64,000 nt of DNA from Dehalococcoidia bacterium (GTDB lineage Bacteria; Chloroflexota; Dehalococcoidia; Lucifugimonadales; UBA1123), in the NCBI GenBank assembly GCA_965217725.1, contig OZ244564.1, forward strand, positions 2,691,371-2,755,370, in the 5' to 3' direction. Of the stretch, positions 1 through 64,000 are shown one piece after another (within the stretch, counting starts at the first letter, position 1; every line of letters starts with the position of its first letter). The translations under genes were made by a program, and so were the position numbers. The notes beneath the pieces were generated by a model. It made no database searches, was not told the origin of the DNA, and saw nothing but the letters and a program-made list of their open reading frames with translations.

Positions 1-172
1 TATTCGCTGGGCGTTCCTTGAGCGCGTCGCGGTCCAGGGCGGATGCTGCTCCTTCGAGGTCGTATCGCGGATACAGGACCTTGCCGCACGCGGCGCAGAG
101 TCGCTGCGGTTCGTCAGCCGAGCACTCGGCATGGCAGTAGGTGCATTCGAGGTTTGTCAGGTAGCTGCGCAT
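1..172 (-). CDS. 5' part of a CDS running off the left edge; Zn-ribbon N-terminus resembling threonine-synthase-type PLP enzymes
   Basis: ATG at 172..170 (minus). Translation MRSYLTNLECTYCHAECSADEPQRLCAACGKVLYPRYDLEGAASALDRDALKERPAN has two CxxC pairs followed by YD, as in long-form ThrC N-termini. Not in the ORF track because there is no stop in the window. Family call is from memory. Confidence 0.35.
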   Translation of the reverse strand, partial: MRSYLTNLECTYCHAECSADEPQRLCAACGKVLYPRYDLEGAASALDRDALKERPAN

Positions 173-189
173 GTTTTCTTCCAGTCTTG

Positions 190-621
190 TTACGCCTTGA
201 CAGCGGTTGTCGGCCAGTGGTCGGGTACAGGATATGCTTCGTCCGGGCCGGGCCACGCCGGCGTGGTGGCTATGACGAAGCACAGGTCTTCGTCTCCCGT
301 GTTGCGGAATTGGAAATGGCTTCCGGTCTCGATGGTCAGAGATACGCCAGCGAACACATCTACGACGACCTCGTCACTGCCCAGAGATCGCCAGACCTGT
401 CCCTTGCCGGAGATGAAGTACCATGCCTCATCTACCGTCCGGTGCGCGACAGCCTTGGAGATCGCTCCGGGCTCCAGAGTACAGTGGACCATGCTGGATC
501 GAGGGGTAAGGACCAGCTCTCGGATTTGGGAGCCGTCCGATGCCAGAACGGTGTGTCCGTCCGGCAGCGAGGTAGTCTTCAATTTGCGGACCCACGTGGC
601 GGGTACTTTTCGAGCCACCAC
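190..621 (-). CDS. cupin domain protein
   Basis: 143-aa ORF with cupin-like beta-barrel motifs (AWYFISGKG ... HFQFRNTGDEDL). GTG start overlaps the upstream gene by 43 nt; TTG at 582 is an alternative start. Confidence 0.65.
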   Translation of the reverse strand: MVARKVPATWVRKLKTTSLPDGHTVLASDGSQIRELVLTPRSSMVHCTLEPGAISKAVAHRTVDEAWYFISGKGQVWRSLGSDEVVVDVFAGVSLTIETGSHFQFRNTGDEDLCFVIATTPAWPGPDEAYPVPDHWPTTAVKA

Positions 622-1403
622 CGGGCGATCTCGGTGCGTCGCGCGAACCAGACGTCTGAGAACCCGGTCGCGTACTCCAGGAAGTCCCTGAGCGCGGCGG
701 CGCGGGATGGGCGGCCGACGATCCGGCAGTGCAGCCCGATGTTCATCATCTTCGGTGACTCGGACCCCTCTTCGTACAGCAGGTCGAACGTGTTCTTCAG
801 GGTCTCATAGAAGTCGGAGGGGCTGTTCATGCCGCCTCGCCAGAAGCGAGTGTCGTTGACCTCAAGGGAGTATGGGACGACCAGCCACGGCTTTCCGTGG
901 ACTTCTACGTAGTAGGGAATGTCGTCAGCGTAGGAGTTCGAGTCGTACAGAAACCCGCCCTCTTCGACCACCAGGTCGCGCGTGTTCAGGCTTGGGCCGT
1001 ACCGGGTGTACCAGCCCAGAGGGCGAACACCCGTCGTCCGCTCTATAGACTCGACTGCCTTGCGGATCGCCTCGCGTTCGGCGTCGCGGTCCATTCGATA
1101 GTACTCTTCCCATCGGAAGCCGTGTCCGAAGACCTCGTGGCCCTGCTCGACGATTGACGGGCCGACCTCCGGGTTGCGTTCCAGAGCGAGGGCGCAGCAG
1201 TAAAACGTCGCAGGCACGTCGAACCGTTTCAGGAGTCTCATGACCCGCCACACGCCGGCGCGACTGCCGTACTCGAAGAAGGACTCGTTGGCCAGGTCTC
1301 GCTCGTCCAGCGGAAGTGGGGAGGGGACCTCGCTGTTGCTCTCGCGGTGAGGGTCGCCGTCCAGAAGAGAGTACTCGGAACCCTCCTCGTAGTTCACCAC
1401 CAA
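579..1403 (-). CDS. polysaccharide deacetylase family protein (PuuE allantoinase-like)
   Basis: LVVNYEEGSEYS, FEYGSRAGVWR, ATFYCCALALERNP, GHEVFGHG and IGLHCRIVGRP match the PuuE/NodB-fold family. The ORF-track start is TTG at 1403, but conserved N-terminal residues (PRDFVGYGQHPLRVEWPNDARIAIS) are encoded in frame upstream (1404..1486) with no canonical start (see findings). Confidence 0.8.
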   Translation of the reverse strand: MVVNYEEGSEYSLLDGDPHRESNSEVPSPLPLDERDLANESFFEYGSRAGVWRVMRLLKRFDVPATFYCCALALERNPEVGPSIVEQGHEVFGHGFRWEEYYRMDRDAEREAIRKAVESIERTTGVRPLGWYTRYGPSLNTRDLVVEEGGFLYDSNSYADDIPYYVEVHGKPWLVVPYSLEVNDTRFWRGGMNSPSDFYETLKNTFDLLYEEGSESPKMMNIGLHCRIVGRPSRAAALRDFLEYATGFSDVWFARRTEIARWWLEKYPPRGSAN

Positions 1404-1485
1404 CGAAATAGCGATGCGGGCGTCGTTCGGCCACTCGACGCGGAGCGGATGTTGGCCGTAGCCGACGAAGTCTCTGGGGGTGTCG

Positions 1486-2409
1486 CTAGATGCTGGAGTC
1501 GTCGTCTGAGTCGTCCTCTTCCGTCTGACCGGTCACTTCTCGCAGGAACTGCTCAACGTCAGGAGCCAGATCTTGGGCATCCTCCGTCTCTTCTTCCTCC
1601 TGTCCGCCTTCAACCAGCACACGGTCGTAGTAGGACTCGAGTCTGCCGATGAGAGAGCGGACTTCGGGGTTGTTCTCCACCGCCCGGTTGACATCCTCGT
1701 ACTGGCGGCGCCCGCGCTCCCGGTCGGCGAGCGATGCGGGAAGATCGAACATGGCGGTCAGTATCTCGACGATCCGGGCCGCCCCCATGTGGTCCTCGTC
1801 GAGCTGCATATACTGCGGCAGGTGGGCCATCAGGCTGGTCGTTGGGATCTCGCCCTGTGTCACGAGGTCGGCCACCATGTTGACGATCGACGTCGGCCCC
1901 TGGTACGTACTCCGACGTTGGGACACCAGGCCGGTCGCCTTGGCCGCCTGGTCGTCCGTCATGGTTCCCGTTACCAGAAGAGGCCTCGTGTGCGGCACGG
2001 AGTCGTACATGCCTCCGATCCGACAGTACTCCTGCACGTCGAAGTGCGAAAGCACGTCTGAGATCGCGCGACAGTACACTTCACCGTACGCATGAGGCTC
2101 CCGTATGTGCAAGAAAATGTAATCGCGGTCGGTAGCGTCGTCGTGCGCGTGGTGGATGATGGTGTTAGGAGTGGTGAAGACCCGCTGCCCGTTGACCGTG
2201 CGCATCCGAGGCCGGTACCTGGTGAAGTCGAAGAACTTCCCCGGCTCTACAAGCCGGCCCAGCTCCCGCGCGCCAAGATGGCGCTGGAGGATGTTGAGCG
2301 CGAGCGTCCCGACTCTTCCCACGTCTATCCACGGCCTGAGCATGGCGATCGCAATTGGCCGTCTCAACTCCGGCACGGGGTCTCTCAGTTCGAATTCGGC
2401 TATTCTCAT
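1486..2409 (-). CDS. PAC2 (proteasome assembly chaperone 2-like) family protein with acidic C-terminal tail
   Basis: 307-aa ORF. The N-terminal PIAIAMLRPWIDVGRVG region and overall layout resemble actinobacterial PAC2-family proteins (recollection). D/E-rich tail. Confidence 0.6.
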   Translation of the reverse strand: MRIAEFELRDPVPELRRPIAIAMLRPWIDVGRVGTLALNILQRHLGARELGRLVEPGKFFDFTRYRPRMRTVNGQRVFTTPNTIIHHAHDDATDRDYIFLHIREPHAYGEVYCRAISDVLSHFDVQEYCRIGGMYDSVPHTRPLLVTGTMTDDQAAKATGLVSQRRSTYQGPTSIVNMVADLVTQGEIPTTSLMAHLPQYMQLDEDHMGAARIVEILTAMFDLPASLADRERGRRQYEDVNRAVENNPEVRSLIGRLESYYDRVLVEGGQEEEETEDAQDLAPDVEQFLREVTGQTEEDDSDDDSSI

Positions 2410-2520
2410 GACTCTATCGTGCCAAAATCGATTCGATTCCGCAAGTCCGACACTGTTGACTACGATCCATATCGGCTATAGGATTCTTTGGCTAATCAAG
2501 CTGCCAGGGGAGTTGGTCAC

Positions 2521-3750
2521 ATGCGTAAACACGCGCTTGAGGGGGTACGGGTCGTCGATTTCTCTTGGATCGTGGCAGGCCCGACGTGCACACGAATCCT
2601 CGCGGACTTCGGCGCGGAAGTCATCCGAGTCGAGAACGAACAGACGATGGACTACACTCGGAACTCGATGGCGCCGCCGGGTGCAAACAGCCCAAACATG
2701 GGCGGCATGTTCAATAACCTGAATCGCAACAAGCTGGGAGTCACGATCAACGTGATGCACCCCAGCGGCATGGAACTGCTCCACGATCTCATCGCCGTCT
2801 CGGACATCGTCGTCGAGAACTTCAGCGCGACCGTCCTCAAACGGTGGGGTCTCGACTACGAGGCGCAGCGCAAGTTACGACCCGATATCATCTACGTGAG
2901 CATGTCCGGTTTCGGGCATACGGGTCGTGACAACAGATACGTTACCTGGGGACCTACCGCGCAGGCGCTTTCGGGCCTCACGTACATGTCCGGTCTCCCC
3001 GGAGAGGACCCCGCCGGGTGGGGATTCTCCTACATGGACCATACCGGGGGCTTCTACGGGGCGCTGGCGTGCATGAACGCGCTTCACCACCGGAATCGCA
3101 CCGGAGAGGGTCAGTGGGTCGATCTGTCGCAGGTGGAGGTGGGAATGGCGCTTACCGGAACGGCCATTCTGGACAAGACCGTGAACGGACGCGACTTCAG
3201 GCGAGAGGGCAACCCGCCCGGCAACAGGGCCCCGAACTACAAGGTCGCTCCCCACAGCACGTACCGGTGCAAGGGGGAAGACCGCTGGTGTGCCATCACG
3301 GTCTTCGACGACGCAGAGTGGAGCGCGTTCGTGGAAGCGATAGGCGCGCCCGAATGGACATCGGACGAACGGTTCGCCACCAATGAGGGTCGTTACGACA
3401 ACCAGGACAAACTGGACCGACTGATAGAGACTTGGACGATCGAGCGCGAGCCGCACGAGGTGCTTCACACCCTCCAGGCCGCCGGCGTCGCCGCGGGAGC
3501 GGTGCAGACGCCGAAAGAAAAGATCGAGGACGACCCGCAGCTCAGATACCGCGAGTTTCTGCCTGAAGTCGAACACCCGGAGCTGGGCGTGTCCAAGTAC
3601 GAGGGGCAGCCGATGCGTCTCTCCCGGTCTCCCTGGGAGCTCCGGCGCTCTTCGCCGCTCTTCGGCGAACACTCGCAGCACATCTTCGGTGATCTTCTCG
3701 GAGTTCCCGAAGAGGAGATCACAGACCTGATGGTCGAGGGGGCAATCTGA
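2521..3750 (+). CDS. CaiB/BaiF family (class III) CoA-transferase
   Basis: N-terminal GVRVVDFSWIVAGPTCTRILADFGAEVIRVE signature. ATG at 2521 has a GGGGAG SD upstream, whereas the ORF-track TTG at 2488 is less likely. Stop overlaps the next start (TGATG). Confidence 0.9.
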   Translation: MRKHALEGVRVVDFSWIVAGPTCTRILADFGAEVIRVENEQTMDYTRNSMAPPGANSPNMGGMFNNLNRNKLGVTINVMHPSGMELLHDLIAVSDIVVENFSATVLKRWGLDYEAQRKLRPDIIYVSMSGFGHTGRDNRYVTWGPTAQALSGLTYMSGLPGEDPAGWGFSYMDHTGGFYGALACMNALHHRNRTGEGQWVDLSQVEVGMALTGTAILDKTVNGRDFRREGNPPGNRAPNYKVAPHSTYRCKGEDRWCAITVFDDAEWSAFVEAIGAPEWTSDERFATNEGRYDNQDKLDRLIETWTIEREPHEVLHTLQAAGVAAGAVQTPKEKIEDDPQLRYREFLPEVEHPELGVSKYEGQPMRLSRSPWELRRSSPLFGEHSQHIFGDLLGVPEEEITDLMVEGAI

Positions 3751-5003
3751 TGAACGGCAGCCAAGGGGCGCTCTCGGACCTGACCGTCCTCGACCTGTGC
3801 GATGAAAAGGGCCAGTTGATCGGAAAGCTTATGGGAGAGATGGGTGCGCGAGTGGTCAAGGTAGAGCCGCCCGGAGGGGATCCCGCCCGCAACATTCGCC
3901 CTTTCCGAAACGACGTACCTGACCCCAATCAGAGCCTTAACTTCTGGGCATTCAACACAGCCAAGGAAGGCGTCACGCTGGACATAGAACAGCCAACCGG
4001 CCGGGAAGTGCTCAAGAAGCTGGCCGCCAAGGCCGACGTGCTGCTGGAGAGCTTCGATCCGGGCTACATGGACTCCCTGGGACTTGGGTACTCAGACCTG
4101 AGCACGGCGAATCCAGAGCTGATAATGACGTCGCTCACTGGCTTCGGCCAGGATGGCCCGTACCGCGACTACAAGACGTCTGACCTCGTGGCGATGGCGA
4201 TGGGCGGCGTCATGCACAGCTGCGGCTACGACGACCTGCCCAGCGCGCCTCCCATCAGGCCGAGCGGTGGACACGGATACATCATTAGCTGCAACTACGC
4301 CACGCTGGGAACGCTCATGGCCCTAAACTGGCGTGACATGACCGGCGAGGGGCAGCATGTTGACGCCTCCATTCACGAGGCCTGCTCGTGCACCACCGAA
4401 GCCGCGATGCCCACATACATCTACACCAAGGAGCTGGTCAAGCGTCAGACCGGCAGGCACCACGGGGTCCAGCCGACGCCGAAGACGCTCTGCCCGACGG
4501 CTGACGGCAGATACATCAATGTGTTTGCGGTCTTTACAAGCCTCGACCAGTGGCTGGCCCTGGTCAAATGGATGGACGCGGCTGGCATGGCCGAGGACCT
4601 GGTCGATCCCAGGTACCGGGACATGGCGACCATGCGACTGAGGGTCGGCCCAGAAGTCGACCACGCATTCGTAGTCGTGAAGAAGTTCATTGCGGTGCAC
4701 AACGCGGAGGAGATATACCGAGGCGCCCAGGGACGCAAGTTCCCATGGGCGATAGTCCGCTCCCCCGAGGAGACTCTCGAAGACGCTCACTTCGCCGAAG
4801 ATCGAGGCTTCTTCGCGGAGGTGGAACACCCGGACCTGGGCGAGACTTACACCTACGCCGGACGCCCGTACATCATGAACGGCACCCCCTGGCGGACCTT
4901 CAGAAGCCCACTGCTGGGTGAGCACAACGACCGGGTATACGCCGAAGACCTGGGCATGTCGTCGGAGGAAATAGAAAGACTCCGCGCCGACGGGGTGATC
5001 TGA
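3750..5003 (+). CDS. CaiB/BaiF family (class III) CoA-transferase
   Basis: LTVLDLCDEKGQLIGKLMGEMGARVVKVEPPGGDP signature, 417 aa, translationally coupled to the upstream paralogue. Confidence 0.9.
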   Translation: MNGSQGALSDLTVLDLCDEKGQLIGKLMGEMGARVVKVEPPGGDPARNIRPFRNDVPDPNQSLNFWAFNTAKEGVTLDIEQPTGREVLKKLAAKADVLLESFDPGYMDSLGLGYSDLSTANPELIMTSLTGFGQDGPYRDYKTSDLVAMAMGGVMHSCGYDDLPSAPPIRPSGGHGYIISCNYATLGTLMALNWRDMTGEGQHVDASIHEACSCTTEAAMPTYIYTKELVKRQTGRHHGVQPTPKTLCPTADGRYINVFAVFTSLDQWLALVKWMDAAGMAEDLVDPRYRDMATMRLRVGPEVDHAFVVVKKFIAVHNAEEIYRGAQGRKFPWAIVRSPEETLEDAHFAEDRGFFAEVEHPDLGETYTYAGRPYIMNGTPWRTFRSPLLGEHNDRVYAEDLGMSSEEIERLRADGVI

Positions 5004-5825
5004 TCAGTTCATACGGATCCCGCCGTCCACGTTGATGGCCTGGCCGGTGATGTTCTTCGCGTCGTCCGACGCCAGGAACGCGGCGAGCTTGCCGATGTCC
5101 TCCGGGGTCTGCTCGCGTTTCATTGGCATCGTCTGATTTACGACGGTCTCGAACAGCTCGCGTCCGGGCATCCCCTGCACGTCCGTGTGCGTCTGGGTCG
5201 AGCCGAGCCTCGATCTCCGCTGGGCTATAGCCTCCCACATGGGCGTCCACAAAAGTCCCGGGCATATCGCGTTGACGGTTATCCGGTGATCGGCAAGCTG
5301 CTGCGCGTTGGACTGCGTCCAGCTGATGGCAGCAGCCTTGGAGGTGGAGTAGTGGGGAATGTCGGGGCTGCCCTGCCTTCCGGCGATGGATGCGATGTTG
5401 ATGATTCGGCCCGAACCGCGCTGAATCATGTGCTCCTGCACCGCCTCCGTGACCATCACCATGCCCCGTACGTTCACCTGGAACGTCTCGTTCCAGTCGT
5501 CGTCCGAGGACAAGTCCCGTTCCCACATACCACTGGCGCCGATGATACCGGCGTTGTTTACCAGTATGTCGATTCCGCCAAGCTGGTCTAGCGCGCTTGC
5601 GACCGCAGCTTTGATGGACGACCTGTCCGTCACGTCCATCGCCACTGAAGCGGCACGTCTGCTCATCTGCCCGACCTCTTCCGCCACTTCCGCCGCGTTG
5701 TCCGCAATCAGGTCGGCCACCGCAACGTCCGCCCCCTGCTCGGCTAACGTGAGACTGATTCCACGTCCGATTCCCCGGCCCCCGCCGGTAACCAACGCAA
5801 CTTTGCCCGAAAGGTCTGCCAGCAT
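5004..5825 (-). CDS. SDR family oxidoreductase
   Basis: TGGGRGIGRG Rossmann motif, NNAG, and YSTSK catalytic Tyr-x3-Lys. Confidence 0.9.
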   Translation of the reverse strand: MLADLSGKVALVTGGGRGIGRGISLTLAEQGADVAVADLIADNAAEVAEEVGQMSRRAASVAMDVTDRSSIKAAVASALDQLGGIDILVNNAGIIGASGMWERDLSSDDDWNETFQVNVRGMVMVTEAVQEHMIQRGSGRIINIASIAGRQGSPDIPHYSTSKAAAISWTQSNAQQLADHRITVNAICPGLLWTPMWEAIAQRRSRLGSTQTHTDVQGMPGRELFETVVNQTMPMKREQTPEDIGKLAAFLASDDAKNITGQAINVDGGIRMN

Positions 5826-6157
5826 GTTGTCATACTCCCATGTGAGCTATGTGTAATGCGGAGCTTACGCTCCGACTCCAGTGTCGATCGTGGGCTCAAT
5901 CATACTGCAAGAATTGCCGGGAGTCCGACACTGCTCCGATCTCAACCCGCCTCGGATCTGGCTTGCTCACGCAGCCCAGCAGTCGCTCAGGGGCAATGGT
6001 GGTTGGCCCGAACCACACGAGACGCCTTCGCCGTTTTGGATTGCGATCTCGGAGAGATCCTTCTCTACGCTTCCTTCAGGCGTGAGGAGGTAACTTCTGA
6101 AGGGCATGGCGCACAGTCCCCTCCCACACGAGTGTGGACGAAAGAGGCCAGGCCGTG

Positions 6158-6505
6158 TCAGCTCACCAGGTCCGCCATCGCCTTCTTGTCGGTGCCGACG
6201 ATCAGGCCGCCCTCTCCGGTCAGAATCAGCGGCCGCCGGATCAGCCTTGGCTCTTCGACCATAAGCTGGAGCAGTTTATCGTCGCTGAGGTCGTCACGGT
6301 TCAGCCCCATCTTGCGAAAAGACGGCGACCTCCATGAGAAGAAGTCCGAGACGGGCCGGGTTCCTATGATGTCCCGAAGCTCATCTGCGGTGAACGGTTC
6401 GGCGAAGAAGTCGCGCTCGTCGTACTCGATACCAGCCTGTGAAAGCTCCGCTTTCACTCTCCGGCAGGTACTTCAGCGCTTCCAAGTGTAGTACGTGGCA
6501 GGCAT
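6158..6505 (-). CDS. ArsC/Spx/YffB-family thioredoxin-fold protein with in-frame TGA (candidate selenocysteine) at the CxxC position
   Basis: ORF track gives 6158..6457 only. The frame extends through TGA (6475..6473) to ATG 6505..6503, which has a GAGGTGG SD upstream. The conceptual N-terminus MPATYYTWKR-U-STCRRVKAELSQAGIEYDERDF matches the family N-terminus. PRLIRRPLIL matches the conserved C-terminal motif. Confidence 0.6.
6431..6469 (-). promoter_or_regulatory. SECIS-like stem-loop directly downstream of the in-frame UGA
   Basis: Perfect 8-bp upper stem GUGAAAGC/GCUUUCAC (6457..6450 and 6446..6439) with GGA loop. Lower stem ACCUGCC/GGCUGGU has one U-U mismatch. The structure starts 3 nt after the UGA. 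Confidence 0.5.
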
Positions 6506-6580
6506 AGGCAATTCCACCTCACATAATGGGGATTACCCGATCAGCTTATCCGCATCTGGGCAGGAGTTCCAGAAGAATTA

Positions 6581-7900
6581 CTACCACTCTTCAACGCGAA
6601 TCAGGTTGCCGACCTCCACCACCGTGTCGAGAGCTTCGAGCTCGAGGATTGCCTGCTGCATCGAGGCTTCGTTCGCCCGGTGGGTCATCAGCACGATCTC
6701 CGCGCGCTGAGCGACCTCGTCGGTCTCCTTCTGGATCGCCGACGCGATTGAGATGTCGTGCTCCGCGAATACGCCTCCGACCTGCGCCAGCACTCCAGGA
6801 CGGTCAGCGGCGGTCAGCCGTATGTAGTACCGGGTCTCCAGCTCGGAAATCGGCCTGACCGCTCCAGTGGCGGCAGCGTCGTCAGCTTGGCTGCTGCTCT
6901 CAGGCTGGGAGGAGTCGCTCACGCCTGCGTTGATGCCCCGGGCGATATCGACGATGTCGGCGATCACCGCGCTCGTGGTCGGCATCGCGCCCGCGCCCGC
7001 GCCGTGGAAAAGGAGCTTGCCTGCGAGGTCGGTCTGGATTTCGACGGCGTTGAGCACACCGTTCACCTTGGCTATCATCGCGTCCTCGCGGACGAGCGCC
7101 GGGTGTACCCTGGCCTGGAGCGCCCCATTGTCCGCGGACGCTATTCCCAGCAGCTTGATCGCGTATCCCAGCTCCCGCGCGTACTGGAAGTCCCTGGCGG
7201 TCAGGCGCGTGATGCCTTCGTGGAAAACGTCATCGTCCGTGACGCGCGCTCGAAAGCCAAGAGTAGCGAGGATAGCCAGCTTGTAGGCCGCGTCTATGCC
7301 CTCGATGTCGTTGGTCGGGTCGGCTTCTGCATACCCCAGCCTCTGCGCCTCTGCCAGCGCGTCGCCGAAGTCGGCGCCGTCCTGCTCCATCCTGGTCAGG
7401 ATGTAGTTGGTCGTTCCGTTGATGATTCCGTGAATCGTGACGACGTCGTTCGCGACCAGGTCTCTCACGAGCGGGGCTATGATGGGCGTGCCGCCAGCGA
7501 CAGCAGCCTCGAACAGCACTCGCACCCCCTGCTGTCGCGCGTACCGCTGGATGTCGAAGCCGTGTCTGGCCATGACCTCCTTGTTGGCGGTCACGATGTG
7601 CTTGCGACTGGACATCGCTTTGAATAGGTACTCGCGGGCGGGCTCTTCCCCGCCAATCAGCTCAACGAGGATATCGACTTCGGGATTATCCAGGATGTGC
7701 GAGGGGTCGGTTGTAATCAGCCCATCGGGAAGGTCGATCGCCCTGGGCCTTGAAGGGTCTCTCACCAGGACGCCCTTGATCTCGACAGGGCAGCCGACCA
7801 TGTCGCTCAGGTGGGCCTGCTTCCGCTCGATGATCTGTGCGACACCGCCCCCAACGACACCCATTCCGAGCAGCCCGATTCCAATGGAGTCTCTAGTCAC
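6581..7900 (-). CDS. hom: homoserine dehydrogenase with C-terminal ACT domain
   Basis: GLLGMGVVGGG NAD motif, TANKEV, GIINGTTNYILT and EADPTNDIEGIDAAYKLAILA. Confidence 0.95.
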   Translation of the reverse strand: MTRDSIGIGLLGMGVVGGGVAQIIERKQAHLSDMVGCPVEIKGVLVRDPSRPRAIDLPDGLITTDPSHILDNPEVDILVELIGGEEPAREYLFKAMSSRKHIVTANKEVMARHGFDIQRYARQQGVRVLFEAAVAGGTPIIAPLVRDLVANDVVTIHGIINGTTNYILTRMEQDGADFGDALAEAQRLGYAEADPTNDIEGIDAAYKLAILATLGFRARVTDDDVFHEGITRLTARDFQYARELGYAIKLLGIASADNGALQARVHPALVREDAMIAKVNGVLNAVEIQTDLAGKLLFHGAGAGAMPTTSAVIADIVDIARGINAGVSDSSQPESSSQADDAAATGAVRPISELETRYYIRLTAADRPGVLAQVGGVFAEHDISIASAIQKETDEVAQRAEIVLMTHRANEASMQQAILELEALDTVVEVGNLIRVEEW

Positions 7901-7914
7901 GATAAGACCTGAAC

Positions 7915-9051
7915 TTAGAGCCCGCTCAGAATGTTCTGCAACGGGTTCGTCACGGGGGTCGGAGTTGTCGAGGCGCTGATGCGCAGCTGCTCTATGAACC
8001 AGGCGTAGATATCCGAGTTGAAGGTCGCGTAAACGTCATGGTTTTGCCGCTCCCGGTTAACCCACATCTGTAGCGCCCGCGTCTTCAGGGTCTCGCGGTT
8101 GCGGCGGGTAACCTCACGGTTGCCGTCGCGTTCCGAGACCACGTAGAAGAAAATCGACTGGGGGTTGTCCATGTTCGGAGTGGGCTTGGAAAGCTCGCCG
8201 GGCTCCAGGTCCCAGAACTTGTCCTCATAGTCTTCGTAAATGCCGAGCGGAGTCCATCCGAGGTTTCCGGCGGACTGGTAGGTTTCAGGGTCGCTGGAAA
8301 ATTCGCGCGCTATAGCCCTCAGTATGCCGCGGATGCGCTCTGGGCTATTGTCGTCTCCGATCGAGTCGGTCAGCTTGGTCTGCATGATGTCGATCTCGTC
8401 GTTGGGACTCATTGCGATGCGGTGCAGATAGACCTGCTCGGCGAACGCCGGCACCTGATCGCCAACGAACTGCCGGTACTTCTCCCGGAGAATGGACTTG
8501 CGCACCAGGTCGCGATGCTCTGTCTCGCTGACTTGGGCCTGGTTCAGGAATTGGCGATATCGCTCGTGGTACTCGCGCTGGATCTGCGCATCCGACTTGC
8601 CGAGAGACTCGTTTGCGGACGGAGCGATCCTGGCTCGGACCGCGTTGTCTATCTCATCGCGCGAGACAGCTATCCCGTCCGACGGCGCGGCCTGAGCGAT
8701 CACCTCGTTCTCGACGATTAGCTGCAGCGCCTCGAATACGTCGTCGCTCGTGCGCAGGCCCTGCGTGTCGGACAACTCCATCGACCGTTGCCTGAGCCTC
8801 AGCAGCTTAACCATGTCGCCTCGTGTATAGACCACGTCATTGACGCGAACGATCAGCTGCTGTGGGGGGAGGACGAATATTATGACGTAGCCGGCTATGA
8901 CGATGCCCGTGATCACGAACAGCATCGCGCCGATGATGATGAGCGCCAGCCTGCGACGTCGGCGCTCTTCTGGAGAGCGTTCCGCCGCTATCCTCCGGCT
9001 GTCTCTTCTCACCGTCCGTCTGGACGGTGCCTCCTGAGCTTCGTCGACCAC
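7915..9051 (-). CDS. membrane-anchored SurA/PpiD-like peptidyl-prolyl isomerase/chaperone
   Basis: One N-terminal TM helix, a SurA_N-like region, and a degenerate parvulin-like segment (FSSDPETYQSAGNLGWTPLG...LEPGELSKP). Confidence 0.55.
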   Translation of the reverse strand: MVDEAQEAPSRRTVRRDSRRIAAERSPEERRRRRLALIIIGAMLFVITGIVIAGYVIIFVLPPQQLIVRVNDVVYTRGDMVKLLRLRQRSMELSDTQGLRTSDDVFEALQLIVENEVIAQAAPSDGIAVSRDEIDNAVRARIAPSANESLGKSDAQIQREYHERYRQFLNQAQVSETEHRDLVRKSILREKYRQFVGDQVPAFAEQVYLHRIAMSPNDEIDIMQTKLTDSIGDDNSPERIRGILRAIAREFSSDPETYQSAGNLGWTPLGIYEDYEDKFWDLEPGELSKPTPNMDNPQSIFFYVVSERDGNREVTRRNRETLKTRALQMWVNRERQNHDVYATFNSDIYAWFIEQLRISASTTPTPVTNPLQNILSGL

Positions 9052-9066
9052 TTTAGATACAGCGTC

Positions 9067-9540
9067 CTACCTCGACCACCGCATGGGAGGCCCATCGTGG
9101 TCGGGGCTGAATGGGATGAGGGCCAGGTGCCTGGCGCGCTTGATGGCAGTCGCCAGGGCGCGCTGGTGCTTGGAGCAGACTCCGGTCTTGCGCCGGGACT
9201 CGATCTTCCAGCGGTCGGTCATATACCTGCGGAACCGCTCGGTGTCTTTGTAGTCGATGAACTCAATGTGGTCTACGCAGAAGCCGCAGATCTTTCGACG
9301 GCTGTAGTAGCGCGGTCTGCCGCGCCTGCCGCCGAATCGGCCGCCACCACCGCCGCCACCCGGTCGTCCACCGGGTCTACCGCCGCCCGGTCGCCCGCCT
9401 GGTCCCGACCCGCCGGGCCTACCGCCCTGAGGTCCTGACCCACCGGGCCTGCCCCCTGTCGAAGGGCCGCCCGGTCTCGAACCGGGAGGACCGCCTGGCC
9501 TGGGTCCTGTTGATGGTGGTCTGCTGGTCTGTGTCGTCAT
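9067..9540 (-). CDS. rpsR: 30S ribosomal protein S18 with ~85-aa Gly/Pro/Arg-rich N-terminal extension
   Basis: Core YYSRRKICGFCVDHIEFIDYKDTERFRRYMTDRWKIESRRKTGVCSKHQRALATAIKRARHLALIPF. ATG at 9540 with an AAGGTGA SD. No in-frame start exists between it and the core. Confidence 0.9.
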   Translation of the reverse strand: MTTQTSRPPSTGPRPGGPPGSRPGGPSTGGRPGGSGPQGGRPGGSGPGGRPGGGRPGGRPGGGGGGGRFGGRRGRPRYYSRRKICGFCVDHIEFIDYKDTERFRRYMTDRWKIESRRKTGVCSKHQRALATAIKRARHLALIPFSPDHDGPPMRWSR

Positions 9541-9670
9541 ATGCACTCACCTTGTATCTACGTCGTATTGACTCTTGCTGGATTTTGCTGGGCCGACGGG
9601 CGAGGCGGTATTGCCTGGAGCGATTACCTGCTACCCGTCGGGGTGAGCCTATTGGAAATGTTCTAGCTGT

Positions 9671-10081
9671 TTACCAGGGCAGATCGTCGGCGTCGTCATC
9701 CGGGCCGGCAGGCGGCGTGCCGCCGTATCCGCCAGGATCGCCGGAGGTCTGGCCGCGGGGATCCAGGAACTGGATTTCTTGGGCGCGTATCTCATTGCTG
9801 AAGCGCATCTGGCCGTCCTGACCCTGCCAGGAGCGGCTCTGAAGACGGCCTTCCACATAGATCTTGCTGCCCCTGGTCAAATACTGGTTAGTGATTTCCG
9901 CAAGCCTTCCCCAAGCGTTAATTCGGAACCACTCGGTCTCCTCTCGCTGCTCCCCATCCCTTGTCTTGTATCGCCTGTTGGTGGCTACTGAGAAGCTGGT
10001 CACGGGATCGCCGCTGGGCATGTAGCGCATCTCTGGGTCCGATCCCAGATTTCCGATAATCAGGACCTTGTTCATGGTCAT
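9671..10081 (-). CDS. ssb: single-stranded DNA-binding protein
   Basis: NKVLIIGNLGSDPEMRY, TEWFRINAWGRLAE, Gly/Pro tail and acidic tip DDDADDLPW. Lies between rpsF and rpsR. Confidence 0.95.
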   Translation of the reverse strand: MTMNKVLIIGNLGSDPEMRYMPSGDPVTSFSVATNRRYKTRDGEQREETEWFRINAWGRLAEITNQYLTRGSKIYVEGRLQSRSWQGQDGQMRFSNEIRAQEIQFLDPRGQTSGDPGGYGGTPPAGPDDDADDLPW

Positions 10082-10111
10082 AGCCTGACTCCTGGCATCG
10101 TATGACTGTCG

Positions 10112-10753
10112 CTATTCGCCGGTCTTGGGTTCGTCCACACTCGCGGACACATCTTCGGAGGCTTCCGATGGTGTCTCGGCCTGTGCCGGAGCGGCTTCTG
10201 CGCTCGCCTCAGCCTGCACCGGAGCGGTCTGTTGCTGGTCAGACTCGGCCTCTGCGCTCGCCTCAGCCTGAACCGGAGCGGCCTCGGCCTGCACAGGGGC
10301 GGTCTCGGCAGCGGCAGCCTCGGACGCTGCGGCCCGCGCGGCAGCCTCAGCCGATCTGCGTGCCTCATCGCGCGCTCTAGCCTCGCGCTCGGCGGTGGCT
10401 CGGCGCTCGGTTTCCTGTCGTGCAGCGTTCTCGCGCTCTGCCTGCTTCTCCATTGCGGCAAGGTCGGACTTATCGAGCCTGAACACCAGGTGCCTGAGCA
10501 CGTCCTGTGACGAGTTCAGCGTGCTGTCCAGATCAACGGCGACCTGCGCGTCCATCTTGCATCTGGCGATGAAGTAGTTACCCTCGATGAACCGCTGGAT
10601 CGGATAGGCAAGCCTCCTGATACCCCAGTTGTCCTGTTGGGAGACACTTCCTCCCCCGTCGGAGATTAGGACTGTTATTCGACTGACAGTCTCAGCGGCT
10701 TCGGCTTCAGTAGCCTCGGGGCTGAGGATCATCACCAATTCGTAATCGCGCAT
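10112..10753 (-). CDS. rpsF: 30S ribosomal protein S6 with ~115-aa Ala/Glu-rich C-terminal extension
   Basis: MRDYELVMILSP...WGIRRLAYPI core. ATG at 10753; the ORF-track start at 10837 is upstream of the conserved N-terminus. Confidence 0.9.
   Translation of the reverse strand: MRDYELVMILSPEATEAEAAETVSRITVLISDGGGSVSQQDNWGIRRLAYPIQRFIEGNYFIARCKMDAQVAVDLDSTLNSSQDVLRHLVFRLDKSDLAAMEKQAERENAARQETERRATAEREARARDEARRSAEAAARAAASEAAAAETAPVQAEAAPVQAEASAEAESDQQQTAPVQAEASAEAAPAQAETPSEASEDVSASVDEPKTGE
10197..10281. repeat. 31-nt direct repeat inside the rpsF tail-coding region
   Basis: 10197..10227 versus 10251..10281 differ at one base. They encode the repeated peptide APVQAEASAEA. Confidence 0.85.
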
Positions 10754-10896
10754 CCGTACCGAAGTCAAACCAAATACTCCTGAAACCTGGGAGGGGATAT
10801 CCAGCGAATTATAGCACGCGGCTTTAACGGGCAACAACGAACCGCGAACGAGGAGAACATGGTTATGAGCAGGTCGCCTGCCGGTCCGCTGGCGGT

Positions 10897-11295
10897 CTAC
10901 AGCTTACGTACGCCTTCCAGGGAAGCCATCCTGCGATCGAGTGTCAGCGTATCCATGCCAGACCGAGCGTAATCGTCGGCTATGAGTCTGTCGAATAGGC
11001 CGGGACCGCCGGGCGCCTCAAGAGCCTTGATGACAGACAGACCGTTGAGAGGCGCCACCAGACCGCTGCGCAGCGCATCGAGCAGAGAGGCTCGAGCGTC
11101 GGCACTCGACACGCCGTAGCGGTGCTGAACGGCGACGTACGCTTCCCCCACAACCTGGTTTGAAGCGAAAATCTCGTCGCCCTGCTCCTCAACCAGGAGC
11201 CTAAGTTCCTCGACACAGCGCGCGAACTCGTCTTCAGGATCCCGGGTGATCAGTCTTACAAGGACCGATGTATCAATCCCGAAGCGCTGGGTCAT
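10897..11295 (-). CDS. PIN-domain toxin (VapC family)
   Basis: FGIDTSVLV N-terminal acidic motif and PIN layout. ATG at 11295 overlaps the antitoxin gene's end. Confidence 0.8.
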   Translation of the reverse strand: MTQRFGIDTSVLVRLITRDPEDEFARCVEELRLLVEEQGDEIFASNQVVGEAYVAVQHRYGVSSADARASLLDALRSGLVAPLNGLSVIKALEAPGGPGLFDRLIADDYARSGMDTLTLDRRMASLEGVRKL

Positions 11296-11515
11296 ACGGC
11301 TCCCTTCGGAAGTCCTGGTTGTCGAACGTGGGATGTTCAAGTGGTATCTTGTCTCTCAGCGTTCCCAGCCGCGAGTAATTGATGCGACGGGGCCGTAGAA
11401 TGAAACCGTCCGGTCCCTCGCTCAGTTCGAGTTGGTCGCCGGGGCCGACGCCCAGTGCGTCCAGCACTCTCGCGGGGAACGTGACCTGACGTTTGGACGT
11501 GATTTTGACAATCAT
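11273..11515 (-). CDS. AbrB/MazE/SpoVT-family antitoxin (VapB-like)
   Basis: MIVKITSKRQVTFPARVLDALGVGPGDQLEL swapped-hairpin motif, immediately upstream of the PIN gene. Confidence 0.8.
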   Translation of the reverse strand: MIVKITSKRQVTFPARVLDALGVGPGDQLELSEGPDGFILRPRRINYSRLGTLRDKIPLEHPTFDNQDFRREPYDPALRD

Positions 11516-11603
11516 TGAGTGGCTCCTTACCGCTATGCTATCTCTGGTAAGGTATTGGAATCAACCTGGAACACTGTTACAGATAGATAGAGAGGAGACG
11601 TTC

Positions 11604-12770
11604 ATGGCAGATACAGCGGATGCGGTAATAGTCGGCGGAGGCGTGATGGGATGCAGCATCCTCTTCAACCTCGCCCTACACGGTGTGACCAACACTGTTC
11701 TGCTTGAACGCGACGTGCTTGCGTCTGGCTCGACCAGCAGATCGCAGGCAATTCTGCGGATGCACTACTCCAACGAGGTCACGACACGCCTTGCCTGGGA
11801 CAGCCTCGCCATTTTCCGCGACTTCGATGAGCTGGTCGGCATTCCGTCCGGCTACACCAAGACCGGCTACTTCGTCATCGTCGGGCCCGAGGATAGGGAG
11901 GCGATGGAAGGCAATGTCGCGATGCAGCGGTCCGTGGGCGTGGAGACGTCGCTGGTGACCGCTGAGGACGTTCGCGAGATAGCCCCGATGGTCGAGACAG
12001 CCGAAGGGGAGTCGTTCGCCTACGAGCCCGACTCAGGCTACGCCGACCCGTACTCTGTGACCACCGGGTACGCCAACGCAGCCCGCGACAGGGGCGCCCG
12101 AGTGCTGGCCGGCTCGCCCGCGACCAGGGTCGAGGTAACCGGCGACCGTGTGACCGCCGTCCTCACCGCTGAGGGACGGATCGAGACACCGATCGCGGTC
12201 GTGGCAGCAGGGCCGTGGTCTGGCCCATTCCTTGAGTCCATCGGCGTGGAAGTCGATCTCCGTCCGATCAGACACCAGGTCATCATGCTCAGAAGGCCGC
12301 AGGACATAGTGCCGGACCACCCAATCATCGGCGACGTCGTGAACGACATGTCGCCTCGGCCGGACGCCGGCAACCTGACCCTCATCGGCGTCGGAGAGGA
12401 CGAGTACGCCGAACCCGATACCTTCAACCAGGGCGTGGACATGTCCATGGTGGAGCAGACCTTCGAGAAGCTCACCAAGCGAATGCCCGGCATGGCGCAG
12501 GCGCTCTTCCGAGGGGGCTGGAGCGGCCTGTTCACAACTACGCCTGACTGGCACCCTGTGCTGGACTGCGTGGACGGCATCGAAGGACTCTATCTGTCCG
12601 TCGGCTTCAGCGGGCACGGATTCAAGCTCTCGCCGATGATCGGCGTGGTCATGTCCGAGCTAATCGTGGAAGGCCAAGCCTCAAGCATAGATATATCCGA
12701 GCTTGGGCTTGACCGCTTTGAGCAGGGCCGTCACATGCGCTCACGCTACTCGATGCAGGTGCTGGCGTAA
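11604..12770 (+). CDS. FAD-dependent oxidoreductase (DAO / sarcosine oxidase beta-like)
   Basis: AVIVGGGVMGCS dinucleotide motif. ATG at 11604 with an AGAGGAGA SD. The ORF-track start at 11493 overlaps the divergent antitoxin gene. Confidence 0.85.
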   Translation: MADTADAVIVGGGVMGCSILFNLALHGVTNTVLLERDVLASGSTSRSQAILRMHYSNEVTTRLAWDSLAIFRDFDELVGIPSGYTKTGYFVIVGPEDREAMEGNVAMQRSVGVETSLVTAEDVREIAPMVETAEGESFAYEPDSGYADPYSVTTGYANAARDRGARVLAGSPATRVEVTGDRVTAVLTAEGRIETPIAVVAAGPWSGPFLESIGVEVDLRPIRHQVIMLRRPQDIVPDHPIIGDVVNDMSPRPDAGNLTLIGVGEDEYAEPDTFNQGVDMSMVEQTFEKLTKRMPGMAQALFRGGWSGLFTTTPDWHPVLDCVDGIEGLYLSVGFSGHGFKLSPMIGVVMSELIVEGQASSIDISELGLDRFEQGRHMRSRYSMQVLA

Positions 12771-12777
12771 TCGTCCG

Positions 12778-13245
12778 CTAGTCGTCGACCTCGATAATGA
12801 CCTCGATCTCGACCGGGATGTCGTTTGGAAGCCCTGCCATGCCTACCGCCGACCTGGCATGGCGACCCTTGTCTCCGAACACTTCGACCAGGAGATCTGA
12901 GCACCCGTTGATTACCGCCGGCTGCTGGTTGAACGAGGGGTCGCTGTTCACCATCCCCAGGAGCTTGACCACCCGACGTACCTTGTCGAGGTCTCCGACC
13001 TCGCCCTTCATGCGCGAAATGATGTTGAGTCCTGTCAGCCGCGCGGCCTCGTAGCCCTCCTCAGTGGTGAGGTCGCGTCCGACCTTGCCGGACGGCGCAG
13101 TACCGTCTGCACGGTTCGCCGGTCCCAACCCGGACAGATAGACCAGGTTGCCTGTCCTCACCCCCGGCACGTAGTTGGCGATAGGCGGGGGTGTGTCCGG
13201 CAGCTCGATTCCCAACTCCTCCAGCCTTGCTTCGATCTCGGCCAT
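12778..13245 (-). CDS. RidA/YjgF family protein
   Basis: GNLVYLSGLGP, PSGKVGRDLTTEEGYEAAR and the terminal IPVEIEVIIEV pattern. Confidence 0.85.
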   Translation of the reverse strand: MAEIEARLEELGIELPDTPPPIANYVPGVRTGNLVYLSGLGPANRADGTAPSGKVGRDLTTEEGYEAARLTGLNIISRMKGEVGDLDKVRRVVKLLGMVNSDPSFNQQPAVINGCSDLLVEVFGDKGRHARSAVGMAGLPNDIPVEIEVIIEVDD

Positions 13246-13438
13246 GTTCTTCTCCTAATCTGGACTCATTGTGGACGAGTCGGGTGACGCGACACCCGAC
13301 TGGCACGCTGGATTGTACATCACGGTCAGCCACAGGGGTGTGACTCCGGTTCATGCCTGTTCTGTCAGACACCACGTCTCACCGATCCTGTTATCATGTC
13401 GCCACACGTTACGAACGCCACACTGGAGGGATGCAACG

Positions 13439-13834
13439 ATGTCAGGCATGATTGGTACGATCAGGCTTCGGAGAGTCAACCACCTAACATATTGTGTCAA
13501 GGACAAGGCGCGCGCCACCAAGTTCTGGGTAGACGTTCTGGGGGTCAAGGAGATACCCAGTATGGTGGACTCCGATCACATAGTGTGGCTCCAACTTCCG
13601 AGCGGCACGATGGTGCACCTGATCGAAGGCGAGGTCGCTCCGTCGGTGCCTTCCCACCACGGCGCGTTCGAGGTGGAGGACATCGAGGAAGCTCAGAAGC
13701 ACATGCACGCCAACAGCGTCGAGACGACCGACATCACCACCCGTCACGACGGTCAGCGAGTGTTCTTCATCGAGGACACCGAGGGCAACCGCATCGAGAT
13801 ATGCACAAAGTCCGGTTTCGGCGTACTGGTGTAA
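13439..13834 (+). CDS. VOC (glyoxalase/bleomycin-resistance/dioxygenase) family protein
   Basis: VNHLTYCVKD...HHGAFEVEDIE...FFIEDTEGNRIEI metal-ligand pattern. ATG at 13439 with a GGAGGG SD. Confidence 0.8.
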   Translation: MSGMIGTIRLRRVNHLTYCVKDKARATKFWVDVLGVKEIPSMVDSDHIVWLQLPSGTMVHLIEGEVAPSVPSHHGAFEVEDIEEAQKHMHANSVETTDITTRHDGQRVFFIEDTEGNRIEICTKSGFGVLV

Positions 13835-13874
13835 GTGCCTGAAGTAGCACATTTAGCACCGTGAGGTGTGAGAC

Positions 13875-14849
13875 ATGACATCAGACCAGACACCCAAACA
13901 GGAAGAGCGCTGGCCCGACATTCGCGCCAGATCGCGAACGTTCTACGACGCTCCTCTGCTTGATGACCTCGATGCGCTCGATGCACAGGTCGCTTTCGTC
14001 GGGATGCCCTTCGACCAGGGCACGTTTGGACGACCCGGCGCGCGATTCGGCCCGGACGCCGTGCGCGACGCACGCGGCTACTCATACGTCGGCTATGGCG
14101 GGATGCAGTTCGACCAGCAGGCCGCTGGATACTTCGACTCTGATCGTGGCACAGAGCTGCTCAAGGGCGTCACGATGGCCGACTGCGGCAACATCACCGT
14201 CGTCCCGTCGGACGTGCTCGACAACTTCCAGAAACTGACCAACGTCGTCGAGAAGATCGTGTCAAGAGATTCGATGCCCGTCGTCGTGGGCGGCGATCAC
14301 GCCATCACCTTTCCGGTCGTGCGAGGTCTGTCGGCATTCGAACCCCTCGATATCGTCCACTTCGACGCCCACATGGACTACTCTCACGAAACACAGGGCG
14401 TTCTCTACACCCACGGCAGCCCCATTCGGCGCTGCCGCGAGATGCCGTTCGTCCGCAACATCAGCTCCATAGGCATCCGCAAGGAGAGCCGCAAGGTCTA
14501 TGACGAGGCGATCGCGGACGGCAATCTCGTCGTCACCACGCGCAGGTTCAAGGAGCTGGGACCCTCGGCAGCGATGGATCTCGTGCCAGAGTCCGAGAAC
14601 CTGTATGTCACGATCGATATCGACGTGCTCGACCCGAGCCACGCGCCCGGCACCGGCACACCCGAAGTCTGGGGTCTCTACTACGAGGAGCTTCGCGACG
14701 CACTCGTCCACCTTGCCCGCAACCACAAAGTGGTGGCCTTCGACATGGTCGAAGTCGCGCCCCCGTACGACCACGCAGACCTGACCTCGATGGTGGCCGC
14801 CAGGCTGATGGTGGACTTCCTATCGGAGATCTTCCCACCGCCAGCTTAA
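13875..14849 (+). CDS. agmatinase/arginase (ureohydrolase) family protein
   Basis: GGDHAITFPVVRG, HFDAHMD, DIDVLDP and the EVAPPYD Mn-binding motifs. Confidence 0.9.
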   Translation: MTSDQTPKQEERWPDIRARSRTFYDAPLLDDLDALDAQVAFVGMPFDQGTFGRPGARFGPDAVRDARGYSYVGYGGMQFDQQAAGYFDSDRGTELLKGVTMADCGNITVVPSDVLDNFQKLTNVVEKIVSRDSMPVVVGGDHAITFPVVRGLSAFEPLDIVHFDAHMDYSHETQGVLYTHGSPIRRCREMPFVRNISSIGIRKESRKVYDEAIADGNLVVTTRRFKELGPSAAMDLVPESENLYVTIDIDVLDPSHAPGTGTPEVWGLYYEELRDALVHLARNHKVVAFDMVEVAPPYDHADLTSMVAARLMVDFLSEIFPPPA

Positions 14850-14928
14850 AGCTGGACATAGGCAGGTTAAACCTGCAAATACAAATTTCCCGCCACCGAA
14901 CGTCGGGTCCTGAAGTTAGCCAATCAAT

Positions 14929-14960
14929 CAAAGAGGCGGACATTGCTGTCCGCCTCTTTG
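14929..14960 (+). terminator. rho-independent terminator-like hairpin after the agmatinase-family gene (copy A of a repeated element)
   Basis: 14-bp stem CAAAGAGGCGGACA/TGTCCGCCTCTTTG, 4-nt loop, followed by ATTTC. Confidence 0.6.
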
Positions 14961-15252
14961 ATTTCAGCCCGTTCCCAGCGCGCTTGGATTGGTCCCTTCT
15001 GTAGCTGTTTCTGTCCAAATGTTACACATCTGAACCACAAGTCTCGTCGGATGTGTCACTTATGACGTTTGGTGTGTACGCGTGCCGGGGCCACACTATC
15101 GCTGAGGTTAGTCCAAGGGACGAAACACACAGCGATAGGAGAGCCGATGTGGAATTGAACTTGTATTAGATTAGTACAATGCGTGAACACAACACCATAG
15201 AATCGGAAAACCAAATGCACATAGCCTTCAATCAAACACTGGGAGTCAAGAA

Positions 15253-16998
15253 ATGCTCGCGAAAGCCCTAAAACTACTACCACTGCTTGTGCTTGTCTGC
15301 ATCGTTATAGCAGCCTGCGCGAGCGAAGAATCCGATGCGCCCCAATCTGCTGCGGCAGCCCCTGCGCCCGCACCTACCATGGAGGCCTTGGAGACGGAGC
15401 GGGTAGTTGCCGCCCAACCCGCTGCAGCTCCGGCTCCAGCAGCGCCCGCCCGCGCCCCTGTGGCACCTGTTTCACCGGCGCCCGCCCGTGCCCCAGCGGC
15501 GCCTGCTGCTCCCGCTCCAGCCCCCGCAGTCCAGGCCGCTCCGCCCCAGCCACAGGCGGCTAAGATACGTCAGCCGGGCGCGACCACTTTCCAGGACAAC
15601 CAGCGCACCACCTTAGTACGGACGACCCAGGACAACGTATCCACGTTCAGCCTCGATACCGACCGCACGTCGTTCCAGCTTGCGCTCAACTGGGCGAGGT
15701 CAGGGTACGAGGTGGAGCCCGACTCAGTCCGTTCAGAAGAGTGGGTAAACGCCTTCAACTACAGCTACAAGCAACCGCTGAGAGACGACAGCTTTGCTGT
15801 ACACACTGACATCATGCCGCACCCGCTCGACAGCGAGATGCTCCTAACGCGCATCGGGTTCCAGGCCCCACACCTGCGTGACGACGGCAGGCCCCTCAAC
15901 GTAACGCTGGTGCTGGACTCGTCGGGCTCGATGAGAGAAGGCAGCCGAGTTGATATTGCCCACGCGGCTGCAGACAGCATCCGCAGAAGCCTTCGAGACG
16001 GCGACCGCATCTCAGTGGTGCACTTCAGCAATGGTGTCCTCACGAATCTCACCGTGGAGAATCAGAGCCCGGACTCAAGGGACGTCAGACGGTCCATTGA
16101 CCAGCTCGCCCCTAACGGGGGCACGAATGTCCAGGCAGGACTGGATCTGGGCGTCTCGATCGCAAACTCGATGCGTCGGCACAGTCCTGGTGCATACAAC
16201 TACGTAATCCTGATGTCAGACGGCGTCGCCAACGTGGACGCAACCAATCCGTTCGCCATACTCGAATCGGCAGGCGACTATGATAGCAGCAACCCCCTGC
16301 GCCTCATCACCATCGGTGTGGGCATTGAGAACTACAACGACGAGCTGCTGGAGAAACTCGCACAGCACGGCAACGGCTGGTACCGATACCTGACCGACGT
16401 CGGACAGGCGAGAGGGCTGTTCGCCCGCGACAACTGGCTTGCTCTCTCCATCCCGTTCGCCGACCAGACACGCGCGCAGGTCACCTGGAATCCAGACGTG
16501 GTGCAGTCCTGGCGCATCGTCGGATACGAAAACCGGATCACCGCAGACAGGAACTTCACGCAGGCACGCAAGGAATTCGCGGAGATCCCATCGGGCGCGG
16601 CCACTACTGTGTTCTACGAACTCCGCCCAACCGAGTACATGAGACTCGGTGACACGGTCAACCTGGGCGACGTCGAGCTGCGCTGGGTCACCCCCGTCAG
16701 CAACGACTCCAATCGCCAGCATGCACAGGTGATGGGAAGGTACGACTGGCCGGCGGAGGACACGTACGGCGCGCTGCTTCACTTCGGAACCGTGGTCGCC
16801 CTTGCTGCCGACAGGTACAGCAGCTTGCCATACCCGGACGCACCATACGATGTGCAGTACGACCTGTCGGTCCTGCAGGACGAGCTTCGGCAGGTGGAAG
16901 ACCACCTCGGCGGTCTCGCTTCCTACCAGGACTTCGCCTACGTGCTGGACCGGATCACCGTTGACGTGCCCCAGGTCTCTTCAGGGTACAGCCCCTAA
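15253..16998 (+). CDS. VWA-domain lipoprotein (YfbK-like)
   Basis: Lipobox VIAAC, Pro/Ala-rich linker, TFSLDTDRTSF...EEWVNAFNY N-domain, and MIDAS LDSSGSM. Confidence 0.85.
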   Translation: MLAKALKLLPLLVLVCIVIAACASEESDAPQSAAAAPAPAPTMEALETERVVAAQPAAAPAPAAPARAPVAPVSPAPARAPAAPAAPAPAPAVQAAPPQPQAAKIRQPGATTFQDNQRTTLVRTTQDNVSTFSLDTDRTSFQLALNWARSGYEVEPDSVRSEEWVNAFNYSYKQPLRDDSFAVHTDIMPHPLDSEMLLTRIGFQAPHLRDDGRPLNVTLVLDSSGSMREGSRVDIAHAAADSIRRSLRDGDRISVVHFSNGVLTNLTVENQSPDSRDVRRSIDQLAPNGGTNVQAGLDLGVSIANSMRRHSPGAYNYVILMSDGVANVDATNPFAILESAGDYDSSNPLRLITIGVGIENYNDELLEKLAQHGNGWYRYLTDVGQARGLFARDNWLALSIPFADQTRAQVTWNPDVVQSWRIVGYENRITADRNFTQARKEFAEIPSGAATTVFYELRPTEYMRLGDTVNLGDVELRWVTPVSNDSNRQHAQVMGRYDWPAEDTYGALLHFGTVVALAADRYSSLPYPDAPYDVQYDLSVLQDELRQVEDHLGGLASYQDFAYVLDRITVDVPQVSSGYSP

Positions 16999-17118
16999 AG
17001 TAGGGCCGCCGTAGAGAAGTTCGCAGTTTCCAGTCTCACCAGCGGCGCTGGGCCGGGGCTGGTGACTGCTGTTCTTTCAATCCTGGTCTCGCGTGTACGG
17101 CGATGAGTCCATTTACGG

Positions 17119-17598
17119 TCAGCAGCGACCGTCGATGTTGTCGAACTCGACCTTGTCCCCGACCCTGATGCCGAACCGGTCAACTTCACCGGCGTTGACT
17201 TCGAGCGTGTACGAGGCGCGGGGATATGAATAGTATCGCTGAATCAGGTCGTCAGGCGTACCGCGCTCGGGGAGCCTGGCATACACATGGATGTCTGCGA
17301 CCTGGCAGTCGCGTCCGATCCAGATGAAGTCCAGTGGGAACAGCATTCCCTTCATCCAGAAGTCTCCCACGTATGGCTCGTCTGGAATAAACAGCATCCC
17401 CCCGCGCTCTTCCAGGTACGTTCGACCAGTCAGTCCCCGCTGTCGGAGTGCAGGCGTATCTGCGACCTCCACCTCGAACTCGACATCGTCGATCTCGACC
17501 GTTGGAGTGTCGTCATCATCGAACAGGGAAATGTTGATGTTTATGCAAGCGGCCAGAGCGAGTATCGCCGTCGCCAGAAAACAGGAAGCAAGGGACAT
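17119..17598 (-). CDS. DUF192 domain lipoprotein
   Basis: GLTGRT...GGMLF...FWMKGMLFPLDFIWI motif. ATG at 17598 gives a signal peptide with lipobox LALAAC. The ORF-track start at 17712 adds non-homologous residues. Confidence 0.75.
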   Translation of the reverse strand: MSLASCFLATAILALAACININISLFDDDDTPTVEIDDVEFEVEVADTPALRQRGLTGRTYLEERGGMLFIPDEPYVGDFWMKGMLFPLDFIWIGRDCQVADIHVYARLPERGTPDDLIQRYYSYPRASYTLEVNAGEVDRFGIRVGDKVEFDNIDGRC

Positions 17599-17718
17599 GG
17601 CTGGACACCTTCTGCGGCAGGGTTGCCCCGAATCCAAAAGGGGGCGGAATGTTTCGAGGGTCTTTCCCGTGGGATGGTAGTATATCCCTTCGCCTGTCCT
17701 GCTGTGGCCCACATAGCA

Positions 17719-17748
17719 AAAGAGGCGGACATGAACGTCCGCCTCTTT
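17719..17748. repeat. copy B of the terminator-like hairpin element
   Basis: 12-bp stem AAAGAGGCGGAC/GTCCGCCTCTTT. It shares the 3' flank GATTTC-GC-CGTTCCCA with copy A at 14929..14978. Confidence 0.6.
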
Positions 17749-18115
17749 GATTTCGCACCGTTCCCAATGACCCTGGGGCGAACCTCCCTACCTTCAGAGG
17801 CTTCCCTCCTCCGACGGGACTTCTCGCCCAATTACTGGGGCCTCCGCAGTAGTGCGGGAATCGAACCCGCCTATCCACCAGTATATTGGCCCCGAAGCCC
17901 AGCATCAGCCTTCCGGCCCGCCTCACGTTCAGTTTGAGAGCTTTCTGAATGCTCCGTGGACGCCCGACTCATCGCCGAGGATGCCGACACCTTAGCCCTG
18001 CGTAACAGCTTATTCAGTCACAGGGCCCTTGAAAACGGATTAGCAGTATGCCTGTTTCTCAAGTGCCGTGTCAAGAGCAGTTCCAACAATACTGGAATGA
18101 TTACAGAATAGTCAC

Positions 18116-19033
18116 CTACCCCAGCAGGTCCCGGCGTATCTCTTCGAGCCTTGCCCGCTCTTCGGGCGTCGCCTCGTCGAATGGTTCGCCCTTCCGTCGG
18201 ACGGACCCCGTGAATTTAGGGGGCCTCTTCTCGAGGAACGCGGCGCGTCCTTCGTCACCGTCGGCGGTCATCTGGGTCAGCAGAGCGTTCATCAGCGTCT
18301 GAACTCGCCACGCCTCTGTTACCGGAATGTCGCGGAACCTCAGCACCAGCTCCTTCATCATTCGCACCGCGAGTGGGGGAAGGCCAGCGATGTGAGCGGC
18401 CAACTCCTCCGCACGGCTCATTAGCTGATCGTGGGGCACCACCTCGTTGACGAGATTGATCCGCAGCGCCTCCTCCGCGTCGAACGGCTCGTCCATCAGC
18501 AGGATGCGCATGGCGTCAGCGTGCGATATCTGCCTGGTCAGGTAGGTCGCGCCGGGGCCGCCGCCGACCCAGCCCTGGCTCAGCAGCGCGAACTTGAAGC
18601 GTGCGTTCTCTCGCGAGGCTATCCTGATGTCTGTGGACGTGAGCATCAGGTAGAAGCCGGCTCCGGCGGCCCAACCGTTGATCGCACCTATCACCGGCTT
18701 GTAGATCTGCGGGTAGTGGTCGCCCAGCCGCCCGTCTGAACCTATGCGGGCGCCGTTCACTGTGCCGCTCAGTGGCCAGAACACACCCTCGGCCCGGAGC
18801 CGCTCACGCTCTTCCGCGGTGACGTCGGGCCTGGACGCCAGGTTGTGTCCGGCGCAGAAGTGTCGGTCCCCGACTCCGGTCAATATCGCGACTCGAATGT
18901 CCCTGTCGTCCCAGATCTCTTTCCATATCTCCGAGATCTCGAACGAAATCTGCCTGTCCAGGATGTTGGCCTTGGCCGGGTTGTTGATCGTGACGTACGC
19001 GACCTTGTCTCTCTTCTCATAGTCAACGGGCAT
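18116..19033 (-). CDS. enoyl-CoA hydratase/isomerase (crotonase) family protein
   Basis: [23 protein letters not shown] and [10 protein letters not shown] oxyanion-hole motifs. ATG at 19033 with an AAGGGGGA SD. Confidence 0.9.
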
Positions 19034-19191
19034 GTCTTTCCCCCTTCGTTTGTACACTTGGTCGGATTCTATGGGTAGGAATCGGACTGGTCAACGCGAG
19101 TTCGACTCTGCCCACCATGTTTTCGGCCTCACATGGTGGTCGTGCAGGAATGGTGGAGGCCCCGACTTACTGTACAATTGACGCTGGAACT

Positions 19192-19671
19192 ATGAAGCGA
19201 GTAACCCTCTACACAGACGGTGCCTGCTCTGGCAACCCCGGCAGGGGAGGTTACGGTGCCGTCATGCAATCCGGCCCCCACCGCAACGAGCTCAGTGGTG
19301 GCTTTCGCCATACAACCAACAACCGGATGGAGCTTCTTGCTGTAATCAAGGGGCTTGAAGTCTTGAAACGGCCCTGCGAGGTCACCGTTTACAGCGACTC
19401 TCGATACATCGTCGACGCCATCAACAAAGGCTGGGCCGAACGTTGGAAGGCCAACGGCTGGCGTCGCAACAAGAAGGAAAAGGCGGTCAACCCGGACATG
19501 TGGGCGCGACTCCTGGACCTGCTGAAGACGCATGACGTCGAATTCCGGTGGGTCAAGGGACACGCCGGCAACCCCGGCAACGAGCGGGCGGACGCGCTTG
19601 CGGTCGCGGCATCCAGGGAGGAAGACCTTGCGGTAGATGAGGGATACGAGAACGCTGTTTCCATGTTCTGA
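19192..19671 (+). CDS. rnhA: ribonuclease HI
   Basis: [25 protein letters not shown] and [14 protein letters not shown] catalytic DEDD pattern. Confidence 0.9.
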
Positions 19672-19672
19672 A

Positions 19673-20191
19673 ATGACTGAAGGTGATGATCTGTTGAACG
19701 ACACACGGAATCCCAATCTGACCCACATTGACCAGAGCGGCAACGCCCAGATGGTCGATGTGGGCTGGAAGCCCGACACTCAGCGGGAGGCCGTTGCCCG
19801 GGGTCGGGTAGTCATGCTCCCGCAGACGCTGGAGCTTATCCAGGCAAATGCTTTCGACAAGGGTGACGTGCTCGCTGTCGCCCGGATCGCCGGAATAATG
19901 GGCGCAAAGAACACGTCGCAACTGATTCCGCTCTGCCATCCGCTGCCCATCAACAAGATCGGTATAGAGTTCGATCTGAACTCCGCTGACAGCGCCGTTG
20001 ACATCACCGCCACGGCCCGCACCGTCGGCAAGACAGGTGTCGAGATGGAGGCGCTCACGGCTGTCAGCATCGCCGCGCTTACGATCTACGATATGTGCAA
20101 AGCTGTCGATCGCGGAATGAGGATCGAGTCTGTGCGGCTGGCCCGTAAGTCGGGTGGTCAGAGCGGAGACGTGGATCTGGAGTCCGAATGA
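19673..20191 (+). CDS. moaC: cyclic pyranopterin monophosphate synthase MoaC
   Basis: [46 protein letters not shown]. Confidence 0.9.
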
Positions 20192-21402
20192 GCCGGCGAC
20201 TCTCCTACAAGTCAATCGAGTCGATCTGCGCGGCCGCCGGAGCGGACCTGCCGTCGTTCACAAGGCCGCTCACAGCGCCGATATACCAGAACTCCGTCTT
20301 TGAGATCGACAGCCTCGAACAGGTAGATGACATCTACGAGGGCAGGCGGGACGGGTTCATCTACTCTCGCGATGCCAACCCGAACGTTGCGATCCTCGAG
20401 CGTGTCGTGGCCGACCTCGAGGATGCTGACGACTCGGTCGCGTTTGCGTCCGGCCTCGGAGCGATAGCCGTCACCCTTCTTTCGATGGTCCAGTCCGGGG
20501 ACACCATAGTCGCGGGCAGTGAGCTGTACGGCGGCACGAACGTGATGCTTCGTCAATACTTGCCCAAGCTTGGAATAGAGTCCCAGTTCGTCGATATGAC
20601 TGATTTGGACCAGGTCGAGCACGCCCTCAAGCATGCCCCGTACCGCGATACGGGGTCCGGCCCGAGGCTCATACTCGTCGAGTCGATAACCAATCCGCTG
20701 CTCAGATTTGCGGACATCGAGGCGATATGCAGGCTTGCGGCGGAACGGGGAACGCGCGTCGTCGTGGACAACACCCTCGCGACGCCTCTGCTGCTCCGCC
20801 CACTCGAATTGGGCGCAGACGTGACATTGCACTCCGCAACCAAGAGCCTCGGGGGTCACTCCGACGTCACAGGTGGAGTCGCTGCCGCCCGCGCCGATGT
20901 CGCGATGGAGATCAAGGGGGCCAACCGCATCTGGGGCAGCACGTTGGACCCGTTCGCGGCATGGCTGATAGTGCGCGGGATTCGCACCTTGCCGATGCGT
21001 GTCGAACGAGCCTGCGAAAACGCGATGCAGGTGGCCGCATTCCTGTCCGACCACGAGAGAATCTCAGCGGTACACTATCCGGGCCTGCCCGACCATCCTC
21101 AGCATGAACTGGCAGCGTCGGTCCTCGACGACGGGTTCGGGAACATGGTCTCCTACGACTTAGATGGCGGTGGCGAGGCCGCCTCGGCCTTTGTCCGATC
21201 ACTGCGGATGATACCTTTCGCACCCAGTCTCGGCGAGGCCCGCACCACGATCTCCCACCCGGCGAAGACATCGCACAGGTCGCTGTCCGGAGAAGAGCAA
21301 ATTGCCGCCGGGATAACGGACGGACTGATCCGCATGTCATGTGGAATCGAGTCGGCTGACGACATAATCAACGATCTGGACCAGGCGCTCAGCGCCCTGT
21401 AG
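20188..21402 (+). CDS. Cys/Met-metabolism PLP-dependent enzyme (cystathionine gamma-synthase/lyase family)
   Basis: [16 protein letters not shown]-lysine motif. ATGA overlap with moaC. Confidence 0.9.
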
Positions 21403-21427
21403 CGCTGTCGGACATCAGGGAGCACTC

Positions 21428-21850
21428 ATGGACTTCGACGACGTAAAGCCGTTCTTTGAAACACATCACCGGGGCGTCATCGCGACCCGCAGGCCCAGCG
21501 GGGCCACCCACTCCAGCATCGTGGTATGCGGCGCGTACAAGGGCCACGCGGCATTCGTGTCGGTGTACCCGCGGTCGCAGAAGATAAGGAACCTGCGCCG
21601 AGACCCGAACTGCACGGTACTCGGGGTCACAGACGACTGGCGCGAGTGGGTATCCGTCGAAGGCCAGGCGACCCTGTTCGACTGCAACAGCACGGACGCG
21701 GAGGAGTTGAGGGTCTTGCTTCGCGAAGTGTACATGGCGTGCAGCCACACCGAGCATCCCGACTGGGAGGAGTACGACCGGGCGATGATCGACCAGGAAG
21801 CAGTGATCGTTCTGGTCAAGCCGGAGCGAGTCTACGGGCTGCTGCGGTAG
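21428..21850 (+). CDS. PPOX-class (F420-dependent type) pyridoxamine 5'-phosphate oxidase family protein
   Basis: 140-aa split-barrel pattern: GVIATRRPSGATHSS...IRNLRRDPNCTVL...VSVEGQATL. Confidence 0.7.
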   Translation: MDFDDVKPFFETHHRGVIATRRPSGATHSSIVVCGAYKGHAAFVSVYPRSQKIRNLRRDPNCTVLGVTDDWREWVSVEGQATLFDCNSTDAEELRVLLREVYMACSHTEHPDWEEYDRAMIDQEAVIVLVKPERVYGLLR

Positions 21851-21882
21851 CCTTCAGAATTCAACCGGTCGGATGATCCCAA

Positions 21883-22503
21883 TTGTCACTCCTGAAGAAC
21901 CTGTTCAAGCGGAATCGCAGACTCAAAGGTCCGCTGGAGACGCCGGACCTGATCGTGGTGGGACTCGGCAACCCTGAGCCTCACTATCTAAAGACACGGC
22001 ACAACGCGGGCTGGTGGCTCATCGACCTGCTGGCCAAGCGTCACTCAATCGAGCTACGGCGTGCGCACAGCACCACGAGGCTCGGCATGGGGACCATCGA
22101 TGGGCGTGCGGTCGCACTTGCCAAGCCCCGTACCCACGTAAACGGCAGCGGCGAAGCGGTGGCATACTTGCTCGCTCGGATGCGGGCGACGCAGGACAAG
22201 CTGCTGATCGTCTATGACGAGACGGCGCTGCCGCCCGGCAAGCTCAGACTTAGGCCCAGTGGAAGCGCTGCTGGGCACAACGGCATAAAGTCGATCATTT
22301 CCGCGCTGGGCAACCAGGACTTCGCTCGGCTGAGGATTGGCGTCGGACAGCCTCCTCCCGGCACAGACCGAGTAGGATGGGTTCTAGGCGAGATGTCGTC
22401 CGAAGAACAGGAGCTTGTCGACGACGCCATCGAGAGGGCCACACAGGCCATCATCAGCCTCATGCAGGACGGGATCGACAGTACGATGGGCCGGTTCAAC
22501 TAG
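21883..22503 (+). CDS. pth: peptidyl-tRNA hydrolase
   Basis: LIVVGLGNPEPHYLKTRHNAGW, GSAAGHNGIKSI, RLRIGVG. Confidence 0.9.
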   Translation: MSLLKNLFKRNRRLKGPLETPDLIVVGLGNPEPHYLKTRHNAGWWLIDLLAKRHSIELRRAHSTTRLGMGTIDGRAVALAKPRTHVNGSGEAVAYLLARMRATQDKLLIVYDETALPPGKLRLRPSGSAAGHNGIKSIISALGNQDFARLRIGVGQPPPGTDRVGWVLGEMSSEEQELVDDAIERATQAIISLMQDGIDSTMGRFN

Positions 22504-22640
22504 GGGCGCCAGGCGACCGGACTCTATCCTCAGTCAGATCCAGATTTATGGGATCAGACTTGCTGTGGAATACAGATTTCAGACTAGTAGTCCAACATCA
22601 TCGAAGTGACTATTAGCAGAGACAGGAGACAATCCAACGT

Positions 22641-22667
22641 CCCCTCTCCCTTGAGGGTGAGGGTGAA
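22641..22667. repeat. REP-like palindrome, family B
   Basis: CCCCTCTCCCTTGAGGGTGAGGGTGAA. The same family is the IS insertion target at 34501..34514 and 35839..35870. Confidence 0.7.
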
Positions 22668-22758
22668 ATTGCCCATCAACTCAAGAGTGGTGGGCTACTA
22701 GCCTCGATTTTATGCAAAGGCCAGACTATTATATGGAGAGGAGCGGCCTGCGAGTCTT

Positions 22759-23808
22759 ATGCGTCTCTACATTGGCAAGAACCACTTAAGAGATACCTTC
22801 CCTGTCCAGAGCATATTTCGCCTGGCGGGCAGTGACGAAGACGCACTCACCTTTGCTCTGGGATTCCTGCTAGCTTATGATCGCTCTTTCTGCACCAAAC
22901 TAATTCGTCGTCTGCGCGTTGCCCGTCGCCTGACCCTCAAACCCGGCTATTCCGTACGTCTGCAAGAAGTTACCGATTCGAGATTCGGTCGCAGAGATAT
23001 CGTCATCGAGGACAGTAGAATGCGTATCGTACTGGAGGCTAAGATTGGGGGTGCCGAACCTACCGCCCAGCAACTCCTCAAGTATGGCACTGAACACAGG
23101 CTGTGGAATCAGTATAAGACACGAGGGGTGGTTGCCCTTACTCAGGTTGAATTGGCGGCAGCGACGAGAAAAAGTGTTGAGGCGAAGCTATCCGAACAAG
23201 GCATACGATTCAGCAATGTGCAGTGGCACGAAGTCGTTGATCTCGCCCTGGGCTACAAGCCTTCCGACGACTCAGAAGTGTCGCGATACCTTCTCGACCA
23301 GTTCATTCGCTACATCAGGAGTGATTACCACATGGGTTACTATGATGCTGAGATTCTCATTCAGGACGTGAATCCCTTCAACGCGAAGATATTTGAAGAA
23401 GGCTGGATGTACGTCGCCAACCTCAAGGACAAAAAGGCTCCTCTGTACTTCTCTCCCTACTTCACTAGCCAATGTACAAACACTGGCATATCAATGGTCA
23501 GCCGTGTGATGGATACCGAAATCGTCGTACTTGCCGAAAAGCAAGATGTTTCTGTAGACACACCGGGCGATGCCCATCTACAAAAATGGCGCAACGGGCT
23601 TGATCTAGTGAAAAATGCATACCCTGAGCACACGGAGGTGCAACTCCTATATTTGGATTGCCCAATAACCCTTTGGAAATCGCCATTGCTCAAGAAGACA
23701 TTTAATGCGATGGGACCGCCCAAGCAGATTCCAAGCCAGATACCCAAAGGTTTTAGTCTGAGATTCGATGAGTTGCTGCCGCCCGGGCTGGAAGGTAGTA
23801 AACCTTAA
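22759..23808 (+). CDS. hypothetical protein: N-terminal RecB-like PD-(D/E)xK nuclease domain plus uncharacterised C-terminal domain
   Basis: EDALTF ... RRDIVIED ... IVLEAK ... QQLLKY gives the E / D / ExK / QxxxY motif series. About 170 aa of the C-terminus have no family I can name. Lies in a visibly lower-GC segment. Confidence 0.6.
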   Translation: MRLYIGKNHLRDTFPVQSIFRLAGSDEDALTFALGFLLAYDRSFCTKLIRRLRVARRLTLKPGYSVRLQEVTDSRFGRRDIVIEDSRMRIVLEAKIGGAEPTAQQLLKYGTEHRLWNQYKTRGVVALTQVELAAATRKSVEAKLSEQGIRFSNVQWHEVVDLALGYKPSDDSEVSRYLLDQFIRYIRSDYHMGYYDAEILIQDVNPFNAKIFEEGWMYVANLKDKKAPLYFSPYFTSQCTNTGISMVSRVMDTEIVVLAEKQDVSVDTPGDAHLQKWRNGLDLVKNAYPEHTEVQLLYLDCPITLWKSPLLKKTFNAMGPPKQIPSQIPKGFSLRFDELLPPGLEGSKP

Positions 23809-23925
23809 CCAGGGATCTGGACATCCCTCTAGTGGCCTGACCACATGGTATTGATGGTTTGCGTATCGCCCTTCGACAGGCTCAGGACGAACGATTGTGA
23901 CCATCAGAACTGAGTTGTCGGTACA

Positions 23926-24180
23926 CTAGGACTCAATTATCCTGTCATACTCATCGTGATCGCCGATCCATACCCAGATGAAGTCTTCACCGTCTTCGAT
24001 GGCTAGCGCCCTGTGCCCACGTCCCACGCGAACGCTCCAGAACCGGCCCACTCTCTTGAATTGAAGAGACGGATATCTTGGGTCTTCTTTGAGAATCTGG
24101 AAATTGCGCCTCGCAATTCTCTGAACCGGTTCGGGTAGACGTTCGAGATACCGCCAAAATCGGGGAGTGGTCCGATGCAC
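23926..24180 (-). CDS. RelE/ParE-family toxin
   Basis: 84 aa: LKEDPRYPSLQFKRVGRFWSVRVGRGHRALAIEDGEDFIWVWIGDHDEYD, a typical RelE/ParE layout. GTG start abuts the stop of the upstream small gene. Confidence 0.75.
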   Translation of the reverse strand: MHRTTPRFWRYLERLPEPVQRIARRNFQILKEDPRYPSLQFKRVGRFWSVRVGRGHRALAIEDGEDFIWVWIGDHDEYDRIIES

Positions 24181-24381
24181 TTAGAGTTCCTGGAGCGTTC
24201 CCTGTCTCTTGGCTTGCTCCGCATCGGCAATCAGGAAGTCCAGCTTCCCATCTCTCGAGTCCGATTCGATCTGTCTGTCCCACTCTTCCCAGTCCAACTC
24301 GCTGAGCCACCGTCTGAGTCGAGCGTAGTCTGCTTCGGGAAGAGCTAATATCGCCTGCTGAATCTCTGAGACGCTAGTCAT
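24181..24381 (-). CDS. putative antitoxin (addiction-module component-like)
   Basis: 66-aa acidic helical protein (SEIQQAILALPEADYARLRRWLSELD) directly upstream of, and abutting, the toxin gene. Confidence 0.6.
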   Translation of the reverse strand: MTSVSEIQQAILALPEADYARLRRWLSELDWEEWDRQIESDSRDGKLDFLIADAEQAKRQGTLQEL

Positions 24382-24525
24382 AATTCCCGCTCTCCTATTC
24401 GGTGCCAACCAGTAGAGACTCTAGCTGTGCTCCCCATCGCTATTGTCATTGATTTCCGAGTTCGATGAAAGACGCAGAGGAGAATTGAGGACTTCAACTC
24501 CTGGGGAAGTAGAGTGGAGATTGTG

Positions 24526-25641
24526 TTACGCCAGCCCCATCTGCTGGGCGAACTTCTCGACGTACCCGGATGAGGCGCCGTACTTCAGTTCCGCTACTTT
24601 CGCCCTGCGCGTCCAGAGTTGGAGATCGTACTCCTCCATGAAGCCGAGCCCACCGTGTATCTGCTGTGCGGTCAGCGTCGTCCACTTGTAGGCGTGATTC
24701 GTGAGCGACTTGGCGAGCGCGATCTCTTTGTCAGCAGTCTGCCCGTCCTCGATCCTGGTGATCGCCTCATACGTCGCCAGCCGCGCCGAGTCTATCGCGA
24801 TCACCATGTCCGTGCAGTCGTGCTGCACAGACTGGAACGTGGCGATTGCGCGGTCGAACTGCACGCGCTGCTTGGTATAGGCGACGGTCATCTCGAGAAC
24901 GTGCTGTGCGCCGCCTACGCTGTGAGCGCAGTGAAGCAGGGCAGCCCTGTAGAGCGCGCGCTTGAGAGCCGCTCCGCCCTGTTCAGGATCAGCGACAAGG
25001 TCGCCCGTTACGTGAACGTCTGCAAGCTCTACCGCGAATTGGGGGTCGCGAGCGATACTGTCCAATCGAGTCAGGCTGACACCGTCTGCCGACGTCGGTA
25101 CAAGCAGCATTACGACGCTGTTATCCGATCTCGCCGGCGCCAGCATCAAGTCGGCGGAGTTTGCGTACTCGACGAACATCTTGGTCCCGTTGAGCACGTA
25201 CCCGTCATCCCGCCGTTCCGCTGTCATGGCGACCGAGTCGGGGCCGTAGCGGGCGCTCTCGTCCAGGAGTGCTGCGGTCGCGATGAGTGAGCCGTCGGAG
25301 ATTCGCGGCAGTATCTCAGAACGCTGCGCATCCGATCCAGCGTCCAGGAGGGTCAGACCGACTACAGCCACGGAGTTGAAGAACGGTCCCGGCACGAGCG
25401 CGCGCCCGAACTCCTCAAGAAGCACTGCCAGATCGGTGAGCGTACCCCCGGAGCCTCCCAGGTCCTCTGGAAACGGCAGTCCGGACCATCCGAGACCCGA
25501 TATGCGTTCCCAAAGATCGGCTGGATAGCCCCGGTCGTCCTGCTCCATCGCACGGACCAGGCTCGTCGGGCACTCGACCTCGAATAGTTCTCTGGCGGTA
25601 TCTTTCAGCTTCTGCTGCGCGTCTGTGAGGGAGAGGTCCAT
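24526..25641 (-). CDS. acyl-CoA dehydrogenase family protein
   Basis: 371 aa with ACAD N/M/C layout (GWSGLPFPEDLGG ... QIHGGLGFMEEY). Confidence 0.9.
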   Translation of the reverse strand: MDLSLTDAQQKLKDTARELFEVECPTSLVRAMEQDDRGYPADLWERISGLGWSGLPFPEDLGGSGGTLTDLAVLLEEFGRALVPGPFFNSVAVVGLTLLDAGSDAQRSEILPRISDGSLIATAALLDESARYGPDSVAMTAERRDDGYVLNGTKMFVEYANSADLMLAPARSDNSVVMLLVPTSADGVSLTRLDSIARDPQFAVELADVHVTGDLVADPEQGGAALKRALYRAALLHCAHSVGGAQHVLEMTVAYTKQRVQFDRAIATFQSVQHDCTDMVIAIDSARLATYEAITRIEDGQTADKEIALAKSLTNHAYKWTTLTAQQIHGGLGFMEEYDLQLWTRRAKVAELKYGASSGYVEKFAQQMGLA

Positions 25642-25655
25642 GCGGGAGTCCTGGT

Positions 25656-26888
25656 CTATGTCCTGCCTGCAGCGGCCTGAGGCGACCTGGCGTCCTGCCG
25701 CCCCTGCCCGTCTTCCCTCGGCATACCGAGACCTCTCTGCGCGATGATGTTGCGCTGGACCTCGTTCGCGCCCCCGCCGAATCTCAGGAATATACCGCTC
25801 CGGTACGCCTGCTCCATTTCACCGTCCAGCAGTGTGAACGGCGAATGCTTGGTGAGCTGTCCGTACATGCCCAGCAGCTCGAACCCGAAGTCTGCGACCT
25901 CCTGGATCAGGTCGGTAGCCACAATCTTCAGCGCCGAGCTTTCGTAGTTGGGCACGATGCCCTGGTCGATCATCCACGCCGTCCTGTACGACAGCAGCCT
26001 GACCGTCTCCAGCTTCATGCCAATCTCGGCGAAGCGAGTCCTGAAGTGCGGATCGCGCGACAGCGGCTCGCCATCTACTTCCGTCTTGTTGGCGTATGCG
26101 ACGAGCTTGTTGAGTCTGCGCATCAGACCGGTGTACCGCGAGCCGATGCTGACCCGCTCGAAGTCGAGCGCCATGGCTACGTGGTACCAGCCGCGATTTG
26201 GTTCTCCGATCAGGTTCTGGCGTGGAATGCGCACGTTGTCGAAGAACACCTCGTTGGTGCGTCCGCTGTCCATGCGCCACAGGGGACGCACAGAGATGCC
26301 GTCGGAGTCCATCGGCACCAGAAAGACCGACAGGCCGCGGTGTTTCCTGACTTCAGTGTCCGTCCTTGCCAGCAGCCAGACGTGAGACGAGAAGTGTCCC
26401 GCGCTGGTGAACAGCTTCTGGCCGTTGATGACGTAGTCGTCTCTGTCCACGACCGCGCGTGTCTGGAGTCCGGCGAGGTCCGTCCCGGCGCCGGGTTCAG
26501 TGTAGCCCAGTGCGCACTCGACCTCACCGCTTAGCATCTTTGGCAGCCACTCGGCCCGCTGCTCGTCGTTGCCGACGTTCATGATCGTTGGCCCGACCAT
26601 GTTTACCGCCGTGCCGTTGGTGTACAGACCGCCGAAGCTGCCGACCTCCTCGGAGAAGATGTACTGGTCCATGAGAGATCGGCCCAGTCCGCCGTACTCC
26701 TCCGGCCAGGAGATGCCCAGGAGCCCGCGACTGCCGATCTCGCGCATGAAGCGCTTACCGGCGGGGCCGGGTCCTACGTCGTCATCGCTCTCCATCTCCT
26801 CCCGGAGATCGGGAGTGATCAGGGACTCGATAGTCGAACGTACTTCCCGCCGCCATTCGTCCTGTTCTGGCGTGAATCGGAAGTCCAT
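25656..26888 (-). CDS. acyl-CoA dehydrogenase family protein
   Basis: 410 aa: GISWPEEYGG, CALGYTEPGAGTD, GGGANEVQRNIIA. Confidence 0.9.
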   Translation of the reverse strand: MDFRFTPEQDEWRREVRSTIESLITPDLREEMESDDDVGPGPAGKRFMREIGSRGLLGISWPEEYGGLGRSLMDQYIFSEEVGSFGGLYTNGTAVNMVGPTIMNVGNDEQRAEWLPKMLSGEVECALGYTEPGAGTDLAGLQTRAVVDRDDYVINGQKLFTSAGHFSSHVWLLARTDTEVRKHRGLSVFLVPMDSDGISVRPLWRMDSGRTNEVFFDNVRIPRQNLIGEPNRGWYHVAMALDFERVSIGSRYTGLMRRLNKLVAYANKTEVDGEPLSRDPHFRTRFAEIGMKLETVRLLSYRTAWMIDQGIVPNYESSALKIVATDLIQEVADFGFELLGMYGQLTKHSPFTLLDGEMEQAYRSGIFLRFGGGANEVQRNIIAQRGLGMPREDGQGRQDARSPQAAAGRT

Positions 26889-26899
26889 GAGACGTTCAC

Positions 26900-27322
26900 C
26901 TATGCGGGCTTGAACACAGGAAGCGCTATCTCTCCCTCGCCCTGGTCGATCCAGGTGACCTCCACCCTCATGCCGCAGGTGACGTCCTCGATCGGGTTAT
27001 CGACGCCGACGATGTTGGTCATGATGCGGAACCCCTCGTCGAGGTCCACGTACGCCAACGCGTACGGGCCGAGGTCCTTGAACGCGGGGTGGTAGTTCTG
27101 CATGACCACGCTGAACGTGTACACCTCTCCCTTCCCGCTGGAGACGTTCCAGGAGATGTCGCTGGACAGGCATCCGGTGCAGTGCGCGCGCGGGTAGAAG
27201 ATCACCTCGTCGCAGTCGTCGCAGGTCTGGTAGACGAGCTCACGTCGTTTGGTGGCTTCCCAGAACGGCTCTGTGTCTTGCTCCGGGAAGCGCGGCTGTG
27301 GCCTCAGTGCTTGTTCGGTCAT
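26900..27322 (-). CDS. Zn-ribbon OB-fold protein (DUF35 family)
   Basis: CDDCDEVIFYPRAHCTGC rubredoxin-like ribbon followed by an OB-fold. Typical thiolase partner. Confidence 0.85.
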   Translation of the reverse strand: MTEQALRPQPRFPEQDTEPFWEATKRRELVYQTCDDCDEVIFYPRAHCTGCLSSDISWNVSSGKGEVYTFSVVMQNYHPAFKDLGPYALAYVDLDEGFRIMTNIVGVDNPIEDVTCGMRVEVTWIDQGEGEIALPVFKPA

Positions 27323-27343
27323 TGGGTTCTCCTAGTGTCAGTA

Positions 27344-27814
27344 TCAGGCGTCAGGCTCGACGACGGCGCCTGCGGTCTGGTCCTCTCGCGTTCTGAAGAA
27401 GGTCCTCTTCTTTTTGTGACCAATGCGAGGGGGTGTTTCGGGCGGAGGGATGGCCTCCATGATGTCGAGGTACTGCTGCATGGCGTCTATGCCCAAACGC
27501 ACCGACGCTTCGCTTCTGTACGCTTCGTAGAAGTTGGCGTGCAGGCTTTCTGCCCTGTCGAAGAAGATACTGATTTCAGGGTTTCCTGTCTCAGCCGCCA
27601 GCTTGTCTGCGACCTGACCAAGGTGCTGGTGCGACTCGTGCCCCCATCCGCGTTGTGTGGCCAGCGCCTTCAGGAACTGTGCCGCTGCGCCCCATGCCTT
27701 CTCGGACGCCTGCACGAGATCGCCTCGGTCGAACTCCCACTCGGCCCGGTCCATAAGCCACCGGCCCGTCTGCCTGTACTCTTCAGCTACCTCTTCTACT
27801 GGTATGTATGTCAT
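27344..27814 (-). CDS. PaREP1/HEPN-like helical protein
   Basis: SEKAWGAAAQFLKALA ... SHQHL ... DRAESLHANFYE (an Rx4H motif). The PaREP1 resemblance is from memory. Confidence 0.45.
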   Translation of the reverse strand: MTYIPVEEVAEEYRQTGRWLMDRAEWEFDRGDLVQASEKAWGAAAQFLKALATQRGWGHESHQHLGQVADKLAAETGNPEISIFFDRAESLHANFYEAYRSEASVRLGIDAMQQYLDIMEAIPPPETPPRIGHKKKRTFFRTREDQTAGAVVEPDA

Positions 27815-27828
27815 CGGATGGACCTCTG

Positions 27829-29022
27829 CTAGTCCGCGGCCAGGATGGTAACGCCTGTCGCGTGCCTCGATCCCAGCTGGCCGCCGTTACCGACGGCGAC
27901 TGCCAGATTTGCTCCATCGACCTGCGAGTTTGACTCGCCCCTGAGCTGCCGCGCGGCCTCGATCAGCAGATAGATGCCGCGCTCGCCCGGATGGTTGGAC
28001 GACAGTCCGCCGCCGTCCGTGTTAAGCGCGGGCTTGCGCAGGTCGTCGAACCCCAGATGCCCCTGCGCGACGTACTCTCCACCCTCGCCCTTCGTGCAGA
28101 AGCCCAGATCCTCGATCATGCACATGACCGTTATCGAGAACGAGTCGTATGCCATCAGGACATCAATCTCGTCAGGAGTTACGCCCGCGTCTGCGAACGC
28201 CCTCGGACCTGACTGCGCCCCCGCACTCACGGTGATGTCGCCACCGTTCTCGCGGTACTTGGTCGCTTCTCCCCCGCCGATGACCCACACCGGGGACTTG
28301 GCGCAGTTGGCGGCGACCTCCTTCGACGCGATGACGACCGCGCCGCCACCGTCCGAGATCATGCAGCACTCCAGCAGTCTCAGTGGCCATGCGATCATCC
28401 GCGAGTCAACGACGTCCTCGACGGTCAGCTCACGGATGCCCACGAACTCCAGGTCGGTCATCGCCTTGACCGCCTCCGGGTTTCGCATCGCGTGCTTGCG
28501 AGTGGCGATCGAGATGTGAGCGAACTGCTCGTTGGTCGTTCCGTACTGGTGCATGTGCCGGTTCTTGACCATCGCGTAGTTGGCGATCAGCGTCTGACCC
28601 CAGGACGATTCCATGTTCGTCTGCGGGTTGGGGATTCCCGCTCCCGGCGCGCCGCCAGTGCCGATCCGACGCCTGTCCGAGTGTGCAGTGGAGCCGTAGG
28701 TGATGAGCGCGACATCGCACTTGCCCGCCGCGATCATGGTAGCGGCGTGGTTGGCCTGGAACTCGTATGACGTCCCGCCGACCGCAGTGTTGTCGATCAG
28801 CCTCGGGTTGAGGCCGAAGTACTCCGAGATGCCGAGCCCGCCGATGCTCTGGTGGCCGCCGTGGTCGTATACAGCGTCAACGTCGCTCCAACTCAAACCC
28901 GCATCTTCCAACGCGCGGGCTGCGGACGCGGCCTTGATCTGAAGTGCGCTGACTCCGGGGCCAACGACCCTCAGCGGGTACTCGTGAATGCCGACGATCG
29001 CGGCCTCTCTGGTTTGCGGCAT
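27829..29022 (-). CDS. thiolase-like protein (SCP-x/lipid-transfer type)
   Basis: 397 aa with a thiolase fold pattern: GTSYEFQ, CMISDGGGAVV, NTDGGGLS. Confidence 0.9.
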   Translation of the reverse strand: MPQTREAAIVGIHEYPLRVVGPGVSALQIKAASAARALEDAGLSWSDVDAVYDHGGHQSIGGLGISEYFGLNPRLIDNTAVGGTSYEFQANHAATMIAAGKCDVALITYGSTAHSDRRRIGTGGAPGAGIPNPQTNMESSWGQTLIANYAMVKNRHMHQYGTTNEQFAHISIATRKHAMRNPEAVKAMTDLEFVGIRELTVEDVVDSRMIAWPLRLLECCMISDGGGAVVIASKEVAANCAKSPVWVIGGGEATKYRENGGDITVSAGAQSGPRAFADAGVTPDEIDVLMAYDSFSITVMCMIEDLGFCTKGEGGEYVAQGHLGFDDLRKPALNTDGGGLSSNHPGERGIYLLIEAARQLRGESNSQVDGANLAVAVGNGGQLGSRHATGVTILAAD

Positions 29023-29159
29023 TTCCAGACGCTCCTTTCGCGAGGCAACTCCTCGCTCATCATGCTCAAACGTGGGCCAAAGTTAGCACACGCCCTATAC
29101 ACCGTCAACGAGATTTGCGCCCCAGGATGCTGTGCCAGCTTCTGTAAGCATTCCCCTCG

Positions 29160-29364
29160 CGTCACTCCGGCGAAAGCCGGAATCTGGGGGTGGCGCCCGC
29201 AGGGCCATCGCATTTGGATTGCGATGGCCCCACCCTCCCAGCAATAGCGGGAATCCGACGCCCGAACCCGACAAATACTGTCACTTGAGAGTCCGATTTG
29301 CGCGGTGAGGCCTCTGTCTTCCGCCAAAGTGACTCCAGATTGGCCTAAGTGCGATTGCCCTGGG
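29160..29364. repeat. REP/MITE-like composite repeat, family A, locus 1
   Basis: GTCACTCCGGCGAAAGCCGGAATCTGGGGGTGG hairpin module (29161..29193), palindrome GGGCCATCGCA-TTTGGAT-TGCGATGGCCC (29202..29230), and GTGCGATTGCCCTGG (29349..29363). Confidence 0.75.
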
Positions 29365-29445
29365 CAAACAGGGGTGGAGAGCAGTGGTTGGTCAGTCACA
29401 GGGACATCCGTCGGTTGCGCCTGAGGACGACACAAGAGAGCGAGG

Positions 29446-29847
29446 TTAAGGCGCCTGTTCAGCTTGGACTACTATACCGAGGTCTGGTGCTCGGGCGAGA
29501 CGCATATCGGCTGTCAACAATGGTAGATCATGCGCTCGGGCGGCAGCGACGTAGAGTGCGTCATATGCGCTGACATTGCGATAGTAGTCCCAGGCAAGCC
29601 GAGCCAACTCCCGGTTAGGTATGCGGTGGACTGGCCAGTAAGGCACGTCTTCGACAATCATCACGGCTCGTGATTCCTCTATGTGACCGCGCAACACCCA
29701 ACTACGTAACACGGATAGAATCTCCGCGTCGATCAGTTCTGGAGCCACAAGCGGATCGTCCTCGACGAGATCAGCAACGTGAGTACCCAACGATGATTTG
29801 ACCAGGTATTCGACCGCTGCCGAGGCATCGATTACGTATGCGGTCAA
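29446..29847 (-). CDS. PIN-domain toxin (VapC family)
   Basis: AYVIDASAAVEYL ... DALYVAAA ... LLTAD acidic-residue pattern. 4-nt overlap with the antitoxin. Confidence 0.85.
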   Translation of the reverse strand: MTAYVIDASAAVEYLVKSSLGTHVADLVEDDPLVAPELIDAEILSVLRSWVLRGHIEESRAVMIVEDVPYWPVHRIPNRELARLAWDYYRNVSAYDALYVAAARAHDLPLLTADMRLARAPDLGIVVQAEQAP

Positions 29848-30077
29848 CCGATCTCTCTATCGCGGAGCGTGCGCTCCTCTCTGAGCGTGGTTACCGAGTT
29901 AATCACTGGATCGGTCTTGGGATGCCGAGCGAAGCGCTCACGCCAGTTCGCCCATGCCAATTCGCGCTCAATGGCAGTGAGAACCACCGAACTGATCGTA
30001 GTGTCGTTCTGACGGGCATGGCGACGCAGACGCTCATGAAGGGCGTCAGGTATGTTCTTTACCTGCAAGTTAGCCAT
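29844..30077 (-). CDS. ribbon-helix-helix (FitA/Arc-like) antitoxin (VapB)
   Basis: MANLQVKNIPDALHERLRRHARQNDTTISSVVLTAIEREL. ATG at 30077; the ORF-track start at 30164 is unlikely. Confidence 0.75.
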   Translation of the reverse strand: MANLQVKNIPDALHERLRRHARQNDTTISSVVLTAIERELAWANWRERFARHPKTDPVINSVTTLREERTLRDREIG

Positions 30078-30154
30078 GTCATGACAATAGCATCCCCAGT
30101 GCATGGATACAACGTTCCAGACCCTGGACGATGTGGGACCAGTGTGTGCAGCGC

Positions 30155-31390
30155 CTAATCCCACCGCCGCTCGGATCCCCTGACAAGGTAGAGAAGCTGG
30201 GGCGGCGCCAAGAGAATTGCCACGCTGACGAGAGCGGTGCGTAGTCCCCTGACGGTTGCCAGCAGGCCAATGCCCGGACCAAATACAACTTGGCCAAACG
30301 AGTTCGCCTGCTCGTGAATGGAGAATACCGTCGCCCGATACTCGGACTCGCAGTTGCGATTGATCCAGGCGGCGGTGAACGGCTCTGCCACCCTGTGCAG
30401 GATGTACACGACTACAACCATGCCCATAGCAATCCCGAATTCTCCTGCCAGAGCGAACGTCGCAGTGGCCGCGATCATCACAGCGTTGGCCACTGAGAGG
30501 ACAATACGAGGGCCCCAGGAGCGTTCAATGGGCAAGACCCTCTCTATGGCAGCTATGGCGACCGCGCCACCGATGGACGCCGAAGCCTGGACTATGCCGA
30601 ACCAGAGCACTGGGTCGAGCTCCGCGACTCTTGGGAACTCAAACGTGTCGAGCGCGTGCTTGGCCCAGAGTCTGTCGAACGGCTCGCTGGACATGCCGAA
30701 GAAGAGCTGTATCGCCACCAGGGCCATGAGTACGCGGTTGAGCGACACCGCGCGCAGCCCCGTTCTGAGAACACGCGCCATAGACTGCCAATTACCGCGC
30801 TCACTGGCTGGCGTCCGGGTGAATCCCCGCTCGGTCATCGAGACCGACAGGAACACGGCAAGTAGGACAAACATCGCGCCCCCGGCGATAAGCGACAGAC
30901 CGACATAGATGGTCGCGAGCGCGACGCTCAGTCCGATCCCGACGAGTGCGCCAATCGACTCGAACTTGGCCGCCCTGACGAAGACCCTGGCGGTTTCGGA
31001 GTCATCTCGGAGCTCATCGGCGAGCCAAGCTTGAGTCGCGCCACTGGTGAAGGTGAATCCGATTCCCCAAACGATCTGCGCGAGCAGGATGGACGCGAAC
31101 ATCGGTACAGCCCCCTCCAGCATGAATCCGATTCCCACCAGCGCGAAGCCGACGATGAGCGACAGTCTCCGGCTGTAGACATCAGCCAGCACGCCTGTTG
31201 GCACTTCGGCTATGAACACGGTGAATTCAAGAACCGTGCCAACAAGGATGAGCTGCAAAGGTTCCAGTCCGGCTTCGGTGATGCGATAGACGGACGAGAC
31301 CGTAGCGAACGTCATGAACGCCATTTCGCCAGCCACGGTCATAGTGACAAAGACGGGGACGGGTGGGAGCCTGAGGCGGGTAGTGGGCAA
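30155..31390 (-). CDS. MFS transporter
   Basis: About 12 predicted hydrophobic helices. The LADVYSRRL loop motif lies between TM2 and TM3. Confidence 0.85.
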   Translation of the reverse strand: MPTTRLRLPPVPVFVTMTVAGEMAFMTFATVSSVYRITEAGLEPLQLILVGTVLEFTVFIAEVPTGVLADVYSRRLSLIVGFALVGIGFMLEGAVPMFASILLAQIVWGIGFTFTSGATQAWLADELRDDSETARVFVRAAKFESIGALVGIGLSVALATIYVGLSLIAGGAMFVLLAVFLSVSMTERGFTRTPASERGNWQSMARVLRTGLRAVSLNRVLMALVAIQLFFGMSSEPFDRLWAKHALDTFEFPRVAELDPVLWFGIVQASASIGGAVAIAAIERVLPIERSWGPRIVLSVANAVMIAATATFALAGEFGIAMGMVVVVYILHRVAEPFTAAWINRNCESEYRATVFSIHEQANSFGQVVFGPGIGLLATVRGLRTALVSVAILLAPPQLLYLVRGSERRWD

Positions 31391-31858
31391 TGCGGGCCTA
31401 TGAGTCGTGCAAGAAACTCGGGGCCCAGTAGGTTACTGCACACGGGATGGGCCCGCACTGGTCATTGTTAGGATCCGAGACCGGGAGTTCGGCACGCCCG
31501 ACCGCGGCCTGCACCCAGCGCCACGCCGTCATCCTGTGAACATTGACCAGCCGACCATCGCTGACCGTACCATACGAGAGCGCCGGCCTGAAGGCCGTGG
31601 GCGTCTCCCGGCCGGTCCTCTTACGGTGAACGCCCCGCGGACGTCGTCCTCTGGCAATGGTCTGGGTGGTCATGGCGGCCCTGGATCCTCGTGCAACAGT
31701 CTCCCTGAGCGATTGTTGCAACCCGGAGCTTTCTCGTCCAGTTTAAGAAGGGCCGTCAGCTAGGGGGATACCGGCCGGATGCAACACCTCACCTCACAGG
31801 AGGGTGTGGTCGCCAAACGCAAACGCGCTGGATGGGACCAAGACTACCTACTACTGGT

Positions 31859-33012
31859 ACTGACTCACTGACGTTACGCACATTCTGTGGGAACTGATAC
31901 GCTTGGATCATGAACCAAGAACTGCTCGAACTCGCCGCGGCGAGTGATTATCTTCTCAGCTCCTTTGGAGCGACCACCGCGACTGGGCTGTCCGACATGC
32001 TTGACGGCGTGATCAGCCACGACAGGGTGACCCGCTTTCTCGCAGCGGACGACTATGACTCCAGGACTCTGTGGAAGCAGGTCAAGCCCATGGTCAGAGC
32101 GATACAGCACCCCGACGGTGTGCTCATCTTCGATGACACCATACAGGAAAAGCCCCACACCGACGAGAACGAGATAGTCAGTTGGCACTTCGACCACAGC
32201 AAGGGCCGATCGGTCAAGGGCATCAACATCCTCAGCTGTGTTTACCATGCTCAGGGAGTGAGTCTGCCGGTGGCGTTGGAGATCATCCACAAGCCCATTG
32301 AGTTCAAAGATCACAGCACCGGTCGTCTCAGGCGCAGGAGCGAGGTCACCAAGAACGAGTTGATGCGTCGGATGCTCAGAGTGTGTCGGAACAATGGGCT
32401 GGAGTACCGCTGCGTGCTGGCCGACAGCTGGTTTTCGTCCAGGCAGAACATGGAGTTCATACACGACGAGTTGGGCAAGCAGTTCGTGATCGCACTCAAA
32501 TCCAACAGGACGGTGGCATTGAGCTATGAGGAGAAACTTCAGGGTAGCTTTCATCGGATAGACTCACCACACCTGCCGGAAGGCCAACCCCGGCCTCCGC
32601 CGGGGCAGGCTCTGTGCTCGGCTGGCTGAGAGGACTGGACTTTCCAGTACTGCTGATGCGTCAGGTCTTCACGAACGGAGACGGCAGCACAGGGACGCTG
32701 TATCTGGCCTGTAGCGAGCTTGATTCTGAGGGCGAGGCCATAGAAGCAATCTACCACAGAAGGTGGAGAGTGGAGACGTTTCACAAGACGCTCAAGTCCA
32801 ACGCTGCGCTTGGGAGGTCGCCGACGAAGACGGTGCGTACACAGAGCAATCACGTGTTCATGTCCATATACTCGGTCTGTCGTCTGGAGTGGCTCAGCGT
32901 GAGACATCAGATCAATCACTTCGCGCTCAGAACCCGGATATATCTCAAGGCCATTCGTCACGCCTTCGATGAACTACAACTCCCTAAGACTGCGTAACGT
33001 CAGTTAGTCAGT
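31859..33012 (+). mobile_element. IS701-like insertion sequence (1154 bp), transposase frameshifted
   Basis: 22-bp terminal IRs ACTGACTCACTGACGTTACGCA (31859..31880) and its reverse complement at 32991..33012 with 1 mismatch. No obvious TSD. Confidence 0.75.
31910..32997 (+). pseudogene. DDE transposase (IS701/IS4 superfamily) split into two frames at about 32600
   Basis: ORFs 31910..32629 and 32614..32997 are consecutive parts of one transposase. IFDDT and LADSWF are DDE-region motifs, and YHRRWRVETFHKTLK is the Y-x2-R-x3-E-x6-K signature. The frame switch sits at the GC hairpin CCCCGGCCTCCGCCGGGG. Confidence 0.7.
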
Positions 33013-33015
33013 GAA

Positions 33016-33122
33016 ATGCGATTGCCCTAGCGGTGCCCGTCGATGCTGTCCCAGATTAGTAGGCACAGCCCTCTCCGTCATTCCGGCGAAAGCCGGAATC
33101 CAGGGGTGGTGGGGCAACTTTC
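33016..33122. repeat. REP/MITE-like repeat, family A, locus 2
   Basis: ATGCGATTGCCCTAG (33016..33030) abuts the IS end. The GTCATTCCGGCGAAAGCCGGAATCCAGGGGTGGTGGGGC module lies at about 33077..33115. Confidence 0.7.
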
Positions 33123-33258
33123 GCAGAGGCCACCTACCAATTTGGGACAGGTTCGTGCCCGTCTCACACATTGACGGCATTTCACCCACTTTGTATATTG
33201 CGGCCCATACCCTCAATCGCTTCACACTCAGCCATATCCACCCCCAGGGGGACACGCC

Positions 33259-33663
33259 ATGCAGAGATGGGAACCCAGCACCTCGCCCGTCATATACCGA
33301 CGCTTCCAGGCCAACGAGTCTCTCGTCGCCGAGCTTGAAGAGTTCGCTATCTCAGAGGGCATCCGCGAGGCCGCCATAACGTCTTGTATAGGCAGCCTCA
33401 GACAGCTCCGGCTCCGCAACCTGTGCGGGTTCGACGACGACAATTCGCCTGAGTTCGAGAGAACGGTGATCGACGAGAACCTTGAGCTTGTCAGCGCAGA
33501 AGGCTACATCCAGCCGATGCTGGAAGGCGGTATCCGTGTTCATATCCATCTGGCGGCCGCGCGGCCTTCGGGAGAGATGGTCGGAGGACACTGTGAAGAA
33601 GCGACGACCTTTACGGGCGCGTTTATGTACCTCCACGTACTGGAACAGCAAACCAGCGCCTGA
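33259..33663 (+). CDS. PPC (DUF296) domain protein
   Basis: 134 aa: IGSLRQLRLRN ... LVSAEGYI ... HIHLAAARPSGEMVGGHCEE resembles the PPC/DUF296 beta-sheet pattern (recollection). Confidence 0.55.
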   Translation: MQRWEPSTSPVIYRRFQANESLVAELEEFAISEGIREAAITSCIGSLRQLRLRNLCGFDDDNSPEFERTVIDENLELVSAEGYIQPMLEGGIRVHIHLAAARPSGEMVGGHCEEATTFTGAFMYLHVLEQQTSA

Positions 33664-33683
33664 CATCGCGGGAGACGTATCTA

Positions 33684-34490
33684 ATGAGTACCCATAACAC
33701 ATCGGCCAGCAGGCTGAGCGGCAAGGTCGCCATAGTGAGCGGCGCGGGAACCTACGGCGGGGCCGGAGTTGGCAACGGCGCGGCTGCCGCCATCCTTTTC
33801 GCCCGCGAAGGCGCGCGCGTCGTGCTGGTCGACGCAGTCCGCGAGTGGGCCGACGCGACCAGGGAGATCATTGAGGAAGAGGGCGGCGAGGCCATGACCG
33901 CTACCGCCAACGTGACCGAGTCTGAAGAGTGCAGGCGTGTTGTCGATGCGGCTGTGGACCGCTTCGGCAGGCTCGACATCCTGCACAACAACGTCGGCGG
34001 CGGAGGTGGGTCGGGCAGCGTAGTGGACACCACCGACGAAGACTGGGCAAACAGCATGTCAGTTAACGTCATGAGCATGATTAACATGAGCCGCTACGCG
34101 GTGCCCCAGATGGGAACCAGCGGCGGCGGCTCGATAATCAACGTCTCGTCAGTAACGGCATTGAGACCCAAGACGATGAGGTCGTCAGCCCCGTACACGG
34201 TCAACAAGTCGGCGGTAGTCGGCCTGACCAGGGCGATGGCAGTCGATCACGCCACCGACAACATCAGGGTCAACTGCATCATGCCCGGCCTGATGTGGAC
34301 TCCCAGGCTGGAGAGTAGCACGCCAGACGCACGCGAAATGCGCCAGACCTCCACGCCCCTGCCCGTCGAGGGACAGGGCTGGGACATCGGCTGGGCGGCG
34401 CTATATCTGGCCAGCGACGAGGCTCGGTTCGTAACCGGCATAACCCTCCCCGTAGACGGAGGCTTCCTGCTCACCAGCGCCCCAAACTAG
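33684..34490 (+). CDS. SDR family oxidoreductase
   Basis: GKVAIVSGAG Rossmann motif, HNNVG (NNAG-equivalent motif), YTVNK (YxxxK). Confidence 0.9.
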   Translation: MSTHNTSASRLSGKVAIVSGAGTYGGAGVGNGAAAAILFAREGARVVLVDAVREWADATREIIEEEGGEAMTATANVTESEECRRVVDAAVDRFGRLDILHNNVGGGGGSGSVVDTTDEDWANSMSVNVMSMINMSRYAVPQMGTSGGGSIINVSSVTALRPKTMRSSAPYTVNKSAVVGLTRAMAVDHATDNIRVNCIMPGLMWTPRLESSTPDAREMRQTSTPLPVEGQGWDIGWAALYLASDEARFVTGITLPVDGGFLLTSAPN

Positions 34491-34514
34491 ACGAATGGCC
34501 CCCTCTCCCTCAGG

Positions 34515-35838
34515 GCTGACAGGGGTAGGCAAAGTGTGAGACAGGTATGAGAACTTGGCAAGCGCACGGGGATCTGGCATCTTTTTGGTATCAGACAGAA
34601 AGGCTGCCAGAGACTCCCATGCGCTTGCCAACCGAATACTATCAGATGAAGCAGACCACCAAACACTACATGCCTCACCTCAGAGAGTCTCAGTTGAAAG
34701 GACTGGTTCTGTGGGTGTTCGGCTCCATACTCGCCAGGAGCGGATGTCAGAACGCCGTCGCCACAGAGCTTTCGTTCATGGGTAGTTTCAACAGCATCCG
34801 ACAGTATCTCAGAGAGTGGCTGTACGATGGACAGGACCGCTCCAACCCATGTCGAGTGCAGTTGGATGTCAGACTGAGCTTCGTTCCGCTGTTGAAGTGG
34901 TTGCTGGAGCTTTGGGAGTCGGACAGGCTGGTGCTGGCCACAGACCCCACGATGAAGGGAGATCGGATAAACGCCATCGTAATAAGCGTGGTCTATCGAA
35001 GCTGCGCGATTCCGGTCGCCTGGCGCATTCTGCCCGCCAACACGCCTGGCAGGTGGATGGAGTCGATAGTGGACATGCTCGGGATGCTGTCCGAAGCGAT
35101 GCCGAAGCACATGACGGTGTTGGTGATGTGCGACAGGGGACTGAGAAGCCCCAGACTGTGGGATCGGATACGTTGTGCGGGATGGCATCCATATGTACGG
35201 CAGTCGATCAACACTGTGTTCTGTCCTGACGGAGGAACCCGTCTGCCGGCACGATACCTCGTTGCTGGACCCGGACACGCATATGTTGGGTTCGGGACGG
35301 CTTTCAGCAGACCGAGCATACGCCGACGCGCAACGATGATCGTGGTATGGGACAGAGGTCAGGAAGAGCCATGGGTGGTGATGACCGATCTTGCGCCCAT
35401 CGAAGCGGGAGTGTGCTGGTACATGCTTCGTTTCTGGATAGAATTGGGCTTCAGGATGCTCAAGAGCTTTGGGTGGCAGTGGCAGAACACTCGCAGGACC
35501 GATCCCGAACGGGTGTCGAGACACTGGTTGGCGATGTCGGTGGCAACGCTGTGGACGCTGGCGTATGGCACCAGAGTGGAAGACGCCAACGACCTGGGTA
35601 TAGCCCCCGGTCGTCTGAGATCGCCTCCGAAACTGCTTGCGCCGACTCATCGCAGCGCACCCAGACGAATCGTAAGCGTGCTTCGACTTGGTGCGAGTTG
35701 TCTGAGACGGCTGCTGCACAGGGGCAGACTCTGGCGCAGAGTCTGGTTGCTTCCCGAACCGTGACCCAAACCACCGCCCGACATGAAGCTCACTTACCAT
35801 GCCGATACCTGAAACAATCAATGCCTACCCCTGTCAGC
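34515..35838 (+). mobile_element. intact IS4/IS701-like insertion sequence (1324 bp) with 9-bp target duplication
   Basis: Perfect 17-bp IRs GCTGACAGGGGTAGGCA (34515..34531) and TGCCTACCCCTGTCAGC (35822..35838). Flanking direct repeat TCCCTCAGG at 34506..34514 and 35839..35847. Confidence 0.85.
34547..35764 (+). CDS. DDE transposase (IS4/IS701-like)
   Basis: 405-aa uninterrupted ORF: LATDPT, LVMCDRG, and the YMLRFWIELGFRMLK (Y-x2-R-x3-E-x6-K) signature. Confidence 0.85.
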   Translation: MRTWQAHGDLASFWYQTERLPETPMRLPTEYYQMKQTTKHYMPHLRESQLKGLVLWVFGSILARSGCQNAVATELSFMGSFNSIRQYLREWLYDGQDRSNPCRVQLDVRLSFVPLLKWLLELWESDRLVLATDPTMKGDRINAIVISVVYRSCAIPVAWRILPANTPGRWMESIVDMLGMLSEAMPKHMTVLVMCDRGLRSPRLWDRIRCAGWHPYVRQSINTVFCPDGGTRLPARYLVAGPGHAYVGFGTAFSRPSIRRRATMIVVWDRGQEEPWVVMTDLAPIEAGVCWYMLRFWIELGFRMLKSFGWQWQNTRRTDPERVSRHWLAMSVATLWTLAYGTRVEDANDLGIAPGRLRSPPKLLAPTHRSAPRRIVSVLRLGASCLRRLLHRGRLWRRVWLLPEP

Positions 35839-35870
35839 TCCCTCAGGGAGAGGGTTGGGGTGAGGGTGAC
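35839..35870. repeat. right half of REP-like palindrome (family B) split by the IS
   Basis: Joining 34501..34514 to 35848..35870 reconstructs CCCTCTCCCTCAGGGAGAGGGTTGGGGTGAGGGTGAC, a palindrome related to 22641..22667. Confidence 0.75.
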
Positions 35871-35993
35871 AAGTCTGATTCCGACCAAGAATGCCTGGCG
35901 CGTAGGTACGGACTATCCGGGGACTTTGCATAAATCCTGTAACATACCTTGACGCAGTACGCGCAGGGATCAGTCACACTGGAGGCAAGCAAC

Positions 35994-37394
35994 GTGCGCT
36001 CGGAAGAGACCACAGTTCCCGGAATGCTAAGTGTCGACGAGCTGCGCTCAGCCGTCGATGACGGCTCGATCGACACGGTGATCCTGGCGTTTCCCGACCT
36101 TTATGGAAGGCTGCTCGGCAAGCGCCTTGATGCCTCGTTCTTCCTGACGGACGTGGCAGGCGGCACTCATGCCTGCGACTACCTGTTCACTGTGGACATG
36201 GAGATGGAGCCGGTCGCCGGGTACGAGTTTTCGAACTGGGACCTCGGCTATGGGGACGTGCACCTGGCACCTGATCTGGGAACCCTTCGCAAGCTGTCGT
36301 GGCTCGATAGGACCGCGCTGGCAATCTGTGACGCTGAACTGGAACCGGCGCATAAGCCGGTTGAAGTGGCTCCGAGGTCGATCCTGCGCAAACAGCTGGA
36401 GACGCTGCGCGCCAGGGGGTTCGAAGCCATGGCGGGCTCCGAGTTGGAGTACTACCAGTTTCGGACTTCATACTCGGATGCGGCCCGGAGCGGGTATCGA
36501 GACCTGCATGAGGCCGGGTGGTACATCGAGGACTATCTCCTCCTGCAAGGTACGCGGACTGAGGACCTCAACGGAGCGTATCGCCGCCATCTGGCCGCTT
36601 CCGGGGTGCCCGTTGAGTCAACCAAGGGAGAGTTCGGCCGGGGACAGCACGAGTTGAACATCCGGTACGCGCCGATACTGGAGATGGCGGACCGTCATGT
36701 GGTGCTGAAGCAGGCGGCGAAGGAGATTTCCGACAGGCTCGGGGCGAGCGTCACGTTCATGGCAAAGCCGGACGCAGCCCAGGCCGGGTCGAGCTCGCAT
36801 CTGCATGTGAGCCTGTGGACGGACACGAATGGGCAGTTGACTAATGCGTTCCCGGGAGATGGTGACCTTGCCGGAATCGCGTGTTCGGACGAGTTTCGCT
36901 GGTTCCTGGGCGGGTGGATGCGGTACGTGCCGGAGATGATGGTGTGCTACGCGCCGACTGTGAACTCGTACAAGCGCTTCCAGGCAGGGAGCTGGGCGCC
37001 GACGGCCTTGGCGTGGTCGCCGGACAACCGCACGGCTGGCTTCCGCATTGTTGGCACTGGCCCAAGCCTGCGGATCGAGTGTCGTATACCAGGGGCCGAC
37101 GTAAATCCATATCTGGCATACTCGGCTGTCATCGCGTCGGGATTGGCAGGCATCGAAGACCGGATCGAGCCTCCGCCAGTATACATAGGAGACGCTTACG
37201 CGGCGCCGGAGGAGCTGATGCTGCCGGGCAGCCTAGAGGAGGCAGCCCGGAGTTTCGAGCGGAGCGACCTGGCGCAGTCGGCGTTCGGCGAGGACGTGGT
37301 GGCGCACTACGTACACTTCTTCAGCACGGAGGCGGAAGCCTACCGGCAGGCCGTAACGGACTGGGAGCGCATTCGATACTTCGAGCGGATCTAG
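35994..37394 (+). CDS. glutamine synthetase family protein (GlnA3/PuuA-like gamma-glutamyl ligase)
   Basis: GSELEYYQF, the KGEFGRGQHELN ATP/glutamate motif, and NSYKRF. The start is uncertain: GTG at 35994 has a GGAGG SD, and the alternatives are TTG at 35949 or ATG at 36024. Confidence 0.85.
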   Translation: MRSEETTVPGMLSVDELRSAVDDGSIDTVILAFPDLYGRLLGKRLDASFFLTDVAGGTHACDYLFTVDMEMEPVAGYEFSNWDLGYGDVHLAPDLGTLRKLSWLDRTALAICDAELEPAHKPVEVAPRSILRKQLETLRARGFEAMAGSELEYYQFRTSYSDAARSGYRDLHEAGWYIEDYLLLQGTRTEDLNGAYRRHLAASGVPVESTKGEFGRGQHELNIRYAPILEMADRHVVLKQAAKEISDRLGASVTFMAKPDAAQAGSSSHLHVSLWTDTNGQLTNAFPGDGDLAGIACSDEFRWFLGGWMRYVPEMMVCYAPTVNSYKRFQAGSWAPTALAWSPDNRTAGFRIVGTGPSLRIECRIPGADVNPYLAYSAVIASGLAGIEDRIEPPPVYIGDAYAAPEELMLPGSLEEAARSFERSDLAQSAFGEDVVAHYVHFFSTEAEAYRQAVTDWERIRYFERI

Positions 37395-37710
37395 CGGCTA
37401 TATTGCACGCAACCGTAACCGTCCCATAGACGGTGTGGAGAAGAGAACAGCGGAGGATCACTTCCCGGCAGCCCATGCAGAGCCAGTTCGAAGTCTCCTT
37501 CCCCTGCCGCTCCTTCTGACTCCAGGCCGCCAATCAATTACAATCGACCAGTTCGCAGCCGTACATGCTCAAAGTGTCGCACATTACGAAAACCTAATCT
37601 CAGCAATTTAGGAGCCAGCACCCCGATTCCCCCAACCAGCTATGAAGAAATGGCCTCCGAGACAGGCGGCCATTCTCCGCGGAACTAAACATAAGGTGAA
37701 AGGTGTCAAG

Positions 37711-38769
37711 ATGATGACGGAAACTGATGGGTTAACCGACGGGCCGACGGTTGCCCCCTCCTGCGATAATCCTCAAAAGCAGGAACCGAACGAATACGCA
37801 CAGCTCAAGCGCCTTGTCAAAGGTGCTGGGCTCCTGGAAAAGAATCCAGGATATTACGCTGTAAGGATGGCTGTAAACATGAGCCTGCTGGCTCTGAGTG
37901 TCGCGGTCCTGATATCCGTGGACAGCGTCTGGATACAGATGCTGAACGCGGCATTTCTTGCGTTCATAATCACGCAGCTATCCTTTTTCGGCCATGATCT
38001 GGGCCACAAACAGGTGTTCCGATCGAGCCGAAGCAACGATCGCGTCGGCCTCTTCATCAGTTTCCTGGTCGGCATCAACCGCACCTGGTGGGTCGAAAAG
38101 CATAACGAGCACCACAGCAATCCGAACGACCTGGACATGGACCCCGACGTAGACCTGCCATTCATTGCGTTCTCGGAAGACCAGGCCCGTGGCATGAGGG
38201 GGATCCCCCGACTGATCGTCACCTATCAGGCATTTCTTTTTTACCCACTGGTCTGTTTCGAGGGATTGGTGCTCAAGATTTCGGGTATCCAGTATATGTT
38301 CCGAAACAAGCTGATGTTCCCGATCGCCGAGCCGATAATGATGATCGGCCACATCGGCATCTATACAGGCTTGGTCTTCTTGTCCCTGCCAGTCTGGCAA
38401 GGGTTACTATTCATCGCGGTCAATCAGATGTTATTAGGGCTGTACATCGGCTCAACCTTCGCCCCCAACCACAAGGGCATGCTGACATTGGATGGGAAGA
38501 CAAAGTTGGACTTTTTGAGGAAACAGGTGCTTACATCCAGGAATGTGAAATCGAGCCCCCTGAATGACTTCCTGTACGGCGGGCTGAACTACCAGATCGA
38601 GCACCACCTGTTCCCAAGCATGCCCCGGAACCGGTTGAAGGACGCGCAACGGATTGTGATGCCCTTCTGCAAGGAGCATTCGATCTCATACTACGAGACT
38701 GGGGTGGTGCACTCGCAGCGGGAGATATTGCAATACCTGCACCACGTAAGCGCGCCGCTGCGAGCGTGA
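37711..38769 (+). CDS. membrane fatty-acid desaturase family protein
   Basis: Three His boxes: HDLGHKQ, HNEHHSNPN and QIEHHLFP. ATG at 37711 with an AAGGTGAAAGGTG SD; the ORF-track start at 37642 lacks an SD. Confidence 0.85.
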   Translation: MMTETDGLTDGPTVAPSCDNPQKQEPNEYAQLKRLVKGAGLLEKNPGYYAVRMAVNMSLLALSVAVLISVDSVWIQMLNAAFLAFIITQLSFFGHDLGHKQVFRSSRSNDRVGLFISFLVGINRTWWVEKHNEHHSNPNDLDMDPDVDLPFIAFSEDQARGMRGIPRLIVTYQAFLFYPLVCFEGLVLKISGIQYMFRNKLMFPIAEPIMMIGHIGIYTGLVFLSLPVWQGLLFIAVNQMLLGLYIGSTFAPNHKGMLTLDGKTKLDFLRKQVLTSRNVKSSPLNDFLYGGLNYQIEHHLFPSMPRNRLKDAQRIVMPFCKEHSISYYETGVVHSQREILQYLHHVSAPLRA

Positions 38770-38990
38770 CACCAGGGACTCGACCAATTGTATGGTGACG
38801 GCGGATATCGGAGGCATCACACTGTCTCCTGAACGTCCAACAGCAACTTCACCGCAGCTTAGACCGGTCTGTCCGCATGGCGACATTGCGCACAGTGAGC
38901 TGCTCGTCAAACTCACCCACCGTCTATGGGACGGTTACACGCAACTCACAACATTGACCGCCCAGCCCCTCAGTTAGTATATTTCGGCGC

Positions 38991-39587
38991 ATGATTATTG
39001 GACTCCTCACCGACACCCACTTGCCTAACATGATCCGCGAGCTTGAAGAACTCGGTTCCGAGCCGGCTGAGTTCTTCAGCAGCGTCGACCTGATCCTCCA
39101 TGGAGGCGATCTGACGGCGCCCTATGTGCTCGACTGGTTGGAGCAGTTCGCACCTGTGCTGTGCTCCACCGGCAACAACGACCCGATCCCTGACTCCAGG
39201 TGCGAGGACGTGCAGACCTTCGACGTCGAGGGCTGGCGAGTCGGCATGACCCACAGCCTGGGGGGCCAGTTCCGCCCAATGTCCGTGCTCAGCCAGCACT
39301 TCCCGAGTCCGGTCGATGTGATGATCGCGGGGCACACTCACGAGGAGCGTCTGGAATATCGCGACGGTGTTACACTCATCAACAGCGGCTCCATCACGTT
39401 CCCGCACCACAAGGAGCTTCGACTGGGCACGGTAGGTCTGCTTGAGCTGACTGAACATCGGCTGAACGCCAGGGTCTTCCCACTGGGACATACGGAGGGG
39501 CGGCCGAACCCGGGACGCGAGATCGCCCTGGAGCTTGATCGCAACGGCGATGGACACGTCAGCGTCAACGCGCAGGACTCCTCCTGA
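38991..39587 (+). CDS. metallophosphoesterase (YfcE/MJ0936-like)
   Basis: LLTDTHL, HGGDL, GNND and GHTHE metal-binding motifs. Confidence 0.85.
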   Translation: MIIGLLTDTHLPNMIRELEELGSEPAEFFSSVDLILHGGDLTAPYVLDWLEQFAPVLCSTGNNDPIPDSRCEDVQTFDVEGWRVGMTHSLGGQFRPMSVLSQHFPSPVDVMIAGHTHEERLEYRDGVTLINSGSITFPHHKELRLGTVGLLELTEHRLNARVFPLGHTEGRPNPGREIALELDRNGDGHVSVNAQDSS

Positions 39588-39665
39588 AAGAAGTCGGACG
39601 ACTGGCCAGAAAACCGAAGTAACGTCACCCCGTACTCCGATACGGGGGAAGGTGGACGAGGCTAC

Positions 39666-42095
39666 ATGACACAGGTACTTGACAGCATGACCGTGCTGGA
39701 CTTCAGCCAGGGCATGGCGGGCTCCGTCGCGACTATGGTGATGTCCGACTTCGGCGCCGATGTCATCAAGGTGGAGCCGCCCGGAGGAGACCCCTATCGG
39801 ACACATCCCGCCTCGCTCCTGTGGAATCGAGGCAAGAAGAGTGTCGTACTGGACCTCGAGACCGCCGAAGGCCGCAAACACGCCAAAGACCTCGCGCGTT
39901 TCGCAGATGCAGTGGTAGAGAGTTTCGTTCCCGGAGACGCCGCTGCGCTCGGAGTAGACTATGAGACCCTGAAGTCCGAAAATCCCGGCCTCGTTTACAC
40001 CTCGATTACAGCGTTTGGCGACTCCGGCCCCTATGCCCGGTACAAGCCATACGAGGCGCTCGTAAGCGCAAAGTGCGGACGGTACATGGCGTTCGCCGGA
40101 CAGAACGGACGGGAAGGACCCAACTACGGCGCGGTGCAGGTCGCGAGCCACGGCGCGGCAATGGCCGCGGTCCGGGGCGCTGTGGCCGCTCTCATGATCC
40201 GTGACCGAACGGGTGTCGGCCAGCACGTTCAGACCAGCCTGCTCCGAGCGATAACCTACTATGACCTCAGCCAGTTCCTCGTCTGGCAGATGATGATCAA
40301 GTTCCCCGAAAACTTTCCCGACGACCTCACCGTGGTCGCATCGAGGCCCGCGCCGATCCAGTACCTGGCGGTGCGTGCCGGCGACGGACGCTGGCTGCAG
40401 CTCGCCAACCTGATGGAGAGGCTCTTCATCTCTGAGATTCACGCGATCGGACTCGGCCACCTGCTTGAAGACCCGCGCTACGCCTCGGCGCCGTTCCTCG
40501 ATGACCAACCCCGTGAGGAGATGCGCGAGTTCATACTGGACAAGATGCAGGAGAAGTCCATCGACGAGTGGATGGACCTCTTCATCGATGTTGAGGGCGA
40601 TGTCGCCGCCGAGCCGTTCATGACCTCCATAGAGGCGCTGGATCATCCGCAGATGGTCCACAACGGCTCTGTCCAGACGGTCGATGACCCGACGGTCGGG
40701 CCGATGCGCCAACTGGGGCCGCTGTTCCGCATGGACGCTTCCCAGGCCAGCGTGCGAGGCCCGGCACCACAGATCGGGCAGCACACCGAAGAGGTGTTGG
40801 CGCGTCTCGGTGACGCTCCCGCCCACTCTGCGAATGGCAATGGCGCGACTCCCACCCATCCGCTAGAAGGCGTAACCGTTCTGGACATGTCCACGGTCAT
40901 TGCCGGCCCGCTCGCAGGGTCGCTGCTCGCCGAGCTCGGCGCGCGTGTCGTTCGTATAGAGACCCTTGCCGGAGACTGGATGCGCGGCCACTACAACGGT
41001 CTGGCGTCGAACCGGACGATGGCTGGCACCGAGGGCCTGTCCATCGACCTCAAGACACGTGAAGGCCAGGACATTCTTGGCCGCCTGCTTCCTGATGTGG
41101 ACGTCGTGCTGCACAACATGCGACCAGGGGCCCCTGAGAGGGTGGGCATCGGCATCGAGCAGGTCAGGGCGCTCAATCCCGACGCCATCTACGCCTATCT
41201 GGGTGGATACGGCTCGACAGGCCCGCACAGTCACCGGCCGGCCATGCACCCGATCGGCGGTGCGGTCGGAGGCGGCGTCATGGCCCAGATCAGTCGCGGC
41301 GCGTTGCCTCCGGACAACGCCGGCATGAGCATGGACGAACTCCGTTCCGTCTCCCGGCAGCTGGGTCGCGCAAACGAGGTCAACCCTGACCCCAACACCG
41401 CAATGGTTACGGCGACTGCGATCACCATGGCCTTGTACGCACGCCAGAGACACGGCGACAAGCAGTACGTAGAGACCACTATGATAGGCTCCAACGCCTA
41501 CGTAAACGCGGACGACTTCTTCGACTACGAGGACAGGCCCGCAAGGCCCGTGATAGACGCCGACGGATACGGCACCGGCGCGCTGTTCAGACTGTACTCG
41601 ACACCCGACGGTTGGGTGTTCCTGGCGTGCCCGTTTGAAGACGAGTGGCCGCGGCTGTGCAGCGCGCTCAGTCGTCCCGACCTTCTCGAAGACCCCCGGT
41701 TCATCACTGCCGACGCTCGGCAGGATAACGACGGTCCCCTGGCGTCGGAGCTCGGCTCCGTTTTCGCTGAACGTCCCGCGCTGGAGTGGGAGCGTCTACT
41801 GACCGCTGCGGACCTCGGCTGTGTGCAGACCGAGGATCGAGGCATGTACCACTTCTTCGCTGAGGACGAGCACGTGGCCCAGAACGACTTGACCGTCGAG
41901 GTGAGCCACCCGACCTACGGCGAGTTCTGGCGTTACGCGCCCATACTCGAGTTTTCGAAGACCCCCAGTGTCGCCGGAGGCGGCATAGTGCGCGGTCAGC
42001 ACACCTTCCCGATTCTCAGAGAGCTGGGCTACAGCGATGACCAGATCATCCAGATGAGGGACAATCGAGTCCTCGACTGGGAGGAGCCTGCATAG
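39666..42095 (+). CDS. tandem-fused double CaiB/BaiF (class III) CoA-transferase
   Basis: Two complete modules. Module 1 starts MTVLDFSQGMAGSVATMVMSDFGADVIKVEPPGGDP. Module 2 starts GVTVLDMSTVIAGPLAGSLLAELGARVVRIE after the linker DAPAHSANGNGATPTHP. Confidence 0.9.
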   Translation: MTQVLDSMTVLDFSQGMAGSVATMVMSDFGADVIKVEPPGGDPYRTHPASLLWNRGKKSVVLDLETAEGRKHAKDLARFADAVVESFVPGDAAALGVDYETLKSENPGLVYTSITAFGDSGPYARYKPYEALVSAKCGRYMAFAGQNGREGPNYGAVQVASHGAAMAAVRGAVAALMIRDRTGVGQHVQTSLLRAITYYDLSQFLVWQMMIKFPENFPDDLTVVASRPAPIQYLAVRAGDGRWLQLANLMERLFISEIHAIGLGHLLEDPRYASAPFLDDQPREEMREFILDKMQEKSIDEWMDLFIDVEGDVAAEPFMTSIEALDHPQMVHNGSVQTVDDPTVGPMRQLGPLFRMDASQASVRGPAPQIGQHTEEVLARLGDAPAHSANGNGATPTHPLEGVTVLDMSTVIAGPLAGSLLAELGARVVRIETLAGDWMRGHYNGLASNRTMAGTEGLSIDLKTREGQDILGRLLPDVDVVLHNMRPGAPERVGIGIEQVRALNPDAIYAYLGGYGSTGPHSHRPAMHPIGGAVGGGVMAQISRGALPPDNAGMSMDELRSVSRQLGRANEVNPDPNTAMVTATAITMALYARQRHGDKQYVETTMIGSNAYVNADDFFDYEDRPARPVIDADGYGTGALFRLYSTPDGWVFLACPFEDEWPRLCSALSRPDLLEDPRFITADARQDNDGPLASELGSVFAERPALEWERLLTAADLGCVQTEDRGMYHFFAEDEHVAQNDLTVEVSHPTYGEFWRYAPILEFSKTPSVAGGGIVRGQHTFPILRELGYSDDQIIQMRDNRVLDWEEPA

Positions 42096-42161
42096 GCAAG
42101 GAGGTCCTCCTCCTGACATCATACCCCCGCAGACCGCCTTCGCAGGCAGAAGACACACAAC

Positions 42162-44360
<2,199 letters not shown>

Positions 44361-44393
44361 AATCCCGGTCACACCAGCATTTCAGGATCGGTA

Positions 44394-45548
44394 ATGACGA
44401 CATCTCAGATTGACATAGACAGCTACATAGAGGGCGCGCACGAGTTGGCCGAAATGGTCAGCAGCGTCACCGACCAGATAGACGTGCAGCGCCGCATCCC
44501 GGTCGAAGTCTCGAACGAGATCGCCGACCGAGGCTACTTCAGGTTGCTCCTGCCCAGGTCGCTGGGCGGAGCCGAGCTTGAGCACCCGGACTTCCGCAGG
44601 ATCGTCCGCATCTTCGCAGAGGCCGACGCGAGTGTAGGCTGGTGCATCAACCAGAACAACGTATTTTCGACCAACTCCGTTCGCGTGCCGCCGGAAACAG
44701 TGGACGAGATCTGGACCGTCCAGCGCAACGTCGTCACCAACGGCCCACCCATGCCGCACACCAGGGCTGAAGTCGTGGACGGCGGCTATCGCCTGTCTGG
44801 TCGCTGGAATTTCAGCAGCGGCTATCCACACGCGACATGGCTCGCGGCGCTGACCCCGGTGTACCAGCCGGGCGCGCCCGAGCCGTCGGAGATGCGGACG
44901 ATGCTTCTACCGAAGGATCAGGCCAATCTGGTAGATATCTGGCAGGTCGGAGGCCTCCGGGGCACCGGCAGCCAGGGCTTCGCAATCGAAGACTTGTTTG
45001 TGCCGGCCACGCGGTCGTACCCGACGACTGCCGTATCGCGCGAGCCGGGGCCGCTGTACGTGATTCCGACCACGCTGCTGTTCTGCTCAGGCTTTGCGAC
45101 TGTCGCCCTCGGCGCGGCCCGCGCCGGCCTCGACGCCGCGATAGACCTGGCAATCGGCAAGACGCAGCAGGGGCGCGAATCTCCTATGCGACACGAATCG
45201 ACCACGCATAGAATGGTCGGTCAGGCCGAGGCCATCTGGAACTCAGCCCGCGCATTCCTGGAAGAGGCGGCAGGCGCGATGTGGAAGGGCGCCAAGACCA
45301 ACCTGGACCTGACCGTCGAGGAGCGCGTGGGAGTGCGCCTTGCCAGCACCCACGCCATACGGGAGTCGGCCCGTGTGGTCGACATCGCCTACACGATCTG
45401 CGGCTCCAGCGCCATCTTCGCCGTCAACCCGATCCAGCGTCGCTTCCAGGACGTCCACGCCATCACACAGCAGATACAGGGCCGCCCAACCCACTACGAC
45501 ACCGCCGGCCAGCACTACCTCGGCCTCGAGCCGGAGGGGATATTCTAG
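44394..45548 (+). CDS. acyl-CoA dehydrogenase-fold flavin-dependent oxygenase/dehydrogenase
   Basis: 384 aa with an ACAD-like N/M/C layout (YFRLLLPRSLGG ... GRWNFSSGYPHATW ...), resembling the HsaA/DszC-type subgroup (recollection). Confidence 0.75.
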   Translation: MTTSQIDIDSYIEGAHELAEMVSSVTDQIDVQRRIPVEVSNEIADRGYFRLLLPRSLGGAELEHPDFRRIVRIFAEADASVGWCINQNNVFSTNSVRVPPETVDEIWTVQRNVVTNGPPMPHTRAEVVDGGYRLSGRWNFSSGYPHATWLAALTPVYQPGAPEPSEMRTMLLPKDQANLVDIWQVGGLRGTGSQGFAIEDLFVPATRSYPTTAVSREPGPLYVIPTTLLFCSGFATVALGAARAGLDAAIDLAIGKTQQGRESPMRHESTTHRMVGQAEAIWNSARAFLEEAAGAMWKGAKTNLDLTVEERVGVRLASTHAIRESARVVDIAYTICGSSAIFAVNPIQRRFQDVHAITQQIQGRPTHYDTAGQHYLGLEPEGIF

Positions 45549-45624
45549 GGAAGTCCAAGCGAGGCGATTTCTGTAGAAAGGGTGTGTCGTCCCAGTCCCG
45601 GATTGGCATTCTTCAATTCTCTCT

Positions 45625-45764
45625 GCATCCCAGGGCAATCGCATTTGGACTTCAGCCTGCCACCGTCAATCGCCACCCCGGCGAAGGCCGGAGTCCAGCA
45701 GGGTGGTGTAGGAGGCCCTGTCAAAGCTTGCCCCGGTTAAGTGCGATTGCCCTGTCTGCATCCC
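45625..45764. repeat. MITE-like element, repeat family A, locus 3
   Basis: 12-13-bp terminal inverted repeats (C)AGGGCAATCGCA (45632..45643) and TGCGATTGCCCT(G) (45742..45753), an internal CCGGCGAAGGCCGG hairpin (45677..45692), and direct repeats CTGCATCCC at 45623..45631 and 45756..45764. Confidence 0.7.
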
Positions 45765-45841
45765 GAATTGCTTGAATGGCGCTCCGATCTAAAATAAAAT
45801 GTACATGAATATGTACATCTGAGAGACTCGGAGGTCCGAAC

Positions 45842-46129
45842 ATGGTCAGGCAGTATTCTATTTCGGACGCTAGGAACAACCTTCCCAACATCGTTAAGCA
45901 GGTTGAACAAGGGCCGGCGGTCGAGTTGACCCGCAGGGGCAGACCGGTGGCCGTGCTGATCTCTCACAAGGAGTATGAGCGGCTGAACCCGCCTAAGCCC
46001 GACCTGTGGACGGCGATTCAGGAGTGGCGGGAGAAGCATAACGTCGCAGAGCTGGACCTGGACCCTGATGAAATATGGGGAGATGTCCGTGACCGCTCGC
46101 CCGGAAGGGACTTCAGGTTCGATGATTAG
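45842..46129 (+). CDS. Phd/YefM-family antitoxin
   Basis: YSISDARNNLPNIVKQVEQGPAVELTRRGRPVAVLISHKEYERL. Confidence 0.85.
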   Translation: MVRQYSISDARNNLPNIVKQVEQGPAVELTRRGRPVAVLISHKEYERLNPPKPDLWTAIQEWREKHNVAELDLDPDEIWGDVRDRSPGRDFRFDD

Positions 46130-46547
46130 ATACCTGCTGGACGCCAATATCCTGTCTGAACCTGTCAAGCCCAGACCTAACCATGCTGTTGTTGACCGTA
46201 TTGACGCCCACCGGGGTGAGGTCGCTATGGCTGCACCTGTGTGGAGCGAGCTTTTGTTTGGGTGTTTTCGACTACCCGAGTCTGCGCGGCGACGCATCAT
46301 AGAGGACTATTTGCTGAATACCGTCCGGCCCTCCGTCACCATACTACCCTTCGACCAGCGTGCCGCTGAGTGGCACGCTTCCGAGCGCGCCAGGCTTGGC
46401 GGCATCGGACTGACTCCGCCTTTCGTTGACAGTCAGATCGCGGCGGTTGCCTTCGTCAACGATCTCACCCTGGTCACCGCCAACGCGGCGGACTTCTCGA
46501 ACTTCGATGGCCTTAGAGTAGAGGACTGGACTCAGCCTAATCCCTGA
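46122..46547 (+). CDS. PIN-domain toxin (VapC family)
   Basis: MIRYLLDANILSE ... ELLFG ... DSQIAAVA ... LVTANAADF. ATG at 46122 overlaps the antitoxin stop by 8 nt. Confidence 0.85.
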   Translation: MIRYLLDANILSEPVKPRPNHAVVDRIDAHRGEVAMAAPVWSELLFGCFRLPESARRRIIEDYLLNTVRPSVTILPFDQRAAEWHASERARLGGIGLTPPFVDSQIAAVAFVNDLTLVTANAADFSNFDGLRVEDWTQPNP

Positions 46548-46614
46548 ATGGGTTCTCTATAGTCAGTGTTGGTGTCATCGTCTGTATATCCTCATAAAGT
46601 TAGGAGCAAACACA

Positions 46615-47394
46615 ATGCCGCGAGTACCCATAAACGGAATCGAGATCGACTTTCAGGAGTACGGAGAGGGCGAAGCCATCGTCTTCTGCCACGGCGCGGG
46701 CGGCAATCTGCTCTCCTGGTGGCAGCAGATCCCGTACTTCTCCCAGAACTACCGCTGCGTCACGTTCTCCCACCGCGGCTTCGGTCACAGCTACGACGTG
46801 CCAGACGGGCCGGGTATGAAGGCTTTTGTCGATGATCTCGCCGCTCTTCTCGATCACCTGGAGATAGAGTCCACCCACCTGGTGGCCCAGTCTATGGGAG
46901 GCCGCACCGCGCTCGGCTTTGCTGTCGAGTACGCGACGAGAACGCGCAGCCTCATCCTTGCCGACACCACCGGCGCAATGGGCGAGCCTGACGTCGAGCA
47001 GGCGCTAAACGACTGGCTCGAGAGCCAAACAGCGACGCGTGAGATCGGGTTCCGCGCGCTCGCCGAGAGTTTCGGCGCGCAGGAGCCAGACCTGGCGAAT
47101 CTGTATCTACAGATCTCGCGCACAAACCCGCCCAGACCACAGATCGCGGGCGTTCTGAGCGGTGGACCAAAAGGCGCGGAGCTCGCCAATCTGAAGGCCC
47201 CAACCTTGTTCATCGTGGGCGAGGAAGACAACATCACGCCGCCACACGTCCTCGAGGAGGCTTCGAGTCACATACCTGGGTCTGAGCTGATACGGGTGCC
47301 GGGCTGCGGACACTCGGTCTACTTTGAGAATCCAGACGTCTTCAACTTCGAGGTCGGCAGGTTCATCGCGCAGGCGGACGCTCCGGGAGCGTGA
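46615..47394 (+). CDS. alpha/beta hydrolase
   Basis: HGAGGN oxyanion region, the AQSMGG nucleophile elbow, and a C-terminal CGHSVYFE His. Confidence 0.85.
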   Translation: MPRVPINGIEIDFQEYGEGEAIVFCHGAGGNLLSWWQQIPYFSQNYRCVTFSHRGFGHSYDVPDGPGMKAFVDDLAALLDHLEIESTHLVAQSMGGRTALGFAVEYATRTRSLILADTTGAMGEPDVEQALNDWLESQTATREIGFRALAESFGAQEPDLANLYLQISRTNPPRPQIAGVLSGGPKGAELANLKAPTLFIVGEEDNITPPHVLEEASSHIPGSELIRVPGCGHSVYFENPDVFNFEVGRFIAQADAPGA

Positions 47395-47415
47395 CGTAGA
47401 TAGGCGTCAGGACGT

Positions 47416-48420
47416 CTACTCGCCCCACACCTGCGAGAACAGACGCAGCCAGTTCCCGCCGAGCACCTTGGCGATGTCCTCGATGCGGTACCCTCGGCCC
47501 TGCAGCTCGGTCGCGACGTTGGAAAGGCTGTCCGGAGTCTCCATGCCGGACGGGTGCAGCAGGTTCTCCGGGTAGGCGTCCGACACGTCCATCAGCTTGG
47601 TGCCCTGCTGGGAGAAGATCCAATCGAAGAACGCCTTCGGCTGGTTCTGAGTGTAGTCGGTACCGATCCCGACGTGGTCGATGCCGACGCGCTCGACGAG
47701 ATCGTCGATAGCATCCACGTAGTCGTGGATCGTGGACTCGAACCCGTTGCGTAGAAATGGCGGGAAGGCGTTAGCGCCTATCACGCCGCCGCGCTCGGCA
47801 ATCAGCCTGAGCGCGTCTTCTGTCTTGTTTCTGGGATGGTCGAAGAAAGCCCGCGCGTTGGCGTGCGTGCAAGCCACAGGCTGCTGAGACAGCTCAGCAG
47901 CGTCGAGCGTCGTCCTGTCGCCCACGTGCGACAGGTCTATCAGGATGCCGAGCCGGTCCATCTCCCTAACGAGGTCCTGCCCGAACCTGCTCAGCCCCTC
48001 GTCAGTGCGCTCGTAACAGCCGTTGCCGACCAGGTTCCGCTCGTTGTAGGTGATCTGGATGATTCTTACGCCCAGCGCGTGGAACAGCGCGAGCCGGTCG
48101 AGATCGTTCTCTATGGGCGACGAGTTCTGCCACCCGAGCACCACACCCACCTTGCCCTGCTCCTTGGCTTGCAGGATGTCGTTCGAGGTGCGCGCCTGGA
48201 TCAGCGTATCCTGGTGGGTCTCGAACCTGTGCACCCACCCCGCGAGGTTGTCCATCGCCTCGCGGAAGTTCTCCCAGATTGCCATCGTGGCGTTGATGCC
48301 TGTCACCCTGCCAGTGTCCAGGCTGCGGAACACGTCCGGGCTGTCCCAGTTGCTGACGTTCAGTCCATCGAACACGACGGATTGCGCATAGACATCAGAG
48401 GTTTCATGCTGTGTGGACAT
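47416..48420 (-). CDS. membrane (renal-type) dipeptidase, M19 family
   Basis: VFDGLNVS, IQITYNERNLVGNGC, DLSHVG, and IGTDY. Confidence 0.9.
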   Translation of the reverse strand: MSTQHETSDVYAQSVVFDGLNVSNWDSPDVFRSLDTGRVTGINATMAIWENFREAMDNLAGWVHRFETHQDTLIQARTSNDILQAKEQGKVGVVLGWQNSSPIENDLDRLALFHALGVRIIQITYNERNLVGNGCYERTDEGLSRFGQDLVREMDRLGILIDLSHVGDRTTLDAAELSQQPVACTHANARAFFDHPRNKTEDALRLIAERGGVIGANAFPPFLRNGFESTIHDYVDAIDDLVERVGIDHVGIGTDYTQNQPKAFFDWIFSQQGTKLMDVSDAYPENLLHPSGMETPDSLSNVATELQGRGYRIEDIAKVLGGNWLRLFSQVWGE

Positions 48421-48505
48421 AGGACTCCAGGAAAGTTTGGGTGCATTCAGAGGTTTTCGGCCTGATTGTAGACGATGTGCTGATCTCCCATCACGTAGGG
48501 TCCAG

Positions 48506-48519
48506 ATGCGATTGCCCTG
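48506..48519. repeat. solo copy of the family A motif
   Basis: ATGCGATTGCCCTG, in the leader of the MFS gene. Confidence 0.6.
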
Positions 48520-48590
48520 CTAATCATCATGGTACCCATGCGCCAGCCCGATGCCCTAAAATATGGTGTTTGCTTCAGAGACCGCCAGTA

Positions 48591-49775
48591 ATGCACGACT
48601 TGACCTCAAAAATCCAGACACAGTCTAGCCCCATGGCGATGTGGACCATCAGGGCGGTAGCACTGGTCGCGTTCATGGACCTCTTCATGCAGCTTCCAGT
48701 GGTCCCCACGTACGCCCGCTCGCTCGGCGCGTCCGCAGGTATGATCGGCTTGATAGTCGGGATGTACTCAGCGGCGAACCTTCTGGGCAACCTGGGAGCC
48801 GGGGCGCTGCTGGACAGGATGGACCGCAAGCGTCTGGTCATCGTCGGGATGTTCCTGGCCGCGGTGGCGCTGTACGCCTATTCACTCGTGGACACGCCAG
48901 AACAGCTTCTTATTCTGCGAGCCTTCCACGGGCTGTTCGCGGGTGTCCTGGCGCCGGGGGCGTTCGCGATGCTGGGAGACCGCTCCAGAAGCCAGCGTGT
49001 CAGATCGATGGGAATGAGCGGATCGCTTATCGCGGTCTCGGCGGTTGTCGGCCCACTGCTCGCCGTTGGCATCCGTGAGGCGTTGGGTTACGAGGCGGTG
49101 TTCGCCACCAGCGCGACGCTCATGCTTCTTGCGGCCATGGCCTTTTGGATCCTGGTACCGGGGTCGGCCCATTCCACGAGCGACCCCCAGCAGGACAGGC
49201 AGCCGGTATCTTCGCTCGTCCGAAACGGCGTCCTGCTCAGAGTGTTCTGGTCGGTGCTGGTGATGACGTTCGGCATCGGCGTCCTCATCAATCACCTACC
49301 GATCGTCGTGGACGATATGGGAGGGTCGACAAGGACGGCTGGTATCGCCTTCGCGACGTTCTCCCTGGTCGCGACGGTGGTCATGGCAAGTCCGGTCCAC
49401 CGAATCATGGACGACAGGTCCCGCGCGCTTACCGTTGCCTGCGGACTGGGCTTCCTCGGAATCAGCAGCCTGACGCTGGCCGTCATGGGCGGGGTCGCAA
49501 ACGCCATTTTCCCCGCCATGCTGATCTTTGGACTCGGGTTCGGGCTGCTGTTCCCGTCTCTCAGCGTCTCGGTCGCCGAGCAGGCAGACAGAGGTCAGAG
49601 AGGCACAGCGTTCGGCATCTTCTACGCCATCTACTCCCTGGGCGTATTCCTCGGAGCGGTCGTATCCGGTGGAGTATCCGAAATCTCCGCCGACCTGGGC
49701 GCGCCGTTCTACCTCGCCGCAGCCGTTCCACTCGTCGCAATACCAGTCGCCTTCGGCATCCGCGCCAGGCTGTAG
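48591..49775 (+). CDS. MFS transporter
   Basis: About 12 hydrophobic helices and a GALLDRMDRKR loop motif. ATG at 48591 chosen because the ORF-track start at 48441 would read through the intergenic repeat. Confidence 0.8.
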   Translation: MHDLTSKIQTQSSPMAMWTIRAVALVAFMDLFMQLPVVPTYARSLGASAGMIGLIVGMYSAANLLGNLGAGALLDRMDRKRLVIVGMFLAAVALYAYSLVDTPEQLLILRAFHGLFAGVLAPGAFAMLGDRSRSQRVRSMGMSGSLIAVSAVVGPLLAVGIREALGYEAVFATSATLMLLAAMAFWILVPGSAHSTSDPQQDRQPVSSLVRNGVLLRVFWSVLVMTFGIGVLINHLPIVVDDMGGSTRTAGIAFATFSLVATVVMASPVHRIMDDRSRALTVACGLGFLGISSLTLAVMGGVANAIFPAMLIFGLGFGLLFPSLSVSVAEQADRGQRGTAFGIFYAIYSLGVFLGAVVSGGVSEISADLGAPFYLAAAVPLVAIPVAFGIRARL

Positions 49776-49859
49776 GTACCGTGCGGGTAGCGAGCACTCC
49801 TTGCCCCAACACACGCCTACGGCTAACATTTCCCCAGCCATTCAGCAGGAATACGTGAC

Positions 49860-51461
49860 ATGACATCCACACACAGGCCGAGGCGCAGCTTCTGGACGTG
49901 GGGACTCCAGTCCGAGGAGCCTACGGACGCCGAGCGCGCCAGACACGCTGCACATCTAACGGAGCGATTCGGAACACAGGTCGTCGCTCCACTCATACCG
50001 AAGCCCGAAGACCTGAAGCTCAGACCGCCCCGAATTCGGATACCGGACGCCGTCGCCGGCTTCTGCTTCACCGACAACTACGAGCGCGCTCTGCACTCGT
50101 ACAGCGCCGACGATCGAGAGCCGGCGGCGATCAACGGACACTTCCCAAACCCGCCGGACGCCGTCGCCCATCCTCGCAACGAGACCGAGCTGAAGCGCGT
50201 GCTGGAGTGGTGCGACTCTGAGGGACACGTCGCGATCCCATTTGGCGGAGGCTCGTCCGTGGTAGGCGGAGTCACGCCCCCGGAGGCGGACGGCGTCGTC
50301 ACGATCGACATGGACGAGTTCGACCGGGTTCTGGAGATTGACGAGACATCTCGCGCCGCACGCATCCAGGCGGGAGTCTTCGGCCCTCACCTGGAAGACC
50401 AGCTCAGGCCCCACGGCTACACTCTCAGGCACTATCCGCAAAGCTTCACTGGCTCGACCCTCGGCGGCTGGATCGCGACGCGGTCGGGTGGTCACTACGC
50501 CACCAACCACACCCACATCGACGAGTTCGTCGAATCTGTCAGGATGCTGACACCCGTGGGCTGGTGGGAGAGTAGACGACTGCCGGGAGGAGGCGCCGGT
50601 CCCGATCCCAACCGGCTGGTAATCGGCAGCGAGGGCATACTGGGGATTATCACCGAGGCGTGGATGCGCATCCAGGTCCGCCCCAGGTACAGGGCCACGG
50701 CCGGAGTCGTATTCGACACTTGGGAGCAGACCTGGGACGCAGCCAGGCAGATCGTCCAAACCAAGCTATGGCCGGCGAACCTGCGCGTTCTCGATCCTGA
50801 TCTGGCCCAGGATGCCGCCGACATGGACGGTGTCCGAGCGCTTCTGATCATCGGCTTCGAGTCCGGGGAGCTTCAGCAGGACTGGAACATTCGCGCCGCC
50901 GTTGAAATCGCCAGGGCTGCGGGAGGCGTGGTCGGAGACGACGAGGTCCTGATCGACGACGGCTCAGGCAGACCCACAGGCAGGAGCGGCGCCGTCGGCG
51001 CGTGGCGAAACGCCTTCATCGACATCGGCGGCGGTCTGACGTCTGGACTCGGGCTCGTAACCGGTACCGTAGAGACCGCCGTGACATGGGACAGGTGGCC
51101 CAAGCTCGACTCCCACGTGCGCGACATGATGGGCAGGGCGCTTAACGAAGTGTGCGGAGGCGGAACGCTCAACTGCCGGTTTACCCACGTCTATCCGGAC
51201 GGTCCCGCGCCATACTACACCTACGCGGGCGCATACAGGAGCGGCGACTACGCGGGTCAGCAGGCGGCGATCAAGAAGGCCGCGTCCGACGCGATAATCG
51301 AAGCGGGCGGCACCATCACCCACCACCACGCCGTCGGCAGGCTCCATCGACCCTGGTACGATCAGGAGCGCCCCGACCCGTTCGCCACCGCCCTCCGAGC
51401 TGCAAAGCGTTCCCTAGACCCCAACGGGATACTAAACCCCGGCGTCCTCGTAGACGTGTGA
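49860..51461 (+). CDS. FAD-linked oxidase (GlcD / alkyl-DHAP-synthase-like)
   Basis: PCMH-type FAD-binding region (IPFGGGSSVVGG), GSEGILGIITEAWMR, and C-terminal HHHAVG ... LDPNGILNPG. Confidence 0.85.
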   Translation: MTSTHRPRRSFWTWGLQSEEPTDAERARHAAHLTERFGTQVVAPLIPKPEDLKLRPPRIRIPDAVAGFCFTDNYERALHSYSADDREPAAINGHFPNPPDAVAHPRNETELKRVLEWCDSEGHVAIPFGGGSSVVGGVTPPEADGVVTIDMDEFDRVLEIDETSRAARIQAGVFGPHLEDQLRPHGYTLRHYPQSFTGSTLGGWIATRSGGHYATNHTHIDEFVESVRMLTPVGWWESRRLPGGGAGPDPNRLVIGSEGILGIITEAWMRIQVRPRYRATAGVVFDTWEQTWDAARQIVQTKLWPANLRVLDPDLAQDAADMDGVRALLIIGFESGELQQDWNIRAAVEIARAAGGVVGDDEVLIDDGSGRPTGRSGAVGAWRNAFIDIGGGLTSGLGLVTGTVETAVTWDRWPKLDSHVRDMMGRALNEVCGGGTLNCRFTHVYPDGPAPYYTYAGAYRSGDYAGQQAAIKKAASDAIIEAGGTITHHHAVGRLHRPWYDQERPDPFATALRAAKRSLDPNGILNPGVLVDV

Positions 51462-51482
51462 GGGGTGGATAGCTGTGCTGAG

Positions 51483-51935
51483 TCAGCGGTCGATGAAGTT
51501 GGCCAGCTCAGTATCTTCTCTTTCTAGGAGGACGACGCTGTTAGTATGGTGTTCTAGGAATACGGCAAAGTTGCGAATGATGTCCCATCCGAATAAGGAA
51601 GGCATCTCCGGTAAGTTGCCATAAGTAGGTGGTTCTGCAAGAGAGATCTGTACGTTCGCAGTGTATCCGCCTATCGTCATGTATGCCCCTATGGTTCTGG
51701 TTTCCAGGTAGCCACCCACACCGCCAATCGGCTCGCCACGAGGCAACGACAGCAGGTCAATTCCAAGGTCTTGGCGCAGGCGGACCCCCTCAGTGGGCGA
51801 CAGCAAGGTGTGATCTGCTCCTGTGTCGATGAGAAAGGGAATGCTAAGAGCTCCACTATTCGCATCCGGGAATTCTACGTGCAGGTCAACGTAGGGACGA
51901 GGACGGGGTCTGCCCAGAAAGTACCCACGTATCAT
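51483..51935 (-). CDS. retropepsin-like (clan AA) aspartic protease, single domain
   Basis: 150 aa from ATG at 51935: FLIDTGADHTLLSP catalytic DTGA motif and a LFGWDIIRNFAVFLE dimerisation-type C-terminus. The ORF-track start at 52088 overlaps the upstream small gene. Confidence 0.65.
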   Translation of the reverse strand: MIRGYFLGRPRPRPYVDLHVEFPDANSGALSIPFLIDTGADHTLLSPTEGVRLRQDLGIDLLSLPRGEPIGGVGGYLETRTIGAYMTIGGYTANVQISLAEPPTYGNLPEMPSLFGWDIIRNFAVFLEHHTNSVVLLEREDTELANFIDR

Positions 51936-52201
51936 CAGTTGGACACGAAGGCCCAGATTGTTTGCTTGCTGTCCAGAAAATTGAAGTAAATTCGCCCAAC
52001 AGGCATCCCATCGTTGCTCAGCTTCACGATGAGGTCCTCTCCGTTGGTAGAAGCGCCGACGACTTTCTTGTGATAGACGCCAACCCAATGGTCTGGGTAC
52101 TTGGCCATCAACTCGTCATAGTGGCTGTCGAACCACTTTGCGTCGGCGGTGAATCTCTCTAGGTCAGCTTGCTTGTCTTGCTGCACGGTCATAGCCCGCA
52201 T
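51935..52201 (-). CDS. small hypothetical protein (DUF5678-like by recollection), translationally coupled to the protease gene
   Basis: 88-aa ORF (YDELMAKYPDHWVGVYHKKVVGASTNGEDLIVKL). Its TGA shares one base with the protease ATG (TGATG at 51937..51933). Confidence 0.45.
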   Translation of the reverse strand: MRAMTVQQDKQADLERFTADAKWFDSHYDELMAKYPDHWVGVYHKKVVGASTNGEDLIVKLSNDGMPVGRIYFNFLDSKQTIWAFVSN

Positions 52202-52292
52202 TCGTGATGCTGGAGTATCGACAATATTTCGATCGTAGCTGTTCGGTCAGTTTAACATACCGCCTACAACCCCTCCCTGGAACAAGGGTCCA

Positions 52293-52341
52293 CTTGATCC
52301 CAACGGAATACTGGACCCCAGGCGTGTTCGTACACGCATGA
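52293..52341 (+). pseudogene. decayed remnant of the 3' end of a GlcD-family FAD-oxidase gene
   Basis: Reads PLDPNGILDP, then with one extra base GVFVHA-stop. About 78% nucleotide identity (38/49 by eye) to the real 3' end at 51414..51461 (LDPNGILNPGVLVDV-stop). Confidence 0.55.
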
Positions 52342-52422
52342 CAGTGGGAAATGGTGCTGGCGTACAGAATAGCCTGCGTACCGCTACGATGAATTCGGTC
52401 AGGTTAGCGTTCGAGACAGTGC

Positions 52423-55400
52423 CTAGAGTGCGTCCGAATACTCTTTCGTTGAGTGTGTAGAGTCTGCTGGCTCGCTGTTCGATTGCGACCATGCCAGCAT
52501 CGCCAGTTCGTCCCTGTCACGGTCGCCGAACACTACTAGCTTGTCGCCTTCCCAATAGGCCATCCCGTCCACGACCTCCATCGTCTTGACGCTGACCGTA
52601 CAGACTCGCTTGAGCAGATCAATTACATGCTCCTTGTGATCAGCGAAGCGGTACGTGTTGAACTTCTCCCTGATGGTGGGGTCCCGCGGCTTCTTCTCCT
52701 TGTACTGGTCTAGTACCCATTCGAGGGCGGAACGACTGCCGAGCACGTAGCGCCATGCGTCAGACGGCACGCCGGAGAGGGACGTCTGCTCATCGAGTGC
52801 GATGATGCCGCGCCCCTTGTCGGCCCGAAGGCGAGCCTTCGGAGTCCATTCGGCGTCAGAACCGGACCGAGATTTAGGCTTGTCGTGACGTTCAAGCGGG
52901 TAGGGTTCAGCCGACTCGAAGTTGATGTGCAGGTCCAGAAGCTCCCGACCCATCTTCGCCCAGAGGTCGAAGTCGTGGTACAGCGGTAGACGGGGGAACT
53001 CGCGCAGAAGATCGACTCGGTAGTCGTAGCGGTACACTGGATCGTGGAGCACCGCGTAGGTGTAGGCGAAGATTTCTTCAGCCGAGATGCCGTCCGGGTA
53101 GATTTCCTGGAAGTCCTTGCCCCAGTCTTTGTGGTAGTGATCGTTGATGTGCCGGATGGCCCAGTCGGTAATGTTGCAGACTCGCTCGCCATCGTCCGTA
53201 TAGCGGTACAAGGGGAGGCATTGGGTGCCGTCGAAAAACAAGTGGAGGTCGGATATCTTGTCGGTTGCTAAGGCCGCAAAGGGTCTGCGTGCACCCGTGG
53301 CTTGAAAACAGATAACCTTGTTCTTGTGGGCCGCGTTGTCATGCGGGAACAGCTGCGGCATCTGATACTGCATTTCGTTGAGATTCTGATTGTAGTAGAG
53401 GAGTTTGGCTGTGAATGGACGATATGTGGCCATGCGAATGGCAGACTCACGTACGACGTTTGGGAGGTTGAGCCGTAGTTGGCGTTTGAGATCGCGGGTC
53501 CACTTGATTGCAATTCCCAAGGCGCCATCACTAACACTTTGACCACCATGCTGCCTGCGGGCTTGTTCGTATCTGTCAACCATCCACGTAACCTTGCTAT
53601 GGAGATGGTGACTGTCGAAGTCATACACCCAGCCGTCGCGGTTGGTAACGACACCTAGTGAATACAACCTGAACACGGCTTGTTCATCTTCAATGGCCTT
53701 AGCCAGCTTGGTCTCTCGATTGGCCAAAGGCACCAACTTCTCGAATTCTGGATTCAACTGATTGAGCCAGTTACCATTCTTGTCAGGCGTAATGTCGTCC
53801 ACGGTAATTTGGTCGAGCTCAGCCTTACGCAGATACGCCAGCTTATCTACAGCTAGTTCTGCATCCTCTCGACGTGCATAATGGATGTCGCACCCACCAA
53901 TCCTGGACTTGTCTCGCACGAAGAAGCCAATGGCTACGCCTGTCTGTATACCGAATACGTTGTGGGTAGTGCCTGACACCTTGGGATTTCGACGGACATC
54001 AGATCCTAAATCCAGAAGGTAGATGTCGCTGAACTCGTTACCAGCCACGTTTCTGAAGCCGTCGTCCTGTTGAGTGTCGATGTACGCCCTGTTGGTGACG
54101 AACGCGATGATCCCACTATCAGCCAGCCGGTCTGACGCCCAACGAATGAACCGTTTGTACATGTCGTACTGCTTGGTCTTCTGGGCAGTGCTGGCGGCGA
54201 TGTAGGTCTCCCGGATGCGCTGGTCGATTTCCGGGTACTCCCGATTCCGGTTGTTATCGTTCTCGTTCTGCTGGTTGGCGTTGTACGGCGGGTTACCGAT
54301 GATGACGCTGATCGTCTTCTCGTTCTGGAGCTGAACGCGCATCCAGTTCTCAGTCGAGAGCCCGCCGAGGTTGAAAGCGCCCTGTCTCGTGACAGCTCCG
54401 CCGGTGGCGCCGGTCTGCTGCCAGTCCATGTTGTCCAGCGTATCGACGAAGCACAGGTTGGGGAACTCCAGGTACTGCCCGGTCTTCTCCCTGTAGGTGT
54501 ACTCTATGTTGAGGTTGGCGATGTAGTAGGGCAGGATAGCGACCTCGTTGGCGTGCATCTCGTTGAGGTACTTGTACTCCAGCCTGTCGGCGGGCAGGTA
54601 GTCGATCAGATTGGTGATGAAGGTGCCCGTACCTGTCGCCGGGTCGAGTATCTGCACGTTCTTATCGGCGAGGCTGCGCCCGAAGTGCTTTTGCAGCAGG
54701 TGGTCGGCGCCGCGGATCATGAAGTCGACGACCTCGTTGGGCGTGTACACCACGCCGAGCCTGTCTGCCGCCGAGGGGTTGTACGCCTTGTAGAAGTCCT
54801 CGTACATCGCCTTGAGGAAGCCCTGCTTCTCAGAGTAGTCGGCGATCTCGTCGGCTGCCCTCCCGATCGCGCCGTAGTACGAGCGCAGCCTGTCGATGGC
54901 CTCACGACGCACGTCACCGGTGAAGAAGGTCTGTTCCAGCGCGTCGAGCCTCTGAGCGATGTCGTTCTCTCGGTGGAACTGGTCCTCGCCGAATACGCGT
55001 AGGAAGATGTCTCGGGTCAGGATGTGCTGCAGCAGCATCTCGCGCACGTCGGCCTCTGACACCTCCGGGCTGATGGACTGCCGGCAAAGCTCAAGGAAAT
55101 CGGCGGCTGCGGCGCGATAGTCGGAGTTGTCGGACTCAGCCGCCTCGATTGCGCCGCGCAGGTTATCGAGCACGGTGGGCAGGTCTTCCTTGAACTGCCG
55201 CTGCGCCTCTCTGAACTCCTCTATCTGCGGGAGCTCGTAGTCGAGGAAGCGTCGGATGAGTCGGTGAAGCTCTTGCGGGCTGCTCATGTCAGCCCGCATC
55301 GTCTCTTCACGATCCTGGATCAGCACCGCGGTATTCGAGTCTTCGAAGATGATGTTGTCGCGCGGGTACCCGCTGTTGAACTTTCTCTGGATCTCAGCGT

Positions 55401-55665
55401 CGAGGTCGTCGTGCGTGTCCTTGGCCTCCCAGTAACCGTGCGCCATCCGCAGCGAGTCCTTTACGGTGCCGTCGGGAACTACGCCGGATGGAGTGCGCAG
55501 CTCCATCACGAGAGCGAACCGCTCTCTGTGGTTGTCGCAGTACGCCTTCAGACAGTTCTGGAACGCGGGGCGAATGCTCAGCTCGTTGTCCGAGCCGCCA
55601 AACTCGATAATCCGAGTTAACTCAGCATGGTACTCATCAAATGTGTTGATAGGAAGGCATAGCAT
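52423..55665 (-). CDS. single-chain Type IIG-like restriction-modification enzyme (PD-(D/E)xK nuclease + N6-adenine methyltransferase + specificity domain)
   Basis: 1080 aa. N-terminal VVPDG...GYWEAKD nuclease-like motif. MTase motif I ILDPATGTGTF and motif IV IIGNPPYN. The C-terminal VYRYDYRVDLLREFPRLPL...LDLHINFE resembles the type ISP/LlaBIII-type C-terminal specificity domain (recollection). No ATPase/helicase module and no separate M/S genes. Confidence 0.75.
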   Translation of the reverse strand: MLCLPINTFDEYHAELTRIIEFGGSDNELSIRPAFQNCLKAYCDNHRERFALVMELRTPSGVVPDGTVKDSLRMAHGYWEAKDTHDDLDAEIQRKFNSGYPRDNIIFEDSNTAVLIQDREETMRADMSSPQELHRLIRRFLDYELPQIEEFREAQRQFKEDLPTVLDNLRGAIEAAESDNSDYRAAAADFLELCRQSISPEVSEADVREMLLQHILTRDIFLRVFGEDQFHRENDIAQRLDALEQTFFTGDVRREAIDRLRSYYGAIGRAADEIADYSEKQGFLKAMYEDFYKAYNPSAADRLGVVYTPNEVVDFMIRGADHLLQKHFGRSLADKNVQILDPATGTGTFITNLIDYLPADRLEYKYLNEMHANEVAILPYYIANLNIEYTYREKTGQYLEFPNLCFVDTLDNMDWQQTGATGGAVTRQGAFNLGGLSTENWMRVQLQNEKTISVIIGNPPYNANQQNENDNNRNREYPEIDQRIRETYIAASTAQKTKQYDMYKRFIRWASDRLADSGIIAFVTNRAYIDTQQDDGFRNVAGNEFSDIYLLDLGSDVRRNPKVSGTTHNVFGIQTGVAIGFFVRDKSRIGGCDIHYARREDAELAVDKLAYLRKAELDQITVDDITPDKNGNWLNQLNPEFEKLVPLANRETKLAKAIEDEQAVFRLYSLGVVTNRDGWVYDFDSHHLHSKVTWMVDRYEQARRQHGGQSVSDGALGIAIKWTRDLKRQLRLNLPNVVRESAIRMATYRPFTAKLLYYNQNLNEMQYQMPQLFPHDNAAHKNKVICFQATGARRPFAALATDKISDLHLFFDGTQCLPLYRYTDDGERVCNITDWAIRHINDHYHKDWGKDFQEIYPDGISAEEIFAYTYAVLHDPVYRYDYRVDLLREFPRLPLYHDFDLWAKMGRELLDLHINFESAEPYPLERHDKPKSRSGSDAEWTPKARLRADKGRGIIALDEQTSLSGVPSDAWRYVLGSRSALEWVLDQYKEKKPRDPTIREKFNTYRFADHKEHVIDLLKRVCTVSVKTMEVVDGMAYWEGDKLVVFGDRDRDELAMLAWSQSNSEPADSTHSTKEYSDAL

Positions 55666-55695
55666 TCCTCTTAAGCCGAATCGATGGGATTGGGA

Positions 55696-58599
55696 CTACA
55701 GCCCCTCCGCCAGCACCTCCACCAGATGCCTGGCCTGCTTCCCGGTGCCCTGGGCGATCTGCTGACGACAGGAGATCCCCTCTGCGACGACTGTGAACTC
55801 GCCCGGCTGCTCGCGGATCGCCGGGAACAGCGTCATCTCACCGATCCGCATCGAGATGTCGTAGTGCTCGGTCTCGTACCCGAAGCTGCCCGCCATGCCG
55901 CAGCACCCCGACCTGATCTCTGTAGCCTCCACGCCGTCCAACGAGTTGAGCAGGCCCATAGCCGCGCCCGTTCCGACTAGCGCCTTCTGGTGGCAGTGTC
56001 CCTGGAACAGTATCCTGCCCGGCAGCTTCGAGGCGTCCAGGTCGAGAGTCGCGCCCTGCTCCAGCGCGTGGGCGACGAACTCCTCGACTAGCATCGTGTT
56101 CTCCGCGATGGAGTTCGCTTTGCTGACGTCGACGCCGTTGAGGTCAGTGTAGTCGTCGGCGAAGCTGAGGATGCAGCTCGGCTCGATTCCCACCAGCTTG
56201 GCGCCGGCCTCAACGTAGCCGTGCACCTGCTCCACGTTGTAGCGGGCGTTCTCGCGCGCCTTGTCCATCATCCCCTTGGACAGCATCGGACGTCCGCAGC
56301 ACCTGACCTTTGGCACGACCACCTGGTAGCCAAGCGCCTCCAAGACCTTGACGGCGGCGCGTCCGAGCTCGGGGTGGTTGTAGTTGGTGAACGTGTCCGG
56401 GAACAGCACGACCTGCCCGAGCTTCGTGGCTGATGCGGGCGACCCGCCGCGCGCCCTGAACCACTGCTCGAACGTCTGGCTGGCGAACGGGGGAAGCTCG
56501 CGGCGGCTGTCGATGCCCAAGTTGGTCTCTATCATCCGGCGCGTCAGGCCCAGACTGTTCACCCAATTCGACATAGGGGCGAAGAATGCTCCTATTTTGC
56601 TGAACGTGGCGATGTTGCCGAAGAACTGGTTACGCACCGGGTAGCCGTTGGCCTTGTGGTACTGGTTTAGGAACTCGTACTTGAGCTTCGCCATGTCCAC
56701 GTTGGACGGGCACTCCGCGGCGCAGCCCTTGCACTCAAGACACAGGTCCAGCACGTCGTACAGGCGCTTGTCGGTCATTGCCGACGCGGGAAGCGCCCCT
56801 GACATCGCCGACCGGAGCGCGTTGGCCCGGCCGCGTGTCGAGTGCTCCTCCTCCCGCGTGACCATGTATGAGGGACACATCGTCCCGCCAAGCACCTTGC
56901 GACATGCGCCCTGTCCGTTGCACATCTCTATGCCGTGGGCGAAGCTCCCCTCCTGGCGGAACGCGAAGCCGGTGATCGGCTCCAGCGGCTTGTATTCGGG
57001 GCCGATGCGCAGGTTCTCGGTCATCGGCTGGGCATCCACGATCTTGCCGGGATTCATGATCCCGTTCGGGTCGAATGCTTGCTTCACGTCCCGGAAGGCG
57101 TTGTAGAGTTGGTCTCCGAACATCTTGCGATTGAACCAGCTTCGCACGAGGCCGTCCCCGTGCTCGCCGCTCATGGAGCCGCCATACTCCATCACCAGGT
57201 CGCCAACCTCCTCGGCAATGGAGACCATTCGGTCCACGCCCTCCTGGTCCTTCAGGTTGATTAGAGGACGAATGTGGAGACATCCGACGCTGGCGTGGCC
57301 GTAGTATCCCGCCTCCGTGCCGTTGGACGTCACGATGTCGTCGAACTTCCGCACGAAGTCCGGCAGGTGTTCCGGGGCTACGGCGCAGTCCTCCACGAAC
57401 GGCAGGGGCTTCGCGTCCCCAGGTACGTTCATCATGAGGCCAAGGCCCGCCTTTCGCACGTCCCACACCTTCTCCTGGTCGGCCGGACTCATCAGCTTGA
57501 GGAATGTGTAGCCCAGGTTGCGGCTGGCGAGAGTGTCGCCGAGGTGGTCCATCCTGGACCTGACCTCGTCCTCGGTGTCTCCGGCGATCTCGATAGCCAG
57601 TAGCGCCTCCGGATCGCCCTCGATGAAGTCGGTGATTCGCGCATAGGCCAGGTTGGACTTGGCCTGTCGAATTATCATGGACCCGATCAGCTCGACCGCC
57701 GCGGGCTGAAGCTCGAGCGCCGTAACCGTGGCCTCCATTGATTCGATCAGGTCGTCGCAGTGGAGGACGCCGAGGCCCGTGACTTTCGGCCTGTCCACCA
57801 GCTTGAGCTTCGCCTCGGTGATCGTCAGGAGGGTACCTTCGGACCCGACGACGAACCTGGCCATGTTGAAGCCCATCCCGCCCACGAATTCATCCAGGTT
57901 GTAGCCGGAAACTCGCCTCTGGATTTTGGGATAGCGCGCGATGATCTCTTCCCTGTTGGCCTCTCCGATCTCGAACAGCCTGCGGTGGATGTCTCCTTCG
58001 AGACCGTCCGACCTCATAATAGACTCGAGCTGAGCGCCGTCGAGCGCGCCGAGCCTGAACGGTCGTCCATTGGACAGCACCACATCGAGCTCGTGGACAT
58101 TGTCGACAGTCTTGCCCCACATGATGGAGTGAGCGCCGCACGAGTTGTTGCCGAGCGCGCCGCCAATGTTGCCCCGGTTGGACGTGGAGGGATCGGGCGC
58201 GAACAACAACCCGCTGTCGCGAATCTGGTGGTTTAGCACGTCCAGCACGATGCCCGGCTGGGTGCGCACCCACTTCTCCTCCTGGTTCAGCTCGACCACG
58301 CTGTTCATGTACTTCGAGAAGTCCATGACGATAGAGTGCCCCACTGTTTGTCCGCCCAGGCTCGTTCCGCCGCCCCTCGGCAGCACGGACACCCCGTACT
58401 TGCTGGCCGTCTCCACCACGGCGATGACGTCCTCCGCGTTCCTGGGCAGGACGACCCCCACAGGCTCGATCTGGTAGATGCTCGCGTCCGTGGAGTACAG
58501 GAGGCGGCTCATCTTGTCGAATCGCACTTCGCCCGACACCAGCCTGCTGAGGTCGTGGACCATCTCCCTGGTATCCGACTCTGTCACCTGCGTTGCCAT
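55696..58599 (-). CDS. fused FAD-linked oxidase / Fe-S (CCG-domain) oxidoreductase (GlcD-GlcF/GlpC-like)
   Basis: 967 aa: FAD-binding PRGGGTSLGGQ, DPNGIMNPGK, ferredoxin-type CLECKGCAAECP, and C-terminal Cys-rich CCG repeats (CCGRP, CCGMAG). Confidence 0.9.
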   Translation of the reverse strand: MATQVTESDTREMVHDLSRLVSGEVRFDKMSRLLYSTDASIYQIEPVGVVLPRNAEDVIAVVETASKYGVSVLPRGGGTSLGGQTVGHSIVMDFSKYMNSVVELNQEEKWVRTQPGIVLDVLNHQIRDSGLLFAPDPSTSNRGNIGGALGNNSCGAHSIMWGKTVDNVHELDVVLSNGRPFRLGALDGAQLESIMRSDGLEGDIHRRLFEIGEANREEIIARYPKIQRRVSGYNLDEFVGGMGFNMARFVVGSEGTLLTITEAKLKLVDRPKVTGLGVLHCDDLIESMEATVTALELQPAAVELIGSMIIRQAKSNLAYARITDFIEGDPEALLAIEIAGDTEDEVRSRMDHLGDTLASRNLGYTFLKLMSPADQEKVWDVRKAGLGLMMNVPGDAKPLPFVEDCAVAPEHLPDFVRKFDDIVTSNGTEAGYYGHASVGCLHIRPLINLKDQEGVDRMVSIAEEVGDLVMEYGGSMSGEHGDGLVRSWFNRKMFGDQLYNAFRDVKQAFDPNGIMNPGKIVDAQPMTENLRIGPEYKPLEPITGFAFRQEGSFAHGIEMCNGQGACRKVLGGTMCPSYMVTREEEHSTRGRANALRSAMSGALPASAMTDKRLYDVLDLCLECKGCAAECPSNVDMAKLKYEFLNQYHKANGYPVRNQFFGNIATFSKIGAFFAPMSNWVNSLGLTRRMIETNLGIDSRRELPPFASQTFEQWFRARGGSPASATKLGQVVLFPDTFTNYNHPELGRAAVKVLEALGYQVVVPKVRCCGRPMLSKGMMDKARENARYNVEQVHGYVEAGAKLVGIEPSCILSFADDYTDLNGVDVSKANSIAENTMLVEEFVAHALEQGATLDLDASKLPGRILFQGHCHQKALVGTGAAMGLLNSLDGVEATEIRSGCCGMAGSFGYETEHYDISMRIGEMTLFPAIREQPGEFTVVAEGISCRQQIAQGTGKQARHLVEVLAEGL

Positions 58600-58886
58600 T
58601 TGCGCTTCCTCTATTGTGGGGTCCTGGGCCCTGGATCGCAGTAGCTGGCCTCGTAGCTAGTCGGATCAAGCCCACAGTCAAGTATGATACACGAATGCCC
58701 GGAGACGTCGTCATTTCAGGGCCCACCGCGTATCTGTGCCAGTTTAGTATGCGTAGGGGCAACCCTTGTGGTTGCCCAGTTTAGTCACAAGAGCTTGGGT
58801 GTCCACAAGGGACACCCCTACACGAAACCACCTACAGGCTCACCCACCGCTGGCTGTCTGCAAAACCCGAAGCGCCGGAAAGTGAA

Positions 58887-58909
58887 GAGGGCTGCCGATG
58901 GCAGCCCTC
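58887..58909 (-). terminator. rho-independent terminator-like hairpin downstream of greA
   Basis: 10-bp stem GAGGGCTGCC/GGCAGCCCTC with a 3-nt loop, followed on the minus strand by TTCACTTTCC. Confidence 0.5.
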
Positions 58910-58934
58910 CGTTGGTTCGATTGTGTGAAGCGGG

Positions 58935-59792
58935 TCAGGAAATGCCGAGTATCTTGTACTTCATCTCCCCGCGCGGTGTCTGAACGTCTACCTCGTGACC
59001 CACAGCCCTGCCCAATAGCGCCTTGCCCAGTGGGGAAACGTTGGAAATCTTCTCAGGGGGCTTGACCTCTGACGCACTCACTACGGTGTAGTCGGCAGGC
59101 TGTGACGACCTGCGCCCCTCTGACATGTCCAGCACCGACACGACGACTCCGAGTTTGACCACCCGCGACCTTGCTGCTGCAGCGGCGTCCACGACCACGG
59201 AGTTGTTGAGCGTCTGTTCGATCTCGCTTATCCGCCCCTCGACTCGTCCCGCGTCCTCTCTGGCAGCTTCCAGGGGCGCGTTCTCACGGACATCCTTGTC
59301 AGCGGCAGCTAAGCGAATCGCATCCGAAAGTTCAGGGCGCCGGGCCTTGAGGTTCTCGAGCTCGTTGACGAGCTCCTCATGGCCTTCAGCAGTCAACTGG
59401 ATCCGGGTGTCCTCTTGGAGCCCTCCCCCAAGTCGCGGCCTCGCCCTGCGTACTCGGACATGCTGGGCCAGTTTTCGCTCGATGATCTGTTCTTTGTGCG
59501 CGAAAGACAGAAACTGCCTCACCGCCTGGAGCCTCTCGGGAGCCTGTGGAGTCGAACCTGACCCTATGACCCTCTCAACGTAGTCCCCAATCATAGAAGG
59601 AGTTACGTCGCCCATTACCTTCTGGGGCCCGCACCATTGAACGAATCGCTGAAGTTCTCTGCTTGTCTCAGTCTTGTCACCCTTCATCGTCATGACGTGC
59701 TTCGAGACATACTGCCCGAACGCCTGGATGAGGGTAGTGTGTCCATTTGGCGCCAATGGCCCGTCACCCCCCTGACACAAGATCACAAGCAA
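58935..59792 (-). CDS. greA: GreA-family transcription elongation factor with N-terminal extension
   Basis: The C-terminal ~155 aa match GreA: LTAEGHEELVNELENLK coiled coil, VRENAPLEAARE tip, and NVSPLGKALLGRAVGHEVDVQTPRG globular domain. The start is uncertain (59792, or ATG at 59693). Either way about 100-130 extra N-terminal residues. Confidence 0.8.
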   Translation of the reverse strand: MLVILCQGGDGPLAPNGHTTLIQAFGQYVSKHVMTMKGDKTETSRELQRFVQWCGPQKVMGDVTPSMIGDYVERVIGSGSTPQAPERLQAVRQFLSFAHKEQIIERKLAQHVRVRRARPRLGGGLQEDTRIQLTAEGHEELVNELENLKARRPELSDAIRLAAADKDVRENAPLEAAREDAGRVEGRISEIEQTLNNSVVVDAAAAARSRVVKLGVVVSVLDMSEGRRSSQPADYTVVSASEVKPPEKISNVSPLGKALLGRAVGHEVDVQTPRGEMKYKILGIS

Positions 59793-59864
59793 ATACTACG
59801 TAAAACGAAAAGGCGCTGTCAAACAGCGCCGATTCGTTTCAGACTTCCTTGGCTTAAGCATAGA

Positions 59865-60320
59865 TTATACGATAACGGACTCCATGTTCAGTCCATGCTC
59901 CTGCTTCCTGAATCCCAGGTTAATGAACGTCTCCATCTTACGCACACCCGGGATCTTTCCGACTCCGTGTCTGAGGAATTCGCTGAGCTCTGTCGAGGAC
60001 TTCAGCGTCGCCCAGACGAATATGTCAAAGGACCCGGTCGTAACCGAGACCCATGAGACTGACGACATGTCAGCCAGCGCATCCGCCACGGAATCTACCT
60101 TGTCGGCATCTACTTGGATGCCGACAAGCACTTGGGACTCATACCCGATCTTGCGGGCATCGGGTATGGCAACTACTTTGATGTAGTTGTCCTGCATGAG
60201 TCTCTTGAGCCTACGTCTCACTGTTTCTTCGCTCACCCCCACCTTTCGGGCTATCCCCGCATTGGTAGACGTCCCGTCCTTCTGGAGATGAGCGACAATT
60301 CGTACGTCGAGTCTATCCAT
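59865..60320 (-). CDS. Lrp/AsnC family transcriptional regulator
   Basis: LDVRIVAHLQKDGTSTNAGIARKVGVSEETVRRRLKRL HTH followed by a RAM/ACT-like domain. ATG at 60320. Confidence 0.9.
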   Translation of the reverse strand: MDRLDVRIVAHLQKDGTSTNAGIARKVGVSEETVRRRLKRLMQDNYIKVVAIPDARKIGYESQVLVGIQVDADKVDSVADALADMSSVSWVSVTTGSFDIFVWATLKSSTELSEFLRHGVGKIPGVRKMETFINLGFRKQEHGLNMESVIV

Positions 60321-60629
60321 CGTGAAAATCTCCTCTATAGACTGTTTCGCCCACATTGTTGCCAAAAAGGATGTTTAGTGTAAGCAGGACAGTAATCTGC
60401 AACGGTTGACGCAATTATGCTGGCAGGCCAGTACAGGACTGTGAAGCTGCACACCTTTTGATTCTAGCATGGTTTAAGACGCAGTGAATGCCTAGATACC
60501 TGTGGAAATGCACCCAGACCCTGTGACTCTACGACCCAGCTGCAATGGGCCTGCGTTTCGATTGACCGGCCATTTCGCCACTGCTAAACTCGCCTCCACG
60601 CTGGAGTACAAACCTGAACGGAGTATCGA

Positions 60630-60917
60630 ATGATAGGTGTATTGACACACCACTGGGCGAAACCCGATCTCGTCGCGTCTGCTCGCACGCTTCTCGATGG
60701 CAACGGCGAAGCCCAAAGCAGACATCCCGGATTCGTGAGCAGGACGACGCTGATCTCCCGGTCCGACCCCACGAAGATTACCACGCTGGTCATGTGGGAG
60801 AGCAACGCGATATACGACTCGTGGCGTGCAAGTCCGGCCAGGGTAGAGACTATGGCTGGCGCGGACGACCTGTGGTCTCAGCCTGCGGAGTCGGAGCGAT
60901 TTGACGCAGTCGATTAG
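60630..60917 (+). CDS. antibiotic-biosynthesis-monooxygenase (ABM) domain protein
   Basis: 95-aa ferredoxin-like pattern: GFVSRTTLISRSDPTKITTLVMWESNAIYDSW. Confidence 0.65.
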   Translation: MIGVLTHHWAKPDLVASARTLLDGNGEAQSRHPGFVSRTTLISRSDPTKITTLVMWESNAIYDSWRASPARVETMAGADDLWSQPAESERFDAVD

Positions 60918-60931
60918 GGAGTCGATTTCAG

Positions 60932-61756
60932 GTGGAACAGTTTGAAGGTTATCGGCCGGGAATGGCAGCTCTGCGCGGACTGGAGTTCAGTTACCTGGAG
61001 TGGGGCGAACCTGGCTCCCCTCCAATGGTTCTGCTCCACGGGTTGACCGGACACGCCCATACGTGGGACATCTTCGCCAACTCGCTGAAGGGCAAGTATC
61101 ACATTTTCTCCCTGGACCAGCGGGGCCATGGCGACACCGGCTGGCCGCACCCGCCTCGGTACGACACCGAGCACTTCGTGGAAGACATTCGGGCGCTCGC
61201 CTGCCATTGGGGTATAGGCCGATTTGTCCTGATCGGACTGTCCATGGGAGCTCACAATTCGCTTGCACTCGCGAGCCGCTATCCAGAGATGGTCGAGAAG
61301 CTGGTGCCCGTGGACATAGGCCCGACACTGACCAGCCTCCACGAACCGGACGTGAAGGCCAGGCTGGAACGACTTTACCTGGAGTTCGAAACGATCGAGG
61401 AAGCGTTCGCCGAAGCCATAGAGTCCAACCCGATCGCACCCCCGGAGATCATCAGACACCGCGTCCGACACAGCCTCAAGCACACTGATGACGGCCGGTG
61501 GACCCCAAAGCACACAATGGATGTCGCTCTGTACTGGAAGCCGGAAGACCTCACAGAGGCGATCGCGGCGATTCGGTGTCCGACGCTGATAGTGAGAGGC
61601 GGCGTAAGTGATGTGCTCTCTGCGGAAGTTGCTGAGTCCATGACGGCAGCCATTCCAGACTGCACGCTGGTCACAATTGAAGGCTCCGGGCACTCGGTGC
61701 CCCAGGACAAGCCAGCCAAGTTCGAAGCGGCTGTGCGGAAGTTCCTGGCGTCATGA
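60932..61756 (+). CDS. alpha/beta hydrolase
   Basis: LLHGLTGH, the GLSMGA nucleophile elbow, and a C-terminal GSGHSVPQD His. ATG at 60962 is an alternative start. Confidence 0.85.
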   Translation: MEQFEGYRPGMAALRGLEFSYLEWGEPGSPPMVLLHGLTGHAHTWDIFANSLKGKYHIFSLDQRGHGDTGWPHPPRYDTEHFVEDIRALACHWGIGRFVLIGLSMGAHNSLALASRYPEMVEKLVPVDIGPTLTSLHEPDVKARLERLYLEFETIEEAFAEAIESNPIAPPEIIRHRVRHSLKHTDDGRWTPKHTMDVALYWKPEDLTEAIAAIRCPTLIVRGGVSDVLSAEVAESMTAAIPDCTLVTIEGSGHSVPQDKPAKFEAAVRKFLAS

Positions 61757-63309
61757 AGTACGATTACGTCATCGTGGGCGCCGGCTCTGCGGGCGCGGTG
61801 CTCGCCGCCCGGCTCACGGAAGATCCGGACAAGTCCGTACTGCTGATAGAGGCGGGGCCGGACTACCCCACACTAGACGACCTGCCTCCTGACGTCAGGT
61901 ACGGGTACGGTCACGGCGTTACGGCGAGGGAGAACCTTGCCAGCGATCATCGCTGGCACTTCGTCGCCAAGGCATCCGACCGTGGACTGCCGATGATCGT
62001 TCCTCGCGGCAAGACCACCGGAGGGTCGTCAGCCGTCAACGCCCAGATATTCCTTCGCGGGGTGCCAGAGGACTACGACGACTGGGCATCATGGGGCAAC
62101 GAGGAGTGGGGATTCGAGAAACTCCTGCCGTACTTCCGCAGGATAGAGACGGACACCGACTTCTCAGACGACTTCCACGGCGTAGATGGGCCGATCATCG
62201 TCAGAAGGTACGGCTCCGAAGACATGCTGCCTGATCAGACCGCCTGGTATCAGGCGTGCAGGGAGTATGGCTTCGCGGACTGTCCGGACCACAACGACCC
62301 CGACTCGACCGGAGTCGGTCCCTGCCCATTCAACAACCCAAACCGGATACGCTGGAGCACTGCTCTGGGCTACCTGAATCCGGCGCGCGATCGGCCGAAT
62401 CTGACGATTATGTCCGACGCGCTCGCACACCGCGTCGTGTTCGACGGCAACAGGGCGGTCGGCGTGGAAGTTGAAGCTGATGGAGAGGTTCGGACTGTCC
62501 TGGGAGACGAGATCATCCTGTCCGCCGGCGCCATCGGCTCTCCACACCTGCTGATGCTGTCCGGCGTTGGATCTGCCGGGCATCTTGCCGAGTTCGGTGT
62601 CCCTGTGGTCAGCGACGCGCCGGGAGTGGGCCAGAACCTGCGCGACCATCCGCAGGTCCAACTCGTATGGCGTACCGTTCCGGGCTACGAGCACGACAAG
62701 GTCGGTCCAGGCATCCAGTTCGTTCTGAGGTACACTTCCACCGGCTCGTCGCTCAGAAACGACATGCTCATACACCCGATCTCTCGCGCTTCCGAAAACA
62801 AGATCTACACCGACTGGGATAGGGAGCCGATAGGGATTGGGATGATCGCCGCCATCTACCTGGCCGAGGCCGCCGGCGAGATGAGGCTGCGCGACACCAA
62901 TCCACGCATTCAGCCGTTCCTGGACTACAACCTGCTCTCCTCCAAGTTCGACATGGACCGCATGAGAGAGTCCGTCCATGTCTGTATGGACATTGCCAAC
63001 CAGGGCCCAATGGCGCAGCTAATCGAAGGCTTGGTGGACCCCTCCGAGACCGACCTCGCATCCGACGATGCGCTCGACGACTGGATGCTAAAGAACGTCC
63101 GCACGAGCCACCACATCTCCGGGACGTGCAAGATGGGCCCCGATTCCGATCGCATGGCCGTCGTGGACCAGCGCGGACGAGTTTACGGACTCGAAGGGCT
63201 GAGAGTGGCCGACGCATCCATAATGCCAGACTGCATACGCGCCAACACCAATGCCACCTCGATCATGATCGGCGAACGTGTCGCCGACTTCATCATTGAG
63301 GACATCTGA
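61753..63309 (+). CDS. GMC family oxidoreductase (choline-dehydrogenase-like)
   Basis: YDYVIVGAGSAGAVLAARLTED, GKTTGGSSAVNA, and the C-terminal HHISGTCKMG active-site His region. ATGA overlap with the upstream gene. Confidence 0.9.
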   Translation: MKYDYVIVGAGSAGAVLAARLTEDPDKSVLLIEAGPDYPTLDDLPPDVRYGYGHGVTARENLASDHRWHFVAKASDRGLPMIVPRGKTTGGSSAVNAQIFLRGVPEDYDDWASWGNEEWGFEKLLPYFRRIETDTDFSDDFHGVDGPIIVRRYGSEDMLPDQTAWYQACREYGFADCPDHNDPDSTGVGPCPFNNPNRIRWSTALGYLNPARDRPNLTIMSDALAHRVVFDGNRAVGVEVEADGEVRTVLGDEIILSAGAIGSPHLLMLSGVGSAGHLAEFGVPVVSDAPGVGQNLRDHPQVQLVWRTVPGYEHDKVGPGIQFVLRYTSTGSSLRNDMLIHPISRASENKIYTDWDREPIGIGMIAAIYLAEAAGEMRLRDTNPRIQPFLDYNLLSSKFDMDRMRESVHVCMDIANQGPMAQLIEGLVDPSETDLASDDALDDWMLKNVRTSHHISGTCKMGPDSDRMAVVDQRGRVYGLEGLRVADASIMPDCIRANTNATSIMIGERVADFIIEDI

Positions 63310-63322
63310 GCCACCCTCACCG

Positions 63323-63517
63323 ATGACTGCTGAGACATGCCTGCCCACCACCGCATGGTTCCTGTACGACGAGAGCGGCACCCCACTCGGACAGGTGCAC
63401 CGTCCTCAGTTTCCAGAGGTGGGCGTACGCATCGAAGCCGGCAAGGTCACGGCATTCGAAGAGCTCCACCCCACCTGCTCCATGCGCCGCTTCAGGGTGG
63501 TGGTTAGGACGGGGTGA
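63323..63517 (+). CDS. small hypothetical protein
   Basis: 64-aa ORF from ATG at 63323, between the GMC gene and the DUF262 gene. No recognisable motif, and coding status is uncertain. Confidence 0.2.
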   Translation: MTAETCLPTTAWFLYDESGTPLGQVHRPQFPEVGVRIEAGKVTAFEELHPTCSMRRFRVVVRTG

Positions 63518-63569
63518 CTGCTGGGGATGGCATCGAAAATATCAACACTATTTGGTTGAGGAGTGCTTA

Positions 63570-64000
63570 ATGGACAATGTCATATCCCTTGACGACCTTT
63601 TCCACAAGCGAGTGTTCAGGGTTCCCGACTATCAGCGTGGCTACTCTTGGGAATACCAGCAAGTCCAAGAATTCCTCGAAGACCTAGAACTGCTTGGGGC
63701 TGGACGCTACCACTATACAGGTACTGTCGTTCTCCATGAGTCACATTCCGGTCCGACTTGGATGGACGAGGATGGCAACGCCTACGTTCCCGTCGATATA
63801 GTCGACGGACAGCAGCGGCTAACGACCATCGTTTTGCTGCTTAATGGAATCCGCAGATCACTCGATGGCCTTTCTGTGAAGGTTCAGCCACTCTCGCGTG
63901 GAATCAAGAAGAATTACATTGCCGCCCAAGGGGAAAGCGGACAACCACTCTTCAAGCTGTCTCTAAACGAGGATACCGACCATTTCTTCAAGTCAAGTAT
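63570..64000 (+). CDS. DUF262 (GmrSD N-terminal, ParB-like) domain protein, 5' part; runs off the right edge
   Basis: ATG at 63570 with a GAGGAG SD. FRVPDYQRGYSW and IVDGQQRLTTIVLLL are the DUF262 signature motifs. Visibly lower GC than the flanking core genes. Confidence 0.8.
   Translation, partial: MDNVISLDDLFHKRVFRVPDYQRGYSWEYQQVQEFLEDLELLGAGRYHYTGTVVLHESHSGPTWMDEDGNAYVPVDIVDGQQRLTTIVLLLNGIRRSLDGLSVKVQPLSRGIKKNYIAAQGESGQPLFKLSLNEDTDHFFKSS

Follow-up and report, generated by a model that had tools for sequence, protein, structure and literature searches.

The window analyzed here is a stretch of 64,000 nucleotides from the genome of a Dehalococcoidia bacterium of the Chloroflexota (assembly GCA_965217725.1, contig OZ244564.1), and on its minus strand lies a gene of the ArsC/Spx family whose reading frame contains a single in-frame TGA. 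Translation of the minus strand across this TGA gives MPATYYTWKR-[TGA]-STCRRVKAELSQAG... and a product of 115 residues. The gene had been predicted, from the DNA letters alone, to encode a selenoprotein in which the TGA takes the place of a catalytic cysteine and is followed by a SECIS-like hairpin; when the strand was read again, the coordinates given in that original prediction for the ATG, the GAGGTGG motif, the TGA, the TGC, the GTG and the stop codon all matched (Table 1). A 211-aa open reading frame runs antisense to the gene (5856..6491, plus strand) and was considered as a real gene; it has no family match, whereas the minus strand matches strongly, and it owes its existence to the 60% G+C content.

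Table 1. Features of the candidate selenoprotein gene; positions are those of the window.
Feature	Positions	Strand	Remarks
Full coding sequence of the probable 115-aa ArsC/Spx-family selenoprotein	6158..6505	minus	ATG 6505..6503 to stop TGA 6160..6158
Conceptual product MPATYYTWKR-U-STCRRVKAELSQ...DLVS	6158..6505	minus	translation
Shine-Dalgarno-like GAGGTGG	6514..6520	minus	8 nt 5′ of ATG 6505..6503
UGA probably read as selenocysteine, residue 11, first position of U-x-x-C	6473..6475	minus	sole in-frame TGA
TGC, Cys14, presumed resolving partner of Sec11	6464..6466	minus	invariant; opposite Spx Cys13
GTG (Val17), start used by gene callers	6455..6457	minus	within 5′ arm of the candidate SECIS stem; ORF track 6158..6457
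Conserved core of the candidate SECIS	6439..6457	minus	8-bp stem and triloop; stem begins 15 nt past UGA
5′ arm GUGAAAGC	6457..6450	minus	
Triloop GGA	6449..6447	minus	
3′ arm GCUUUCAC	6446..6439	minus	
Lower stem, outer limits (ACCUGCC/GGCUGGU and 5-nt internal loop)	6431..6469	minus	MFE fold of window sequence

A homoserine dehydrogenase gene precedes this gene by 75 nt, and a gene for a short-chain dehydrogenase (SDR) follows it. The order S18, PPIase, homoserine dehydrogenase, this gene and SDR is kept in about 30–35 Dehalococcoidia loci, and the neighbors are wholly different in Latescibacterota and in distant clades, where they include MutS, an enzyme of the CCA-adding/poly(A) polymerase family, OGG or a dehydratase. 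No genes of an ars operon were found nearby, either in the window or in the other clades examined. The neighborhood therefore offers no clue to function; the gene is apparently standalone, with no partner common to the clades.

The identity of the codon at residue 11 was compared in two samples of related loci. For the genome sample, DNA was taken for 80 relatives found in GTDB genomes that represent species; they are 41–86% identical to the window protein and come from MAGs of Dehalococcoidia and SAR202, of which many are closed chromosomes, and from about ten Latescibacterota MAGs. A second and independent sample consisted of 80 metagenome contig loci retrieved with a query that was itself an alignment of eight Cys-form relatives. 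The TGA is conserved: it occupies the identical position in 79 of the 80 genome loci (80 of 81 with the window), the sole exception (L074) having TGC, and despite the query built from Cys forms, 76 of the metagenome loci have TGA, three TGC and one TGT. Taken over all 160 loci, the site is TGA in 155, a cysteine codon in five (L074, L081, L082, L127 and L139), and TAA or TAG in none. The Sec form is hence far commoner than the Cys form, by 155 to 5, among the loci sampled, which span at least two phyla. The protein view of the same position comes from HMMER, with which 1.84 billion cluster representatives were searched exhaustively. Among its best 150 hits, about 40 are full length and carry an invariant CxxC at residues 11 and 14, and most of the others begin just past this motif. 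The original prediction had put the TGA at the position of the first, nucleophilic cysteine, and the cysteine codons in five loci, the full-length CxxC relatives and the alignment with Cys10 of Spx all agree with that placement; the selenocysteine position of this gene pairs with cysteine in its homologues.

Both flanks of the TGA have the character of coding sequence. In nearly all genome loci, a start codon lies 10–13 codons 5′ of the TGA, and of 79 orthologous loci, 76 have an SD-like purine motif before it. Across orthologues, the eight codons before the TGA have entropies of 0.85, 0.87 and 1.41 at codon positions 1, 2 and 3, as compared with 0.64, 0.55 and 1.22 downstream; the 5′ segment varies mainly at third positions and so evolves like coding sequence. 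In addition, the tyrosine five residues before the TGA and the tryptophan three residues before it are near-invariant, and all 74 distinct orthologue sequences have the cysteine three residues after it. The proposal that the frame upstream of the TGA is the N-terminus of the protein is borne out by these conserved Y, W and C residues and by the coding-like variation. The codon equivalent to the GTG at 6457, at which gene callers begin the gene, is GTG in 60 of the 80 orthologues and a codon that cannot start translation (GCG, ACG, GGA, CTA or GCA) in 19 of them, which argues against any homologues truly starting at that point.

With U replaced by C, the product matches the Pfam family ArsC (PF03960) with an E value of 3e-17 and a score of 63 bits (cut-off 24), and the match extends over residues 6–110, inclusive of the beta1-Cys-alpha1 segment. 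The best matches in the PDB are structures of Spx (1z3e, 3gfk, 6ghb and 7f75; E about 4e-14 over residues 4–105), in which Cys10 and Cys13 stand opposite U11 and C14; structures of R773-type ArsC and of YffB are far more distant (E about 1e-6 to 1e-7). The assignment to an ArsC/Spx/YffB family thus stands as regards PF03960, but the nearest relatives are CxxC proteins of the Spx type rather than YffB, to which the protein had first been likened. More specific models in NCBIfam are not reached by the window protein. The best of them, TIGR01617 (Spx/MgsR and related), gives 72 bits against a cut-off of 75.05; the Spx equivalogs NF002459 (62.7 against 123) and NF009210 (54.5 against 159) and the ArsC model TIGR00014 (50.3 against 106.05) are far below their thresholds, as is NF041106, the model for ArsC family (seleno)proteins, with 24.1 bits against 85.

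The hairpin downstream of the TGA was assessed first as a single sequence and then by comparison. In the window sequence, it folds with an MFE of −18.9 kcal/mol: above a lower stem interrupted by one U-U mismatch stands an upper stem of 8 bp, capped by a GGA loop. Counted from the U of the UGA, the loop G comes 26 nt later, and 23 nt separate the end of the UGA from the loop, close to the distance of about 24 nt that had been proposed. Taken singly, the hairpin is not significant (z = −1.55, with 17 of 200 shuffled sequences folding equally well), and its significance comes solely from comparison across orthologues. For that comparison, 80 TGA-bearing sequences, 78 of them distinct, were aligned without gaps over 63 columns. 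In the 78 distinct sequences, 96.6% of the cells of the upper stem are paired and six of its eight pairs have changed on both sides, although cell counts of this kind overstate the number of independent events. The covariation score of the upper stem is 0.249, as compared with 0.154 in shuffles (none of 500 reaches the observed value) and with 0.06–0.11 for slid partners, and much of this covariation may reflect a few ancestral changes common to clades. RNAalifold, run independently, predicts the 8-bp upper stem and nothing else. The lower stem is missing from this prediction, and only 53% of its cells are paired across orthologues. Hence, the 39-nt stem-loop first described does fold as stated, and its 8-bp stem and triloop are conserved in TGA-bearing orthologues with compensatory changes, but the lower stem is not conserved.

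The manner in which the upper stem varies is informative, as it lies within the coding sequence for V-K-A-E-L-S-Q. The leucine codon CTT has a lysine codon AAR opposite it in 51 of 51 cases, CTC has arginine opposite in 26 of 27, and the choice of TCA or TCG for serine tracks the partner codon, Val GTG or Ala GCG. Since the compensating bases are synonymous, conservation of the protein cannot explain the stem; the hairpin is under selection at the level of the RNA. There are 22 different stem sequences among the orthologues, while the loop always reads G[G/U]N and its first base, which falls on the third position of a codon, is G in 77 of the 78. Furthermore, in one orthologue (L038) the hairpin is retained even though it is one base out of register and codes for other residues. 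A sister clade known from metagenomes (FYCWSR-U-STCQKARRAL) has no in-register stem and instead has its own conserved hairpin, GGCCC-GUN-GGGCU, 4 nt nearer the UGA. In the Cys-form loci, of which only five were available as DNA controls, just 1–5 of the eight in-register pairs form. Rfam models found no SECIS or other relevant match in the whole window at the gathering threshold, and a permissive scan of 6380..6540 returned only a chance miRNA match on the opposite strand. In bacteria, the SECIS is bound by SelB and directly follows the Sec UGA on its 3′ side (PMC9312934). The covariation of the stem, the loop G and the lack of the structure in Cys forms amount to the behavior expected of such an element.

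It is also worth considering what surrounds the gene in terms of selenocysteine decoding. Pfam annotation of all 58 ORF-level genes of the 64-kb window did not find SelA, SelB or SelD, and ARAGORN found no tRNA, including tRNA-Sec, in the same stretch. Every gene in the window was also scanned for an N- or C-terminal extension through TGA as a possible further selenoprotein, and no redox motif was found outside the coding regions of other genes. Support for the Sec trait is at the level of the lineage only, as it is documented for other Dehalococcoidia genomes: BSepDB, which admits a species only if it has two or more Sec-pathway genes, lists two Dehalococcoidia MAGs, with 49 and 46 selenoprotein genes, among its ten richest bacteria (PMC13326102). 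The genome that contains the window presumably carries selA, selB, selC and selD as well.

How such genes appear in public databases bears directly on the interpretation. A search of 5.8 billion proteins gave 523 relatives, and the best 120 of these are 70–100% identical to the query, cover 86% of it and begin with “(M/V)KAELSQ”; nearly all are 97–105 aa long. As they begin at the same place, all of these best 120 have been cut at the same point and lack the active site, in accord with the expectation that standard annotation would truncate this gene and drop its active site. The few source names present among these 120 clusters are “hypothetical protein”, “arsenate reductase-like glutaredoxin family protein” and “Spx/MgsR family transcriptional regulator”. 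None of the selenoprotein models in NCBIfam release 20.0 reaches its own cut-off for this subfamily, and because the subfamily has moreover never been separated out, it is truncated across public databases.

This uniform truncation is also the main reason to ask whether the annotated ORF of 99 aa (GTG 6457 to 6158) might be the real gene, with the segment from the ATG to the TGA being a leader peptide or an untranslated leader and the hairpin being regulatory or due to chance. It is the model chosen by gene callers both for the window and for the best 120 of the 523 clusters, and most orthologues have GTG at that position. Its product, however, would lack strand beta1 and the entire CxxC active site, to which Pfam ArsC and Spx align, and the start that it calls falls on a codon that is not a start in 19 of the 80 orthologues. 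The supposed leader shows protein-level conservation and runs directly, in the same frame, into the body, and the stop codon of a uORF need not be TGA in 155 of 155 loci, nor be swapped only for cysteine codons. We regard this explanation as highly improbable. We give next to no credence to the notion that the TGA arose through faulty sequencing or assembly, or that a mutation inactivated the gene and left a pseudogene whose ancestral codon was TGC or TGT: a single substitution does separate TGA from either codon, but 79 independent species-level genomes, of which many are closed chromosomes from long reads, share the same TGA with 76 metagenome contigs, and purifying selection acts on both of its flanks.

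There is, lastly, the possibility that the UGA is decoded but as something other than selenocysteine, whether through a near-cognate tRNA for Trp or Cys or because the code has been reassigned. One database representative (P0132) has W at the site, evidently through a translation table in which TGA is Trp, and the 64-kb window shows no Sec machinery. Against this, TGA is an ordinary stop codon that terminates 18 of the 58 ORF-level genes of the window, so the genetic code is not reassigned. Likewise, the sense codons found at the site are only those for cysteine and never TGG, a hairpin with a conserved loop G just downstream is the bacterial signal for Sec and not a general signal for read-through, and the Dehalococcoidia include documented users of Sec. 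Decoding as another residue therefore appears very unlikely, and it is probably selenocysteine that is inserted at the UGA.

We are thus highly confident that the window contains a genuine selenoprotein gene with its own SECIS. Translation of this gene would start at the ATG at 6505, and the hairpin 15 nt downstream of the UGA at 6475..6473 would recruit the complex SelB·GTP·Sec-tRNA(Sec) to that codon, such that selenocysteine is inserted in place of termination. The product would be a thioredoxin-like protein of 115 residues with a U11-x-x-C14 redox center that aligns with the Cys10-x-x-Cys13 switch of Spx, and in the best-supported mechanism, U11 and C14 would join reversibly to form a selenenylsulfide through which this center cycles. 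Judged only by the family to which its sequence belongs, the protein may act as a selenol/thiol-disulfide oxidoreductase or as a redox sensor.

The current understanding of selenoproteins is unchanged by this gene; nonetheless, several uses can be seen for it. If a model specific to the subfamily were made from the full-length conceptual translations, it would put right the truncated database entries, and the 155:5 predominance of Sec makes the family well suited to the question of why selenocysteine is favored in certain redox proteins. In addition, a SECIS as short and regular as this one, with an 8-bp stem, a G[G/U]N triloop and fixed spacing, offers a clean substrate for the study of recognition by SelB outside the Proteobacteria and Firmicutes.

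It is useful to compare the hairpin with the models for the bacterial SECIS, namely the element of E. coli fdhF and the criteria of bSECISearch, the latter reportedly set out by Zhang and Gladyshev in 2005. As in those models, the stem-loop is coding, lies directly 3′ of the UGA and has a small apical loop with a conserved G. It departs from them in having a strict triloop of 3 nt, an uninterrupted stem of 8 bp and neither a conserved bulged U nor a conserved lower stem.

Among known proteins, the glutaredoxin-coupled arsenate reductases (R773/E. coli ArsC; PDB 1i9d and 1jzw) belong to the same Pfam family and have a nucleophilic Cys12 equivalent to U11, but they use a single catalytic cysteine rather than a CxxC and match the window protein weakly (PDB E about 3e-6). 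Spx, the redox-sensing and RNA polymerase-binding protein of Bacillus and other Firmicutes, is closer and has RSxxF and RRP motifs in common with the window protein. Spx is distinguished by Gly52, which contacts the alpha-CTD of RNA polymerase, and by a C-terminal tail of about 16 residues. The window protein ends at residue 115 (about residue 115 of the 131 of Spx) without this tail, has a gap opposite Gly52 in the HMMER alignment, which is of modest reliability there, is found in a Chloroflexota host rather than in Firmicutes, and has Sec in place of the first cysteine. It is tempting to ask if the protein could be a counterpart of Spx outside the Firmicutes, that is, an RNA polymerase-binding redox regulator with a selenenylsulfide switch, given that Spx is the closest structure, that TIGR01617 is missed by 3 bits, that the gene apparently stands alone and that the Sec form predominates among the loci sampled. 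The lack of Gly52 and of the C-terminal tail counts against this, and we consider such a role quite unlikely. We know of no earlier selenocysteine-dependent transcription regulator; were this one to prove real, the oxidative-stress regulon of the selenoprotein-rich Dehalococcoidia, SAR202 and Latescibacterota would be tied to the supply of selenium.

Finally, the gene can be placed among the ArsC-like selenoproteins, which have been reported since 2005–2006 (PMC1794560). The GOS study of Zhang and Gladyshev in 2008 distinguished an “Arsenate reductase 1 (UxxS)” from an “Arsenate reductase 2 (cd03032, UxxC)” and counted 42 Sec sequences in the second of these (PMC2398784), and reviews of 2022 and 2026 list an “Arsenate reductase-like protein, UxxC” that is now tied to NF041106 (PMC9312934, PMC13188914). 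Like the window protein, the NF041106 type is a UxxC selenoprotein of the ArsC superfamily found by bioinformatics, and GOS “Arsenate reductase 2” has the ArsC/Spx fold, a UxxC at the N-terminus of helix 1 and an origin in marine uncultured bacteria. Most GOS reads of this category (WYYFRGGUTSCTKA...) are only 20% identical to the window protein and score 116 bits on NF041106; set against the 24 bits of the window protein, this indicates separate subfamilies and means that annotation driven by NF041106 will not rescue the window gene. In contrast, one GOS read (JCVI_READ_1095390070075, VTFYYWKKUTTCRKV...EEPRLIRRPLI) aligns with the window protein over 92 residues without a gap (43% identity, E 4e-31), has its U at the same site and shows the same pattern of NCBIfam hits. 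In 2008, the subfamily was hence already present in the data and included among the selenoproteins. The statement in the original prediction that ArsC-like selenoproteins were known from marine metagenomes proves to be right, even to the inclusion of a member of this same subfamily, and the presence of that Sec-containing member in the GOS data makes the novelty lower than the prediction had implied. “Arsenate reductase 2” is a heterogeneous category within which the Spx-like subfamily was neither set apart nor described; the family itself is not new, and the window gene adds a member to the UxxC selenoproteins already reported.

The hairpin downstream of the Sec codon varies among relatives of the selenoprotein. 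In the sister clade typified by FYCWSR-U-STCQKARRAL, which comprises TGA-bearing metagenome loci, a hairpin is conserved, but it is different from that of the reference gene and shorter, and its loop G lies at +22 rather than at +26; the SECIS has thus undergone remodelling in the course of the family's divergence. A structure of another kind is present in L139, a relative that carries Cys (TGC) at the Sec position: a strong 12-bp hairpin, GCGCUUGCCGC-AAUGC-GCGGCAGGCGC, starts 3 nt past the Cys codon, and the whole region has a minimum free energy of -31.8 kcal/mol. This hairpin could be a fossil or an alternative SECIS-like structure, or it may simply be the product of chance in G+C-rich DNA.

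It is also worth considering how members of this family come to be mis-annotated in databases. The protein P0132 (179 aa), a relative from the representative library, reads W at the Sec-codon position and its sequence extends further upstream; evidently it was called under a translation table in which TGA encodes Trp, and such calling is a further route of mis-annotation in the family. The ORF antisense to the selenoprotein gene is probably a spurious product of a 60% G+C genome, and a length-based gene caller might choose it over the real gene.

Features of the window and of related loci
Feature	Position	Strand	Remarks
Sister-clade hairpin GGCCC-GUN-GGGCU	~17-30 nt 3′ of TGA		metagenome loci L083-L131, L137, L147
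Family III CoA-transferase	2488..3750	+	
Family III CoA-transferase	3750..5003	+	
Antisense ORF, 211 aa	5856..6491	+	antisense to selenoprotein gene and part of intergenic region; no Pfam match
ORF holding ribosomal protein S18	9067..9546	-	159 aa, unusually long; Pfam domain at residues 94-144
ORF holding ribosomal protein S6	10112..10837	-	241 aa, unusually long; Pfam domain at residues 32-120
PIN-domain protein	10897..11340	-	
ORF, 349 aa	22759..23808	+	no Pfam family at E <= 1e-4
PIN-domain protein	29446..29847	-	
DDE transposase ORF, DDE_5	31910..32629	+	overlaps next ORF
DDE transposase ORF, DDE_Tnp_1	32614..32997	+	overlaps preceding ORF
ORF, 444 aa	34487..35821	-	no Pfam family at E <= 1e-4
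Family III CoA-transferase, 809 aa	39666..42095	+	two CoA_transf_3 domains in tandem
Protein with Type ISP restriction-modification domains, 1080 aa	52423..55665	-	coupler, N6 methylase and C-terminal specificity domains

Elsewhere in the window, the excess length of the S18 and S6 ORFs reflects either over-extended start codons in the ORF-level calls or real terminal extensions. The two overlapping DDE ORFs look like a single transposase split by a frameshift, which would be programmed or inactivating, and both PIN-domain proteins look like VapC-type toxins. Type ISP enzymes typically have a helicase/nuclease N-terminal part; none is among the Pfam hits of the protein found here. Finally, several family III CoA-transferases are accompanied by several acyl-CoA dehydrogenases, an enoyl-CoA hydratase and a thiolase-like protein, a gene content that is typical of SAR202-type Dehalococcoidia.
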